A stretch of 64,000 nt of DNA, taken from assembly GCA_965209035.1 (NCBI GenBank), contig OZ242372.1, forward strand, positions 128,001 through 192,000. The letters are read 5' to 3'. Positions within the stretch are counted from its first letter, which is position 1. Each line of letters starts with the position of its first letter. Positions 1-64,000 of the stretch are shown in pieces. The position numbers and the translations under genes are program-made. The notes under the pieces are model-generated. The model was not told the origin of the DNA. It was given only the letters and a program-made list of their open reading frames with translations, and made no database searches. This DNA comes from Gammaproteobacteria bacterium. Lineage in GTDB: Bacteria; Pseudomonadota; Gammaproteobacteria; CBDBNL01; JAAOII01.

Positions 1-216
1 CAATAGCACCGGCACAGGTCTCAAGATGAGCGCGGCAAAGATAACGCTGCCGCCGGATAAAATCACGAATAACAGAACAAACAAGCACAAGTTTTGCAAC
101 CGAATGGCGCGCCATATGTCGCCGCCGGCGGTTCGCCCGGGCCTATCCGCAGCATGATTTAACCGCCGCAAGCCAAAACCGCGCATTAACAGATGTGTTT
201 TTATTAAACCTTTCAA
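1..216 (-). CDS. VirB8/TrbF-like T4SS inner-membrane protein, 5' part (runs off the window)
   Basis: Not in the ORF track. Open frame from TTG216 (or ATG186): MKGLIK...WRAIRLQNLCLFVLLFVILSGGSVIFAALILRPVPVLL, one TM helix then PVPVLL. Directly follows the virB6-like gene. Confidence 0.5.
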   Translation of the reverse strand, partial: MKGLIKTHLLMRGFGLRRLNHAADRPGRTAGGDIWRAIRLQNLCLFVLLFVILSGGSVIFAALILRPVPVLL

Positions 217-222
217 TGTTAT

Positions 223-1665
223 TTACTTCGGTATTTTTTCCTCTCGGGCAACACGGGCAGCGGTACGGACATTGCCCGGCAGTTCACTGCGATCTAACTT
301 CCCTTCGTGTGTAATAACTGTTGTTAACATCGGCGGTTTACGGGGCCGCCCACCGGTGGCGGAGCCACCCTTTTCCGATTTCTCTTGCCCGGTTTTTGGC
401 TTTTTATTCGCCGGCTTGCTACCCGCCGATTTGCTACCCGCCGATTTGCCGCCCGCCGACTTGCCGCCTCGCGACTTGCTGCCCGCCGACTTGGAAGAGG
501 ACCGCGGCAATTCTCTTTTTTTTGATGCCCCCGCTTCGCCGGGTAGCCGGCCGGACGGCAGCGGCACGGAAGGAGATGCGACACGCACACCCCCGGTCGC
601 GGCAGTTGTCATCATCCGGGTCATCGCAGCCGCCGGCAATGCCAAAGCGGTTGCCATGCCTGCAATATTTCCCGGCGACATCAGGTATGTCTTTACGATC
701 CATATGCTCGCCAACAAAGATAACCCGATCAGAATATTAACTGTGGTGATCATCACATAAAAAACGGAAACGGCAAAGGCGGGTAACCTTTCATCGGTTC
801 CTATTGCGAATCTGAGGGCACTGATACCCAAATCGCCGATTGCCGCAACCATCACTCCTTCGGTCATTGCCCACAGAAAAATAAAAGTGGTGATCATAAA
901 CCAATTCTTTGGAAGACTGCTATTCTTAAGAATTAAGAGTGGCAACAGAAACATTCCCAAAACATAATTAAGGACATACAAGAGGTTACGCGCATAGTTC
1001 AACAGACCATGCAAAACCATCACACCCCATTTGGAAGTCCAGGCAAGAACATATTGCGTGTATAAAGACACGGTCCTGTCCGCCAAACGCCAAATGATGT
1101 TGGTGCCGGATTTTTTGCTTTCAAATTCTTCGGTGACACTTTCCACCTGCCGCATCACACCCTCAAAAGTATAGCCGTTTGGCAAGACAGCATAAATGAC
1201 ACCGTTGGAAAACAAAGTAACCTGATGTAACAGAAACCGGTATAACGCCAGCAGCAGAACCACCAAGCCGGTCACATAAAAAATGTTCAAAACAGCCCGG
1301 GCATCCGAGGACGGTGACTGTATTTCTTGAAACAGCCTGGAACCGGCACAAATAATGATCATCGGTCCCAGTAAGGGACCCAAGAGAATGTCCGCCTTTT
1401 GCATCAGATGCTCAAAGACTGTCGTATTGTCTCTTAACCCAAGATAAAAGCGCAGCAACATCTGTCCGAGCGATAATTTGTCAAACGACTCGACGAATGT
1501 TTCCAATTTTTCATCCGGCAGGTTGTTTGCTATGTCTGCCGGCACGCCGATATCCGTGATACCCTCGGCATGTGCGGCATGCGCAGCGAGGGCCAAAAAA
1601 GAAAGAAGCAGACCGGGAATGCATAACCTCCCGTAACGAAAAAGAACAGATACCTCCGCAAGCAT
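223..1665 (-). CDS. VirB6/TrbL-like polytopic T4SS membrane protein with a Lys/Ser/Gly-rich C-terminal tail
   Basis: Several TM segments, position after the virB5-like gene, low-complexity C-terminal tail typical of TrbL/VirB6. Confidence 0.6.
   Translation of the reverse strand: MLAEVSVLFRYGRLCIPGLLLSFLALAAHAAHAEGITDIGVPADIANNLPDEKLETFVESFDKLSLGQMLLRFYLGLRDNTTVFEHLMQKADILLGPLLGPMIIICAGSRLFQEIQSPSSDARAVLNIFYVTGLVVLLLALYRFLLHQVTLFSNGVIYAVLPNGYTFEGVMRQVESVTEEFESKKSGTNIIWRLADRTVSLYTQYVLAWTSKWGVMVLHGLLNYARNLLYVLNYVLGMFLLPLLILKNSSLPKNWFMITTFIFLWAMTEGVMVAAIGDLGISALRFAIGTDERLPAFAVSVFYVMITTVNILIGLSLLASIWIVKTYLMSPGNIAGMATALALPAAAMTRMMTTAATGGVRVASPSVPLPSGRLPGEAGASKKRELPRSSSKSAGSKSRGGKSAGGKSAGSKSAGSKPANKKPKTGQEKSEKGGSATGGRPRKPPMLTTVITHEGKLDRSELPGNVRTAARVAREEKIPK
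405..495. repeat. 15-bp in-frame tandem repeat (SKSAG/GKSAG-like, about 5 units) in the VirB6-like tail
   Basis: gcccgccga(c/t)ttgc(t/c) units visible at about 410-492. Confidence 0.85.
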
Positions 1666-1698
1666 TTTTTGCTGTGTGATTGCTTCTTTAATAACGCA

Positions 1699-2340
1699 TC
1701 ATTGCTCGTCGTTAAAAACCGAATACATGCCCAGCACTTGTTGGCGATGGCTCAACGCGCGCAATCGGTAACGGGTTTCATCCCGCACAGTATGCGCGTT
1801 CATGTCCGCCATGGTTCTGTATATTCCGGCAAGAAGTTGCCCTTCCGCGCTGGCGTCTTGTTTGTATGCCATTTCTTTTTCGGTTGCGCCCGCCGTCCCA
1901 ACCAGCCACTCGGTTTCGGCAATCATATCGAGCGTGTCGGCAATACCCAGAAGAACTTCCCGCGTGTTGCCTTGCGTCGCCTTGTTGGCAAGATCGCGTA
2001 TCGCTTTGGCGTCGCGATAGATCGCGCCCAGTTTCAGCGGATCCGACCCGACCGACCGTGCGGTTTCCTCCAGTTTGTCGGCGGAACTCACTAGTTTCCG
2101 AATCTCACCGGCATATACATTGCTTTTGCGAAAAAATGCCCGTTCTTGAGTCTCCGCCAACCTTTGTTGCAAGTTAATGTAGTCTTCCGTTCGCTCAATC
2201 AATGTTGTCATCTGCGTGATAATCTCGGTTAGTTTGGCGATTTCTATGGAATCCGCCGCACCGAAGGCGTCGGCACGCACCTGGGCGGATAACAGCCCGG
2301 TTATCAAGAACAATAAAATATAACGGCGTGCTTGGTTCAT
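1699..2340 (-). CDS. VirB5/TrbJ-like secreted helical T4SS protein
   Basis: Signal peptide (…AQVRA-DA), helical/coiled-coil body, located between virB4-like and virB6-like genes. Confidence 0.55.
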   Translation of the reverse strand: MNQARRYILLFLITGLLSAQVRADAFGAADSIEIAKLTEIITQMTTLIERTEDYINLQQRLAETQERAFFRKSNVYAGEIRKLVSSADKLEETARSVGSDPLKLGAIYRDAKAIRDLANKATQGNTREVLLGIADTLDMIAETEWLVGTAGATEKEMAYKQDASAEGQLLAGIYRTMADMNAHTVRDETRYRLRALSHRQQVLGMYSVFNDEQ

Positions 2341-2353
2341 CTTTTAAAGATAA

Positions 2354-4702
2354 TCAAAGATAATGCCGTAAAAGTTCCCGATAGGCATCTTGCATATCCG
2401 GATATTTTTTCATCAGGGTTTCTTTTAATTCCAAGGATTCGGCACGCGTATCCCCGATGGCTAAAAATTCCGGCGGGTAAGTCAAAAAGACATCGTGCCA
2501 TTTGCCACCAAACCCCACCATGGCCGGGCGGTGATCCGGATAGGTTTGACGATAACCGCGCCAGGTCTTATAGGCCTGTTCGTTGAGATCCGAAAAATGC
2601 TCCTTAATGCGGGAATGTCGCCCTTCCGTGTAAAGAAGATTGGTGATGTACATTTGATTGACAAGGGCCGGATCCAAGCGCGCGATGTCGTCAATCTCTT
2701 GGGTGATCAAACTGATGTAGCCACTTTCCTTGCGTCCCATCCGCGCTATCTGAACGCACAGGGTGCGGATGGTTTCTTTGTCGGCGCGAATAAACTCGTG
2801 TAACTCGTCTATGACGATAAAAGTGGGGGTGCGCCGAAAAAGTGCTTTTTGACCGTAACGCAAACTTAAAAAAGTCAGGTAGGTGATGAGGAGTTGCGGC
2901 TCGTCCTTCAGTTTTTTAAAGTCCGCGCCAAACAACGGCACATTGAGGCTCATATTATCTTCTTCCTTAAAGCGTTCGCCTATGATCGTATCCAAAAAAC
3001 TGCCGACATTCAAAATCAAATTGTCGCGCGCGTATTTTTGTTTTTCGTTTAGGCTTTTTTCCTCCAATTCCCCGAGTCCCATATGAAAATGCGCCAAAGT
3101 CGGCGCCTTATGCACCGAGTGTTTCTTTACAAACTGTTCGTTATAGATATTCCGAATCGCCATTTCGCATACCGCCACCTCATGCACGCTCATTTCCGGT
3201 TTGCCGTCTGTGAGAATGCGGACCAGAGAGCGCACCGTCGGCGACACCAATGCCGAAGACATCTTTGCGCCGACATCGGCACACAACGGAAACGGGTTAA
3301 TGACGCTCGTATCCGGATCTATGGCAACATAGTCGCCGCCCAACATCTTAAAAAGAAACTCATAGGTATTGCCGATTTCAATCGTATAAAAGTCATAGCC
3401 GAGACCGAACAATTGCAGTATTCTGGCACAATTCATCACTCCCTTGCCGCTGCCGGTTTTGGCGATGGTCAGCGAATGATAAAATTCGCCGCCGCTTTTA
3501 TTGGTGTAATCAAAACCGACAAATGTGAAGTTGGTGCTGACAAATGCTTCCTGATGTCCGGTTCCCTGTCCGAAACACACCGCGGGCAGGAGGCTCATGA
3601 TCATTTCGGTATGATCTTGACGCATGAACTTGCCGGCATACATATTGGTCGGTAACGAATAAATGATGGCATGCTCCGTCAAATACTCGGACTCCAAGAC
3701 AGCCCCAAGCACCGCAAGTTGCTCGGACAAAGATGCCGCTTGTTCTTCTATTTCTTCCTCTGATCCGTAAAGTTTGCAGTAAAACGCATTGGTAAAGATT
3801 TGCAAGCCGTTTTCCACCACATAACGCCGCCAGGCGGAGATGTCTTCCAAACGCTTCTCGGCTTCCACATCCGCCTGCGCGATCTGTCGTTCTTGACGAA
3901 TTTCCTCGCCGCCGCTTTTACGCAGAAAATGCGCATGATCACAACGCCTCAGATAAAACGCAATATCCAACTCCACAGGCAAACACGCCACCAGATCGGT
4001 TAAGAGACGCACATTGGGTTCGGGATAAAAATACATCAAAAAAGGTTTAATCATCACCGAGTTCATACGGTAAAGCCCCCCTCTTTTTTCCCCGGTCGGT
4101 GTCAGAATGTCTCGTAACATATAACCCGATTCCGGTAATTTTTTACAGGGGTGGTAATGCGAAGATTCGTATAAGAAGCGTATTCCTTCTTCGGTACTCA
4201 GAAATCGCAGATCGCGAAAACCGCGCAATCCTTTTTGGCAATATTCTTCAAGTTTTGTGCAATTTTGTATTGCCTCTTCCAAAATCCGTTCGGGACCATC
4301 GGCAACGAACAAATTTAACAGATTGCGGGCAAGTGTCCCAGGTCTGTGCCACTGAATCACAACAAATATCCGATTAAGGTAAAAATAGTCGGCAAGATGT
4401 TTCATATAGGTCTTCCTTAAAGAACTCAAAACAACGGATTCTCTTTTCAGTGGCTGATTGCCAAACATTGCCGCATTCCGTTTGTCCCGTCTGCGTCTGA
4501 TATGAAACTCCAACGAAACTTCAAAGGGGGCGGTATCAATGAGAGCGCGCAAGCCATTCAAGTAAGTGCCGGCCGTCTCTTCGGATGCCATGTAGATATC
4601 GTAGCCTTCTATTTCGGCGATTACGCTTAGGGTCCCGTCCGTGTGAAGAAAGTAACGCTCGCCCAGGGGGCGCCAACCTTTCAGTGCATGTTCAAGTCGC
4701 AA
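2354..4702 (-). CDS. virB4: VirB4-family type IV secretion ATPase
   Basis: 782 aa; Walker A AKTGSGKG; INPF motif; Walker B IVIDELHE; RMGRK..LITQ motif. Confidence 0.85.
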   Translation of the reverse strand: MRLEHALKGWRPLGERYFLHTDGTLSVIAEIEGYDIYMASEETAGTYLNGLRALIDTAPFEVSLEFHIRRRRDKRNAAMFGNQPLKRESVVLSSLRKTYMKHLADYFYLNRIFVVIQWHRPGTLARNLLNLFVADGPERILEEAIQNCTKLEEYCQKGLRGFRDLRFLSTEEGIRFLYESSHYHPCKKLPESGYMLRDILTPTGEKRGGLYRMNSVMIKPFLMYFYPEPNVRLLTDLVACLPVELDIAFYLRRCDHAHFLRKSGGEEIRQERQIAQADVEAEKRLEDISAWRRYVVENGLQIFTNAFYCKLYGSEEEIEEQAASLSEQLAVLGAVLESEYLTEHAIIYSLPTNMYAGKFMRQDHTEMIMSLLPAVCFGQGTGHQEAFVSTNFTFVGFDYTNKSGGEFYHSLTIAKTGSGKGVMNCARILQLFGLGYDFYTIEIGNTYEFLFKMLGGDYVAIDPDTSVINPFPLCADVGAKMSSALVSPTVRSLVRILTDGKPEMSVHEVAVCEMAIRNIYNEQFVKKHSVHKAPTLAHFHMGLGELEEKSLNEKQKYARDNLILNVGSFLDTIIGERFKEEDNMSLNVPLFGADFKKLKDEPQLLITYLTFLSLRYGQKALFRRTPTFIVIDELHEFIRADKETIRTLCVQIARMGRKESGYISLITQEIDDIARLDPALVNQMYITNLLYTEGRHSRIKEHFSDLNEQAYKTWRGYRQTYPDHRPAMVGFGGKWHDVFLTYPPEFLAIGDTRAESLELKETLMKKYPDMQDAYRELLRHYL

Positions 4703-4712
4703 TAGGGCCTCT

Positions 4713-4982
4713 TCATTCGTATATCCGTCCGGCTCGTCGCAGGATCCTAGCCCTATTGATTGCCGGCAAGATCACCGCTCGTTGTCCGATCTTCATTATT
4801 TGATATATTTTTGTCACAATCAAGATCAAACTAAAAACGATGAACGGACGCAAAATATTCACATCCTTCACCGGCAATAATAAGACGACAACCAAAAGAA
4901 ACGCGGTCGCTGCGAGGGTCACTGCCGGCAATGGGATACCAAAAAGATATCTTGGTAATAGCCTCCCGTTATATGCCGCCAT
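4713..4982 (-). CDS. VirB3-like small 2-TM protein
   Basis: From ATG4982: MAAYNGRLLPRYLFGIPLP…, resembling the VirB3 'P.L.G.P' motif, then two TM helices; immediately upstream of virB4. Confidence 0.6.
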   Translation of the reverse strand: MAAYNGRLLPRYLFGIPLPAVTLAATAFLLVVVLLLPVKDVNILRPFIVFSLILIVTKIYQIMKIGQRAVILPAINRARILRRAGRIYE

Positions 4983-4993
4983 TTGTCGCCCTT

Positions 4994-5314
4994 TTAGCCG
5001 ACAAAGCCGGCAAACAATGCCGGTAATGTCGTTATCATCAGTAGTACCAATGCCGCTGCGCCCAACTTGAACGCTCGGCCTTTTATGTCCTCGGCATCCT
5101 TCCCGACCATCAAATCCTTGGCAAATAAAACGGCAAAAAGTGCCCATATCCCCCAGAGAAAAGAAGTCAAGAAGTTAAGTGCTCCGCTCATAAAACGCCC
5201 AAGCGTTTGAGTCGCGTCGCCTCCGCTTTGTAAGTATTCCGGTAAGGTACCTACCGCGAGAACGATTGTCTCGTAGGGCATCACACCGATAATACCAATA
5301 AGAATAATAAACAT
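4994..5314 (-). CDS. VirB2/TrbC-like pilin
   Basis: 106 aa; leader plus two hydrophobic helices separated by a short charged loop; first gene of the cluster. Confidence 0.6.
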   Translation of the reverse strand: MFIILIGIIGVMPYETIVLAVGTLPEYLQSGGDATQTLGRFMSGALNFLTSFLWGIWALFAVLFAKDLMVGKDAEDIKGRAFKLGAAALVLLMITTLPALFAGFVG

Positions 5315-5507
5315 AGCCTTTATTTCCGCTTACTCCTAAAGTTATCACAAAAGTAATCTTCCGTAGAAAACTACTTTGGTGTTATTATAGAAATAAAAAC
5401 CAAAAATAACACAAAAAAATCGGTTTTTTTTCGTTTTTTAAAAATTCCCGGAAATGAGGCACCGGCGGAAGGACAAGATAAAGACTGCATAAGCGGCACC
5501 CACCCAC

Positions 5508-6206
5508 TTATAACAGGCCCTCTTCACTGAACGACAAGGTTTTGCTGCCGCCAATGATGAAGTGATCCAACAACCGTATATCCACCAATTCACAAGCATC
5601 TTTTACCCGCCTTGTGATGCGTTTGTCCGCCTCGCTTGGTTCCGTGAAGCCGGAAGGATGATTATGGGCGATGACAATGGCAGCCGCATTAACCTTAAGG
5701 GCATAACGAATAATCTCGCGCGGATAGACACGCGCGGAATCAATAGTCCCTTGGAACATCTCACGGAACTCCAATATGCGATGCTTGTTATCCATGAAAA
5801 TGCAAGCAAAAACCTCATTGCCTCTGCTGCCAAGGACATGCGACAAGTATTCGCGCATGCGTTTAACGGAGGTAATGGGGTCGGTTTCGCGGCGTAAAAT
5901 GTCTTCCAAGTAGCGGCGCGCCAATTCTATGATGGCGCGAAACTGCACATACTTGGCTTCGCCCAGCCCTTTTTCTTGACAAAACTCTTTCTTGCTGCTT
6001 TCCAACAACCATTTGAGTCCGCGCTTGTCTATGAGTTCTTCCGCCAATGCCATCACGCCCTTGCCGGTATAGCCGACACGCAGAAAGATTGCGAGAAGTT
6101 CTTTGTCGCTCAGATGACGGGCACCATACCGCAAGAGTTTTTCTCGCGGTCTGTCTTCGCCGGGGCGCCAATGGTTATTCTGAGGTGCTCTGCCGTCGGT
6201 GGACAT
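5508..6206 (-). CDS. radC: RadC (JAB-domain) family protein, full-length chromosomal type
   Basis: RPREKLL…LSDKELLAIFLR N-terminus; HNHPSG…SEAD…LLDH JAB motif. Confidence 0.95.
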   Translation of the reverse strand: MSTDGRAPQNNHWRPGEDRPREKLLRYGARHLSDKELLAIFLRVGYTGKGVMALAEELIDKRGLKWLLESSKKEFCQEKGLGEAKYVQFRAIIELARRYLEDILRRETDPITSVKRMREYLSHVLGSRGNEVFACIFMDNKHRILEFREMFQGTIDSARVYPREIIRYALKVNAAAIVIAHNHPSGFTEPSEADKRITRRVKDACELVDIRLLDHFIIGGSKTLSFSEEGLL

Positions 6207-7774
6207 CCGGACGTGCCTGCTCTATGAGTTTTCCGGCATAGTCTGGGACGTCGTTTTTTAGCCTCTCGCCGCCTATCATTCTGCCTCTTTTAATTTTTCT
6301 TTCCATAGTGGATGGTATTTTGTTGAAAGCATTTTATTTTTTTAATGAAACTCCTTGTCAATTGTTTTAGTTTTTGTAACCGCCGTAACCGTATAGCACG
6401 CATCCGCATGCACCGCAATCCGCGGGTGATGCGTAATACAAATAACTTGCGTGTTGCCGCCCAAGAGCGCAAGAGTTTTTCTCGCGGTTGCCTTCGCCGG
6501 GGCGCCAATGGTTATTCTGAGGTGCTCTGCCGTCAGTGGACATCCGGACGTGCCTGCTCTATGAGTTTGCCGGCATAGTCCGGGACGTCGTTTTTTAGCC
6601 TCTCGCCGCCTATCATTCTGCCTCTTTTAATTTTTCTTTCCATAGTTGATGGTATTTTGTTGAAAGTATTTTAATGGAACTCCTTGTCAATTGTTTTAGT
6701 TTTTGTAACCGCCGTAACCGTATAGCACGCATCCGCATGCACCGCAATCCGCGGGTGATGCGTAATACAAATAACTTGCGTGTTGCCGCCCAAGAGCGCA
6801 AGAGTTTTTCTCGCGGTTGCCTTCGCCGGGGCGCCAAGGGTTATTTTGAGATACTCCTCTGCCGTCAGTGGACATCCGGACGTGCCTGCTCTGTGAGTTT
6901 GCCGGCATAGTCCGGCACGTCGTTTTTTAGCCTCTCGCCGCCTATCATTCTGCCTCTTTTAATTTTTCTTTCCATAGTTGATGGTATTTTGTTGAAAGCA
7001 TTTTAATGGAACTCCTTGTCAATTGTTTTAGTTTTTGTAACCGCCGTAACCGTATAGCGCGCATCCGCAGGTGCCATAATCCGCGGGTGATGCGTAATAC
7101 AAATGACTTGCGTGTTGCCGCCCAAGAGCGCAAGAGTTTTTCTCGCGGTTGCCTTCGCCGGGGCGCCAAGGGTTATTTTGAGATACTCCTCTGCCGTCAG
7201 TGGACATCCGGACGTGCCTGCTCTATGAGTTTGCCGGCATAGTCCGGCACGTCGTTTTTTAGCCTCTCGCCGCCTATCATTCTGCCTCTTTTAATTTTTC
7301 TTTCCATAGTTGATGGTATTTTGTTGAAAGCATTTTAATGGAACTCCTTGTCAATTGTTTTAGTTTTTGTAACCGCCGTAACCGTATAGCGCGCATCCGC
7401 AGGTGCCATAATCCGCGGGTGATGCGTAATACAAATAACTTGCGTGTTGCCGCCCAAGAGCGCAAGAGTTTTTCTCGCGGTTGCCTTCGCCGGGGCGCCA
7501 AGGGTTATTTTGAGATACTCCTCTGCCGTCAGTGGACATCCGGACGTGCCTGCTCTATGAGTTTGCCGGCATAGTCAAGCACGTCGTTTTTTAGCCTCTC
7601 GCCGCCTATCATTCTGCCAATTTCAGTTTTTCTTTCCATAGTTGAAAGTATTTTAATGGAACTCGTTGTTAAATTTTCTTTTTTGGTTTTTGTAACCGCA
7701 TAGTGCGCATCCGCATGCACCGCAATCTGCGGATGATGCGTAATACAAATGACTTGCGTGTTGCCGCCCAAGAG
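6130..7774. repeat. Tandem array of 5 units (~338, 329, 332, 332, 314 bp), each = radC 5' end + recN 3' end
   Basis: Unit starts cgcaagagttttt at 6130, 6468, 6797, 7129, 7461. The first unit holds the real radC start and the last holds the real recN end. Confidence 0.95.
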
Positions 7775-9193
7775 TGCCAGCATCTTGCCAACAACCGATG
7801 CCACACCGCTGCTGATTCCGCTGTCCACCTCGTCAAACACCAGGCACGGAATGGCGGAGTTGCGCGCCGCCACCAGGTTCACCGCCAATGCAATGCGGGA
7901 CAATTCGCCGCCGGAAGCAATGCGTCGCATCGGCAACAGCAGGGATTCCGGCCCTGTGGCAAGCATAAATTCTATCACGCCGTCCCCGTTTTCGGTCAGT
8001 CTTTCCAGCCGTGAGAATTGAGTGGCAAACTTACATTCCATGTCCAGTTCGCGCAGTTTGGCTGCCACTTCTTGGTCAAAGCGGGCCGCCGCCAATCTGC
8101 GTTTCTCGGTCAGGCTGTGCGCCAGTTCGCGGCATTTCTCCTCCGTTTCTTTTTCCATACGCGTCAAGTTGCCTATCTTTTCTTCATTGCTGTCCAGTTC
8201 TTCCAATTCTTTCTGTTTGCTTAATTTAAGAGATTCCAAGTTACCCGGCTCCGTCCGATGTTTGCGCGCCAACCGGTGAATTGCACTCATCTTGGCGTCC
8301 AGGCCCGCAAAATCAAGTGTCTCGCTGTTGGCTTTGTCCGCGTAAGATTGTAATTCCGCACGCAAGTTTTCCAACAGTTTGCGGCCACTTTCCGGTTGGC
8401 TCGCCAGTTCACTTAAAAATTTGTCGTTTGCCTGTTGCAATTTACTTTGTAATTCGTTAAGTTGTTGGGTTAAACCGGAACTGTCTTGGTTGTCCAGTAT
8501 TTGCATACAGTCTTCCAGGGACTGGTTGAGAATCTCGCTATTATTGCTCAAGCGATGCTGTTCTTCCAGTTCCGTATAGTCCTTTTGCGACAAAGCGATT
8601 TCTTCCAACTCCGCCAGTTCGTGTCTGAGGAGGCTGAGCATGCGCTCGTCCGTTTGGCCTGTTTGCCGTCTTGTCGTGAGTTCGCGCCGCAATTCCAGCA
8701 GTTTTTCATACACGGCGCGGTATGCCGCAGATTCTTTGCCGGTTCCGCCGAAATCGTCAATGAACCGGATGTGCGTGTGCCGTTGCATCAGAAGTTGGTG
8801 GGCATGCTGTCCTTGCAAACTAATCAGTAAGCTTGCCACTTCTTTCATATCTTGCAAGGTAGCGGGCACTCCGTTAATAAAAGACTTTGAACCGCTGCCG
8901 CTTAAACTTCTGCGCAAAATGCATTCGTTATCCTGAAACAGGTCGCGTTTTTCCAGCCAAGCGCGAACTTGAGGTAACTTTTCCGTTTCAAAAATGGCGC
9001 TAATTTCGGCGCGAACTTTTTGGTTGCGGATCAGAGAGGGGCTGCCGCGTTCGCCGAGTGTCAAACCAAGTGCGTTCAAAATGATAGACTTGCCGGCACC
9101 CGTTTCGCCCGTAATCACATTCATTGCGGGATGAAACTCCAGTTCCAGTTTGTCAACCAGAACAAAATTACCGACCGAGAGTTGGGTTAGCAT
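7529..9193 (-). CDS. recN: DNA repair protein RecN
   Basis: ITGETGAGKS Walker A; ASGGELSR signature; LVFDEVD; VICITH. Confidence 0.97.
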   Translation of the reverse strand: MLTQLSVGNFVLVDKLELEFHPAMNVITGETGAGKSIILNALGLTLGERGSPSLIRNQKVRAEISAIFETEKLPQVRAWLEKRDLFQDNECILRRSLSGSGSKSFINGVPATLQDMKEVASLLISLQGQHAHQLLMQRHTHIRFIDDFGGTGKESAAYRAVYEKLLELRRELTTRRQTGQTDERMLSLLRHELAELEEIALSQKDYTELEEQHRLSNNSEILNQSLEDCMQILDNQDSSGLTQQLNELQSKLQQANDKFLSELASQPESGRKLLENLRAELQSYADKANSETLDFAGLDAKMSAIHRLARKHRTEPGNLESLKLSKQKELEELDSNEEKIGNLTRMEKETEEKCRELAHSLTEKRRLAAARFDQEVAAKLRELDMECKFATQFSRLERLTENGDGVIEFMLATGPESLLLPMRRIASGGELSRIALAVNLVAARNSAIPCLVFDEVDSGISSGVASVVGKMLALLGGNTQVICITHHPQIAVHADAHYAVTKTKKENLTTSSIKILSTMERKTEIGRMIGGERLKNDVLDYAGKLIEQARPDVH

Positions 9194-10292
9194 TTTTGTG
9201 TTTCAGATACTCGTCTTTACTAAGGTTTCTGTGCTCCGCTTTGTTGATCTGCCCGAGTCGTTTGAACCAATCGGAGCAATTTTCTTCCGCCAAACTTGCC
9301 ATCATCGCAATATGATTGGGAGTGTCGTTTAAGCAAGGAATGTAATCATAGTGTTGGCCGCCGGCTTTTATAAAGACTTCCCGATTTTCCCGGTCTATTT
9401 CTTCAATCGTTTCCAAACAATCCGAGGAGAAGCCCGGACAAATCACCCGCAGATCTTTGATCCCTTTGGCCGGCAAGGCGGCAAGAGTTTCATCCGTGTA
9501 AGGTTGCAACCAGGGTTGTTTGCCAAAACGGGACTGAAAAGTAACCCTATAATCGCTTTCTCGCAGTTTGAGTTCTGCGGCAACCAGACGGGCGGTTTTG
9601 TGGCAGTGGCAATGATAAGGATCTCCCTGCCCGAGCGAAGCCAGAGGGATACCGTGAAACGAAAACAACAGAAGAGAGTTCTTATCTTTTGGACGGCGAG
9701 ATGCCCGCACGGAATCCGCCAGAACCTTAATGAATTCCGGGTGGTCGTGATAAGAATGGATGAATCTTGTATCGGGTATCCATCGCCATCGCCGCAGTTC
9801 CTCTGTCACAGACTCAAACACAGAACCCACCGTGGCGGAAGCATATTGCGGGTAAAGAGGAAAGATCAGCAAGCGGGTAACGCCTTCTTCTTTCAATTTA
9901 AGTAACGCCTGCGAAATAGCCGGCTTGCCGTAACTCATCCCAAGACCGACGGTGACAAACGGATAATCTTTGATGAGGGTTTGATGCAGTTTATTTTGCT
10001 GGGAGTAACTGAATAACAACAAAGGAGCGCCCTCCTTGCGCCATATTTTGCGATAGTTTGCCGCCGCAACATGCGAACGGCGCGGCAAGATAATTAAGTT
10101 TAAGAGTAGCCATTTCGGCAGTTTGGACATCTCTATGACCCGTCTGTCGCCGAGAAACTGTCGCAAGTAGCGTTTGAGTGCCCCGGGTGCCGGGCTGTCC
10201 GGGCTACCCAAAGCAACCAACAAGATACCCAGTTTTTCGGGCTGTCCGTGACGATAGTGATCCGTACGAACAAGACCTCCGGTCTCACTCAC
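9168..10292 (-). CDS. hemH: Ferrochelatase
   Basis: GILLVALGSP, PLYPQY, FSFHGIP, FQSRFG..WLQP, DCLETIEEI motifs. Start placed at GTG10292, just after the folK stop. Confidence 0.95.
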   Translation of the reverse strand: MSETGGLVRTDHYRHGQPEKLGILLVALGSPDSPAPGALKRYLRQFLGDRRVIEMSKLPKWLLLNLIILPRRSHVAAANYRKIWRKEGAPLLLFSYSQQNKLHQTLIKDYPFVTVGLGMSYGKPAISQALLKLKEEGVTRLLIFPLYPQYASATVGSVFESVTEELRRWRWIPDTRFIHSYHDHPEFIKVLADSVRASRRPKDKNSLLLFSFHGIPLASLGQGDPYHCHCHKTARLVAAELKLRESDYRVTFQSRFGKQPWLQPYTDETLAALPAKGIKDLRVICPGFSSDCLETIEEIDRENREVFIKAGGQHYDYIPCLNDTPNHIAMMASLAEENCSDWFKRLGQINKAEHRNLSKDEYLKHKNANPTLGR

Positions 10293-10293
10293 C

Positions 10294-10785
10294 TTATTCC
10301 TCTTTTTCCTCCGTTTCGGAAAAGATGAAAAGATTCCGCAGTTCGGGCAGCAACTCAACAATCATGTATTTCAAGAAGGGGCGCATATAAACATCCTTAT
10401 CCACCACAGCACCGTTCCATATCAATATATCCATATCTATGCAACGCGGCGCGTCCGAGGAGTTCGGCTCTCTGCCCAGTTGTCGTTCAATGTCTTTGAG
10501 TTGCGTGCGTAATTCCGGCCAAGAACAGGATGTTTCCAGCAGGCAAGCACAATTTACAAAGTCCGGCTGCGAATCGGGAACATCCATCGCCGGCGTTGTG
10601 TGGGATTTTGACCATTTGACAATCGAGTAGTTTGCTTCAAGCAGTTCCTTAACCTTGCCAATATGATGCTCCGGTCGGATGTTGGAGCCAATACCGACCA
10701 GGACCCGATTGGGCCTCTTTTCTTTTGTTGTTTTAGTTTCTTTATTTGTTTGTTCCATTTTTTCAGTTTTTATTTTTCCAGACAT
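10294..10785 (-). CDS. folK: 2-amino-4-hydroxy-6-hydroxymethyldihydropteridine diphosphokinase
   Basis: GIGSNI, QPDFVN, IERQLGR…PRCIDMDIL. Confidence 0.92.
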   Translation of the reverse strand: MSGKIKTEKMEQTNKETKTTKEKRPNRVLVGIGSNIRPEHHIGKVKELLEANYSIVKWSKSHTTPAMDVPDSQPDFVNCACLLETSCSWPELRTQLKDIERQLGREPNSSDAPRCIDMDILIWNGAVVDKDVYMRPFLKYMIVELLPELRNLFIFSETEEKEE

Positions 10786-11156
10786 AATTCTATCGCCACC
10801 GTATCACTAAAACGCAAGGCACCGGGTTTCTCGGCACGCACCCTAACCCGCATCGCCTTGTCTTCACCGAGAACAATATCCGCAATTCCCATTGCCATTT
10901 TTTCCAACAACCCAAAACGCCCTTGTTCCACATGCGCGATGATCCTCTTGTTAAGAATTTTGTAATTCAATGTATCTTCAATCCGATCGGTTTCGCAAGC
11001 ACGCAAAGTTTCCGCGGCGCAGTCGATCCGGACAGTGATGTTCACATCCTGTTTGTTTTTCTGTTCCCAGTCATAAATGCCCACATAGGTGCGGAGACGC
11101 AGATTCTTGATCTCAATTTGCATTGTTGGCGTTGTTGGCACCGTTTGCTTTTTCAT
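10770..11156 (-). CDS. folB: Dihydroneopterin aldolase/epimerase (FolB/FolX family)
   Basis: IKNLRLRTYVGIYDWE…LNY…LLEKMA…KPGALRF; adjacent to folK. FolX cannot be excluded. Confidence 0.8.
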   Translation of the reverse strand: MKKQTVPTTPTMQIEIKNLRLRTYVGIYDWEQKNKQDVNITVRIDCAAETLRACETDRIEDTLNYKILNKRIIAHVEQGRFGLLEKMAMGIADIVLGEDKAMRVRVRAEKPGALRFSDTVAIELCLEK

Positions 11157-11209
11157 ATCCTCTTATTAATGTAATGTAAATGTACTGTTTTACAATCCGT
11201 TTATTCTCA

Positions 11210-11399
11210 TTATAAGAACTTTATTCTATCCCTTTGCAAAATTGTATGATCCCACCCAGTTCCGGACTTTTGTTGTTTTTGCAAGAACCGGATTGGGCCG
11301 GATTGGGATAGTTGTTTGAGAGCATAATGAGGACGTTCGCGATGATACCAAGCCAACCATTCGATGAGTTTGGCGTTGTGTCAATGCCGACGTGCAAAT
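11210..11399. repeat. Left copy of the 190-bp direct repeat flanking the IS1634-family element
   Basis: Matches 13386-13575 (ttataagaac…cgtgcaaat). Confidence 0.95.
11243..11399 (-). pseudogene. IS481-family right-end remnant, internally deleted (duplicated at 13419-13584)
   Basis: TGTATGATCCCACCC… matches the reverse complement of about 14820-14947, then joins a patch matching about 14494-14522. Confidence 0.85.
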
Positions 11400-13385
11400 C
11401 TTGACTTCGGAAAGAAATTATTATATTTTTAAAAAACCTTGTATTTTCAAGGTTTTTTTAGGATCTTTAATAGTGTATAATTAAAAGCATAATATGTATA
11501 TTCGCGAATTCACTCGAAAAAACGGGCAGGTTCTGTCCGTGGTTTTTTCTTTTTATCGGTCCAAGCACAAGCAGCCGAACAATATGACTCTGTATACCAG
11601 CCAACCGGTGGAAGCCGACAGTGCGGAATATGCGGTGGTGCGGGCCGAGATGGAGCAACGCTGCCGCCGCTTGGAGAAGGAATTAAGACAAAGCACCTCA
11701 CTGAATGCGTTTTTAACAAAACATCAAAAGGTGGTGGGCTGTGGTCGTGGCCATGCTATCCGGCGCAACGACCGGGTGGATGACGATGGACCGGGGGCAC
11801 TTTCGGCCTTAAGAACTTTAGGTGCGCGCAGTTACGGTCTGCCCTATGTCATGGAGAAATTATTTGCGTCCATGGGCTTGGATACGTTGGTGGCACCGCG
11901 GCGCCAACGGCTGAATGCCTGTTTGCGGGTGCTCAGTTGGGGGCGGCTGACGGCCGAGCGGATTAGTAAACGGCAATTGTCGCAGCTGTTGGAAGAAGAA
12001 TATGGGATCCACTGGTCTGAGGACAGCATGTACAAAGCGATGGATCATTTGGATGATGCCGAGATTGAGCGCATTCAGATGCGGGTGGCACGTTCCAATT
12101 TGGCATTACTTAACCAAAAGACGGTGCAGCTGTTGCTGTATGACACGACGACCTTTTATTTTGAATCGGTGCAGGCGGATGACTTCCGCTGCAGAGGTTG
12201 GTCCAAAGACGGCAAAGCCCATCGGACGCAGGTGGTCTTTGGGATGTGGATGACGCCTTGTGGCTTGCCGTTGGGCTACAAACTATTTACCGGTAAGACC
12301 GCGGATGTGTCGACCTTGTTGCCGGCTTTGGACGAGATGCAGCGGCGGCTGGGGGCCCAAAAGACGGTGGTGATTGCTGACAACGGCCTCCTCAGTGAAG
12401 ACAACTTGGCGGCGATTACGGCGGCCGGGCATGCGTTTGTCATGGCCTGTTCGCCACGCAAGTTACCCAAAGAGATCCGCACGGCGGTCTACAACTATGA
12501 TTTTGAAGGCGGGGCCCGCATCTTTGAGATCGGCTTGCTACCACCCGCGCGCACCCAACTTGCCGACAACGACCGCCCTCTGGTGGCACGCAATTATTAT
12601 GCCAACTTCTCCTCCAAGCGCGCCCGCCGCGATCTCCATCAGCTGCATCTGGCCTTGAAGCGGGCCAAAAACAGTACCGGCCGCAACCACCAAGCTCTGC
12701 GGGGGATTGCCTGTCCCGATATCCGTAAGTTCTTATCCAACAACGGCATCACCACACTGAACCCCACAGCCATCAACCGGGCGATGCAAGAAATCGGTCT
12801 CTATGGCGTGCAGGCCTCGCCCAATATTGACTACCAAACCGCCTACACTTACTACAAACAACTGTATGCCATTGAACACGGCTTCCGGGATCTTAAAAGT
12901 GATCTGCAAATCCGCCCGACCTTCCATTGGAAACCCGAGCGCATCCGCGCCCATTTCGCCCTCTGCTATCTGGCGTTTGCCGCCATCCGCCGCTTGCGGT
13001 ATGTCCTCCGCCAACAAAAGCCCGCACCCACCACCGTGTGGACCACCGAAATGCTGCCGTTCACCGATCTAGATGCCCGACCGCAGCCGCCGCAAAAAAA
13101 CAAGACCGAGGAAATCGTCACCACCAAGAAGATCCTCAAAGAACTGCGCAACTTCAAAGCAACTATCCAACGCAATCCCGTTGGCAACTATTACAGCAGC
13201 CCACACCAACTCACCCCGGGACAGCAACGCATTTTACAAGCCGTTCAACTAAAACCCAAACAACCTGCTCTGTTGGATCACAAACACTAAGCGCAAGAAG
13301 CAAAGTCGCAAGGGCTCATAGTGTATAAAAACGGCCCGCAAACCCTTATAAAAACAGGGTTTTTTAAGAAGTTTCCGAAGTCAAG
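11400..13385 (+). mobile_element. IS1634-family insertion sequence (1986 bp)
   Basis: Terminal inverted repeats CTTGACTTCGGAAA (11400) and TTTCCGAAGTCAAG (ends 13385); flanked by 190-bp direct repeats. Confidence 0.9.
11494..13290 (+). CDS. IS1634-family DDE transposase
   Basis: YDTTTFYFE, GWSKDGK, VIADNG, IEHGFRDLKSDLQIRPTFHW…IRAHFALCYLA. Confidence 0.92.
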   Translation: MYIREFTRKNGQVLSVVFSFYRSKHKQPNNMTLYTSQPVEADSAEYAVVRAEMEQRCRRLEKELRQSTSLNAFLTKHQKVVGCGRGHAIRRNDRVDDDGPGALSALRTLGARSYGLPYVMEKLFASMGLDTLVAPRRQRLNACLRVLSWGRLTAERISKRQLSQLLEEEYGIHWSEDSMYKAMDHLDDAEIERIQMRVARSNLALLNQKTVQLLLYDTTTFYFESVQADDFRCRGWSKDGKAHRTQVVFGMWMTPCGLPLGYKLFTGKTADVSTLLPALDEMQRRLGAQKTVVIADNGLLSEDNLAAITAAGHAFVMACSPRKLPKEIRTAVYNYDFEGGARIFEIGLLPPARTQLADNDRPLVARNYYANFSSKRARRDLHQLHLALKRAKNSTGRNHQALRGIACPDIRKFLSNNGITTLNPTAINRAMQEIGLYGVQASPNIDYQTAYTYYKQLYAIEHGFRDLKSDLQIRPTFHWKPERIRAHFALCYLAFAAIRRLRYVLRQQKPAPTTVWTTEMLPFTDLDARPQPPQKNKTEEIVTTKKILKELRNFKATIQRNPVGNYYSSPHQLTPGQQRILQAVQLKPKQPALLDHKH

Positions 13386-13575
13386 TTATAAGAACTTTAT
13401 TCTATCCCTTTGCAAAATTGTATGATCCCACCCAGTTCCGGACTTTTGTTGTTTTTGCAAGAACCGGATTGGGCCGGATTGGGATAGTTGTTTGAGAGCA
13501 TAATGAGGACGTTCGCGATGATACCAAGCCAACCATTCGATGAGTTTGGCGTTGTGTCAATGCCGACGTGCAAAT
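13386..13575. repeat. Right copy of the 190-bp direct repeat
   Basis: Matches 11210-11399. Confidence 0.95.
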
Positions 13576-13643
13576 AAATGCGCCTATTCAGATGCTTACC
13601 CGATCAATAAGATCTATTTTAGGATTTATATTGACAGGATGAT

Positions 13644-14947
13644 TGCATGATCTCATAAAGGTTCTGGACTCTGAGTTTGGTATTGTGCGTCCTCAGATCA
13701 AGCAGCCGGATGTTCTGTCGGACGGGTCGAAAATAGATCCGGCAACGGGTCTCCGGTATGTGGAGCTAGATGAATGAAACGGGCAAGAAAGATGGATAGC
13801 TGTTTTGCTCTCACCGCCGCAGACAGCGGAGGCTTGTTGTTGATAAAACTGTCTAGGTGTATCCGCTGGCAAGACGGTACGGTGTGCGAGAGCGGCTGCA
13901 CCGCGGAGGTGATTTGAAATGAGAGGAACACGTTTACACTACATTGGTTATCGCGTGCGCGGTTTCAATAAAATGGTGGTTTTAGCAAACAAATATTCAA
14001 ACATGTCTAAAACCACCAAAATCAAACTGGACACCTTAGCGTTCGCGCGCAAACATGGTGTCGCGGCCGCGTTGGATCATGCCAGGATCAGTCGTGCTAC
14101 ATTCTACGAGTGGCAGCGGCGTTTCCGTGAAGGCGGGGTCGATGAACTGGCGAACAACTATGGGTATCAGCCCAAGCGGTCCAACACCTGGCCACCGGCA
14201 CTGATTACCAAGATCCGATCTTGGCGACAAGAGCGTCCGAACATCGGTGCCGGTAAACTGGTCTGCTTGTTACCCGAATGGTGTCAGCAGCGCGGGCTGC
14301 CGCTGCCCAGCCAATCAACGCTCTCTCGCATCATTGCCGATGACCCGGATAAGATGCGGTGCAAACCATCGCGGTCCGTGCCGAAACGCCTGCGGCAAGG
14401 TGCTCCGCGCGAGCGCAAGGACATCCGCTTTGTTGCGGGCCGGAGAGGTGAATGTGTTGCCTTTGATACGCTCGTCCGCATCGTCGATGGCCGGCGCTTT
14501 TATTGGCATGTCGGCATTGATCTATTTTCCCGCTTCTCACTGGTCAGTGTCGACACCTCGGCTGCTTCGGCCAGTTCCGCCCAGCTCTTTACCGCCATGC
14601 AAAACATACTCGGCACTCGGATCGAAAAAGTCCTCACCGATAATGGCAGTGAGTTCGCCAAAGACTTTCACCGGGTCGTGACCGCAAACGGCAGCACCCA
14701 CTGGTATACCTATCCAAGGAAACCGCAAATGAATGCACACTGCGAACGGTTTAATCGCACTCTCTGGGAAGAGTTCGGTTGTCATATGCGGCATCTCTTG
14801 GTTAAGGATATGCCAGCATTCAACGCCAAACTCATCGAGTGGTTGGCTTGGTATAATCTGGAACGTCCCCATTATGCTCTCAAACAACTCTCGCCAATCC
14901 AGTTTTTGCAAAAACAAAAAAAGTCCAGAAATGGGTGGGATCATACA
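13644..14947 (+). mobile_element. IS481-family insertion sequence (~1304 bp)
   Basis: IRL TGCATGATCTCATAAAGGTTCTGGAC; IRR (reverse complement) TGTATGATCCCACCCATTTCTGGAC; ATGAT duplicated on both flanks. Confidence 0.85.
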
Positions 14948-14983
14948 ATGATTAACAAAAGATTCTCAATTCCCGTAAGATAG
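13919..14983 (+). CDS. IS481-family transposase (HTH + rve integrase core)
   Basis: ISRATFYEW HTH; AFDT…IDLFSR…LTDNGSEF…PQMNAHCERFNRTL…YNLERPH. Confidence 0.9.
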   Translation: MRGTRLHYIGYRVRGFNKMVVLANKYSNMSKTTKIKLDTLAFARKHGVAAALDHARISRATFYEWQRRFREGGVDELANNYGYQPKRSNTWPPALITKIRSWRQERPNIGAGKLVCLLPEWCQQRGLPLPSQSTLSRIIADDPDKMRCKPSRSVPKRLRQGAPRERKDIRFVAGRRGECVAFDTLVRIVDGRRFYWHVGIDLFSRFSLVSVDTSAASASSAQLFTAMQNILGTRIEKVLTDNGSEFAKDFHRVVTANGSTHWYTYPRKPQMNAHCERFNRTLWEEFGCHMRHLLVKDMPAFNAKLIEWLAWYNLERPHYALKQLSPIQFLQKQKKSRNGWDHTMINKRFSIPVR

Positions 14984-15006
14984 AATTCCTTGATAACTTT
15001 TTTGAT

Positions 15007-15810
15007 ATGATTATGACTCTGTTACTCTTTATTCCGGTGGGGATCTGTATGGGATTAACCGCCGGCTTGTTTGGAATAGGCGGCGGGATGTTCGCCGTTC
15101 CTTTTATGGTCATTATCTTTGAGAATTCCGGCTACTCGGGAACGCCTATTCCTCAGATGGCGGTTGTTACCGCCATGGCAATTACCTCTTGCACCACTTT
15201 AATTTCCGCGCAAACCCATCGCAAATTACATTGGGAAGTCATGCTGCGCAACATCAAGAAAATTGTCGCCGGCTTGATGTTGGGCAGTTTCCTCGGCACC
15301 TTAACTCTGGTTAACATATCGGGCGAACTTGTCAAGATCTTTGTCAGCCTTCTCCTGCTCTGGGTAGGGACTTCGTTTCTGTCGTCTCACGCAAACGACA
15401 GAACTGTGTTCCTGCGGCATATCCCGTTGCCGTTTGGCGGCGTCATCATCGGCACTCTCTCCGCTCTCTTCGGTATAGCCGGCGGATTACTCACCATCCC
15501 GCTGCTCAAAGGGCACGGCCTAAACATTAAACAGGCGGTTGCCGTGGCTTCCGGCACCGGTTTTATTGTATCCTTTACCGCGGTCCTGGCGTCGGCGGCG
15601 ATTTCCGCATGGGACAACCAACCGCCTCTTCAGTATGTGCACCCGCTTGCGTTTTTTACTTTGGCGATTGCCGGCGGCATATTCTCTCACATTTCTTCGC
15701 GTTACCAAAACAAAATAGATCACGACCGGTTAAAGAGATACTTTGCAATTTTTGTCCTGTGCCTATCCGCCTATTTAATGACCGACACCGCGATTGACCT
15801 GTTTGTATGA
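15007..15810 (+). CDS. TSUP/TauE-SafE family membrane transporter
   Basis: GLFGIGGG..VP and ALFGIAGG..IP repeats; about 8 TM segments. Confidence 0.9.
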   Translation: MIMTLLLFIPVGICMGLTAGLFGIGGGMFAVPFMVIIFENSGYSGTPIPQMAVVTAMAITSCTTLISAQTHRKLHWEVMLRNIKKIVAGLMLGSFLGTLTLVNISGELVKIFVSLLLLWVGTSFLSSHANDRTVFLRHIPLPFGGVIIGTLSALFGIAGGLLTIPLLKGHGLNIKQAVAVASGTGFIVSFTAVLASAAISAWDNQPPLQYVHPLAFFTLAIAGGIFSHISSRYQNKIDHDRLKRYFAIFVLCLSAYLMTDTAIDLFV

Positions 15811-16727
15811 TCGCACTTGAGGCGGGAGATGCGCTGGCACAGATCTCGCCAAAATTGGGTGGCTCCATATTAAGTTACCAAACAAAAAAGGGGGATGCGG
15901 TTTGCGATTGGTTGCGCTCTAATCCCGATGCCCGCCATCCGACGGAGGCGGCCTGTTTTGTGATGGCACCCTATTGCAGCAGAATCTGTGACGGGAAATT
16001 TTCCTATGCGGGAAAGAGCTATCGGGTGCGTCTTTCAAGCCGCCTGCCAAAAACAGATACCGACTTGGATGCAATACACCGGGTGCATGCGTTGCACGGA
16101 TCCGCATGGATTAATGCATGGGATCTGACCGCACGTGAAAAGAATTCTTGTTCTTTGGTTTATGAAGAAAAGCCGAACCCCGAGATACCGTTTGTTTTTA
16201 GGATATCTCAAAATATTCTGTTAACCGAAGAATACCTGTCCGTGGAACTTACTTTGACCAATTTGGGGGATGACAACATGCCGTTTGGTCTCGGGCTGCA
16301 TCCCTACTTCCCCATTGTCGGTGATACAAAAATTCGGGCACGCGTTCATAAGATGTGGCGGACAAAAAACTATATGCCCGCCGCATTGGTTAAAAATGCC
16401 TATTGTCATCAATTGGAATTGGAAAGCGGCCTGTCTCCCGCTCGTACGCGATTGGATCATACTTTTACCGGCTGGGACGGAACTGCAATGATTTCAAACC
16501 AAAACGGAATTCTCATCATGGAAACGGAGACAGACCTGCCGGAACAACTCTGCATTTTCTCCCCCAATCGCGAGTTCTTTTGTGCGGAACCGGTATCCAA
16601 TCCGGCAAACGGCCTTAACCTGTTACACAGAAAAGACACCGAAAACGGGATTCGTATTCTGGAACCGCGGGCAACAAGGCGAATGAAGGTTCGTTTCAAA
16701 CCGCAATCGTCCGCTCAAAAAGATTGA
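15807..16727 (+). CDS. Aldose 1-epimerase family protein
   Basis: HALHG, PFGLGLHPYF, FFCAEP motifs. Confidence 0.9.
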   Translation: MIALEAGDALAQISPKLGGSILSYQTKKGDAVCDWLRSNPDARHPTEAACFVMAPYCSRICDGKFSYAGKSYRVRLSSRLPKTDTDLDAIHRVHALHGSAWINAWDLTAREKNSCSLVYEEKPNPEIPFVFRISQNILLTEEYLSVELTLTNLGDDNMPFGLGLHPYFPIVGDTKIRARVHKMWRTKNYMPAALVKNAYCHQLELESGLSPARTRLDHTFTGWDGTAMISNQNGILIMETETDLPEQLCIFSPNREFFCAEPVSNPANGLNLLHRKDTENGIRILEPRATRRMKVRFKPQSSAQKD

Positions 16728-16783
16728 CCCGCACCGAAATTCCCATATAATGTTATTTAACTTATGGTTTTGAAACATATCAC

Positions 16784-17833
16784 ATGAGCGGCGGGAATGC
16801 CGCCATAGCGGCGGCGACAGATGTGTTGGAATTTTCTTTGGCACCTGCGGATTGTAACAGGCTGTTATCTCTGTGCGGCGAATGCAACAATAATCTTGTG
16901 TACATGGAAAAGCATCTGGGTGTCAGAATACAGCACCGGGGGCATACTTTCCGAATATTGGGAGACAAGACCCCCGCAAAAAAGACCGCGCAACTTCTGC
17001 AAAATCTTTACGGGCTTACGAAAAGTAAATCTTACTTGGAACCGGAAGACATTCATCTCAATTTGCAAAAAAGTTCACTCCAAGATTTTGAGAACGACGG
17101 AGCATCCCGGCATTCCAAGCGTATGGAAGATCCGGATAATGCGCGGCGATTCGGTATTAGAACACCCGGCGTAACCATAGAACCCCGAAGCGACAATCAA
17201 ATCGGGTACATTTCCAATCTGCGTAAAAATGCCGTTCAGTTTGCAACGGGACCGGCCGGCACCGGAAAGACTTTTCTGGCGGTGGCATGCGCCTTGGAAA
17301 GTTTACAGAAAGGCGACATAACACATATTTGTCTGGTGCGCCCCGCGGTGGGAGCCGGCGAAACACTCGGTTACTTACCGGGAACGTTGGTTGAAAAGAT
17401 TGATCCCTATTTGCGTCCTTTATACGATGCACTGCAAGAAATGCTCGGCACCGAAAAATTAAACAGCTATATGGAAAAAAATGTGATAGAGGTTGGAGCA
17501 TTGGCATATATGCGTGGTCGCACCCTGAATCATTGCTTTGCCATCCTGGACGAAGGGCAAAATTGTTCGCCCGAACAAATAAAGATGTTTTTGACCCGAC
17601 TGGGGTTTAACTCCAAAGCGGTCATCACCGGCGATTTGACGCAGATCGATCTGCAGCCGCCCGGTTCTTCCGGTTTGGCACCCGCAATCCGTCTTTTGGA
17701 AGGACTGCAAGACATTGGTGTCGCTCGGCTGGATTGCAAGGACATCTTCCGGCACCCGGTTGTGAGTAGAATTATTGAGGCCTATGATGCGGCGGGCAAA
17801 AGAAAATCCGAAAATGAATCCGATCAAAATTAA
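16784..17833 (+). CDS. ybeZ: PhoH-like ATPase
   Basis: GPAGTGKT, RPAV…LGYLPG, YMRGRTL, LDEGQN; ybeY-corC-lnt context. Confidence 0.93.
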   Translation: MSGGNAAIAAATDVLEFSLAPADCNRLLSLCGECNNNLVYMEKHLGVRIQHRGHTFRILGDKTPAKKTAQLLQNLYGLTKSKSYLEPEDIHLNLQKSSLQDFENDGASRHSKRMEDPDNARRFGIRTPGVTIEPRSDNQIGYISNLRKNAVQFATGPAGTGKTFLAVACALESLQKGDITHICLVRPAVGAGETLGYLPGTLVEKIDPYLRPLYDALQEMLGTEKLNSYMEKNVIEVGALAYMRGRTLNHCFAILDEGQNCSPEQIKMFLTRLGFNSKAVITGDLTQIDLQPPGSSGLAPAIRLLEGLQDIGVARLDCKDIFRHPVVSRIIEAYDAAGKRKSENESDQN

Positions 17834-18293
17834 AGTTTCTCTGGAGAAATTCGGAGAAAAATTTAATCGCCCTCACAAAAGCGAATTTATGAAGTGGACC
17901 CAAGCCTGCCTGGAATATGTTCGCGACCGGGATCTGCCGCAAAGTCAAAACATTAAGGGTCGCGAAATACTGAACTTGAATGTGAGACTGGTTACGGAAG
18001 AGGAAATGCGTCAATTAAGTGCCAAGTATCGTCATAAGAGCGACCTTGCCACTGTCCTCAGTTTTCCTTGCGAAGACAGCATTGCGCTCAGGTTACCCGA
18101 TTTGGGTGATATTGTGATGTGCGGTAAAGCAATCGCCCTGGAAGCCGGGGCCTATCGGACGGATGTGAATCTCCATTGGGCTCATCTTTTTATCCATTCC
18201 GTTCTGCATATTCTCGGATTTGAACACAGCGATGCAATGCGGGCGGCGGAAAACGATATCATGTGCTCATGCGATCTGCCTCCCGTTCACTAA
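17814..18293 (+). CDS. ybeY: rRNA maturation endoribonuclease YbeY
   Basis: VLSFP, LGDIV, HSVLHILGFEH (H3xH5xH). Confidence 0.92.
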   Translation: MNPIKIKVSLEKFGEKFNRPHKSEFMKWTQACLEYVRDRDLPQSQNIKGREILNLNVRLVTEEEMRQLSAKYRHKSDLATVLSFPCEDSIALRLPDLGDIVMCGKAIALEAGAYRTDVNLHWAHLFIHSVLHILGFEHSDAMRAAENDIMCSCDLPPVH

Positions 18294-18314
18294 CATCATT
18301 CTTTTACCCCGTCC

Positions 18315-19172
18315 TTGAATTTAATGAAATTCTTAAATTTTCGCTCTCTTTTTGTTCTGCTTGTTTTCAAACTGGCAAGTTTGATAAAAGACAGCGACAA
18401 AATAGCGATTCTTATCCGACACATCATTCGTCTCGGCCTCCTTGAGAAAACTCAAGCGGGGATTATTGAAGGAACCCTCAAAATATCGGAAATGCAGGTT
18501 CGGGAAATTATGATTCCGCGGGCAAAAATGACGGTGGTGCCGCAGAAAGCATCGCTCAAAAAAATATTGCCGGAATTGATTAAATCCGCACATTCTCGTT
18601 TTCCGGTGGTCAACAAAGAAGATAAAGTAGTCGGGATGCTTTTGGCAAAAGACCTTTTGCCCCTATTGCAAGAAAAAGAAATCTCCTTTACGCCGAATAA
18701 AATAATGCGGCCGGCGATTTTTATTCCCGAGAGCAAGCGTCTTAATGTCCTCTTGGAAGAGTTTCGTTCCCAACGCAGCCACATGGCCATTGTCTTGGAC
18801 GAACATGAACTAACCGCGGGCCTTGTCACCATTGAAGATGTTTTGGAAGAAATTGTGGGGCAGATAGAAGACGAACACGATCGATATAATTTTTCCGGAA
18901 CACCTATCACGCAAATTCCTTTTAACCAAAACAGTTACAAAGTAAAGGCCGACACTCCCCTTTCGGATTTTAATGCCTATTTTGCCACCTCACTGAAACA
19001 TCATTCTCTGGAAACAATCGGCGGGTTGGTTCTGGATGAATTAAAGAAAGCGCCAAAACGCGAAGACAGCGTATCTGTCGGCAACATGACATGCACCATA
19101 GCCAAGATGAATGAGCGCCGGATTGAAGAACTGATCGTAAAAAAAAATAAGACGCCGCAAAAGAAAAAATGA
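18315..19172 (+). CDS. corC: CBS-domain Mg/Co transport protein CorC
   Basis: VREIMIPR, HSRFPV, GLVTIEDVLEEIVGQIEDEHD. Confidence 0.92.
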   Translation: MNLMKFLNFRSLFVLLVFKLASLIKDSDKIAILIRHIIRLGLLEKTQAGIIEGTLKISEMQVREIMIPRAKMTVVPQKASLKKILPELIKSAHSRFPVVNKEDKVVGMLLAKDLLPLLQEKEISFTPNKIMRPAIFIPESKRLNVLLEEFRSQRSHMAIVLDEHELTAGLVTIEDVLEEIVGQIEDEHDRYNFSGTPITQIPFNQNSYKVKADTPLSDFNAYFATSLKHHSLETIGGLVLDELKKAPKREDSVSVGNMTCTIAKMNERRIEELIVKKNKTPQKKK

Positions 19173-20716
19173 TCTTCCTGCGTCTGATCTGCGCGCTGAT
19201 AGCGGGCATTCTTTTTGTGCCGGGTTATGCCCCGTTTAACCTCTGGTTTCTGTCGTTTTTAAGCGTTCTTCTTTTTTTGTTTCTTCTTAATAAACAAAAC
19301 ACTCTTAACGGCTTTCTCATCGGCTGGATCTTCGGGCTTGGCATGATGGGGACCGGTGTTTCCTGGATATACCACAGTATGCGCATTTACGGAGAGTTTA
19401 GTTTGGAGTTGGCGGGAGCCATCACCTGGCTCTTCTGCATTGTGATGGCGTTTTTTTACGCTCTGGTTGGGGGTGTCTTTTGTTTCTTGACACACCAACA
19501 ACGCAGTATATTTAGAAAGTTTAGGATCCCCAACCTTACAAAAATTCTGTTATTTTCGTCCTTGTGGACTCTGTCGGAATTATTGCGCTCACATATTTCG
19601 GTCGGTTTTCCGTGGCTGTTGTTCGGTGATGCTTTCATAAACACCTATCTTGCCCACTTGGCACCTGTGGGAGGCGTTTTCTTTGTCAGTTTCCTCGGGG
19701 TATTCACAGTCGCCACGCTGTTTTATTTGTTGTGTTTGATTCCCGTGCTCTATGTCCGGCGGAACCGACGGCGTTGCTTGTTTATTCTGTTTCTTTTGGT
19801 GATTCCTTGGGCTACGGGCATCGGATTACAAAATTACGAATGGACCAAAACAAGCGGGAGAAATATTCCGGTTGTCCTAGTACAAGCAAACATCCCCCAG
19901 GATGCAAAATGGCAAAAAAATAAAAGAACAAAAATCGCCGAACAATACCAACGAATGAGCCTTGGGCATACGGATAAAAGTCTTCTTGTATGGCCCGAGG
20001 CGGCCGTTCCCTACATTTATCCCGAAGGTGCGGACTATTACGACAAATTGGATCCTATTTTGCGAAACACAAATACCGCGTTAGTTTTTGGTTCCCTGCA
20101 CCGCGCGCAAAACGGAGACATCTACAACGGTTTGTTCACGGCGGGTGCGGGCAGTTCCGGCATCACCCCTGTGTACTACAAGCATCTTTTGGTTCCCATG
20201 GGAGAGTATATCCCGCTGGAGTCTTTTCTAAAACGATGGATCCCGTTCCTTGACATGGGAACATACCGGGTCACATCGGGCAGTGCCGACCAGGGAGCAT
20301 TTATGCTGGGAGATTGGAAAATTGCCCCGTCCATTTGCTATGAGATCACAAATCCGCAAATCATCGCCCGTAATGCCGCAGACAGTAACTTCTTGCTGAC
20401 AGTGTCCAATGACAGTTGGTTTGCCGACTCGCTTGGTCCGCATCAACATATGCATATTGCGCGCATGCGCGCGCTGGAAAATCAACGATACTTGATTCGC
20501 TCCACAAATAACGGTATCACCGCGATTACGGATCATCGCGGCAAGTTCGTCGCCAAGATCCCGCAATTTCAAGAGAATATCCTGACGGCAGACATCGTTC
20601 CCCGTTCGGGAACCACTCCGTATCAAACCGTCGGCAATCTTCCTGTGGTGTCTCTGTCTCTGATTTTATTTTTGTTCGGTATTTATACTCACCGAAGAGC
20701 GCTGAAAAAGATTTGA
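19169..20716 (+). CDS. lnt: Apolipoprotein N-acyltransferase
   Basis: GFPW, WPE, KHLLVPMGEYIP, ICYE, SNDSWF. Confidence 0.96.
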   Translation: MIFLRLICALIAGILFVPGYAPFNLWFLSFLSVLLFLFLLNKQNTLNGFLIGWIFGLGMMGTGVSWIYHSMRIYGEFSLELAGAITWLFCIVMAFFYALVGGVFCFLTHQQRSIFRKFRIPNLTKILLFSSLWTLSELLRSHISVGFPWLLFGDAFINTYLAHLAPVGGVFFVSFLGVFTVATLFYLLCLIPVLYVRRNRRRCLFILFLLVIPWATGIGLQNYEWTKTSGRNIPVVLVQANIPQDAKWQKNKRTKIAEQYQRMSLGHTDKSLLVWPEAAVPYIYPEGADYYDKLDPILRNTNTALVFGSLHRAQNGDIYNGLFTAGAGSSGITPVYYKHLLVPMGEYIPLESFLKRWIPFLDMGTYRVTSGSADQGAFMLGDWKIAPSICYEITNPQIIARNAADSNFLLTVSNDSWFADSLGPHQHMHIARMRALENQRYLIRSTNNGITAITDHRGKFVAKIPQFQENILTADIVPRSGTTPYQTVGNLPVVSLSLILFLFGIYTHRRALKKI

Positions 20717-22276
20717 GTGAAGTTCTCTCCGCTTAGGTCCGGCTTCACCGTCTCTTCTTGGACCATGGTATCGCGCATTTTGGGTATGCTGCGCGATATC
20801 GTATTTGGCACGGTATTCGGCGGCAGCGGCACCTTGGATGCTTTTTTGGTGGCATTTAAAATCCCCAATTTTTTTCGCCGGGTAACAGCCGAAGGTGCCA
20901 TGACACAGGTTCTGTTACCGCTCATGATAGAAACCCGGGAAAAAGAAACCGAACGCCAACACAAAAGATTTCTGCAAAATGTTCTTTTTCTGCTGGTCAT
21001 CACGACGGGAACCGCAACAATCTTGACCATGATTTTTCCAAAAACAGTCAGTCTAATTTTTGCCGCCGGCCTGATTAGATATCCCGATCTGTTCGCTCTG
21101 ACGGCCTCCATGCTCCGCATCACTTTTCCCTACCTGTTTTTTATTACGCTGACCGCATACTATATGGCGTTGCAACACAGCCAAAACAAGTTTCGGTTGG
21201 GAGCACAAACCCCGATCATACTCAATGTCATCCTGATCAGTGCGGCTCTTTGGGCAACATCCTTGGTGCAACCGCCGATTATGGCACTCGCCTGGGGTGT
21301 GTTTATCGCCGGCTTTATGCAATTTTTGCTTCTCGTATTTGGGACCGTGCGTTTAAATTTACCGGTTCTGCCAAAACTTTCTTTGTCCGAGTTCCAATCG
21401 GGAACCTACACGAGCCGGTTTTACAGGGCACTCCTCCCGGCCGCACTGAGCGGCTCTTTGGTCCAAGTTAATCTTCTTGCGGATACTTTTATTGCCTCCT
21501 TTTTGATCAGCGGCAGTATTTCTTGGTTGTACTTTGCCGAGCGTTTAATTCAACTTCCAATAGGGGTCCTCGGCATCAGCCTCGCCACTGTCCTGATGCC
21601 GGGACTTTCCCGATTTTATCAACGCAAAGAAACATACCGTGCCCGGTCGGTCCTAATTTGGGGGGTGCGTTTAAGTTTGTTGTTGACCTTGCCGGCGGCG
21701 GCCGGTCTCATCCTTTTTGCAAAACCCATTCTTGCCACTTTGTTTTATCACGGCTCTTTTACTTTGGAACATTTGGAGCAGACCGCCGATGCATTGCGCG
21801 CCTATGCGATAGGTGTTCCCGCTTTTGTCTTAACCAAAGCGCTAACCGCCTCTTTTTTTGCGCGCCAAGATTACCGCACCCCGCTTAAGATCGCGGCCGC
21901 CGCCGCGGTAACCGGTGTTCTGTTGAGTGTTTGTTTGGTGTTCTTTCTAAAACATGTCGGACTGGCATTGGCAACATCCGCCAGCGGTCTGCTCAGCGTA
22001 TCGTGGTTGTTGCTGATTCTCATACGCGACCGTCACCTGATTCCGAACCGGAAGTTTCTTGTTTTTTGCGGGCAGGTCATCTTCGCGTTGAGTGTCTTGA
22101 TCGCAAGCATAGTATGCTTGCTAACATGGTTTGTCCCGGAGGTCTGGACCGGGTCGGATCCCTGGACCCGTGTTTGGCAACTTCTTTTCTGTATTACGGT
22201 TTCCGTGCTAATGTACTTTGGTGTTCTTTTTGTCACGGGATTAAATTGGCGCAGTTTAAATCCTCGTTTTGAATGA
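20717..22276 (+). CDS. murJ: Lipid II flippase MurJ
   Basis: SRILGMLRD…DAFLVAFKIPNFFRRVTAEGA; LYFAERLIQLP. Confidence 0.96.
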   Translation: MKFSPLRSGFTVSSWTMVSRILGMLRDIVFGTVFGGSGTLDAFLVAFKIPNFFRRVTAEGAMTQVLLPLMIETREKETERQHKRFLQNVLFLLVITTGTATILTMIFPKTVSLIFAAGLIRYPDLFALTASMLRITFPYLFFITLTAYYMALQHSQNKFRLGAQTPIILNVILISAALWATSLVQPPIMALAWGVFIAGFMQFLLLVFGTVRLNLPVLPKLSLSEFQSGTYTSRFYRALLPAALSGSLVQVNLLADTFIASFLISGSISWLYFAERLIQLPIGVLGISLATVLMPGLSRFYQRKETYRARSVLIWGVRLSLLLTLPAAAGLILFAKPILATLFYHGSFTLEHLEQTADALRAYAIGVPAFVLTKALTASFFARQDYRTPLKIAAAAAVTGVLLSVCLVFFLKHVGLALATSASGLLSVSWLLLILIRDRHLIPNRKFLVFCGQVIFALSVLIASIVCLLTWFVPEVWTGSDPWTRVWQLLFCITVSVLMYFGVLFVTGLNWRSLNPRFE

Positions 22277-23211
22277 ACCTTTTGCGCTATAAACCCGGAC
22301 GGCAGCCAGATCGGCAACTCGGCAAACCGAGTGTTGTCGCCATAGGAAACTTTGACGGAGTGCATCCCGGGCACAGAGAACTCATCCGTCAGAGCTTGGA
22401 AATTGCCCGGACAAGCGGCTTGGAACATCTTATTTGTACTTTTGAACCTTCGCCAAATCAATGGTTTGAACGCGCCGATACTCGCCTAAACAACCTGCGC
22501 ACCAAGGTATTTTTGCTGAAGTCTCTTGGTGTTCGCAAACTGATTCTTGTTCATTTTCGTCGTCCGTTTTGTGATTTAAGTGCCGAAGATTTTATTCGGG
22601 AATTTCTGCTAAGAGATATGCACATGCGCCATTTGATCACCGGCGAAGATTTTAAGTTTGGCAAGGATCGCAGCGGTGACCGGTACAAACTGCTGGAAGC
22701 GGCCAAAGAATACGACTTTGGTTATCGGACGGTAAAAGACTTTCCCAATGAACGGGAGCGCATCAGCAGCACTCAAATTCGCAATCTGCTCGCGGCGGGA
22801 CAGATCACCGAGGCAAATCAACTGCTTGGCTTCCCCTATTCCTTTTGTGCGCGCGTAATAACCGGCAGCGGCATTGGAAAAAAAATGTTGGGGACGGCAA
22901 CAGCCAATCTAAATCTTAAACAGTTTATCCCGCCTTTGCGCGGCGTTTTTGCATGTATGGCAACTCTTGCCAACGGTGAAAGGAAAAAAGCCGTGGTAAA
23001 TTGCGGTGTCAAACCCACACTCAACCGGAAGCACCGACTGAGTTTGGAAGCACACTTGCCGGATTATGAAGGCAACCTTTACGGTCAAGTCATCCGCTTG
23101 GAGTTTTTGGCTCGCTTGCGCTCGGAGCAAAAGTTTGCCGATCTTGCAGCTCTCAAACGGCAGATTCACAAAGACAAAATACTTGCCTTGGAAACGCTTA
23201 ATCGGCTTTAA
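22273..23211 (+). CDS. ribF: Riboflavin kinase/FAD synthetase
   Basis: IGNFDGVHPGH, ISSTQIR, TANL, LRSEQKF. Confidence 0.96.
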   Translation: MNLLRYKPGRQPDRQLGKPSVVAIGNFDGVHPGHRELIRQSLEIARTSGLEHLICTFEPSPNQWFERADTRLNNLRTKVFLLKSLGVRKLILVHFRRPFCDLSAEDFIREFLLRDMHMRHLITGEDFKFGKDRSGDRYKLLEAAKEYDFGYRTVKDFPNERERISSTQIRNLLAAGQITEANQLLGFPYSFCARVITGSGIGKKMLGTATANLNLKQFIPPLRGVFACMATLANGERKKAVVNCGVKPTLNRKHRLSLEAHLPDYEGNLYGQVIRLEFLARLRSEQKFADLAALKRQIHKDKILALETLNRL

Positions 23212-23217
23212 TACTCT

Positions 23218-24243
23218 TTAATGAGCCGGGGGAGACCCGGACAAAAGCGGCTTGGAATTTTCAAAACTGTTTGAAAGCACGGATGTTAATCCGAGCAAAG
23301 AAGAACGGACTTCGCTGTCCGCAAACTGCCGCAAATGCCTTTCGGCATTTTTCAAATAGCCTTGCATTTGTTCGCGCATATATGCAATCACCGGGCGGCT
23401 GCATATCAAATTGATCAGTAAGTTGCGCTGACTTAGGCTCATCTCGCTCCCCTCCTTCAAAATATTCCGGATGTCCTTCTTTTGGTTGTCATTGGCAATC
23501 TCATAAGCCCTGATCAACGGCAAGGTAACCTTTCCCTGTGCCAGATCTTGTAAGGCCTCACCGCCGTCATTGCTGTCTGCTATGTAATCGTGCATGTCGT
23601 CTCGCAGTTGAAATGCCATGCCGAATTGGTCGCCGAAAGATTTTGCATGCTCGCGCTCATTTGCCTTGCCTGCAAGAATCACCGCGATTTCACAACAGGT
23701 GCCAAAAATAACCGCCGTCTTGTCATAAATTGTTTGATAGTAACCTTCTTTATCCAAAAGGCCCCTGTCACCCGCCGAGACGATGAGGTCTCGCAATTCG
23801 CCCGCACTCAAACGCGCCACCGCCGCGGCCAAAACAGAAGTTGCCTCCTCGGTCTCCAAAGAGCCGATGAGTTCAAAAGCGCGGGCATACAAAAAATCTC
23901 CCGCCAAAAGAGCCTCCTTAACACCCCACTTTTTGTGAGCGCTCATACTGCCGCGCCTTAAAGATGCTTCGTCAATAATGTCATCGTGAATTAAAGACGC
24001 GGCATGCACATACTCCATCGCCAGGGCCGCATTAATGCTATTTTGTTTTTTATACCCGACCAACCGGCAAAAACTTAAAAGCAACATAGGGCGAATGTAC
24101 TTGCCGCCGCCGCGCAAAATATAGGTGATATGCTCTTCCAGTCCGGGCGGGCAATCCGCCCGCATTAGTCGTCGCTTAAATTCTTGCATATCCTGCCGGA
24201 CTTCCCGGGTTTGGAAAACCCGCATATCGTGGCTTCCGGTCAC
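23218..24243 (-). CDS. ispB: Polyprenyl (octaprenyl) diphosphate synthase
   Basis: GGKYIRP, HDDIID…RRG, FQLRDD, GKVTLP. Confidence 0.88.
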   Translation of the reverse strand: MTGSHDMRVFQTREVRQDMQEFKRRLMRADCPPGLEEHITYILRGGGKYIRPMLLLSFCRLVGYKKQNSINAALAMEYVHAASLIHDDIIDEASLRRGSMSAHKKWGVKEALLAGDFLYARAFELIGSLETEEATSVLAAAVARLSAGELRDLIVSAGDRGLLDKEGYYQTIYDKTAVIFGTCCEIAVILAGKANEREHAKSFGDQFGMAFQLRDDMHDYIADSNDGGEALQDLAQGKVTLPLIRAYEIANDNQKKDIRNILKEGSEMSLSQRNLLINLICSRPVIAYMREQMQGYLKNAERHLRQFADSEVRSSLLGLTSVLSNSFENSKPLLSGSPPAH

Positions 24244-25025
24244 AACATATCACTCATAGAATAAAGTCCCGGCTTGTCGTTCTTGCTCAACCATACCGCC
24301 GCTCTGAGCGCACCGCGTGCGAACAGAACACGCGAACTTGCCTTATGACAAATCTCCAATGTTTCACCTTCGCCTATAAAACGAACAGTGTGTTCACCGG
24401 CGAGATCACCGCCGCGGACTACCTGAAATCCAATCGTCCCTTTTTCTCTTTCGCCGGCTTTTCTCCTGTCATAAACGGCGATGTTTTTCAAGTCTTCTCC
24501 CCGAGCCGATGCCAGAATCTTTCCAAGTGCCAAGGCGGTCCCGGATGGCGCGTCTTTTTTATGCTTATGATGTGCTTCGCTGACCTCAATATCGTAGTCT
24601 TCGCCAAGTTGCTCCGCAGCCAGTTTGACCAAACCGGAAGTAATATGGATACCGAGACTCATATTGGCCGCCAAAAAAACAGGTATTGATTGGGCGGATT
24701 TTTCTATCCGGCGCACTTGCTGCGACGAATGTCCGGTCGTCCCGATCACCAAACCCTTTCCACAAGAAATACAACTTTTCAAGCACGCCGGTGTTGCCTC
24801 GGGTTGCGAAAAATCTATCAAGATATCACATCCTGTGGCATCAATCCGGTCAGAACATATCAAAGGACCGTCTAAGCCGACCAATGGTCCTATGTCTTTG
24901 TCTGTCATAGAACTCCCCGGCTCAACCATTGCCCTGTACGGTTGCATACCGGGTGTGGCGTTTAACAGTTGCAACAGAGTTTTCCCCATTCTTCCGTCCG
25001 CTCCGCAAATCCCTATTTTTAGCAT
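24240..25025 (-). CDS. dapB: 4-hydroxy-tetrahydrodipicolinate reductase
   Basis: GADGRMG, IGTTG, EAHHKHKKDAPSGTA. Confidence 0.97.
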   Translation of the reverse strand: MLKIGICGADGRMGKTLLQLLNATPGMQPYRAMVEPGSSMTDKDIGPLVGLDGPLICSDRIDATGCDILIDFSQPEATPACLKSCISCGKGLVIGTTGHSSQQVRRIEKSAQSIPVFLAANMSLGIHITSGLVKLAAEQLGEDYDIEVSEAHHKHKKDAPSGTALALGKILASARGEDLKNIAVYDRRKAGEREKGTIGFQVVRGGDLAGEHTVRFIGEGETLEICHKASSRVLFARGALRAAVWLSKNDKPGLYSMSDML

Positions 25026-25144
25026 CAATAATAATGTATAATAAAACCTTAATACTAATTATTATAAAACCTGTGGGACAATAGAAGGCAAAAGAATGCC
25101 AACAAGAACCGGAATATTTAAAATGCAAAGATGAATGATAAAAA

Positions 25145-26335
25145 GTGAAAATAAGTGAGGCATTCGGAAGTGAGCAATCAACGAGAAAACGAAAAAAAAT
25201 TTGTTTGTTTTCTATAATGTACTTACAGATGAATTTGTTTAATGCAAAAATAAAAAAATACGGTACTCGCCTGCTGGTCGGATTTCTGTTGGTCGCGGCG
25301 ACGGAGAGCGTTATCGCAAATCCGCGCGTGACCGCTGTTTTTCCTTTGGGGGATCAATCCTCTGTTCGCGAAGGTAGCCCCGTTGGCATATCCGTTGTTT
25401 TTTCCGAACCGGTATACGGATTCACCTCTCAAGACATTGTTACAAATGGCGGAATTCTTGCAATAGAAGGAAGCAATGCTTACTACAAGGTTTTAATCGT
25501 GCCAAACACCTGGCCCATCATACTGGATATTCTCACGGACTCCGTTTTTAATTTTCGCGGTCAGGGAAACGATCCTTTCCCGCAGCCTGTCGTCGTGAGT
25601 CAATCCGGCCAAGTATTGGCTTTCACCGGCAGTGCGGTAACAACCAAGAAACAACCGCCGAGCCAGCCGGAACCTCAACAAACACGCCGCGAAGTTTACA
25701 CCGGCAGCACCGAATTTGTGATGGACCTGGGCGCATACGGCCAAGGCCCCGCTTTCTTTCACTTAAATGATCAAACAGACGATGCCAAATCCCGCTCAAC
25801 GGCGGAAATTACTCTCGGGCTTGAGGTTCGGCGCGGCTACAAAGGATGGCGACCCGGACTGGGCTACAAGCTTATGGCCGGCTACCAACAAACCCTTTAT
25901 ACGGATACTAGCACATACACCGCTGTCCCGTTGCTGGGGAGCCTTAATTTTTACTTTAACAACTATGTCAGTCTGGGGGTTGGTATGACCGCGCATGTTG
26001 CGGGACAATATACTCACAAAGGTATTTTGGAACTCGACCCGCCGCTGCCGCCGGGAGAAGGTCGTGCGTTTACACCGGGACGCACTTTTAATGTGGCACC
26101 GGGTGCCAACGGCCTGGATGCGAATCTGCCCGGCGTATTTGTCGATCTGACTTTGCTTTACAAGCATGTCGGTTTGGTTTTACGTTATCTGAACTTATCT
26201 TTGCACTCGTTTGAAAACCCATTGGCTAGGGAAGATTTTGAGGGGAACCTTCGTAACGCTCCATCACCATCATACGGATATTCAACCAATAACGGAATAG
26301 ACACTTTTGGAGTGTTCATTCAATTCAGGGGGTAA
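25145..26335 (+). CDS. Secreted protein: Ig-like N-domain, Pro/Gln linker, probable C-terminal beta-barrel
   Basis: Signal peptide (likely start ATG25229); VVFSEPVYGFTSQDI resembles a bacterial Ig-like motif; alternating aromatic strands ending FGVFIQFRG. Confidence 0.55.
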   Translation: MKISEAFGSEQSTRKRKKICLFSIMYLQMNLFNAKIKKYGTRLLVGFLLVAATESVIANPRVTAVFPLGDQSSVREGSPVGISVVFSEPVYGFTSQDIVTNGGILAIEGSNAYYKVLIVPNTWPIILDILTDSVFNFRGQGNDPFPQPVVVSQSGQVLAFTGSAVTTKKQPPSQPEPQQTRREVYTGSTEFVMDLGAYGQGPAFFHLNDQTDDAKSRSTAEITLGLEVRRGYKGWRPGLGYKLMAGYQQTLYTDTSTYTAVPLLGSLNFYFNNYVSLGVGMTAHVAGQYTHKGILELDPPLPPGEGRAFTPGRTFNVAPGANGLDANLPGVFVDLTLLYKHVGLVLRYLNLSLHSFENPLAREDFEGNLRNAPSPSYGYSTNNGIDTFGVFIQFRG

Positions 26336-27238
26336 ATGCGGCACTTCTTGGATCTGCCGGATCTGCCGGCAACCGTTCATCACCAACTCTTAAAAGAAGG
26401 AATAGAACTCAAGCAACAATTAAAAGAAACCGGTAGCAGCCCGCAGATTTTAAGAGACAAGGTTCTGACTCTTTTGTTTCAAAAGCCGTCAACAAGAACG
26501 CGCGTTTCTTTTGAAACCGGTATTCGACAAATGGGCGGGCATGCTCTGTTTATCAGCGCAGCCGACAGCCAGTTGTCACGCGACGAACAGCCATCTCACA
26601 CAGCGCGCGTTCTCTCTTCAATGACCCAAGGACTCATTCTGCGCACAAAAGAGCATGCTATGCTAACGGACATGGCACGCAATGCCAAGGTTCCGGTGAT
26701 CAATGCCTTGTCTTCCCGGTCTCATCCGTGCCAACTGCTTGCCGATATGATGACCTTTTATGAAAGACGCGGAGCCCTATCCGGTAAGAAAGTAGTCTGG
26801 TGCGGCGACGGCAACAATGTATGCCATTCGTATATTGAAGCGGCCAATATTTTTAATTTTCAATTACATCTGTGCGTTCCGCAACAATACATGCCCGCCG
26901 GTGACTATTCAAAAGATTACGGCCCGAATGTGACTGTCTGTGAAGATCCTCAAATTGCTTTACGGGATGCGGATCTCATCTCTACCGATGTTTGGATCTC
27001 CATGGGAGATGCGAATGCGGAGGATAAAAAGAAAGTTCTCTCGCCTTACAAAATCACTTCCAAATCCTTGGATTTGGCAAAAGACGAGGTTCTGTTTATG
27101 CACTGCTTGCCCGCACGCGAAGGCGAAGAGATTGAACCGGGTCTTTTGGATGATCCGCGCTCGGCGGTATGGGAGCAAGCCGAAAACAGACTGCACAGCC
27201 AAAAAGCCCTTCTCTCTCATCTGTTTGGTGTGAAATAA
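26336..27238 (+). CDS. argF: Ornithine carbamoyltransferase
   Basis: KPSTRTR, HPCQ, GDGNNV, HCLP. Confidence 0.96.
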   Translation: MRHFLDLPDLPATVHHQLLKEGIELKQQLKETGSSPQILRDKVLTLLFQKPSTRTRVSFETGIRQMGGHALFISAADSQLSRDEQPSHTARVLSSMTQGLILRTKEHAMLTDMARNAKVPVINALSSRSHPCQLLADMMTFYERRGALSGKKVVWCGDGNNVCHSYIEAANIFNFQLHLCVPQQYMPAGDYSKDYGPNVTVCEDPQIALRDADLISTDVWISMGDANAEDKKKVLSPYKITSKSLDLAKDEVLFMHCLPAREGEEIEPGLLDDPRSAVWEQAENRLHSQKALLSHLFGVK

Positions 27239-27246
27239 CCGGCGGC

Positions 27247-27270
27247 TTGTCCGCACTTGTCTTCGGACAA
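27247..27270. terminator. Hairpin between convergent argF and tatC
   Basis: ttgtccg-N10-cggacaa inverted repeat; no clear U-tract. Confidence 0.3.
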
Positions 27271-27324
27271 TCACAATCCCACCATCTAACTAATACCCCA
27301 ACACCCCGGCGGGTTAAACTCCGT

Positions 27325-28131
27325 TCAGTCTTTTTTGGTGTTTCTTTTCGTCGGATTGGGTGACAGTTCGCCAACTCTCTTTTTAAATTTCTGATTAAAT
27401 TTCTTAGTAAAATTTTTGGAGTTCCCGGAACTCGTAATGCCAGCCACGAGAATACCCGCCTCATACAACGCATACAAAGGAAGTGCCAACATCAGTTGCG
27501 AGAAGATGTCCGGCGGGGTCAATAGCATCCCGAAGACAAAGCACAGGACAACAACATACCTGCGATAACCGCGCAAAGTCTGCAACGATACCAGACCAAC
27601 CCGCACCGCCAAGAAAACGACAATCGGCAACTCAAATGCCAAACCAAACACCAAAATCATACGCAGGACAAAAGTCAGATAACGATTGATGTCCGTCATG
27701 ATCAGAATACCTTCCGGACCCATTCTTTGGAAGAATGCCAATGCCAAAGGCAATACGCCGTAATAAACAAATAGTCCGCCCAAAAAGAATAAGAAGACCG
27801 TCACCACAAAGAGCGGCAACACAAAAAAACGCTCGGCACGGTAAAGGCCGGGCATAACAAACATCCAAACCTGATACAAAAAGACGGGAGCGGAAAGACA
27901 GACCGACACCCAGAGTGCCAGCCGCAAGGGAGCAATAAACGGCGAAGCAACATCCACAGCCACCAGATGCCCGTCGGCAGGCAAACTCTGCAATAGTGGC
28001 ACCGCCAACAAAGCATAGAGTTCTCGTGCATATATAACAGCAACAACAAATATTAAGACCCATACCAGAAGTGCGCGCAAGCATCTGGAGCGCAACTCGG
28101 TAAGATGTTTTATGAGCGGAACGGTTGACAA
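27325..28131 (-). CDS. tatC: Twin-arginine translocase TatC
   Basis: HLTELRSR, YQVWMFVMPGLY..E, FELP, LTPPD. Confidence 0.96.
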   Translation of the reverse strand: MSTVPLIKHLTELRSRCLRALLVWVLIFVVAVIYARELYALLAVPLLQSLPADGHLVAVDVASPFIAPLRLALWVSVCLSAPVFLYQVWMFVMPGLYRAERFFVLPLFVVTVFLFFLGGLFVYYGVLPLALAFFQRMGPEGILIMTDINRYLTFVLRMILVFGLAFELPIVVFLAVRVGLVSLQTLRGYRRYVVVLCFVFGMLLTPPDIFSQLMLALPLYALYEAGILVAGITSSGNSKNFTKKFNQKFKKRVGELSPNPTKRNTKKD

Positions 28132-28175
28132 GAGAGAACGGGTTTTTCGTAAGTGTTAGGCAATATTAGGCGGGG

Positions 28176-28442
28176 TTAGGCACCCGGCGTCTTCTTTTTG
28201 TTTGTCGCCACATTCTTTTTGCCGGTTTGCTTTGATTTTGGCTTTGTTTGGCCCGAATTGAGCATCTCATCCAGACGCACCTGGCGATCTATCTCATCGG
28301 TTACCCGCGTGTAAAGAATACGGATTTTGCGTAAAATGAGACCGGTTTGGCGAATCAAAACAAATAATTGGCGCGGCCCCAACACCAACAAAGCAACCGC
28401 CAGGATTACCAGGATCTCAAAAAATCCTGTCGTCCCCAACAC
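28176..28442 (-). CDS. tatB: TatB
   Basis: GFFEILVILAVALLVLGP; lies between tatA and tatC. Confidence 0.9.
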   Translation of the reverse strand: MLGTTGFFEILVILAVALLVLGPRQLFVLIRQTGLILRKIRILYTRVTDEIDRQVRLDEMLNSGQTKPKSKQTGKKNVATNKKKTPGA

Positions 28443-28703
28443 CTATTTTTTTGCGGAGGTTTTCTTAACCTTGGATTTAAAGGAGCCCGCGGAATGCGGA
28501 GATTTGTTCCGCTTGTTCTTTTTCCGTTGATGTCCCTCGCGCGGCTCCTCATGTTCATCCTCGCCCTCTCCTTCCATAGAATGACGAAACCCTTTAATGG
28601 CCTTGCCCAGATCTCTGCCGAGTGCCGGTAATCTCCCGGCACCAAACAGAATGCCGATGACCAACAAAATGAGTACGATTTGCCAGATACTGATACCGCC
28701 CAT
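28443..28703 (-). CDS. tatA: TatA
   Basis: MGGISIWQ…LFG…LGRDLGKAIKGFR. Confidence 0.95.
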   Translation of the reverse strand: MGGISIWQIVLILLVIGILFGAGRLPALGRDLGKAIKGFRHSMEGEGEDEHEEPREGHQRKKNKRNKSPHSAGSFKSKVKKTSAKK

Positions 28704-28741
28704 AAATTAATTATAACCGATTTAAGGTATGTATATGTATT

Positions 28742-29329
28742 CTAATGAACATCGCGGCGGGCATGATTTTTATCTCTTTTCGTCCGTTGCCCGGACGAGG
28801 TACGGCTTTCCAACTCACTTTCAATATCCGCATATTCCACACCGTGTGAGCCGCATATTGCCAAAATAAAAAGAAACAATGTGCCGTAGTTATCGGAAAC
28901 TTTTTTATATTGCTTCAAACTTCCGTCATACTTGACGGACTGCGAAATCGCGTCTCCCAGGTTATGACCCAGAGCCCGATAAAAGAAACCCGAATCGTCC
29001 TTGTCCGTTTTTTTCAAGCGTTCAACACTTTGATTAACACTTTTACTGTCAAACATTAAAATGTGCTCAAGAGACAGGTTCATAAACACCGTCAAAACTA
29101 ACAGATGAAACAGCGCATCGGCCGCCTCGCAGATGACCTGCTCCTTGTTGCCCGAAGCAGCTGCAACCATAAACTCCGTGATTTCTTCTCCCAACTTATC
29201 CAGGATTTTGTTGAGACCCGCATCAAATAACCTTGCCGTATAAGAGTTTTTCGGCAGGGTCTGTTTGCGATTCTTAAGCAACCCTTCCAAATCGGTCAGT
29301 AACGCAAAGTTGTATTCTTTATCTTTCAT
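28742..29329 (-). CDS. hisE: Phosphoribosyl-ATP diphosphatase, extended
   Basis: SYTARLF…KLGEE..E…EAADALFHLLV; next to hisI; about twice the usual length. Confidence 0.85.
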   Translation of the reverse strand: MKDKEYNFALLTDLEGLLKNRKQTLPKNSYTARLFDAGLNKILDKLGEEITEFMVAAASGNKEQVICEAADALFHLLVLTVFMNLSLEHILMFDSKSVNQSVERLKKTDKDDSGFFYRALGHNLGDAISQSVKYDGSLKQYKKVSDNYGTLFLFILAICGSHGVEYADIESELESRTSSGQRTKRDKNHARRDVH

Positions 29330-29340
29330 ATCCTTTCATA

Positions 29341-29715
29341 TCACACCCCCTGCCCGGCACATTTGCGAAAAAAGCATGTCGGTCTGCCGGTATGGCAAGC
29401 ACCGCTTCCCCGCTGCTCCACCGACAACAACAAGGCATCGCCGTCGCAGTCCAGCCGCAATTCGCACAGTCTTTGAACAGCACCCGATGTCTCGCCCTTA
29501 TACCAAAGAGTGCGGCGCGAACGCGACCAAAAAACCGTCCGCCTCTCTTCCAAACTTTTTTCAAGAGAATTGCGATTCATCCAGGCAAGCATCAGAACCC
29601 GTTGTGTTTTATGGCACTGAACAATTGCCGGCACCAAACCCGCCGAGTCCCACACAACAGCATCAAGGAATTTTGTTTGAGACAAAGTCTCCGTTTCTTC
29701 ATTACGATTTTCCAT
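29341..29715 (-). CDS. hisI: Phosphoribosyl-AMP cyclohydrolase
   Basis: [29 protein letters not shown]. Confidence 0.96.
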
Positions 29716-29914
29716 TTCAAAGTTATTATACAGTTTTTTTGCGGTTGCATAATCTCATTGTATGGTCCCACCCATTTCCAGACTTTTGTTGTTTTTGCAA
29801 AAATTGGATCGGCGAGAGTTGTTTGAGAGCATAATAGAGGCGTTCGCGATGATACCAAGCCAACCACTCGATGAGTTTGGCGAAGACCGCTCAATGAGTC
29901 TAGCCCCTTAATTG

Positions 29915-30718
29915 TTACTTACGTTTGGGTTTGGGTTCGTATTTGTCTATATCATTAATATCCCAATGATTCTCCTTGAAAAACTGATTACGCAGATACA
30001 GACCGGCCAACAGATGCACCGACTGCACAGTGCCCACCGCTTTGATTATTCCCTTCGTCTCTTCGGTTGCCGATATATTCCTTTCAACAAAAGCGTAGAT
30101 CACTTCCGCAACTTGATAAAGATCGCCTTGCTCTTCTTGTTCCGAGTTAAGTTTTTTTAGATCCTTATTCCATTCTTCCCGATGCTCGTCCACATATTCC
30201 ATCAGCCCGCTACTTTCCAGTATCGCTTCACCGATGTCGGTCATATTGAGAGGAGATGCTTTTTGAGAATATAAAGCGCGTTCTTCTTCAACCGAATCTC
30301 TCTTTGCCATGTTTCCCAAAACAGTAAGAATTTTTACGGTATCACGATGCATATCTTCTCTTAACTCTCTTTTATCTTCTCTTAACTCTCTTTTAACTTC
30401 TTTTATTTCTGTTTTAACTTCCTTTATTTCTGTTTTGACTTCTTTGATTTCTGTTTGGACTTCTTGTTGACTCACTTCCAACCGCTTGATACCCTTATAT
30501 ATTGAAATGAACGCATATTCGCCAATGAAACCAATCACAAGTGATAACAAAAATATCAAAAGTATCACAAACCAATTGTTTGCCGAAACTTGCCCGTATG
30601 TAATCGCCGTGTCGTAAACAGTCATCGTGGATAAAACGGAAAATACAATAAGCCCCAAGGCCGCCGTGAATTTCGCACGACCGCTTAATTTAAGATCTGT
30701 GCGTTTATTCATCGGCAA
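29915..30718 (-). CDS. 2-TM + heptad-repeat coiled-coil protein, IRR-proximal copy (267 aa)
   Basis: Two TM helices, EIKEVKT heptads, conserved C-domain SPLNMTDIG…; GAGGAG RBS before ATG30712. Confidence 0.85.
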   Translation of the reverse strand: MPMNKRTDLKLSGRAKFTAALGLIVFSVLSTMTVYDTAITYGQVSANNWFVILLIFLLSLVIGFIGEYAFISIYKGIKRLEVSQQEVQTEIKEVKTEIKEVKTEIKEVKRELREDKRELREDMHRDTVKILTVLGNMAKRDSVEEERALYSQKASPLNMTDIGEAILESSGLMEYVDEHREEWNKDLKKLNSEQEEQGDLYQVAEVIYAFVERNISATEETKGIIKAVGTVQSVHLLAGLYLRNQFFKENHWDINDIDKYEPKPKRK

Positions 30719-30910
30719 TCACTCCTCCTCAAATTCATAAAATAGTGTCCTCTATCCTCCCGCATTTGTTATGATGTTCCCCTTTTTAATGAACTGCCTT
30801 GCCATAACAATATTTACCGCAAAATCTTTTAGAAATTTTATCATTATATAATTCCAAACTCAGCGTCCGGAACCTTTCTGAGATTATGCATCTTATTTTC
30901 TTTTCTTTCT

Positions 30911-31765
30911 TTAATGTTGATTGCGTTTGGATTTGCGTTCAGGTTTGGGTTCGTATTTGTCTATATCATTAATATCCCAATGATTCTCCTTGAAAAACTG
31001 ATTACGCAGGTACAGACCGGCCAACAGATGCACCGACGGCACAGTGCCCACCGCTTTGATTATTCCCTTCGTCTCTTCGGTTGCCGATATATTCCTTTCA
31101 ACAAAAGCGTAGATCACTTCCGCAACTTGATAAAGATCGCCTTGCTCTTCTTGTTCCGGGTTGAGTTTTTTTAGATCCTTATTCCATTCTTCCCGATGCT
31201 CGTCCACATATTCCATCAGCCCGCTACTTTCCAGTATCGCTTCACCGATGTCGGTCATATTGAGAGGAGATGCTTTTTGAGAATATAAAGCGCGTTCTTC
31301 TTCAACCGAATCTCTCTTTGCCATGTTTCCCAAAACAGTAAGAATTTTTACGGTATCACGATGCATATCTTCTCTTAAATCTGTTTTAACTTCTTTTATC
31401 TCCCCTCTTAACTCTGTTTTAACTTCTTTTATTTCTGTTCTAACTTGTTTCATTTCTGTTTGGACTTCTTTTATTTTTGTTTGGACTTCTTTTATTTCTG
31501 CTTGGACTTCTTGTTGGCTCACTTCCAACCGCTTGATACCCTTATATATTGAAATGAACGCATATTCGCCAATTAAACCAATCACAAGTGATAACAAAAA
31601 TATCAAAAGTATCACAAACCAATTGTTTGCCGAAACTTGCCCGTATGTAATCGCCGTGTCGTAAACAGTCATCGTGGATAAAACGGAAAATACAATAAGC
31701 CCCAAGGCCGCCGTGAATTTCGCACGACCGCTTAATTTGAGATCTGTGCGTTTATTCATCGGCAA
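30911..31765 (-). CDS. 2-TM + heptad-repeat coiled-coil protein (284 aa)
   Basis: Near-identical paralog with its own IRL, TATCAT -10-like box and RBS. Confidence 0.85.
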   Translation of the reverse strand: MPMNKRTDLKLSGRAKFTAALGLIVFSVLSTMTVYDTAITYGQVSANNWFVILLIFLLSLVIGLIGEYAFISIYKGIKRLEVSQQEVQAEIKEVQTKIKEVQTEMKQVRTEIKEVKTELRGEIKEVKTDLREDMHRDTVKILTVLGNMAKRDSVEEERALYSQKASPLNMTDIGEAILESSGLMEYVDEHREEWNKDLKKLNPEQEEQGDLYQVAEVIYAFVERNISATEETKGIIKAVGTVPSVHLLAGLYLRNQFFKENHWDINDIDKYEPKPERKSKRNQH

Positions 31766-31958
31766 TCACTCCTCCTCAAATTCATAAAATAGTGTCCTCT
31801 ATCCTCCCGCATTTGTTATGATGTTCCCCTTTTTAATAAACTGCCTTGCCATAACAATATTTGACCACAAAATCTTTTAGAAATTTTATCATTATATCAT
31901 TCCAAACTCAGCGTCCGGAACCTTTCTGAGATTATGCATCTTATTTTCTTTTCTTTCT

Positions 31959-32834
31959 TTAATGTTGATTGCGTTTGGATTTGCGTTCAGGTTTGGGTTC
32001 GTATTTGTCTATATCATTAATATCCCAATGATTCTCCTTGAAAAACTGATTACGCAGGTACAGACCGGCCAACAGATGCACCGACTGCACAGTGCCCACC
32101 GCTTTGATTATTTTCTGCGTCTCTTCGGTTGCCGATATATTCTTTTCAACAAAAGCGTAGATCGCTTCCGCTATTTGATAAAGATCGCCTTGCTCTTCTT
32201 GTTCCGGGTTGAGTTTGCTTAGTTCCCTATTCCATTCTTCCCGATGTTCGTCCACATATTCCATCAGCCCGCTACTTTCCAGTATCGCTTCACCGATGTC
32301 GGTCATATTGAGAGGAGATGCTTTTTGAGAATATAAAGCGCGTTCTTCTTCAACCGAATCTCTCTTTGCCATGTTTCCCAAAACAGTAAGAATTTTTACG
32401 GTATCACGATGCATATCTTCTCTTAAATCTGTTTTAACTTCTTTTATCTCCCCTCTTAACTCTGTTTTAACTTCTTTTATTTCTGTTCTAACTTCTTTTA
32501 TTTCTGTTCTAACTTGTTTCATTTCTGTTTGGACTTCTTTTATTTTTGTTTGGACTTCTTTGATTTCTGTTTGGACTTCTTGTTGGCTCACTTCCAACCG
32601 CTTGATACCCTTATATATTGAAATGAACGCATATTCGCCAATGAAACCAATCACAAGTGATAACAAAAATATCAAAAGTATCACAAACCAATTGTTTGCC
32701 GAAACTTGCCCGTATGTAATCGCCGTGTCGTAAACAGTCATCGTGGATAAAACGGAAAATACAATAAGTCCCAAGGCCGCCGTGAATTTTGCACGACCGC
32801 TTAATTTGAGATCTGTGCGTTTATTCATCGGCAA
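31959..32834 (-). CDS. 2-TM + heptad-repeat coiled-coil protein (291 aa)
   Basis: Near-identical paralog, one heptad longer than the 284-aa copy. Confidence 0.85.
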   Translation of the reverse strand: MPMNKRTDLKLSGRAKFTAALGLIVFSVLSTMTVYDTAITYGQVSANNWFVILLIFLLSLVIGFIGEYAFISIYKGIKRLEVSQQEVQTEIKEVQTKIKEVQTEMKQVRTEIKEVRTEIKEVKTELRGEIKEVKTDLREDMHRDTVKILTVLGNMAKRDSVEEERALYSQKASPLNMTDIGEAILESSGLMEYVDEHREEWNRELSKLNPEQEEQGDLYQIAEAIYAFVEKNISATEETQKIIKAVGTVQSVHLLAGLYLRNQFFKENHWDINDIDKYEPKPERKSKRNQH

Positions 32835-33026
32835 TCACTCCTCCTCAAATTCATAAAATAGTGTCCTCTATCCTCCCGCATTTGTTATGATGTTCCCCTT
32901 TTTAATAAACTGCATTGCCATAACAATATTTACCGCAAAATCTTTTAGAAATTTTATCATTATATAATTCCAAACTCAGCGTCCGGAACCTTTCTGAGAT
33001 TATGCATCTTATTTTCTTTTCTTTCT

Positions 33027-33923
33027 TTAATGTTGATTGCGTTTGGATTTGCGTTCAGGTTTGGGTTCGTATTTGTCTATATCATTAATATCCCAATGAT
33101 TCTCCTTGAAAAACTGATTACGCAGGTACAGACCGGCCAACAGATGCACCGACTGCACAGTGCCCACCGCTTTGATTATTCCCTTCGTCTCTTCGGTTGC
33201 CGATATATTCCTTTCAACAAAAGCGTAGATCACTTCCGCAACTTGATAAAGATCGCCTTGCTCTTCTTGTTCCGAGTTAAGTTTTTTTAGATCCTTATTC
33301 CATTCTTCCCGATGCTCGTCCACATATTCCATCAGCCCGCTACTTTCCAGTATCGCTTCACCGATGTCGGTCATGTTGAGAGGAGATGCTTTTTGAGAAT
33401 ATAAAGCGCGTTCTTCTTCAACCGAATCTCTCTTTGCCATGTTTCCCAAAACAGTAAGAATTTTTACGGTATCACGATGCATATCTTCTCTTAAATCTGT
33501 TTTAACTTCTTTTATCTCCCCTCTTAACTCTGTTTTAACTTCTTTTATTTCTGTTCTAACTTCTTTTATTTCTGTTCTAACTTGTTTCATTTCTGTTTGG
33601 ACTTCTTTTATTTTTGTTTGGACTTCTTTGATTTCTGTTTGGACTTCTTTGATTTCTGTTTGGACTTCTTGTTGGCTCACTTCCAACCGCTTGATACCCT
33701 TATATATTGAAATGAACGCATATTCGCCAATGAAACCAATCACAAGTGATAACAAAAATATCAAAAGTATCACAAACCAATTGTTTGCCGAAACTTGCCC
33801 GTATGTAATCGCCGTGTCGTAAACAGTCATCGTGGATAAAACGGAAAATACAATAAGTCCCAAGGCCGCCGTGAATTTTGCACGACCGCTTAATTTGAGA
33901 TCTGTGCGTTTATTCATCGGCAA
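33027..33923 (-). CDS. 2-TM + heptad-repeat coiled-coil protein (298 aa)
   Basis: Near-identical paralog, two heptads longer than the 284-aa copy. Confidence 0.85.
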   Translation of the reverse strand: MPMNKRTDLKLSGRAKFTAALGLIVFSVLSTMTVYDTAITYGQVSANNWFVILLIFLLSLVIGFIGEYAFISIYKGIKRLEVSQQEVQTEIKEVQTEIKEVQTKIKEVQTEMKQVRTEIKEVRTEIKEVKTELRGEIKEVKTDLREDMHRDTVKILTVLGNMAKRDSVEEERALYSQKASPLNMTDIGEAILESSGLMEYVDEHREEWNKDLKKLNSEQEEQGDLYQVAEVIYAFVERNISATEETKGIIKAVGTVQSVHLLAGLYLRNQFFKENHWDINDIDKYEPKPERKSKRNQH

Positions 33924-34120
33924 TCACTCCTTCTCAAATTAATGTTTCTCTTTTTAATAAACTGCATTGCCATAATGATATCTTACCACAAAATCTTTTA
34001 GAAATTTTATCATTATATAATTTCAAACTCAGCGTCCGGAACCTTTCTGAGATCATGCACATCATGTATCGTCTCGCCCGGTTTTGGACTGTTGTATGTG
34101 TTCTTTCCGTCAATGATCCG

Positions 34121-34166
34121 GTCGCACATGGTCGCACATGGCCGCACATGGCCGCACATGGCCGCC
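34121..34166. repeat. 10-bp tandem repeat g(t/c)cgcacatg x4.5
   Basis: Seen directly, upstream of rpmB. Confidence 0.9.
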
Positions 34167-34382
34167 GTGCGTAACCCGGTCGTTTGCGATTAACACGGAT
34201 GAGCCGGCTGCCGCGTCTGCGATGGGGATCTTGAAGTCGGACGGATATTTCGGTTTTAGAAAAATTGGAAAAAAACAGCGGATAATGACATCAAAGCGGT
34301 CCCCGTTGCCTAAAATAAATGCAAATATGATTAATTTTTATTCGCACAACACTCAATTCAAAATTTAATTCAAACAAACGAT

Positions 34383-34721
34383 ATGACCAGAAGATGTGAA
34401 GTCACCGGTATGTTGCCTATGGCGGGGAACAATGTGTCTCATGCCAACAACAAGACCAAGCGGCGTTTCTTGCCTAACCTGCACAAACGCAGATTTTGGC
34501 ACCCGGGACGCAATCAATTTATACGCTTACGGGTTTCCGCGCGGGGTATCCGCATGATCGACAAGTATGGCTTGGAGGAAGTATTATCCGCGCTTGAGTC
34601 CGGCCGCAAGTTCAAGAAACCGAAAAACCCGGTGCCCGAAACGGGCGCAAACCAGGCGTCCGAATCCGGCACAAACCCGCCGACAGCCGAATCCTCATCG
34701 GAGGAATCAGTAAAAGAATAA
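34383..34721 (+). CDS. rpmB: 50S ribosomal protein L28 with a C-terminal extension
   Basis: [20 protein letters not shown]…[13 protein letters not shown]. Confidence 0.96.
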
Positions 34722-34745
34722 TTAAAAAGCAATAAAAAAAGAATT

Positions 34746-34910
34746 ATGCGCGACAAAATCAAACTTGTATCCACAGCCAAGACCGGACATTTTTATGTGA
34801 CAGCCGTCAACAAAAAAAATGCCACGGGGAACAGAGAAAAACTGAGCCTCAAAAAATACGACCCTGTGGTGCGAAAACATGTAGTTTACAAAGAAGAGAA
34901 AATTAAATAG
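34746..34910 (+). CDS. rpmG: 50S ribosomal protein L33 (Cys-less type)
   Basis: Not in the ORF track. Translates as [54 protein letters not shown]. Confidence 0.96.
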
Positions 34911-35160
34911 TCGGACATTCTTTGTCAACACAGATGATAAAAATAACGGCACACTTTTTTGTTGTCCGTTATTTTTTTTTACTTCGTTTCCAAACTCTTT
35001 TTTTCGCGGTTTTTTCCGCGTTTTTCCCCGCGGTTTTCCCCGCGTTTTTGAATGTATCCAAGGTACCCCTAACCCGCCCGCCCTTTCCTTTATCCGCAAC
35101 AAACCCGGGGCATAAAAGGTGTTGCGTTCGCCGGCACAGTCCTAGAAATAAAGGAAATAA

Positions 35161-36321
35161 ATGAAACAAAGACCGCCTGTCAAAAGTATGTCACCCAAAA
35201 GAGCGGTTCTCGGTTTGGCCGACGGCATGTCCCTGTTTGGCTATTCTTACGGAAAAACAAAACGCACCGCCGGCGAATTGGTATTCAATACTTCCATAAC
35301 CGGCTACCAAGAGATCATTACAGATCCTTCGTATATGGGGCAAATGATACTCTTCACTTATCCGCACATCGGCAATACCGGTACAAACGATGAGGATAAC
35401 GAATCTCTAAAAATTCATGCCGCCGGCGTCGTGATAAGAGATATTAGCCCGCTCGCTTCCAATTGGCGCGCCAAGGACACCTTAGATAGATTTCTTAAGA
35501 AAGGAAATTGCCCCGCCATTTACGGGCTGGATACGCGGATGCTAACCCGTCACCTGCGAGATCATGGTTGTCAAAATGCGGCGATTGTTCCTTTTGATCA
35601 AAAAACAGACGAGAGAGTCGCGGCAAGCCTGGCCGTCGCGAACGCGCGCAAGCATCCGGCCATAGAATCCAAAAACCTGGCGGAACTTGCCGCAGGCGGC
35701 GGCAAGGCGTTCATTCAAAAAAGATCTTCCGCCAAAGGCAAACGGGGACCGATTGTCCTGACATACGATTGCGGCATCAAGCACAACATTATTCGTAACC
35801 TGGAAAAACGTAATTGCCGGGTTGTTTTGGCAACCCCGGACGAATCGGCATCCGCACTCCTACAAAAACACAAACCAAACGGAATTCTAATCTCCAACGG
35901 ACCCGGTGACCCGGCCGCATGCCAAAAAATCATAAACGATATTCAGTTTTTTCTGCAACAGCGTATCCCGCTGTTTGGTATTTGTCTGGGACATCAATTG
36001 CTCGGGTTGGCAGCCGGCATGCACACTGTCAAGTTAAAGTTCGGACATCATGGGGCAAATCATCCGGTGCTGGATCATACCGACGGGATGATTCTTATTA
36101 GCAGTCAAAATCACAACTTTGCACTCGGCGAAACGGATCTCCCCAAGAACATACGCATCAGCCATCGCTCGCTGTTTGACAATACCATTCAAGGAATTGA
36201 GTTAACCGATTGCCCGGCATTTGCCTTTCAAGGGCATCCGGAAGCATCACCGGGACCGCACGAAGGCGAATATTTGTTTGACAAGTTCCTGCAAATGATC
36301 CAAAAACATGCCCGCGCGTAA
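35161..36321 (+). CDS. carA: Carbamoyl-phosphate synthase small subunit
   Basis: [34 protein letters not shown]. Confidence 0.97.
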
Positions 36322-39300
36322 GGATCTGAAGAAAATTTTGTTAATCGGCTCGGGGCCGATTATCATTGGTCAGGCCTGTGAGTTTGACTATTCGGGCGTT
36401 CAAGCGTGTCGTGCCCTGCGCGAGGAAGGATGTGAAGTCATTCTTGTTAACTCAAATCCCGCCACGATCATGACAGACCCGCAAGTGGCGGACAAAACTT
36501 ACCTTGAACCATTGGTGCCGGCAACACTGCAAAAAATCATTAAACGGGAAAAGCCGGATGCCGTCTTACCCACCATGGGCGGCCAAACGGCACTCAATCT
36601 CACCATGCAACTGGAAGAGTTTCTCAAAAAGCAACGGGTGGAAATCATCGGCGCTTCCATGAAAACGATCAATAAAGCCGAGAACCGCGAAGAATTTACC
36701 AAAGCCATGCATCACATCGGCCTCAAAACACCCAAAGCATTAATTGCCAAAAACATTCAAGAAGCATTGGAAGCCTGCGAGGAACTGGGTTTTCCGATCA
36801 TCATCCGCCCCTCCTTCACACTGGGCGGCAGCGGCGGCGGAATTGCTTACAACAGAGAAGAATTTCTGCAAATCTGCCACAGCGGTTTTCAACTCTCGCC
36901 GGTGCATAGCATTCAACTGGACAAATCTCTCATCGGCTGGAAAGAATATGAACTGGAAGTTGTCCGCGATCGCAAGGATAACTGCATTATCGTCTGCTCC
37001 ATTGAAAACCTGGACCCGATGGGAATTCATACGGGCGACTCTGTCACGGTGGCGCCGGTTCAAACTCTGACCGACAAAGAATACCAAAAAATGCGAACAT
37101 CGGCTATCCGTGTCCTGCGCGAAGTCGGTGTGGAAACCGGCGGTGCAAATGTGCAGTTTGCCGTTTGCCCGACAACCGGCGAGCAGTTAGTTGTGGAAAT
37201 GAACCCGCGCGTATCCCGCTCCTCGGCATTGGCATCCAAAGCCACCGGGTTTCCCATAGCGCGCGTGGCGGCAAAACTTGCCATCGGCTATACTCTGGAC
37301 GAACTTTGCAATGAAATTACCGGCAATGCCATACCCTCTTCGTTTGAGCCCACCATAGACTATGTGGTAACCAAAATCCCGCGCTTTGATTTCAGGAAGT
37401 TTGAACTTGCCGACAGCAGGCTCACCACGCAAATGAAATCGGTCGGCGAAGTCATGGCAATTGGCCGCAACTTTAATGAATCCCTGCAAAAAGCACTGGC
37501 GGGATTGGAAAACGGTTTTTCCGGTCTTAACCCAATTTGCCCCGCGGAAAATCCTAACGAAATTAGCGAAATTAGCAAAATTTTGGAACGCGAACTCAAG
37601 TCCCCCCGCCCGGAACGTCTCTTTTATATTGCCGATGCCCTTCGGTATCATTGGACCTGCGAAAAAATTCATCGCCTAACCGGCATAGACCCTTGGTTTA
37701 TCGCGCACCTGCAAAAACTTGTCCGAATGGAAAACGATTTGGCAAACAAAAAAATCGGGAATCTCGATATGGAGGAACTGCGCTCTTACAAACGCGAAGG
37801 TTTCACAGACATACGACTAGCGGAACTCCTGGGCGGCGACGAACACCGGATGCGCGCCGCCCGGCACAAGTTTGGACTGCATCCCGTTTACAAACGGGTC
37901 GATTCCTGTGCGGCCGAGTTTCCCGCGGCGAGTGCTTATCTGTATTCAACCTATGATACCGAGTGTGAAGCAACCCCATCCGACAAACAAAAGATTGTGG
38001 TACTTGGCAGCGGTCCGAACCGCATCGGACAAGGAATAGAGTTTGATTATTGTTGTGTTCATGTCACCCAAGAAATTCGGAATATGGGTTTTGAAGCGAT
38101 TATGATTAATTGCAATCCCGAAACAGTTTCCACAGACTACGACATTTCGGATAAGTTGTATTTTGAACCGCTGACTTTGGAACACACATTGGAAGTCATT
38201 CGGCGGGAAAATCCCTGCGGCACTCTGGTGCAATACGGAGGGCAAACACCGCTGAAACTGGCAATGCCCTTAACAAAAGAAGGGGTTAGTCTGCTCGGCA
38301 CTTCGGCACAGGTCATTGACAAGGCGGAAGATCGGGAAGAGTTCCGGCACATCATTGAGCAACTGAAACTCAAGCAAGCAAAAAACGCCACCTTCACGAG
38401 TGCCGAGAAGGCCGGCAAGTATGCGGATAAAACGGGTTACCCGTTAATTGTTCGTCCCTCTTATGTTCTCGGCGGGCAAGCAATGCGGGTGGTGTTTAAC
38501 AACAAAGAACTTGCGGAATACTTTACCGAAGCCGTGCGCGTATCCGGTAAAAACCCCGTTCTGCTGGACACTTTTTTGGACAGAGCCACGGAGGTGGATG
38601 TGGATGCCGTCAGTGACGGGAAAGATACTTTTATTGGCGGGATCATGCAGCATATTGAAGAGGCGGGAGTGCACTCGGGGGATTCTTCGGCATGCATACC
38701 GCCGCATTCTCTGCTGCCGGGGCAGGTCCGAGAAATTGCCCGTCAAACCCGCTTACTCGCCAAAACGCTCGGGGTCTGCGGGCTTCTCAACATTCAGTTT
38801 GCAATTCAAGACAAAAACATTTATGTTTTGGAAATCAATCCGCGCGCATCCCGCACCACGCCGTTTATTTCAAAAGTGATCGGGCTTTCATTGCCGAGAC
38901 TGGCTGTCAAGATTGCCCTGGGCGCAACCCTAAAAGATTTGCTGGGAGACCGCCTCAACGCGATATCGCCTCCTCATTCTTACTATGCGGTCAAAGAATC
39001 CGTCTTTCCGTTCAATAAGTTTCCCGGCACGGATCCCATTTTGGGGCCGGAAATGAAATCCACCGGCGAGGTCATGGGCATTGGCACCACCTTTGCCGAG
39101 GCCTATTACAAGGCATCGCTTGCCGCCGGCATGAACATAGAATCGCTGCACAAACACAAAAGCCCCAAAGTATTTATCAGTGTGCGCGACAAAGACAAGA
39201 CGGCGGCTGTCGCCCTGGCGCGTCGTCTTCTAAAACTCGGTTTTGAACTGATTGTCACCAGCGGGACGGGGCAAGTGATGCAACAGCACAAGGTTGCGCA

Positions 39301-39556
39301 TCGCCTCATCAACAAAGTTTACGAAGGAAGTCCGCACATAGTGGACATGATCAAAAACAAGGAAATTCATTTCATTGTCAATACTTGCGAAGGAAGGCAG
39401 TCCGTTGCCGATTCGGCAAGTATCCGCACCCAAGCATTACAACACAACCTTTGCTATACAACGACCATCGGCGGCGGTGATTCTCTTGTCGCCGCCCTGG
39501 AACATCAAAAAACCGATACGCTGCTCTCTCTGCAAGAAATCCTCGCCAACTCCTAA
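36308..39556 (+). CDS. carB: Carbamoyl-phosphate synthase large subunit
   Basis: [40 protein letters not shown]. Confidence 0.98.
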
Positions 39557-39558
39557 TC

Positions 39559-39834
39559 TGTCCCATCCCACCCGGTCTTGGACTCTGCGTGTTTGTCCGC
39601 ACCGGGCCTCCGAACACCCGAACACCCGAACACCCGAATAAAAAACCGACACGCTGCCTGACACGCTGCCCTCTCTGCAAGAAATTCTTGCCAAAAACTA
39701 ATCTGTCTCATCCCACCCGGTCTTGAACTCTGCCTGTTTGTCCGCACCGGGCCTCCGAACACCCGAACACCCGAATAAAAAAACCGACACACTGCCCTCT
39801 CTGCAAGAAATCCTCGCCAAAAACTAATCTGTCC
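39559..39834. repeat. Two tandem 'X' units (IS481-type right-end motif + ccgaacac repeats + copy of the carB 3' end)
   Basis: Units start TGTC(c/t)CATCCCACCCGG at 39559 and 39704; each ends with aaaaaaccgacacgctg…ctctctgcaagaaat…ctaatc, matching 39507-39558. Confidence 0.9.
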
Positions 39835-40176
39835 TTAAAGAAAGAAAAAGAAAGAAAGATAAGAGTTTCGGTTTTTATGCTTTTATGCTTTTTGTGGTTT
39901 TAATGGCTTCTTATCACTGACTCCCGCTGCTTCCTTTAAAGCACCGGATTGATAAGAGATGGATCAAGGCTTGATGTTGTAGAAAAATTGCGGCTTATTA
40001 AAGATGGACTCTTTGCCGCACACGCATCTCCGTTTCACAGAAGATTCACAGACACTTCGTCTTTATTTCACAGCCACTGCATCGCCGCCAAAATGATCTG
40101 TTTGGCTCGCCGAAGCGGCCAAACGAACTCTCGGTCTGCTTCTTGCTCTCGTTTCTACTTGCCCGCTGCTGACAGT

Positions 40177-42345
40177 CTACTGCCGTTGCTGCTGCTCTTC
40201 TACGCTGACAGGAAGACAGTTCAAAACGGGGTATTGGTTGGCATCGCCCAGATCCCAGAGACGCTCGAAGGAGCCGCCGGGGTCCGTCCTATTTTCTTGT
40301 ATCTCGAGACTATCCGGATCACACCAGAAGTTGCCCCAATCGGCATAGATGCCGGTGAAAGTGGTCGGGTTTTGCAACTGTGCAGTTGCCAGAGGTGTGC
40401 CGTCGACCGTGAATCCGCTAATGCCCAATTGTCCGGTAGTCTGATTGTCCCAATAAGAGTCCGTGACCATTATGTTACTAGGGTTGCCAACAAGTCCACC
40501 GGTTACAGGCGCATCAGGACTAATATGACCGACAATGGGGCCGTTGGCCACATAAGAATAAGAGACTTTTGTCCGATGTCCTACACCAACCAAACCACCA
40601 GTAGAGATTCCACCGGAAACACTGCCACCGACTATATAAACATGACGAAGTTCTGCATCCGTGGCACTACCCACAGCACCACCGACCGCACTATCGGACA
40701 AAAGAGTAACACCGGACACGGACACAGCATAAATATTATTATCTCTCCCAAGACCGACTAGACCACCAACCGTAATAAAACCTCTAATAGTAACATCGGA
40801 CACGGACACACCACGAATATTAACGCTTACTAATGATGAATCGACATCATCGCCATCACCAATCAGACCACCCACAGCACGCGCTGACGGACTCATGATC
40901 ATTCCCCCGGCGATTGTCAGATCTGCAAAGAGGCCAGCAAATGCCTTGCCTACCAGCAGCCCCACATCATTGGCACCGCCACGGACATTCACATCTCGGA
41001 GATGCAGATTTTGGATAGTGCCCTTTCCACTTAAGGCACCAAACAAGCCGACACCGTTGGCACTATTACTCGCAGCAATAAACAGATCCGCAATCGCATA
41101 ACCCCGACCGTCAAACATTGCCGTATAAGAGGTGCAAACATCATTGGCAGTACAGGAGCCAATCGGCACCCAGCCGCTGCCCTCGCGATCCGTCCAAGTA
41201 GATTGCTTGTCGCTGTTCTCTTCATAAGATGCCTCTTGACTAAAGTTCAACGAGCGGGCCAGTTCATAACCCAAGCAGCCGCCGTCGGGACAGCCCGCAG
41301 AACCCACAGGAGTAATTCCCGGAAACACATTGTCATCCTCCCCATCGCCATCCAGATCATCGCGCAGTAGAGCTAATTGATCCAAAGTGCGAATCTCTAT
41401 TAAGCCGTTATTGTCATCATCCATATCTTCCGTCAAAGGCGATGTCGTGCAACCCGGCACCAAACTATCCGGCTTGTCGTCATTATCTGTGTCGGTACTC
41501 GCGCAGGCATCGGTCTCGAATGCATCCGTTGCATCCGGAACACCATCATTATCATCGTCCAAATCTGCCGTCAAGTCTGTATCACAGCCGGCAACCAAAG
41601 TATCCGGGATGCCATCTTCGTCCGTATCGGTGCCGGCACAGGCATCCGCTCGGAATGCATCCGTTGCATCCAAAACTCCGTCTCCGTCAATGTCTCCATC
41701 GGGGTTAATTCGCGCAGATCCGGTCCTCGCCGGGCCGGGCGGCGAAAAAGATGCCGAGCGGCTATTTTCATAGATCACCATAATCGTCAGTGTGTAGTTG
41801 GCATTGTCCGTCAGATCCTCAATCGTGACGATCACGCGCGCCTCTGCCGAGACATTGACATCCGCAGCCGTGAATACCTGCGCGTCGCCGTCGTTCGGAT
41901 CTGCCGTATTTTCCCAGAAAACATTAAATCTGTTAATATCCGGTTGATTCGGATTCTTCCAAGCGACCACAATACTCGTATCCGTATTCCCCGCCACAAA
42001 CTCAACTGTGGAAACGGGTGCGGGGCCGCCACCACCTGAACCGCCGCCACCGCCGCCACCACCACCGCCACAGCCGACAAGAAGCAAAGCAAAGCCCAAC
42101 ATACCCGTCAGCAGAGCGGTGCCTAATGAACAAGACGAACGGGATGAACGAAATGACCGTTTCAGCCGCAAGGAAGCATTCGCTGCCGGAGTGGGCGGCC
42201 ATGCAAGCCGACCGGCAACCCAGCCGCCAAACGACATCATAGTATTGAAAATATCATTAAAGCCCTGTGCGCATGCCGGGCGGGACAGTCGGACGGATGT
42301 TTCTCTCACCGACCGAACTGATAAAAGGTTTAACTTATTGAGCAT
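40177..42345 (-). CDS. Surface lipoprotein/adhesin: FN3-like + TSP3-like Asp-rich repeats + GLUG-motif domain
   Basis: Lipobox LLVGC then poly-Gly; FN3-like W…Y pattern; DxDxDGxxD repeats; VGGLVG repeats. True start probably downstream of 42345. Confidence 0.8.
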   Translation of the reverse strand: MLNKLNLLSVRSVRETSVRLSRPACAQGFNDIFNTMMSFGGWVAGRLAWPPTPAANASLRLKRSFRSSRSSCSLGTALLTGMLGFALLLVGCGGGGGGGGGGSGGGGPAPVSTVEFVAGNTDTSIVVAWKNPNQPDINRFNVFWENTADPNDGDAQVFTAADVNVSAEARVIVTIEDLTDNANYTLTIMVIYENSRSASFSPPGPARTGSARINPDGDIDGDGVLDATDAFRADACAGTDTDEDGIPDTLVAGCDTDLTADLDDDNDGVPDATDAFETDACASTDTDNDDKPDSLVPGCTTSPLTEDMDDDNNGLIEIRTLDQLALLRDDLDGDGEDDNVFPGITPVGSAGCPDGGCLGYELARSLNFSQEASYEENSDKQSTWTDREGSGWVPIGSCTANDVCTSYTAMFDGRGYAIADLFIAASNSANGVGLFGALSGKGTIQNLHLRDVNVRGGANDVGLLVGKAFAGLFADLTIAGGMIMSPSARAVGGLIGDGDDVDSSLVSVNIRGVSVSDVTIRGFITVGGLVGLGRDNNIYAVSVSGVTLLSDSAVGGAVGSATDAELRHVYIVGGSVSGGISTGGLVGVGHRTKVSYSYVANGPIVGHISPDAPVTGGLVGNPSNIMVTDSYWDNQTTGQLGISGFTVDGTPLATAQLQNPTTFTGIYADWGNFWCDPDSLEIQENRTDPGGSFERLWDLGDANQYPVLNCLPVSVEEQQQRQ

Positions 42346-42444
42346 TTTTTAATATGGTTACGAATTAATTTTTATAAAAATTTTGTAGACTTTCATTATA
42401 ACTTAACTTTCAAAATAATCATCATGCAAATCATTATGCAATGT

Positions 42445-42599
42445 TGTAACATCCCATCCGGTTTTGGACTCTGCGTGTTTGTCCGCACCGGGCCGCCGAA
42501 CACCCGAACATCCGAATAAAAAAACCGACACGCTGCCCGACATTTTGCCCGACACACGGCCCTCTCTGCAAGAAATCCTCGCCAAAACTTAATCTGTCC
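42445..42599. repeat. Third 'X' unit (IS481-type end + carB 3' copy)
   Basis: Direct repeat of 39704-39834. Confidence 0.9.
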
Positions 42600-42721
42600 T
42601 TAATATAAAGATTTTAGTTTTTGCGGCTTCTTATAATATCCTTATGGTTACTATTTTTGCTAACTTGCTTAAAAACTAAAACAATATAATTAATCTTAAA
42701 TAATAAATCAATAATAATTCA

Positions 42722-43147
42722 ATGATGTTTAAAAAAATTACTTCTTGGGTGCTTTCTTTGTGGATCGCCTTTGTATTTGTTCAATCCTTATTCTTTAAAT
42801 TCACCAATTCGCCGGATACGCAACACATTTTCGGCACCATTGGCGATTGGATGCAAACAAATTTTTTACAGCCCCTGGCAACCCCGTTTGCTCTTTACGG
42901 CGGCTATACCATAGGAACTTTGGAATTGATCGCCTCGATCTTTCTGATTATTCTCCCGCGCTATCGCCCTTTGGGGGCTATGCTGGCATTGTGCCTAATG
43001 ACAGGCGCGATCTTCTTTCATGTTTTTACTCCGTTGGGAATCAATGTGCAAGGAGACGGCGGCATTCTGTTTTACATGGCATGCTCCGTATGGGTAGCCG
43101 CATTCATCCTCTTGGCAGTTACCGGTCGCGCCCGTTGGGCGGTTTGA
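42722..43147 (+). CDS. DoxX-like membrane protein
   Basis: QSLFFKFT…IF…IGTLEL…MTGAIFFHVFTPLGI pattern; 4 TM segments. Confidence 0.75.
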   Translation: MMFKKITSWVLSLWIAFVFVQSLFFKFTNSPDTQHIFGTIGDWMQTNFLQPLATPFALYGGYTIGTLELIASIFLIILPRYRPLGAMLALCLMTGAIFFHVFTPLGINVQGDGGILFYMACSVWVAAFILLAVTGRARWAV

Positions 43148-43153
43148 CGGTTT

Positions 43154-44134
43154 TTGTTTTTTATTAAAGAAACAGCCCAACCAAGCCAGCCCCCCATCAA
43201 CCCACAGCCCGATACCAATCCCGATTCCGTCCCCGCACTCAGCGTCCGGGGACTGAGTAAGGTTTATGCCAACGGCGTTGTCGCCCTTAAAGATGTCAGT
43301 TTGGATGTCCGCCAAAAGGACTTCTTTGCTCTCCTGGGCGAAAACGGCGCCGGTAAAACAACCTTATTGGGAATTGTCTGCTCTCTGGTCAACAAGAGCC
43401 GGGGGGAAGTCAAAATATTTGGCGATGACCTGCTCACGCAAACCTCGCGCGCCAAAAGCCATATCGGCTTAGTGCCGCAAGAGTTTAACTTTAATATTTT
43501 TCAGAAGGTCCGCAATATTGTTTATCAACAGGGCGGCTATTACGGCATGCCATTAAATGAGATCAAAGCGCGCGGCGAAAAGTATCTGCGCAAACTGGAC
43601 CTGTGGGATAAGCGTGACGAGCAATCAAACACCCTGTCCGGCGGGATGAAGCGGCGGTTGATGATTGCACGCGCCCTGATTCACGAACCCCGACTGCTCA
43701 TCTTGGACGAACCGACGGCGGGTGTGGATATTGAAATCCGCCACTCTATGTGGGATTTTCTGCAAGAACTTAACCGGAACGGTAAAACAATCATCCTGAC
43801 AACACACTATCTGGAAGAAGCCGAGCAACTTTGTCGCAATGTTGCCATTATTCACGAAGGCCGCATTATCGCCAATAACAGCATGCAAGCACTTTTACGC
43901 CAGTTGGGGGAACGAACCTACATCATAGAAACCAATAACACCCTGCCCGCCGAAATTCGCGGCGATTTTTACGAGGGGCGGCGATTGGATGACAATACCC
44001 TGGAAGTGCGTCTGGACAAACAATACGGACTTAACAAACTGTTTCGCGATCTGGATAACAAAAAATTGGACATTGCCAATGTGGATATCAAAGACAACCG
44101 ACTGGAGAGTGCCTTCTTGGAATTAACCAAATGA
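43154..44134 (+). CDS. yadG: ABC-2 transporter ATP-binding protein (YadG-like)
   Basis: GENGAGKT, LVPQEFNFN, LSGGMKRR, LDEPTAGVD. Confidence 0.88.
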   Translation: MFFIKETAQPSQPPINPQPDTNPDSVPALSVRGLSKVYANGVVALKDVSLDVRQKDFFALLGENGAGKTTLLGIVCSLVNKSRGEVKIFGDDLLTQTSRAKSHIGLVPQEFNFNIFQKVRNIVYQQGGYYGMPLNEIKARGEKYLRKLDLWDKRDEQSNTLSGGMKRRLMIARALIHEPRLLILDEPTAGVDIEIRHSMWDFLQELNRNGKTIILTTHYLEEAEQLCRNVAIIHEGRIIANNSMQALLRQLGERTYIIETNNTLPAEIRGDFYEGRRLDDNTLEVRLDKQYGLNKLFRDLDNKKLDIANVDIKDNRLESAFLELTK

Positions 44135-44904
44135 ACGCGCAACAACTTCTCGTCTCGTTTTATACCATTTTCTATAAAGAAACTTACAGATATTGCCGTC
44201 TTTGGCGTCAGACCCTGTTGCCACCCGCCATCACGATGACCCTTTACTACACAATTTTTGGCAATCTGATAGGGCCGCGCATCGGCGAAATGGGCGGGTT
44301 CTCTTATATGCAGTTCATCGTTCCCGGACTTGTCATGCTTTCAATCATTACCGGCGCTTACAGCAATGTTGTCTCGTCCTTTTACGGGGAAAAGTTTCAA
44401 CGCAGTTTGCAAGAACTTCTTGTTTCGCCCACACCACCGGTCATTATTTTGTTGGGGTTCATCCTCAGCAGTGCCCTGCGCGGCATCCTGGTCGGGATTG
44501 TTGTTTTGTTGTTGTCCCTGTTTTTTACCGAATTATCCATCCATAGTATCGGCACGATTATCTGGGTGGTGATATTAACTTCCGTTTTGTTTGCTTGCAT
44601 GGGCATGATCAACGCCATTTACGCCCAAAGTTTTGATGATGTCACAGTCATCCCCAACTTCGTTCTCACCCCGCTTACTTATCTTGGCGGTATTTTTTAT
44701 TCCATAGATCTGCTGCCGAGTTTTTGGCAAAAGGTTTCATTACTGAACCCGATTCTTTACATGGTCAACGCGTTTCGCTATGGTGTTCTGGGGGTCACGG
44801 ATATTCCTCTCCTGTACTCGTTTGGTATCATCTGCTTCTTTTCCATTGCCTTGTTCTCGGCATGTTGGTATATGCTCGCAAAAGGCATCGGGATTAGAAC
44901 CTAA
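44131..44904 (+). CDS. yadH: ABC-2 transporter permease (YadH-like)
   Basis: WRQTLLPPAITMTLY…IGPRIG…YSNVVSSF…PLTYLGG. Confidence 0.9.
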   Translation: MNAQQLLVSFYTIFYKETYRYCRLWRQTLLPPAITMTLYYTIFGNLIGPRIGEMGGFSYMQFIVPGLVMLSIITGAYSNVVSSFYGEKFQRSLQELLVSPTPPVIILLGFILSSALRGILVGIVVLLLSLFFTELSIHSIGTIIWVVILTSVLFACMGMINAIYAQSFDDVTVIPNFVLTPLTYLGGIFYSIDLLPSFWQKVSLLNPILYMVNAFRYGVLGVTDIPLLYSFGIICFFSIALFSACWYMLAKGIGIRT

Positions 44905-44976
44905 ATTGCCGGTGTTTTTTATGTTCATCCCGGACACAAAACATAAAAATTACTCTGTTATGGTTACAGTGACTCG

Positions 44977-45711
44977 GTGGCGGTAAAAATAAAAATTTGC
45001 GGACTCACGGAAGCCGAAAAAGCCCGTTATGCCGCGATGCTTGGCGCTTCCGCTATCGGGTTAATATTCCATTCCGCCAGTCCCCGTAATGTGACACCGG
45101 CACAGGCGGCCGAGATTCGCAATGCACTGCCACCCTTCACTTCCGCGGTTGCTGTCCTGGTCAACCCGAGTGCCTCGTTTGTTGAAACCATCTTAAAAAT
45201 TGTCCGACCGGATATTTTGCAGTTTCACGGCGACGAGTCCGAAAAGTTCTGCGCTTCCTTTGGCATGCCTTACATCAAAAGCATTCGCGCCCTGTCGCAA
45301 GATCGGATAAAGCAAGAGGCGCTCAGTTATCCGTCCGCGGCCGCGTTTTTATTGGATACGGCGAACTCGGGACCGGGCTCGGATCCAAACTCGGATCCAA
45401 ACTTGGATAGGCACGATTACGGCGGGAGCGGCAAAACTTTTGATTGGGCACAAATTCCGCGGGACCTGCCCAAACCGACGATCATCGCCGGCGGTCTAAA
45501 CCCGGATAATGTGGGCGCACTTCTGCGAACTTATCGGCCCTATGCGGTAGATGTCAGCAGCGGTGTGGAAGCGGACAAGATCTCGGGAATGGGAATGAAC
45601 ACTGGAATGGGGGAGGAAATGAATATGGGAATTAAAGACAAGCAAAAAATTGCCAACTTTATCGCGCAGGTCCGTAATGCCCGGCTCGGTACGACAACAG
45701 CCCCGCGTTAA
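44977..45711 (+). CDS. trpF: Phosphoribosylanthranilate isomerase
   Basis: KIKICGLT, LQFHGDE, GGSGKTFDW, AGGLNPDNV, DVSSGVE. Confidence 0.96.
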   Translation: MAVKIKICGLTEAEKARYAAMLGASAIGLIFHSASPRNVTPAQAAEIRNALPPFTSAVAVLVNPSASFVETILKIVRPDILQFHGDESEKFCASFGMPYIKSIRALSQDRIKQEALSYPSAAAFLLDTANSGPGSDPNSDPNLDRHDYGGSGKTFDWAQIPRDLPKPTIIAGGLNPDNVGALLRTYRPYAVDVSSGVEADKISGMGMNTGMGEEMNMGIKDKQKIANFIAQVRNARLGTTTAPR

Positions 45712-45750
45712 TATTGCAACAACCGTCAGTTTGCCGTGATTGCTTTTTCT

Positions 45751-46542
45751 TTAATCCAAATATTCAATTCCCGCAGCCGCCAGCCATTCCTTGAATTTGG
45801 CAACCTCTTCGCAGACCGTCCGTTCGTCATAAGAACGCCAAACCGCCTTAACAAAGTAATTGCCGTTGCTGTCTTGTTGGGGATAACTGCCAATTTCCGC
45901 TTCCGGGTTTTCTGCTTGCATTTCGGTCAGTTTGGACGCAATATGACTTTCACCTGCCAGCACGGTGACTGTGCGAGAATGCAACGGCTTGCCGGTGCTC
46001 AGTTCTTTCCCTATCTCATCTAACATCGCGGAAAAAATGACCGGCACACCCGCCAACACAAAGACATTGCCCAAACGAAAACCCGGGGCAGCCGACACCC
46101 GGTTGGGGATAAGAGTTGCGCCGCGCGGGATCATCGCCATTTTACTCGCACCTGCGGACGGACGCTTGCCGCGTGCGGCGGTCCTCGATTCCCTCGATTC
46201 CATGACGCGCATCGCCTCCGCATTCCGTTCCGGTAAAACAGAAAAGGCTGCGGCAATGGCATCGGCTGTGATATCGTCGTGCGTAGGACCTATGCCGCCG
46301 CTTGTAAACACATAATCGTAGTTTTTTGATTGTTCGCGGACAGTTTTTATGATTAACTCTTTGTCATCGCGAATGATACATGCTTCCGCAAGTTCCAGCC
46401 CCCAACGCGTCGCCCGACTTCCCAATTCAAATATGTTAATATCCCGTGTGCTGCCCACCAGAAGTTCGTTACCGATTGCAATCATAGAAATCTTCGGGGG
46501 GTTGCCGATTTTGTGTGTGCGTTCTGCGTTCATAAAAAACAT
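45751..46542 (-). CDS. CinA N-terminal/molybdopterin-binding domain protein
   Basis: IGNELLVG, TSGGIGPTHDDITA, LAGVP. Confidence 0.88.
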   Translation of the reverse strand: MFFMNAERTHKIGNPPKISMIAIGNELLVGSTRDINIFELGSRATRWGLELAEACIIRDDKELIIKTVREQSKNYDYVFTSGGIGPTHDDITADAIAAAFSVLPERNAEAMRVMESRESRTAARGKRPSAGASKMAMIPRGATLIPNRVSAAPGFRLGNVFVLAGVPVIFSAMLDEIGKELSTGKPLHSRTVTVLAGESHIASKLTEMQAENPEAEIGSYPQQDSNGNYFVKAVWRSYDERTVCEEVAKFKEWLAAAGIEYLD

Positions 46543-46620
46543 TATAGTGAGTTGTCGGCGATGTTTGTATCATTGATCTTTGACCGTCACCGTCCCGCAT
46601 ATTTAATTTCTCGTTGATCT

Positions 46621-46785
46621 TTGAACGGAACATTAAACGAAACTTTGAACAGAACATTGAACGGAACATTAAACGGAACATTGAACGGAACATTAAACGA
46701 AACTTTGAACAGAACTTTGAACAGAACATTGAACGGAACATTAAACAGAACATTGAACGGAACATTAAACAGAACATTGAACAAC
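46621..46785. repeat. 12-bp tandem repeat tt(g/a)aacRRaac(a/t) x13.5
   Basis: Seen directly; in frame with tsaD (LNGT/LNET/LNRT). Confidence 0.95.
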
Positions 46786-47973
46786 CCGCCGAATAACACA
46801 CCGGCGCACAGGCGGGAACGGTCACAGTTAATTCTGGCTGTGGAGACATCCTGCGACGAGACCGCCCTGGCATTGCATGACGGCACTCGCCTCATCTCCC
46901 ATTGTTTGTTTTCTCAAGCCGACATTCACTCTTTATATGACGGCGTGGTGCCGGAACTTGCGGCACGCAACCATCTGCAACGCCTCCTCCCGTTGCTAAA
47001 ACTCTGCCTGCAAAAAGGAAACAAAACCAAAGCAGAGATTACTCACATAGCCTATACGATGGGACCCGGTTTGATCGGCGCCTTGATGACGGGAGCATCG
47101 TTTGCCCGCTGTCTCGCGTACGGCTTGTCTGTTCCTGCCGTCGGCATTCATCATCTGGAAGGGCATATCCTTTCTCCTCTGCTGGCAAAAGACGCTCCGT
47201 CTTTTCCCTACTTAACGCTGCTAGTATCCGGCGGGCATACGCAGTTAATTCTGGCACAAGAAGCCGGCAAGTATGTTCTTTACGGCGAAAGTTTGGACGA
47301 TGCGGCCGGCGAAGTCTTTGACAAGGTGGCAAGTTTGCTTGGTCTGCCCTATCCCGGCGGGAAGCATTTGGAAGAACTCGCCCGAAAAGGGAACCCGAAG
47401 GCATACGGGTTGACTGTTCCCATGCGTCATCGCAGGGGTCATCAGCATCGTCAGGATTACAATTTTAGTTTCAGCGGTCTCAAAACCCAGGTACTTTATC
47501 TCGCACGGAAGATCTGCAAAGCATCCAATTCTCCCCATCCGCAAGAACAGGAGTCCGCGCCAAATGTAAAAAGACCCTTCTCACGCACTGTCGGAGCACT
47601 GACTCCCCGACAGAAGGCCGACCTGGCCGCAGGCTTTCAAATGACGATTGTTCAAAGTCTGTTGGAAAAAACTTTCTTATTGGCGGAAACACTCCGAATG
47701 AAAAATATTGTCATAGTCGGCGGCGTCAGTGCCAATTTGTATCTCAGAGAAACGGCGCGCAAGTTCTCGGGGGGGGAGAATTACCGTCTCTTTTTCCCGC
47801 CGCCGGAATACTGCACCGACAATGCGGCCATGATCGCTTTGGCTGCTTCTTATCGTATTGCGGCGGGTGCCCGGGACTCGCTTGTGATACGAGCAAAAGC
47901 GAGGCTTCCGCTTCCCGCCCCCGGCCCCATCCGCATGCCCGCGCAGGACCCGCACGGGGCCCGCACAAGATAA
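46621..47973 (+). CDS. tsaD: tRNA N6-adenosine threonylcarbamoyltransferase (start uncertain)
   Basis: ILAVETSCDET, GVVPELAARNH, HHLEGH, VSGGHT, CTDNAAMI. Confidence 0.95.
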   Translation: MNGTLNETLNRTLNGTLNGTLNGTLNETLNRTLNRTLNGTLNRTLNGTLNRTLNNPPNNTPAHRRERSQLILAVETSCDETALALHDGTRLISHCLFSQADIHSLYDGVVPELAARNHLQRLLPLLKLCLQKGNKTKAEITHIAYTMGPGLIGALMTGASFARCLAYGLSVPAVGIHHLEGHILSPLLAKDAPSFPYLTLLVSGGHTQLILAQEAGKYVLYGESLDDAAGEVFDKVASLLGLPYPGGKHLEELARKGNPKAYGLTVPMRHRRGHQHRQDYNFSFSGLKTQVLYLARKICKASNSPHPQEQESAPNVKRPFSRTVGALTPRQKADLAAGFQMTIVQSLLEKTFLLAETLRMKNIVIVGGVSANLYLRETARKFSGGENYRLFFPPPEYCTDNAAMIALAASYRIAAGARDSLVIRAKARLPLPAPGPIRMPAQDPHGARTR

Positions 47974-47979
47974 ACGCGT

Positions 47980-49548
47980 ATGAAAAAGTTTGATGTTCTC
48001 GTCATAGGCACGGGCGCGGCCGGAATGCAGTTGGCACTGCACCTTGCCCGACGCAACAGAACTGTCCTGATGCTCTGCAAGTCCTCTTTTAGAGAAAGTT
48101 CCACCTACTGGGCTCAAGGCGGCATTGCCGCGGCCTGGGCAGAAGAGACGCCCGAGCAGCATATCCGCGATACGATCAAAGCCGGGGCGGGGCTGTGTGA
48201 TGATAAGGCGGTTCGTTTCATCCTAAGCAACGCCCGTTCGGCACTTAAAGAAATTGTGGAACTTGGCTTTCCTTTGTCTCTGCGTCCAAAAAGCGGCGAA
48301 GCACATCTCCACCGGGAAGGCGGTCATTCCCAAAGACGGATTTTACATGCCGCCGATCAAACCGGCAAAGCACTGGCGGATACCCTGTATCACCGAATTT
48401 TGGAAGAACCGGGTATTCAAATATTGGAACATCACATGGCAATTAACTTGATACAGGATCACCGAGGCTGTAAAGGCGCCTATGTTTTTAATGCCATCAA
48501 GAAAAGCGTATCGGTATTCAACGCCCGTTGCACTGTGCTTGCCTGCGGCGGTGCCAGCCGGGTATATCTGTACTCCACGAATCCGGACGGTGCCACCGGA
48601 GACGGTATCGCCATGGCATACAGAGCCGGCTGTCGTATTGCCAATATGGAATTTAATCAGTTTCATCCGACTTGTCTGTATCACCCGCAGGCAAAATCTT
48701 TTCTCATTAGCGAGGCACTGCGCGGCGAAGGCGCGCGTCTGCTGTTGCCGGACGGATCCGCCTTTATGGAAAAATACGATCAGCGCGGTGACCTGGCGCC
48801 GCGCGATATTACCGCACGCGCGATTGACGATCAAATGAAGCGAAACGGCTTGGATTGCGTCCTGCTGGACATCACGCATAAACCGGCAAAAGAGATTATT
48901 AAAAATTTCCCGCACATCTACCAAAATTGCCTGACATACGGAATAGACATCACCAAAGAGCCTATCCCGGTTGTGCCGGCGGCGCACTATATATGCGGCG
49001 GCATTATCACAGATATGAAGGGGCAAACGGACATTCAAAATCTTTATGCAATCGGCGAAACCGCCTACACTGGTCTGCATGGGGCAAATCGTTTGGCAAG
49101 CAACTCACTGTTGGAATGCCTTGTGATGGCACGCAGCGCCGCCCAAAATATTGATCGGACTCTGGCGCAGATCCCCGTGCCGAGTCCTTCGCCGTCATGG
49201 GATGAAAGCCGGGTTACAAACTCCGACGAGGAAGTTATCATAAATCATAATTGGGATGAACTCCGCAGATTCATGTGGAATTATGTCGGTATCGTCCGCA
49301 CCGACAAAAGATTGGAACGCGCCCGCCACCGCATAGACCTTCTTCAATCGGAAATTAAAGAATACTACAACAATTACCGTGTCAGTCGCGATCTTTTGGA
49401 ACTGCGTAACCTTGCTCTCTGCGCCAAACTCATCACGGACGCGGCCATCGGCCGCAAGGAGAGCCGGGGACTGCATTACACACCCGATTATCCCGATTAT
49501 CCCGCATCGCAAAAACAGGCAACAATCAGTATCTTGCAAAAAAATTAG
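47980..49548 (+). CDS. nadB: L-aspartate oxidase
   Basis: AQGGIAA, EGGHS.RRILH, QFHPT, GLHGANRLASNSLLE. Confidence 0.96.
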   Translation: MKKFDVLVIGTGAAGMQLALHLARRNRTVLMLCKSSFRESSTYWAQGGIAAAWAEETPEQHIRDTIKAGAGLCDDKAVRFILSNARSALKEIVELGFPLSLRPKSGEAHLHREGGHSQRRILHAADQTGKALADTLYHRILEEPGIQILEHHMAINLIQDHRGCKGAYVFNAIKKSVSVFNARCTVLACGGASRVYLYSTNPDGATGDGIAMAYRAGCRIANMEFNQFHPTCLYHPQAKSFLISEALRGEGARLLLPDGSAFMEKYDQRGDLAPRDITARAIDDQMKRNGLDCVLLDITHKPAKEIIKNFPHIYQNCLTYGIDITKEPIPVVPAAHYICGGIITDMKGQTDIQNLYAIGETAYTGLHGANRLASNSLLECLVMARSAAQNIDRTLAQIPVPSPSPSWDESRVTNSDEEVIINHNWDELRRFMWNYVGIVRTDKRLERARHRIDLLQSEIKEYYNNYRVSRDLLELRNLALCAKLITDAAIGRKESRGLHYTPDYPDYPASQKQATISILQKN

Positions 49549-49566
49549 CCATAAAATAAATTCCAC

Positions 49567-50991
49567 ATGCAAGACAAACACTCTCCGGCAGAGAAGCCCG
49601 CCAAGCATCCAAATCCAAATCCCAATCCCAACCCCAATCAAAGATTTTTAAGTTTGGCGTTTAGCCGCCGACTGGCGCCCCTGTTTTGGACGCAATTCTG
49701 CGGTGCCTTCAATGACAATGTCTACAAAAGTGCTTTTGCCGTCATCCTGGTATACAAGTTATTGGAGGGGAAATCCGAGCTAAGCGGTATCCTGGTCAAT
49801 CTCACCCAGGCTCTGTTCATACTGCCCTTTATTCTGTTTGCCGCCATTGCCGGAAGTTTGGGCGATGTCTATGACAAGACTGTCCTCATTCGTCATATTA
49901 AATTGACGGAAATTTTTATTGTTTGTCTGGCAGCCGCCGCTCTCTTTCTCGGCAATATCCCCGCACTGATGTTCGTTGTTTTTCTGTTGTCCGTCCAGTC
50001 CACTTTTTTTGGTCCCTTAAAATACGGCATCATTCCGCAGCATGTCCCGCCGTCTGCATTGGTGAACAGTAATGCCCTGGTCAGTGCCGGCACTTTTGTT
50101 GCCATCATTGCCGGGACCTTAATCGGCGCCTATGCCGCCACCCTGGAACAATATGAGGTACGGATTTCGACCCTTCTGCTTACATATGCGATTATCGGTT
50201 ATGTGAGCAGTCAGTTCATCCCCAAGGCACCGCCGTATCCCGATGCAAATACACCGGACCTGCCTCCGCAGGCCAACAAGCCGGCAAACCGGCAAACGCG
50301 TCTTTCATACGAGCCAGTTGGCGCAACCATTCGCCTGATGCGGACAATATACGGACGCCAACCGCAATATCGTCCGTATCTTTGGGGAGTTTCCTGGTTC
50401 TGGTTTGTCGGCTCGGTTCTTCTGACTCAAATCCCCATTCTTACGGAGCAACAACTTAAATTGGAAGACATCTCGGTGAGTTTTTTTATGGTGATGTTTG
50501 CGACAGGGATTGCCTGCGGTTCTCTGATCACCGGCATTGTGCTTAAGAACAAACCCACCTCCAAGTATGCCGGCATCGCGGCACTCTTTATGGCGATCTT
50601 AAGTTTGGATCTGATCCTTGCCATGCGCCAATTCAACCCGGACGCGCTCCTGTCACTGAGTGCGGATGATTATGTTACGCTGGTCGCATTCCTAACAAAC
50701 TTCCATGGCATCAGACTATCGCTTGACTTTTTCTTGATCAGTTTGTTTGGCGGCTTCTATGTCATTCCGCTGTTTACCGTTTTGATTAGTCTCGCCAAGC
50801 CCGAAGAGCGTTCCCGAGTCATTGCCGCCAATAATATCTTCAATGCGTTATTTATGGTGGGTTCGGCCCTGGCGGTGATGGTGATCTACGCAGTCGGCGG
50901 CGGTCTCACCGAGATATTTCCGCTGATTACCGTCAGTGCCTTGTTGGTCTCTTTTCTTTGGTTCCGAAAATCTCGTTCGGTAGTTGCGTAG
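49567..50991 (+). CDS. MFS transporter (LplT/Aas-associated type)
   Basis: FWTQFCGAFNDNVYK, FFGPLKYGIIP, RSRVIAANN. Confidence 0.88.
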   Translation: MQDKHSPAEKPAKHPNPNPNPNPNQRFLSLAFSRRLAPLFWTQFCGAFNDNVYKSAFAVILVYKLLEGKSELSGILVNLTQALFILPFILFAAIAGSLGDVYDKTVLIRHIKLTEIFIVCLAAAALFLGNIPALMFVVFLLSVQSTFFGPLKYGIIPQHVPPSALVNSNALVSAGTFVAIIAGTLIGAYAATLEQYEVRISTLLLTYAIIGYVSSQFIPKAPPYPDANTPDLPPQANKPANRQTRLSYEPVGATIRLMRTIYGRQPQYRPYLWGVSWFWFVGSVLLTQIPILTEQQLKLEDISVSFFMVMFATGIACGSLITGIVLKNKPTSKYAGIAALFMAILSLDLILAMRQFNPDALLSLSADDYVTLVAFLTNFHGIRLSLDFFLISLFGGFYVIPLFTVLISLAKPEERSRVIAANNIFNALFMVGSALAVMVIYAVGGGLTEIFPLITVSALLVSFLWFRKSRSVVA

Positions 50992-51100
50992 TTGCCTAGT
51001 TACCTTGTAGTTACTTTGTAGTTACTTTGTAGTTGTTTCTGCCGAGAAAAAAAAGAAACTATAAAATCACCCAAAAGAACACATAAAAGATCCCGGCTGA

Positions 51101-51237
51101 TGTTCGGTTGAGGTTTGGTCGGGGTTTGGTCGGGGTTTCGTTGAGGTTTCGTTGATGTTTGGTCGGGGTTTGGTCGGGGTTTGGTCGGGGGTTGGTCGGG
51201 GTTTGGTTGGTGGCTGGTTGATGTTTGGTCGGGGTTT
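51101..51237. repeat. Degenerate 10-11-bp tandem repeat (ggggtttggtc)n between convergent genes
   Basis: About 12 imperfect units seen directly. Confidence 0.85.
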
Positions 51238-51338
51238 CATTTCTGTTCGGTTTGCGGTTTGCATTTGTCCCCCCCCCCCGCAGGCACTGAATTAAAAACA
51301 GCCGGGGATCACTCGGCGGTTGTTACGCTATTACTTTG

Positions 51339-52076
51339 CTACCGGTTGTCTTTCAACTGCTTTTTTAATTGGGGGAAATCCGTGACAAATTTTTGCACTT
51401 CCTTGCCCGCTTCTCCTTCATATGCCAAATGAAAATAGTCACGCATTGCCGATGGCTCGGTATTAACTTCACAACACAGAGCGCCGGCCGCTCTTGCCTG
51501 TAACACAAAGCCGGCCGCCGGGAACACGCTGCCCGAAGTGCCGATTGCCAAAAAAATCTTGCCACCCCGCCCCCGCAGTGCCTGTTCAATGCGCTCCATC
51601 TGGTAAGGCATTTCTCCAAACCATACGATATCCGGTCGCAAACCGCCCGCACGACCGCAACCCGGGCAGTTATTTTTTGTATCCATATCTTGCTTGCAAT
51701 CAAACTTTCCGGCACAAGAGTTACACTTCATCTTGTAAAGTTCGCCATGCATGTGGATGACGCGTTGACTGCCGCCGCGCTCGTGCAAATCGTCTATATT
51801 CTGCGTAATGATCAGCATCTTATCGCCCAACTCTTTTTCCAACTCTCCCAATGCATGATGTGCGGGATTTGGCAAAACCTTACCCAGTTCGTTTCGGCGC
51901 GCATTATAAAATCGGTGCACCTTATCGGGGTCGGCGGCAAATGCCTCCGGGGTTGCCACTTCTTCTATGGGATGTTCTTCCCAAAGACCGTCCGCAGCGC
52001 GAAATGTTTTGATACCGGACTCGGCGGAAATTCCCGCACCCGTAAGAACAACCAAAAGAGGCTGCGAATCTTTCAC
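51339..52076 (-). CDS. cobB: NAD-dependent protein deacylase (sirtuin)
   Basis: GAGISAESG..TFR, TQNID, HG…CxxC…CxxC, RPDIVWFGE, GTS. Confidence 0.95.
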   Translation of the reverse strand: MKDSQPLLVVLTGAGISAESGIKTFRAADGLWEEHPIEEVATPEAFAADPDKVHRFYNARRNELGKVLPNPAHHALGELEKELGDKMLIITQNIDDLHERGGSQRVIHMHGELYKMKCNSCAGKFDCKQDMDTKNNCPGCGRAGGLRPDIVWFGEMPYQMERIEQALRGRGGKIFLAIGTSGSVFPAAGFVLQARAAGALCCEVNTEPSAMRDYFHLAYEGEAGKEVQKFVTDFPQLKKQLKDNR

Positions 52077-52085
52077 CCCTGGTCC

Positions 52086-52949
52086 CTAAAACAAATGTTG
52101 AAACAACAAGCCCGTGGTTTCTGTCTTGGTGTCGTAGTTTGCGGCATAATCGGACTCTCCCGTGCTCCAATCCAACAGCAGTCGCCAACCGAGTATGGGT
52201 GCCTTAGAGCGTTCCAAGCCGATGCGCAGCCTTGTGGAAAAACCCCAGTTGTTATAAGCATAGCCGCGCTGCTCGCCCCCCAAAACAAGTTTCAAGTCGC
52301 CCGACCCGTCTCCGAATCTGGCATCAAAACCCCAGTAACCAAAATCTTGTTTTAGGTTCTCTCCCGCCGAAGTTTCCAAATTCTCAAAACGCCCGTAAGA
52401 AAAATAATAACGCGCCGCCCGGCTGACATCCCCCAAAAACAGCCGCACAGAATCCCCGCCAAGCCAAGCAATATCATTATCTTCGGTTAAAAACTCCTCT
52501 TCGGTTTCCCGCCGGTCCGCTTCCCAGATCAGACGCAAAGCCAAACCGTTTGTCAGATAGCCCACATTTGCCGCAACCAAGTATTCGCGCCCCAATAGTG
52601 TGAGCTCATTCGATGGCAAGTCTCTGTTTTCGTTCGCCTCTTCGTTATAAACAAACTGATGGTAAATCCCCGCCCTGCCGCCGATCTCCACGGCACTTGT
52701 CCCGCCAAAATACCATCTTCTGATAGAAAACCCTTTCGCCAGATCCAGGTTCACTAATTCTTGCCTGCCAAAAACATCGTGTTTGGTCTCCCGATAGCCT
52801 GTCACAAACCCATCGGTATGAAAGGCCGCCACAGGGGCGGGGAATAGTTCGCTCTCTCCAAAGGATTCGCTATTGGGACCGTCCGGTACAAAAGCAAAGA
52901 TGCCGCCGTTAAGTGCCAGCAGAGCCAGGATTTCCGCCAAGCCGTTCAT
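52086..52949 (-). CDS. Putative outer-membrane beta-barrel protein, function unknown
   Basis: Hydrophobic leader; amphipathic aromatic strands; terminal Phe (LLFQHLF). Confidence 0.5.
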   Translation of the reverse strand: MNGLAEILALLALNGGIFAFVPDGPNSESFGESELFPAPVAAFHTDGFVTGYRETKHDVFGRQELVNLDLAKGFSIRRWYFGGTSAVEIGGRAGIYHQFVYNEEANENRDLPSNELTLLGREYLVAANVGYLTNGLALRLIWEADRRETEEEFLTEDNDIAWLGGDSVRLFLGDVSRAARYYFSYGRFENLETSAGENLKQDFGYWGFDARFGDGSGDLKLVLGGEQRGYAYNNWGFSTRLRIGLERSKAPILGWRLLLDWSTGESDYAANYDTKTETTGLLFQHLF

Positions 52950-53136
52950 TTAATTGTCTCTAAAATTGCACACATAAGATTTGTTCATTAAGTATTTTGC
53001 CATCCGTTTCTGCTCGGTATTTGGCTCCGCATATTCCTTGCATCCCTGCCGCATCTCCGCTGCCTCGCAAAATAATGAACAGAGAATCCGTCTTCATTTC
53101 AACATTATAACAAAGAGGATCACTCTTGTCCTTATT

Positions 53137-53275
53137 TGTATCATCCCACCCGGTTTTGGATTCTGGTTGAGAATTGTATCGACGAAGAACCGGGAACCGG
53201 ATGGTGACGCGAGAGTTTTGGACTCTGCGTGTTTTTGTCTTAAGCGAACTAAACCGGCGAGAGTTGCTCAAGAGT
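53137..53275 (-). pseudogene. IS481-family right-end remnant (variant)
   Basis: TGTATCATCCCACCCGG…; minus-strand translation LEQLSPV…ESKTGWDDT parallels the transposase end LKQLSPI…KSRNGWDHT. Confidence 0.75.
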
Positions 53276-53483
53276 TGTTCACAGACATTTGGTATGAATA
53301 GAAAATAGGAATAATGCGATTTGAAACTGACCCTGGCATCCTTTTAAGTCAGCGTATTCGTTAATGTAAACGACCCTGGGCTTGCCAACAGATTTCAAGT
53401 TAAGATACCGAGCGAACAGATGTTTTAATTCCGTTCCGTCCCGCCCCATCTGTTCTGCTGCCTGCTCTGCCTCTACTCTACCT

Positions 53484-56400
53484 CTACCTGCCTTGCGCCG
53501 AAATGCCACCCGGCATGCAGTTCAAAGCCGGGTATTGGGAACTCTCGCCCAGATCCCAGACGCGGACAAAGCCGATCGGTTGGGAAGTACTTTCCGTTTC
53601 CTCGCCGGTGTTTGGATTGCACCAGAAGTTACCCCAGAGAGCATAGATCCCTGTGAAAGAAGCACCTTGTAGTTGAACCGTGCTTTGCCCATCACCGCCG
53701 GCACCGGTTGATTGCCCGGTGGTTTCAGTATCCCAATAGGAAGCATTGACAGTGATTTGCGCATCGGCAATGCCAATCAAGCCGCCGATATCACCACCGG
53801 AACCTAAAACAAACCCGGCGGCAACATAAGAATAATAAATTTGACTGTCTTGCCCGCCTCCAATACCAACCAGCCCACCAACTTCATCATCGCCGGCAAC
53901 ACTTCCGCCGAGCACATAAGCATAGCGAATGTCAGACCTATATCCATCCCCAACCAGTCCGCCAACCTCATCACCGCCGGCAACACTTCCGCCGAACACA
54001 TAAGCATAGCGAATATCAACCTCTCGCCCCTTCCCAACCAGCCCACCAACTTCATCATCGCCGGCAACACTTCCGCCGAGCACATAAGAATAGCGAATAT
54101 CAGCACCCTCGCCATCCCCAACCAGTCCGCCAACGGTAACATTGCCGGAAACATCTCCGCCGGACACATACGCATAGTGAATATCAGCACCCTCGCCATC
54201 CCCAACCAGTCCGCCAACAGCAACATCACCGGATACATTTACGCCGGATACATTGGCATAGATAATACTGGCATTCGCACCAGACCCAACCAGCCCGCCA
54301 ACTTCATCACCGCCGGCAACACTTCCGCCGAACACATAAGCATAGCGAATATCAGCATCCTCGCCATCCCCAACCAGCCCGCCGACATTGCCGGCAGACG
54401 GACTCATCACACTGCCACCGGTAACCGACAGATTCTCATAACCGGCATTCCTGCCATTGCCTACCAGTGTGCCCACATCATTGGCACCACCGCTGACACG
54501 CGCATTCCGGAGATGCAAATTTTGAAGACTACCATTGAACGCGCCAAATAATCCCACTCCGATCGCATCATGATGCGCAGAAACAAACAGATCGGCAATC
54601 GTGTGATCCCGGCCATCAAACACACCCGTATAAGCGGTGCAAACATTATTTGATGTACAGAAGCCAATCGGCACCCATCCGCTGCCATCACGATCCGTCC
54701 AAGTAGATTGCTTGCCGCTGTTCTCCCCATTAGACCCATAAGATGCCACCAGACTAAAATTCAACGAGCGGGTCAATTCGTAACCCAAACAGCCGGAACT
54801 CGGACAACCTGCAGAACCCACGGCGGTAATCTCGTCAGTACGGTTATCATCCGCCCCATCGCCATTCAGATCATCGCGCAGGCGCGCCAAGTCATCCAGA
54901 GTGCGGATTTCTATCAAGCCATTATTGTCATCGTCCGAGTCCGCCATCAAGTCTGTTTGACAACCGGCAACCACGCTATCCGGATTACCGTCTTGATCCG
55001 TATCGGTGCTCGCACAGGCATCCCGAGGAAACGCATCTGTCGTATCGGGGACATGATCATTGTCATCGTCCGTATCTTCGCCCGCATCCCGACAGCCGTC
55101 TTTGTCATTGTCCGTCGTCCGATTGGATCTCCAATCCGTTTCGCCGGGATCGCAGGCATCCTCTCCGTTGAGCACACGATCGCCATCATCGTCCGGCAAC
55201 CCATCCAAAACACCCGCCATTCCCGTATCGCCTTCATAGAATAAGTTGACACCCGTTGCCTCATTGGCACTCAATACCGTCGCCTCGTCGCGATCTTGAA
55301 TTTGAATATCCACCCAGGCAAGATAATTGCATTGCTCAAACTCCGGTCTTGTCCCTAAAATACCTCCGCTACATGCACCCGAAACAGGCGGATTCGTCCG
55401 GGCAACTTGACCAAAAAAAAGACTCTTGCGATCATACCGCTCCGGCACATCGCCCAAAATACCGGTTGTCACATCCGTATAGTCATCCGACAAGCCGGTC
55501 AGAGATACCCGGACGCTACAGTAATAACGACTCCTTGCCTCAAAATCTACTTCCTCCTCGGAACCCAACAAAATTCGATAGCCCTGATTATCCAAATAAA
55601 ATCGGCGGGAACAGTAAGCACTATTATCCGTTCTGTTGAATCCGGACTGCAAACGAAAGTAAAGAGTCGGCGGCCTGTCCAAACCCGCCTGTGCCCGCAT
55701 GGCTGCCGAAAGATCTGTTTGGATACCCAAGGTACGAAGAACATTGCCGGCGCCGGAAACCACAGAATACGGTGGCGCATTTTCATTCAACATACCTACG
55801 AGTTCATAATGATGACGCCGGCGTTCCACTATCCTTTCTTCCGTTTGCAACACCTCACGCTGATAGAAAAATGGAAACGCAAACCTTATCGACTCCAAAT
55901 CCGCGCCGAACCCGCTCTTTGCCGCAGGATCTAAATTGAAAATATCCTCCGGTGCCGAGGTCACATTCGGATGAGTCACCAAGAAATGCCGCAAGGATCC
56001 TTCCCGGGTATGAATGTCATCAAAAAGTTCCCGAGACATCCCCTTAGCCGCTCGATAGGTCAACGACAGATTGCGATGATTTACTCCGTTTTCTGTCAAC
56101 CGCAATAGGATCGAGATATTTAAGGCCTGATTTAGCCGAAAGATTCTGTTTTCGCCCATGCCCTCGCTGTCCCAAAAATCTGTCTGAAAAATAGCTTCTG
56201 TGGGATAAACAACTGAGCGAGCATTATCTCTAAACAGCGAATAAAGTAACGGATCTTTCTTTGATAGCGAAAAGAACGAAAACATTAGAGGAAACCCTAG
56301 TTCCACCCTTCCCTCAAAAGTGCGGTTATTCGTCTCAACAACCACTGTCACCCGTTCTGTCCCGGCCCTTGTAAACCCATTAAATATGACAAAATCCTCC

Positions 56401-56960
56401 GTTTCCAAGGCACGCGCTGCCGCGGAAATACGCACCGGTACAGATACGGAAGCCCAATGTCGCCGCTCACCGTCCCTGTCCAAATACGAAATATCCGCCG
56501 CCACCTCAAACTCGCGCACACCGAGTACACGCACCACATGACCCAAACTGAAATCTTGTGCCCCATCGCTCTTAAACAATAACCTGCCGGAAGACGCATT
56601 CACTTCAAAAAAGGTCGCCACCAATTCGTTATCTCCCGGCAGCAAGCGATAGGTTACCGTCACATTCCCGGCACCTTGCGGCAGGCGGGCACGCACCTCT
56701 TCGTTTTCCAGCCGGACCACGCCCATGGTTCTGTTTCGTGACGATGCCGCCGTTGTTGTCGTATTGGCCAAAGCAAAATGATAGGCAGCATGCGAAAATA
56801 AATTGCGTGCCGGCCCACCGCCGGAAGAGTAAGAAGGCACGCATGCCGAAAGCGAGAACAACGATGCAAAAAAAGTAAACAAAATTGCCAAGCGTCGCAC
56901 GAAGACGGCACTGCGCCCGGATATGATGTATGCTCCGATGCTCGCCATCCGGTCCATCAT
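53484..56960 (-). CDS. Large lipoprotein adhesin A: shared cadherin-like N-region + TSP3-like repeats + GLUG domain
   Basis: Start placed at ATG56960 (after the upstream gene's stop); lipobox-like LSAC; six 28-aa (84-bp) VGGLVG repeats; C-part homologous to 40177-42345. Confidence 0.8.
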   Translation of the reverse strand: MMDRMASIGAYIISGRSAVFVRRLAILFTFFASLFSLSACVPSYSSGGGPARNLFSHAAYHFALANTTTTAASSRNRTMGVVRLENEEVRARLPQGAGNVTVTYRLLPGDNELVATFFEVNASSGRLLFKSDGAQDFSLGHVVRVLGVREFEVAADISYLDRDGERRHWASVSVPVRISAAARALETEDFVIFNGFTRAGTERVTVVVETNNRTFEGRVELGFPLMFSFFSLSKKDPLLYSLFRDNARSVVYPTEAIFQTDFWDSEGMGENRIFRLNQALNISILLRLTENGVNHRNLSLTYRAAKGMSRELFDDIHTREGSLRHFLVTHPNVTSAPEDIFNLDPAAKSGFGADLESIRFAFPFFYQREVLQTEERIVERRRHHYELVGMLNENAPPYSVVSGAGNVLRTLGIQTDLSAAMRAQAGLDRPPTLYFRLQSGFNRTDNSAYCSRRFYLDNQGYRILLGSEEEVDFEARSRYYCSVRVSLTGLSDDYTDVTTGILGDVPERYDRKSLFFGQVARTNPPVSGACSGGILGTRPEFEQCNYLAWVDIQIQDRDEATVLSANEATGVNLFYEGDTGMAGVLDGLPDDDGDRVLNGEDACDPGETDWRSNRTTDNDKDGCRDAGEDTDDDNDHVPDTTDAFPRDACASTDTDQDGNPDSVVAGCQTDLMADSDDDNNGLIEIRTLDDLARLRDDLNGDGADDNRTDEITAVGSAGCPSSGCLGYELTRSLNFSLVASYGSNGENSGKQSTWTDRDGSGWVPIGFCTSNNVCTAYTGVFDGRDHTIADLFVSAHHDAIGVGLFGAFNGSLQNLHLRNARVSGGANDVGTLVGNGRNAGYENLSVTGGSVMSPSAGNVGGLVGDGEDADIRYAYVFGGSVAGGDEVGGLVGSGANASIIYANVSGVNVSGDVAVGGLVGDGEGADIHYAYVSGGDVSGNVTVGGLVGDGEGADIRYSYVLGGSVAGDDEVGGLVGKGREVDIRYAYVFGGSVAGGDEVGGLVGDGYRSDIRYAYVLGGSVAGDDEVGGLVGIGGGQDSQIYYSYVAAGFVLGSGGDIGGLIGIADAQITVNASYWDTETTGQSTGAGGDGQSTVQLQGASFTGIYALWGNFWCNPNTGEETESTSQPIGFVRVWDLGESSQYPALNCMPGGISAQGR

Positions 56961-57036
56961 CGGCAGCAACACTCGACTTGTCTTGTACCTACTCAAAAAT
57001 ATCCGATGGAATAAGATGCCGGGACGGCACAATGTC

Positions 57037-58692
57037 CTAAAAACGATATGCGAGAGCAAGGCGCAAGTTTGTGGCGGAGAAGGAGGTCCGGAACACTTCC
57101 GTATTCGCATCATCTTCTTGGTCAATCGCCTCATCGACCAGATCGGTATCATTGATATATTCAAGAACATCCAAAGATACCGCCGCCGTGAGCCCAAAGT
57201 CGCTTTGGTATTGGTAATACAAGGTTGTGCCCCGGGCAAAACCTACTCCTCCCAAAGCCCAGCCAACCCGATGCCGCAGTTGCTCGCCCATATTGCCCGC
57301 AATATGCAAAGCGGGAAAACACTCAAGGGCGAAGTTCATCGTATCACCGGTAGCTGCCGCATAGAGCGCATAGCCGCGATAGTTCTTTTCATCAAAATAA
57401 GAGGCCCCGCAAAGATAATTAAAATTAACGATCCGCTTATCCGAGTAATAATCAAAACCGACACTATAGATATCACCTATAATTTCCAAATAGGCTTTAC
57501 CGTCATTCTCATTGGCAACCCAGTTCAGATAGTCAATTGTTTGTGAATAAAACTGACTCGTCCCGGGGGAGAACTCTCTACCGCCCGATTCCCGATCCAA
57601 GACATTATAATCATCCAAAGAAAAGGTGCGCGCCCATTCAAACTTAACGGCATACCTCTTGATGGGAACCGAAAGTTCAAAACCGTATGCTGTGTTCGGA
57701 CTAAAAGTTGGCGACGGCCTGGCGACAGGCAACCGTTCATCCGTATTAATACTCCGAATACAGCCTTCAATCGTTGCTCTCACTGCTCCGCCGCGACACA
57801 CATAGTCGCCGTTGCGACGCAACAGTTCGAACTGCGCGATTGGAAATCTATAGCCCTCGTAATAGGTGAAACCGGCAGTCAGCCGGGAACCCACATATAA
57901 AACGCGCACCGCTTGTTGTGAAGGATCTTTCGGTGCGGCAAATTTTACCGTTTGATCTTCGTTGTGTTCGTTTGCATATTCCACATTGCCGGTAAACTCG
58001 CCCAACAATTGATCGACCAACAGTTGCGGAAAATAATAATAATGCACTTCCAGACCACCCGGTATAAAAAATTGGGCGGATGCCACATATTGCGGCAGGC
58101 GATTATCCACCTTACTGTAACTGAGTGTTGTGCTGCTAAAATCTATGGGCAGTACCAGATCTACGGGCGAAAAGAGATCAAACTGACCGAACACCACGCG
58201 TTTGCGGCCCAGAGAAAACAGGGCATAATTCGCATCCAAGTCCACATAGCCTTCCAGTAGTTCCACATTGTCCGCCGTCACTGTGCGACTAAATGTTTCT
58301 CCTTCATTAGTATTGATATTCTCGGATCGCAAACTGAACTTGACCGCGGAACGATAGGCACGACCTTCCAGGGCAACCTTCCCCCAACTCCAATCCTCGT
58401 CATAACGCAGCCTGGCTTGGGTACTCGCACGCGTGTTAACCTCATCAATGATACCGGCATAGGTCGCAACCAGAATGCCACTAAAATGCCGCTGCCAATA
58501 ATCCGCTGTGCCGGGGCTGTCTGTGCCGGTTGAAAGATCCGTGCCGTCCTCTTCTTCTATGATGACCGGAGCACTTTCAATCACGGTTGCATTCTCAGCG
58601 GCAAGAGCTAAAACAGAGAACAGACATAGTCCGCATAGTCCGCAAAAAATAAGACATTTTAGTTTCACGAACCGCCCGGACCCCGAAAGCAT
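57037..58692 (-). CDS. Outer-membrane beta-barrel protein A (partner of adhesin A)
   Basis: Signal peptide (…ALA-AE); amphipathic strands; ends LALAYRF. Confidence 0.7.
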   Translation of the reverse strand: MLSGSGRFVKLKCLIFCGLCGLCLFSVLALAAENATVIESAPVIIEEEDGTDLSTGTDSPGTADYWQRHFSGILVATYAGIIDEVNTRASTQARLRYDEDWSWGKVALEGRAYRSAVKFSLRSENINTNEGETFSRTVTADNVELLEGYVDLDANYALFSLGRKRVVFGQFDLFSPVDLVLPIDFSSTTLSYSKVDNRLPQYVASAQFFIPGGLEVHYYYFPQLLVDQLLGEFTGNVEYANEHNEDQTVKFAAPKDPSQQAVRVLYVGSRLTAGFTYYEGYRFPIAQFELLRRNGDYVCRGGAVRATIEGCIRSINTDERLPVARPSPTFSPNTAYGFELSVPIKRYAVKFEWARTFSLDDYNVLDRESGGREFSPGTSQFYSQTIDYLNWVANENDGKAYLEIIGDIYSVGFDYYSDKRIVNFNYLCGASYFDEKNYRGYALYAAATGDTMNFALECFPALHIAGNMGEQLRHRVGWALGGVGFARGTTLYYQYQSDFGLTAAVSLDVLEYINDTDLVDEAIDQEDDANTEVFRTSFSATNLRLALAYRF

Positions 58693-58872
58693 CTGATGGC
58701 AACTTTATGATGATTCGTTTTGAATTTCATATCATCACCTCTTTTAAAAAATAAATTAAATTTATTCTATTGTAAAGGGAAAAGATCGATGTATAAAAAA
58801 TATGGTTCGCTCGCCTTCGGCAAGAACTCCTTAGTTTTTTAACATCTCTTGAAATTAACAAGAGGCATCGTC

Positions 58873-61800
58873 TCAGCGCGGTCTCAGCCACCTGCCGGCT
58901 GTGTCACGGCGACCATAAATCACATACACCCTGTTGCCACCGGGGCCCGGTGCACCCACCGCAAAATCCCGAACCCGATCACCGTTGAGATCACCCACAC
59001 CCGCAACCGCATACCCAAGACCCTGCGAGAACATACCGCCGCGCGTCGATACGACAAATCCTTGGGAGGCATTAAAGTGTTGCAGATCCAACAAACGCCG
59101 CGCGGTCACCGGATCCAACACGCCGTAGCCCACATCCCGTCGACCATAAATCACATACAAACGACCTTGCCCATCCGCATATTCGGAAGCACCCACCGCA
59201 AAATCGTTCGTGCCATCACCGTTAATATCGCCGAGATTCGCAACCGAAACGCCCAAACGGCTATTGGTCTCCTCCCCGCGCACAATAAAACCGGCTGCCG
59301 ACGCCAGGGTCGCCGGTGCCAACACCGACCGATGGATGCCGTTTCTTGCCGTCCGACGCCCATGACTGCGGTTGCCATAAATCACATACAACAGACCTTC
59401 GCGCACGCGCCTACTGTCACCCCCATCGTAACCGGCACGCGCAGCCGAAACGGCAAAATCCGCCGTGCCATCACCGTTAATGTCGCCAAGACCCGTGATG
59501 ACTTCCCCCGCATGATCACCGGCTTGTGTTGATTCTATGACGAACCCCGCGGACGCGGACAGAGTTTCTGTTCGCAGAATCCGCGTTGCTGTGCCCGCCG
59601 CCGGATTGTTCGCCAAAGAGCCATGAAGTGAGCCATGAAGTGAGCCATGAGATCCCCCTTCACGCCCGTAAATCACATACACCCGGGTTGTTCTGTTCGC
59701 AATTCCCCCCGCAGGCACATTGTGAACCGCACCGCTGCTGACGGCAAAGTCGTCCGTGCCATCGCCGTTGATATCACCCACACCCGCAACGAATGCCCCC
59801 AAGTGCTCTCCGACCACATTCCCATTTTCCACCGCAGTATCTCCGAAAAGAATAAACCCGTGCGACCGGTTGAAGTCCGCCGCATTAAGCCGTTCACGCC
59901 CGCCGGCCAACATTCCATAATGGCCATCCTTGCGCCCGTAAAAAACATACAATCGACCCGCATTGGAAGGCGGATCCGTCATATTCGCATTAAAGCCGGA
60001 CGGCGCGGAAATCGCAAAATCCGGCACACCATCACCGTTGATATCGCCAATGCCCGCCACAGCCGCCCCGAGCCCATCACCGCCGGCCGGCGAAACTCCG
60101 CCATGCATTGTAAATCCGTGCGATTGATTAAAGTCTTGTAAATTTAACGCACGACGGCCACGGGCACTGCCCCGACCACCGAAATCCCCCTCCCGACGCC
60201 CGTAAACCACATAGGCATCACCGGAGTTGCTTCCGTTTGTATCGGCATGCCGAACACCCATCACAAAATCACTGACATTGTCCCCATTAATGTCGCCGAC
60301 CCCGGCAAGCAACCGCCCGGATGCGTCGCCCAAGCGATCCGCCTTTTGACCGCCAAAAAAGACCACACCCGCAGCCGGCGCAAGACTCCCGCCGTTAATC
60401 ACCCGCACCCCCGTTTGCGGATCCGGCATCCCGTATGCATCGTCACCACGGCCGAACAAGACAGATACCTCGCCGCGTGCTTGGCCGGCAGCAAAACCCA
60501 GACCTTGATCGGCATTCGGTGCACCAAGCGCAAAGTCGTCCCGACCATCGCCATTGACATCACCCACGGCGGCGATGCTGCTTCCCAACCGGTCCTTGTC
60601 GGCGTCCCGGCGCCACATCGATGCGACAACCGCAGGATCCGGCTCAACAGCACTGCCGTTGATGATGAACCCTTCCGCCGGCAAAAAAGTTCCCGTGTCA
60701 ATGACAAATCGCCGCAGATCACAGGCATCGCCCACTCCGTCCGCATCATTGTCGTCTTGCCGCGCATTTGGAAAATACACACAATTGTCCGTCAGATCCG
60801 GCTCCCCATCGTTGTCGTCATCCTTGTCTTCGCCCGCATCCCGACAGCCATCACCGTCATTGTCCGTCGTCCGGTTGGATATCCAACCCGTTTCGCCGCG
60901 CGGACAAGCATCCAATGGAGTGTTCCCGTCGGTGGCAAGATCATTCACACCGTCATTGTCATCGTCCGGATCCTCGGCACCATCGTCCCGACAGCCCTCA
61001 CCGTCATTGTCCGTCGTCCGATTGGATCTCCAACCCGTTTCGCCGGGATCGCAGGCATCCTCTCCGTTGAGCACACGATCGCCATCATCGTCCGGCAACC
61101 CATCCAAAACACCCGCCATTCCCGTATCGCCTTCATAGAATAAGTTGACACCCGTCGCCTCATCAATCCGCGATACCGGCGGCTCGTTGCGATCTCTAAT
61201 ATAAATATCCACCCAGGCAAGATAATTGCATTGCTCAAACTCGGGTGCCCTCCCGGAAATTCTGTCGGTACATGTACGCGGAACAGACGGGATCGTCCGG
61301 GCAACTTGACCGGAGAAACGACTCGTGCGATCATATCGCTCCGGCGAATCACCCAAAATACCGGTTGTCACATCCGTATAGTCATCCGACAAGCCGGTCA
61401 GAGATACCTGGACGCTACAGTAATCACGACTCCTTGCCTCAAAATCTGCTTCCTCCTCGGAACCCAACAAAATCCGATAGCCCTGATTATCCAAATAAAA
61501 TCGGCGGGAACAGTAAGCACTATTATCCGTTCTGTCGAATCCGGACTGCAAACGAAAGTAAAGAGTCGGCAGCCTGTCCAAACCCGTCTGTGCCCGCATG
61601 GCTGCCGAAAGACCGGTTTGGATACCCAAAGTATTAAGAAGATGACCGATTCCGGAAACTACAGAACGCGGCGGAGAATTTTCATCCAACCTGCCAATGA
61701 GTTGGTAACGATGACGCCGACTTTCCACCGTTCTTTCCTCTTCTTGCCCCACCTCACGCTGATAGAAAAATGGAAACGCAAACCCTATCGCCTCCAAGTC

Positions 61801-62922
61801 CGCACCGAACCCACTCTTTGCCGAAGTATTCAAATTGAAAATATCCTCCGGTGCCGAAGTAACATCCGGATGGGTCGCCCAAAAATGCCGCAAGGACCCT
61901 TCCCGGGTATGCACATCATCCAGAAGTTCCTGATACATCCCCTTAGCCGCCGGATAGGTCAGCGACAGATTACGATGATTTTTCCCATCTTTTGTCAACA
62001 ACAACAGAACCGAGATATTTAATGCTTGATTCAGTCGAGAGGTTATGTTTTCGCCCATACCCTCGCTGTCCCAAAGATCCGGATAAGAAATTATCTCTGC
62101 AGGATCAACGACTGATCGGGCATTACTTATAAACAGTGTAGAAAATAACGGATGTTTATTTGATTGCAACAAGAACGTAAATGTTCGGTGAAGTCCTAGT
62201 TTCACTCTCCCTTCAAAAGAGCGATTATTCGCATCAATAAGAACTGTCACCCGCACTGTCCCAGGATCCGCATACCCTTGAAATATGACAAAATCCTCCG
62301 TTTCCAAAGCACGTGCTGCCGCGGAAATACGCACCGGTACAGATACGGAAGCCCAATGTCGCCGCTCACCGCCCGTGTTCAAATACGAAATATCCGCCGC
62401 TACCTCAAACTCGCGCACGCCGAGTACACGCACCACATGACCCAAACTGAAATCTTGTGCCCTATCGCTCTTAAACAATAACCTGCCGGAAGACGCATTC
62501 ACTTCAAAAAAGGCCGTCACCAATTCGTTATCCCCCGGCAGCAAGCGATAGGTTACTGTCACATTCCCGGCATCTTGCGGCAGGCGGGCACGCATCTCTT
62601 CGCTTTCCAGCCGGACCATGCCCATGGTTCTGTTTCGTGACGATGCCGCCGTTGTTGTCGTATTGACCAAAGCAAAATGATAGGCAGCATGCGAAAACAA
62701 ATTGCGTGCCGGTCCGCTACCGCCGGAAGAGTAAGAAGGCACACATGCCGAAAGCGAGAACAACGATGCAAAAAAAGTAAACAAAATTGCCAAGCGTCGC
62801 ACGAAGACGGCACTGCACCCGGATATGATGTATGCTCCGATGCTCGCCATCCGGTCCATCATCGTCGGCAACACTTGACCCGTCTTTCGCCCATTCAAAA
62901 ATATCAAAAATATATCTTGCAA
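58873..62922 (-). CDS. Large lipoprotein adhesin B: same N-region + TSP3-like repeats + seven FG-GAP (integrin-alpha-like) repeats
   Basis: N-region homologous to adhesin A; 7 x G-D-[VIL]-N-G-D-x3-D-F repeats. Confidence 0.85.
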   Translation of the reverse strand: MQDIFLIFLNGRKTGQVLPTMMDRMASIGAYIISGCSAVFVRRLAILFTFFASLFSLSACVPSYSSGGSGPARNLFSHAAYHFALVNTTTTAASSRNRTMGMVRLESEEMRARLPQDAGNVTVTYRLLPGDNELVTAFFEVNASSGRLLFKSDRAQDFSLGHVVRVLGVREFEVAADISYLNTGGERRHWASVSVPVRISAAARALETEDFVIFQGYADPGTVRVTVLIDANNRSFEGRVKLGLHRTFTFLLQSNKHPLFSTLFISNARSVVDPAEIISYPDLWDSEGMGENITSRLNQALNISVLLLLTKDGKNHRNLSLTYPAAKGMYQELLDDVHTREGSLRHFWATHPDVTSAPEDIFNLNTSAKSGFGADLEAIGFAFPFFYQREVGQEEERTVESRRHRYQLIGRLDENSPPRSVVSGIGHLLNTLGIQTGLSAAMRAQTGLDRLPTLYFRLQSGFDRTDNSAYCSRRFYLDNQGYRILLGSEEEADFEARSRDYCSVQVSLTGLSDDYTDVTTGILGDSPERYDRTSRFSGQVARTIPSVPRTCTDRISGRAPEFEQCNYLAWVDIYIRDRNEPPVSRIDEATGVNLFYEGDTGMAGVLDGLPDDDGDRVLNGEDACDPGETGWRSNRTTDNDGEGCRDDGAEDPDDDNDGVNDLATDGNTPLDACPRGETGWISNRTTDNDGDGCRDAGEDKDDDNDGEPDLTDNCVYFPNARQDDNDADGVGDACDLRRFVIDTGTFLPAEGFIINGSAVEPDPAVVASMWRRDADKDRLGSSIAAVGDVNGDGRDDFALGAPNADQGLGFAAGQARGEVSVLFGRGDDAYGMPDPQTGVRVINGGSLAPAAGVVFFGGQKADRLGDASGRLLAGVGDINGDNVSDFVMGVRHADTNGSNSGDAYVVYGRREGDFGGRGSARGRRALNLQDFNQSHGFTMHGGVSPAGGDGLGAAVAGIGDINGDGVPDFAISAPSGFNANMTDPPSNAGRLYVFYGRKDGHYGMLAGGRERLNAADFNRSHGFILFGDTAVENGNVVGEHLGAFVAGVGDINGDGTDDFAVSSGAVHNVPAGGIANRTTRVYVIYGREGGSHGSLHGSLHGSLANNPAAGTATRILRTETLSASAGFVIESTQAGDHAGEVITGLGDINGDGTADFAVSAARAGYDGGDSRRVREGLLYVIYGNRSHGRRTARNGIHRSVLAPATLASAAGFIVRGEETNSRLGVSVANLGDINGDGTNDFAVGASEYADGQGRLYVIYGRRDVGYGVLDPVTARRLLDLQHFNASQGFVVSTRGGMFSQGLGYAVAGVGDLNGDRVRDFAVGAPGPGGNRVYVIYGRRDTAGRWLRPR

Positions 62923-62950
62923 GATTCAATATTGAGGCGGCGGCGATGTC

Positions 62951-64000
62951 CTAAAAACGATATGCGAGAGCAAAACGCAGGTTTGAGAGGGAGAAGGTAG
63001 TCCGTTCCACTTCCGTATTCGCATCTTCTTCTTGGCCGATCGCCTCATCGGCAAGTTCCGTATCATTGATATATTCAAGGGCATCCAAAGATACCGACGC
63101 AGTTAACCCGAAGTTACTTCGGTATTGGTAATACAAACTTGTTCCCCGGGCAAAACCTACTCCTCCCAAAGCCCAGCCAACCCGATGCCGCAGTTGCTCG
63201 CCCACATTGCCCCCAATATGCAACGCGGGAGCACAGTCAAGAATGAAGTTATTGTTATCTTCCTCAGTAGCTGCCGCATAGAGTTCATAGCCGCGATAAT
63301 TCTTTTCATCAAAAAAAGAAACCCCACAAAAATAATTAAAATTAACAATCAGTTTGTCCGAGTAATAATCAAAACCAACGCTATAGATATCTTGTATCCT
63401 TTCCAAATATGCTTTACCGTCATTCTCATTGGCGACCCAGTTCAGATAATCAAGCGTTTGTGAATAAAACTGACTCGTCCCGGGGAAGAAAGATCTCCCA
63501 CCCGATTCCCTCTCCAATACATTATAATCATCCAAAGAAAAGATGCGCACCCATTCCAATTTAAGAGAATATCTCTTGATCGGAACCGAAAGTTCAAACC
63601 CGTATGCTTTCAGAGGGCTAAAAGTTGGCTCCGGTTCGGCGACAGGCAATCGTTCATCCGTATTAACATTCGCAGTACATCCCTCAATGGTTGCACTCAC
63701 CGCTCCGCCACGGCATACATAACCGCCGTCGCGACGCAACAGTTCAGACTGCGAGATAGGAAAACCATAACCCTCGTAATAGGTGAGACCGGCAATCAGC
63801 CGGGAACCCACATATAAAACACGCACCGCCTGCTGTGAAGAATCTTTCGGCGCGGCGAATCTTGCCGTTTGGTCTTCGTTGTGTTCGTTTGTATATTCAA
63901 CATTACCGCTAAATTCGCCCAGCAGTTGATCGGATAAAAGTTGCGGAAAATAATAATAATGAACCTCCAAACCGCCCGGTATAAAAAATTGAGCGGATGC
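62951..64000 (-). CDS. Outer-membrane beta-barrel protein B, 3' part (5' end outside the window)
   Basis: Paralog of 57037-58692; ends FALAYRF. Confidence 0.7.
   Translation of the reverse strand, partial: ASAQFFIPGGLEVHYYYFPQLLSDQLLGEFSGNVEYTNEHNEDQTARFAAPKDSSQQAVRVLYVGSRLIAGLTYYEGYGFPISQSELLRRDGGYVCRGGAVSATIEGCTANVNTDERLPVAEPEPTFSPLKAYGFELSVPIKRYSLKLEWVRIFSLDDYNVLERESGGRSFFPGTSQFYSQTLDYLNWVANENDGKAYLERIQDIYSVGFDYYSDKLIVNFNYFCGVSFFDEKNYRGYELYAAATEEDNNNFILDCAPALHIGGNVGEQLRHRVGWALGGVGFARGTSLYYQYRSNFGLTASVSLDALEYINDTELADEAIGQEEDANTEVERTTFSLSNLRFALAYRF

Follow-up and report, generated by a model that had tools for sequence, protein, structure and literature searches.

How a tandem gene array comes to carry a transposon end in every one of its repeats is the question raised by a cluster of four paralogous genes in the window, the whole 64,000-nucleotide stretch of DNA analyzed here. 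The cluster lies in a small genome, ridden with insertion sequences (ISs), of an uncultured gammaproteobacterium, in which a very active IS appears to have captured a membrane-protein family specific to the lineage, spread it, and amplified it. It bears on mobile insertion cassettes (MICs), described as passenger genes located between IS-type inverted repeats that lack a transposase of their own and rely on the cognate enzyme of an intact IS (PMC3129680, PMC4337579). The locus offers a natural case for asking 1) whether MICs add to gene-family expansion and dosage variation beyond antibiotic resistance and 2) whether a transposase can use a transposon end that is repeated inside an array.

The array occupies positions 29759-34059, on the minus strand (Table 1). 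The four encoded proteins are 97-99% identical over aligned residues, the genes differing mainly in their number of 21-nt (7-aa) repeats. As an earlier sequence-only reading had noticed, each gene is preceded by its own copy of the 36-nt left end (IRL) of the main IS481-like element of this genome. The three inner IRLs match it without mismatch and the outer one with a single mismatch, which makes four matches against 0.00 expected (100 shuffles). Against the full IS at 13644, all four align with its IRL for ~38-41 nt, beyond which there is no similarity. The inner junctions have the form 3'UTR|IRL, directly abutted as seen between units 3 and 4, and contain no right end (IRR) sequence, with only 36-41 nt of IS left end, and no complete IS, between successive units. 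The array is closed by a single IRR with a 41-codon transposase remnant, much as the same reading had put it (~120 bp): 124 nt adjoining the IRR tip correspond to IS positions 1181-1304 with 90.6% identity, and 35 of the 41 translated residues are the same as in the transposase C terminus. No other transposase-like ORF is in the ORF list of the element, and the cargo has no transposase domain in Pfam or NCBIfam. An integron-type cassette array would have an attC-type recombination site in each cassette and a tyrosine-recombinase integrase close by. The repeat between the genes here is an IS end rather than an imperfect palindrome, and no attC-like inverted repeat is among the inverted repeats listed. 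Each unit has features of its own. The outer unit 1 has an IRL tip reading TGCATG, like the autonomous IS, and a 36-nt deletion in its leader, unit 2 has a C-terminal patch similar to a diverged two-cassette lineage discussed below, and the gene of unit 4 has a 12-nt deletion that shortens its C terminus, which ends in KPKRK.

Table 1. Features of the four-cassette locus, its flanks, and the nearby full-length IS (window positions)
Feature	Position	Strand	Basis or remark
Full-length autonomous IS481-like element, 1304 bp	13644..14947	+	5-bp duplication ATGAT
hisI, left flank of insertion	29341..29715	-	Now 43 nt downstream of IRR tip; orthologs found in relatives
Scar, 12-nt inverted copy of inner-type IRL tip (TGCATAATCTCA)	29746..29757	+	Read from sequence
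IRR (tip 29759) and 124-nt transposase 3'-end remnant (IS 1181-1304)	29759..29882	-	BLASTN, translation, IRR alignment
32-nt joint between last cargo gene and transposase remnant	29883..29914	-	Unit alignment; same in one-cassette copy
Unit 4 (last): IRL 30855-30890, leader 30719-30854, gene 30718..29915 (267 aa)	29915..30890	-
Unit 3: IRL 31903-31938, leader, gene 31765..30911 (284 aa), 20-nt 3'UTR 30891-30910	30891..31938	-
Unit 2: IRL 32971-33006, leader, gene 32834..31959 (291 aa), 3'UTR	31939..33006	-
Unit 1 (outer): IRL 34024-34059, leader, gene 33923..33027 (298 aa), 3'UTR	33007..34059	-
Isolated end from another, related IS/MITE family (TGTATCGTCTCGCCCGGTTTTGGACT)	34065..34090	+	5 nt outside outer IRL
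rpmB, right flank of insertion	34383..34721	+	323 nt from outer IRL; orthologs found in relatives

Members of the IS481 family are ~1-1.3 kb long, with one transposase ORF free of frameshifts, ends of the form TG...CA, and short direct target repeats. The parent element here measures 1299-1304 bp, with one 354-aa ORF, termini TGCAT...ATACA, and 5-bp duplications; in the copy at 13644, the transposase ORF (13919..14983) reads through the IRR into the flank. The best NCBIfam match of the transposase is NF033577 transpos_IS481 (E 1.8e-51, 175.3 bits), which stays under the curated cut-off of 224, followed by IS3 at 98 bits, while Pfam rve_3/rve and HTH_32 score above their cut-offs. Among its best plasmid tblastn matches (34-36% identity) is a feature that carries the annotation "IS481 family transposase." The intact cognate IS assumed in the earlier reading is abundant, with 20 full copies (93.6-100% identity) among 148 IS-related BLAST hits. 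Of the 20, 14 have perfect 5-bp duplications, 5 do not, and 1 was not scored.

The element is bounded by an IRL that looks functional and a single IRR, both of which align with the full IS, and in place of the transposase gene it carries a membrane-protein gene specific to the lineage, in line with the transposase-less, IS-derived cargo element first proposed. We consider that the locus is probably a non-autonomous MIC derived from the dominant IS481-like element, in which the array formed by tandem amplification and copy number changes through recombination. The IRL...IRR unit would have been moved in trans by the transposase of one of the 20 full copies. A repeat unit of ~1.05 kb, running from the IRL tip to the gene 3'UTR, would have been amplified in tandem to four copies, each of which carries an IRL and a leader because the unit starts at the IRL tip. 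The junctions suggest an order of events: an array of (IRL-leader-gene-UTR) units might have formed first, the last gene might then have been fused to an IRR-bearing transposase remnant, making the block transposable, and a one-cassette copy would be a later recombinational collapse. Cassette number would vary through recombination of the repeats with one another (RecA-type unequal crossing-over or collapse) and not through the inner IRLs. A point against this account is that random tandem duplication would rarely land exactly on an IS tip, as the junctions do in both gene subfamilies, so the transposase probably had a part in making them.

The copy with a single cassette, a smaller version of the kind the sequence-only reading had anticipated, is an IRL-gene-IRR element (G000:C1:1605474-1606671) that has ATCAT on both sides, a perfect duplication of the 5-bp kind made by this IS. 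It shares with unit 4 both the cargo/IRR joint and the 12-nt gene deletion, and it is a mosaic, with its 5' part from the outer unit and its 3' part from the last. It has the private sites of the outer unit (alignment columns 6, 78, 83, and 84) and its extra 21-nt repeat (columns 477-497). Further on, starting at column 548 and up to its end, it agrees with unit 4 at all unit-4-specific sites but one, column 1217 of the IRR tail, whose base is private to this copy, and it lacks the private changes of unit 4 (columns 101, 215, and 437) and its 63-nt repeat deletion. Such a mosaic is the signature of recombination between repeats and fits homologous recombination. An older, diverged two-cassette array at C1:457412-460750, with units 82-93% identical to the window copies, has the homologous gene-3'UTR|IRL junction and no IRR, and its first leader is interrupted by a full IS with duplication ATGAT. 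In these two lineages of subfamily A, the UTR positions joined to the IRL are 8 nt apart. In the arrays of subfamily B, the IS-left-end junctions are internal, the first copy retains its native promoter, and IS positions 1-132 or 1-207 are fused at different points. Both subfamilies thus have repeat junctions placed precisely on the tip of the IS, with 41 versus 132 nt of it retained. All the intact members found (seven of subfamily A and six of subfamily B), together with one fragment, adjoin ends of this one IS and occur in blocks of one, two, three, or four.

Might the array instead be a resident tandem family hit repeatedly by an active IS, in which the IRLs and IRR are scars spread by concerted evolution and nothing moved as a unit? 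We find this doubtful. It accommodates the native promoters and differing fusion points of subfamily B and the two-cassette array without an IRR, and the genome offers ample material for scars, with 58 left-end and 85 right-end IS fragments and solo IRLs upstream of unrelated genes. It also agrees with the flanks of the four-cassette element, where, as noted before, there is no clean target duplication: the minus-strand 5-nt flanks read TGATG and ATGAG, which agree at four of five positions and that only after a 1-nt shift. However, the cargo/IRR joint is identical at two loci, one of which has a perfect 5-bp duplication, a match expected by chance about once in 1024 cases when the register is fixed. 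The insertion site is a further argument, since the element occupies a short divergent hisI-rpmB control region that in the sister genus is uninterrupted, with an empty spacer of ~60 bp. The expected empty site is present in two of three sister-genus genomes. The two genes are divergent neighbors in G002 and G003, with ~62 nt between matched parts; G004 has 740 nt between them, and they are not adjacent in G001 or G005. Homologs lacking IS ends at this locus, which the earlier reading would have counted against itself, were not found in the 40 relatives searched, and the family is absent from all of them, which argues that it is not an old resident of the hisI-rpmB site. Because a clean duplication is missing and IS-end scraps lie on both sides, we infer the arrival of the four-cassette element by transposition rather than read it from the flanks. 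One of these scraps, TGCATAATCTCA, lies 1 nt from the IRR tip, and this tip variant is elsewhere confined to cassette IRLs. The other, TGTATCGTCTCGCCCGGTTTTGGACT, has 45 counterparts in the genome at ≤4 mismatches, with no longer repeat found in the flank that holds it.

The most far-reaching proposal of the sequence-only reading was that any of the four IRLs could serve as a functional left end and be paired with the single IRR to move one to four cassettes and so adjust dosage. The inner IRLs differ from the outer one essentially at position 6 alone (A for G) and retain every position common to the IRL and IRR of the IS itself, and they look as competent as the outer one since the same A is found in four full IS copies with duplications. 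Moreover, a block transposed out of an array with an IRL in every spacer must start at an IRL, which is true of both the four- and one-cassette elements, and a 69,955-nt contig of a related strain appears to encode inner-type and terminal-type proteins (P0004 and P0005), which suggests a two-cassette form. Nevertheless, the only smaller version found combines the outer and last units instead of copying the last unit or units, and this genome has no two- or three-cassette IRL...IRR element. The IRR-less two-cassette array and the native promoters of subfamily B also speak against a role of nested ends in changing cassette number. No circle junction or other IRR-to-IRL joint was seen in four runs, whose contigs are short and drop rare forms. 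Repeats of ~1 kb at 93-96% identity, as here, recombine readily without a transposase. We therefore regard mobilization through the inner ends as unlikely.

A different role for the enzyme would be to have made the "3'UTR | IRL position 1" junctions itself, which we also judge improbable. It would copy out an IRL-gene-UTR segment with a non-canonical right boundary, the product would re-enter a resident family gene by homologous recombination or end-targeted insertion, and head-to-tail cassette multimers would be built, after which any IRL could be moved with an acquired IRR. There are hints in this direction: the junctions at the IS tip in two independent subfamilies, the 8-nt shift of the UTR joins, head-to-tail pairs of full IS copies with spacers of 0 and 5 nt, and IS copies inserted into or beside ends of their own kind. 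A surrogate right end is unsupported by sequence, because the sequences abutting the inner IRLs (...AATAAGA, ...GCGCGCGA, ...TATAAGGG) have no CA end and are unlike the IRR. The copy-out scheme, if correct, would give mobile arrays of adjustable dosage by a new route of IS481 type. Finally, although no listed read or contig spans the array and short-read contigs break within it, expansion or mis-joining of a single cassette by the assembler is very improbable, since private substitutions, the leader deletion, and differing repeat numbers distinguish the four units, stretches specific to single units are matched by contigs from runs X1 and X2 letter for letter (0 other letters), cassette contigs have 2-5x the word depth of the flanks (a rough measure), and the 2.24-Mb genome is assembled in 2 contigs.

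As a probable MIC, the element has known relatives. MIC231 of Bacillus cereus is an example; passenger genes between IS inverted repeats, the missing transposase, an intact cognate IS, and, in the one-cassette copy, a short duplication are shared with MICs in general, whereas here the parent is IS481-like, the passenger is amplified fourfold with a left end in every repeat, and the large copy has no clean duplication. IS26/IS6-family translocatable units form tandem amplification arrays, which resemble this one in their (IS sequence-cargo)n structure, changing copy number, and raised gene dosage, but they repeat the whole transposase-encoding IS instead of 36-41 nt of one end. ISEcp1-type elements show one-ended mobilization, and IS30, IS21, and IS911 form head-to-tail (IS)2 dimers; in both, as here, a left end is joined directly to DNA other than a canonical right end, but the sequences abutting the IRLs here do not resemble such an end. 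Copy-out-paste-in elements form circles with abutted ends, and IS481 is not listed among the circle-forming families in the section cited (bioRxiv 10.1101/2023.06.07.543989). TIMEs, Tn3-derived inverted-repeat miniature elements that build mosaic non-autonomous transposons, are alike in that non-autonomous ends mobilize the intervening DNA with transposase in trans, but they belong to another transposon family, and their description, as cited, includes no tandem cargo array (PMC4133298). A parallel that removes the claim that the layout is without precedent is in Xanthomonas oryzae, where tandem MIC units carry TALE genes flanked by the inverted repeats of TnXax1, of the Tn3 family (PMC4337579). 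According to that account, these too are chromosomal clusters of tandem units bounded by inverted repeats, whose passengers contain tandem repeats in varying number, and slippage or unequal crossing-over is proposed to alter both repeat number and copy number. The Xanthomonas units are, however, apparently complete MICs with TALE cargo, while here the inner units have a left end only, share one right end, and carry a cargo without assigned function. The kind of element is already known, and what is unusual is the left end repeated before every gene copy.

The proposed IRL-adjacent promoter and ribosome-binding site stood up in part. A TATAAT comes after every IRL, and an ATG that lies 6 nt inside the listed TTG start has a GGAGG ahead of it. 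Since no -35 reached 4/6, a consensus scan calls no sigma-70-type site at these TATAAT boxes (12 sites in the region versus 11.1 ± 3.1 expected), and the "promoter" is thus a sequence motif only. The element displaced the hisI promoter region, and expression of the histidine operon may therefore have come to rely on read-out from the insertion.

The cargo combines two transmembrane helices with a coiled coil, whose heptads vary in number, and a conserved domain at the C terminus. An inner-membrane-anchored protein of N-in/C-in topology is predicted, in which the coiled coil forms a stalk that varies in length and the conserved helical domain is cytoplasmic. All seven A-type ORFs are intact, and dN/dS values of 0.22-0.37 in 10 comparisons of the A4/A1 copies with the diverged pair indicate that the cargo is maintained by purifying selection. 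It appears to be an orphan, lineage-specific membrane protein: the 40 other genomes searched yield coiled-coil-only matches at most, the best one (E 2.3e-6) covering residues 79-160. The C-terminal domain has no family assignment and no recognizable fold match, and is thus uncharacterized. This same domain is also found in ~200-aa membrane proteins elsewhere.

The four-cassette feature is real. The minus strand at window positions 29759-34059 carries four paralogous ORFs (298, 291, 284, and 267 aa) in repeat units of 1,048-1,068 bp. Each ORF follows a 36-nt sequence, of which the window has four copies, three of them exact and one with a single mismatch, against 0.00 expected from 100 shuffles. 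This sequence corresponds to the left inverted repeat (IRL) of the full-length insertion sequence (IS) at 13644-14947, with an alignment of about 38-41 nt. The array ends at 29759 at the tip of the IS right end (IRR), where the adjoining 124 nt match IS positions 1181-1304 with 90.6% identity and encode the C terminus of the transposase (35/41 residues). The sequence-only reading, i.e., four genes each following an IS left end and closed by a single right end with a transposase tail, was therefore an accurate description. It had also assigned a promoter to each cassette, of which the TATAAT motif 3' of each IRL and the GGAGG motif 5' of the ATG were found, but a consensus scan detected no -35/-10 pair at the IRL-leader positions, and promoter-like sites were not in excess (12 vs. 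11.1 ± 3.1 expected). Unit-specific substitutions, a 36-nt deletion in the leader of the outer unit, and a variable count of a 21-nt repeat distinguish the units. We agree with the earlier remark that no clean 5-bp target duplication flanks the four-cassette element, and no long repeat was found when sought in its right flank. Between the outer IRL and rpmB, at 34120-34169, a 10-nt unit (GGTCGCACAT / GGCCGCACAT) is present in four to five copies in tandem.

The parent element is abundant in the source genome (2.24 Mb, two contigs). A BLAST search of the whole genome with the IS gave 148 matches, 58 including the left tip and 85 the right tip, and 20 of these are full length (1299-1304 bp). Perfect 5-bp target duplications of varied sequence flank 14 of the 20 full copies, while five lack them and one was unscored. 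The 354-aa transposase displays rve/rve_3 and HTH domains, its best NCBIfam match is an IS481-family model at 175 bits, which is under the curated cut-off of 224, and its best plasmid matches are 34-36% identical, one feature being annotated as "IS481 family transposase." On these similarities, the parent element may be called IS481-like. In relatives of the same family, IS homologs are only distant or broken (37-47% identity), which points to an expansion specific to this lineage. In the window copy, the transposase ORF (13919-14983) reads through the right inverted repeat to a stop codon 36 nt beyond the IS, so that its last 12 residues are set by the insertion site.

The one-cassette version predicted by the sequence-only reading is present elsewhere in the genome. 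This copy (A1), a second IRL-cargo-IRR unit, has ATCAT on both flanks. Its insertion point corresponds to positions 4-8 of the end tip of a second, related IS/MITE family, whose ends are found at 45 places on contig C1 (for example, window 34065-34090, 42448, and 53140) and have the consensus tip TGTATCATCCC(A/G)(C/T)CCGGTTTTGGACTC. In a diverged two-cassette array (A2), a full IS flanked by the duplication ATGAT interrupts the first leader, the terminus has no IRR, and the inner junction (...AAGAGCGCGCGA/TGCAT) and that of the window array (...AATAAGA/TGCAT) are homologous (slashes mark the joint). A second cargo-gene subfamily (B) shares 37-38% protein identity with the first (A). In B arrays, the first gene keeps its native promoter region, and the later genes form in-frame fusions with IS positions 2-132, their ATG coming from a short IS upstream ORF.

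Cargo-family copies found outside the window array (contig C1 of the source genome)
Copy	Coordinates	Content
A1	C1:1605474-1606671	one cassette: IRL-leader-gene-IRR remnant
A2	C1:457412-460750	two cassettes, 82-93% identical to window copies, IRL on each
Subfamily B	C1:2066379-2069496	array of three genes
Subfamily B	C1:259155-261204	array of two genes
Subfamily B	C1:123868-124770	single gene, then 65-nt IRR piece
Subfamily B	C1:192892-193506	fragment behind IS positions 1-207

How cassette number changes can be read from A1. Use of the innermost IRL together with the IRR by the transposase should produce a copy resembling unit 4, the last unit before the IRR, throughout. A1 indeed shares with this unit an identical 32-nt cargo/IRR joint and an identical 12-nt deletion at the 3' end of the gene, and from alignment column 548 to the IRR it matches unit 4 at all unit-4-specific sites, except for a private base at column 1217 in the IRR tail. 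However, it carries private sites of the outer unit in its IRL and leader (columns 6, 78, 83, and 84) and the extra 21-nt repeat of that unit (columns 477-497), and has neither the private changes of unit 4 (columns 101, 215, and 437) nor its 63-nt repeat deletion. Such a mosaic, outer in its 5' part and last in its 3' part, is the product expected from crossing-over of the first repeat with the last. Since the gene 3'UTR that abuts the next IRL is absent from A1, the inner UTR/IRL junction is not derivable from an A1-like element, and because this junction is common to the diverged A2, the array form would be older than the IRR fusion and A1 a later collapse. In addition, unit 2 has a C-terminal patch of the A2-lineage type, which is evidence of gene conversion among copies. 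These comparisons favor homologous recombination as the process that changed gene dosage.

The sequence-only reading had proposed instead that nested left ends allow one to four cassettes to be moved, which the composition of A1 does not support. Use of the inner IRLs themselves by the transposase is consistent with two features, namely that they retain each position common to both IS ends and that the A at their position 6 recurs in full IS copies with duplications. Given this recurrence in transposed copies, the idea that the inner IRLs are dead variants was rejected.

The UTR/IRL junctions were probably created by an insertion-type event, as judged from where they lie. In subfamilies A and B alike, array units join exactly at IS position 1-2, and the two A lineages differ by 8 nt in the UTR point to which the IRL is attached; a tandem duplication arising at random would rarely have its break at the IS tip. 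Ends of its own kind are also among the targets of the IS481-like element, which inserts into them or next to them. An IS, or an IRL-bearing unit, would have landed behind a family gene, and internal deletion and unequal crossing-over would have followed. It is improbable that the cassette multimers were made by the transposase. We rejected the idea that a sequence at the inner junctions serves as a surrogate right end, since the abutting sequences have no terminal CA and cannot be aligned to the IRR.

Part of the stretch is present in four of the eight sequencing runs listed (X1, X2, X4, and X5), which consist of short-read contigs and one low-depth raw-read run (different strain). Within these short contigs and low-depth reads, we found no piece spanning the array and no IRR-to-IRL joint. 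The only joints are one repeat-number difference and a cyclic contig of 1,067 nt in X4, which contains the UTR/IRL junction without flanks at a thin depth of 3.

Mobile insertion cassettes (MICs) are defined as passenger genes inside IS-related inverted repeats, without transposase, that are activated by a cognate transposase (PMC3129680, PMC4337579). A1 appears to fit this definition. The system differs from described MICs in its parent family, its orphan cargo, and its inner units that have a left end only and one common right end. A literature search returned neither an IS481-type MIC nor an (IRL-gene)n-IRR layout, though either may still have been described. Our preferred reading is that the feature is a MIC derived from an IS481-like element, and that recombination drives the tandem array inside it.

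An empty hisI-rpmB site, which the earlier reading had proposed to look for, is found in two genomes of a sister genus (G002 and G003), where the two genes are divergent neighbors with an uninterrupted spacing of about 62 nt between matched parts. In the window this distance is 4,667 nt, 4,301 nt of which is the element. The gap is 740 nt in a third sister-genus genome (G004), where it holds a fragment of another gene family, and in G001 and G005 hisI is far from rpmB. Among 40 other genomes of the family, order, and class, none has a true homolog of the cargo gene, be it at this locus without IS ends or elsewhere; matches in these relatives are to the coiled coil only (best E 2.3e-6). The short spacing in the sister genus and the absence of the cargo from relatives argue that the block was acquired at this site. 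A collection of 5.8 billion proteins yielded only 12 cargo-family members. Six are encoded by the source genome and the others, in pairs, by three ENA contigs of 69,955 nt (P0004/P0005), 25,114 nt (P0007/P0011), and 28,522 nt (P0009/P0012). A search of genome contigs for cargo relatives gave only two Bacteriovorax coiled-coil matches, and metagenome contigs gave no match to the cargo protein or the IRL pattern.

The element occupies what in relatives is a ~60-bp divergent control region. The hisI start now lies at a distance of 43 nt to the IRR tip. Its ATG still has a TATAAT 9 nt upstream, but the -35 position falls within an IS-derived 12-mer. A consensus scan identified a candidate promoter-like site in the transposase remnant, directed toward hisI (TTGGTA-16-TATTAT, 29858 to 29831, minus strand). 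In Bordetella pertussis, IS481 is reported to drive outward transcription of neighboring genes (PMC6161684, PMC3053399).

The cargo protein has two N-terminal transmembrane helices with basic residues before the first and after the second, which would give an N-in/C-in topology. These are followed by a long helix with a variable number of 7-residue (A) or 11-residue (B) repeats and by a conserved C-terminal domain of about 140 residues with the invariant motifs SPL..(M)T..G...LE.SG...YVD and LY.RN.FF.E..W.I..IDKY.P. All seven A-type ORFs are intact, and dN/dS between window/A1 copies and A2 copies is 0.22-0.37, indicative of purifying selection. When 1.84 billion representatives were searched with a profile, 1,263 matched at E <= 0.001, mostly over the coiled coil only. 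Among the 150 matches listed, seven cover the C-terminal domain (P0089, P0116, P0123, P0133, P0136, P0147, and P0151; 145-221 aa), and these have no Pfam, NCBIfam, PADLOC, or informative PHROG assignment. Searches of Pfam, PHROGs, PADLOC, and NCBIfam with the cargo itself gave only coiled-coil noise below cut-offs, tblastn against a phage collection gave no match, and the best ESM Atlas score (0.75) is only a lead. AlphaFold models have a mean pLDDT of 61.1 for the full-length protein and 70.7 for the C-terminal part, where a helical bundle is predicted with pLDDT 85-93 over model residues 41-140. Foldseek found no match for this domain in the PDB at E <= 0.001. A resemblance to the spidroin C-terminal domain (best VIA-align Z 6.5, 85 residues, rmsd 3.7) was set aside because such values are common for helical models. 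Very tentatively, the cargo might act in the cytoplasm as a scaffold or sensor tethered to the membrane, and slippage of the repeats could alter the length of its stalk.

A second gene family has a repeat unit that includes an IS end. These large lipoprotein-like genes (553-865 aa) form tandem arrays at C1:1198561-1208492 and C1:718346-723259 and share the C terminus ...VWDLGT..YPALNCLPGGLSAQ.R. An IS right-end piece of ~65-85 nt (about positions 1223/1240-1306) precedes each of the four full-length genes of the array at 1198561-1207154, but only the first gene of the array at 718346-723259. Solo IRLs lie upstream of members at C1:578907 and C1:2139591. The 740-nt spacer of G004 (locus L053, G004:C111:6100-7700) encodes ...VWDLGG..YPALTCLP, as in this family, which suggests that the hisI-rpmB site was hit independently there.

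Several other rearrangements involve the IS481-like element. Two head-to-tail pairs of full copies (C1:679332-681936 and C1:1176729-1179331) have spacers of 5 nt and 0 nt; the 5-nt spacer is the duplication of the second copy, and in the abutted pair the last base of the first copy is absent. The flank AAGTG is common to the copies at C1:1178027 and C1:1182575, a sign that the DNA between the two may have been inverted. MITE-like internal deletions that keep the left and right ends (96-355 bp) occur at C1:320324-320419, 320895-320990, 1349664-1349764, 425555-425909, and elsewhere, and two of these derivatives are 571 nt apart. Finally, an IS4/IS1634-like transposase gene (DDE_Tnp_1, 11494..13290) is flanked in window 11210-13575 by two direct repeats that match perfectly over 190 nt (11210-11399 and 13386-13575). 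Each contains, from the IS481-like element, an IRR remnant of 138 nt. Very long target duplications are a property of IS1634-type elements, and these repeats look like one such duplication, made upon insertion into an older IS remnant.
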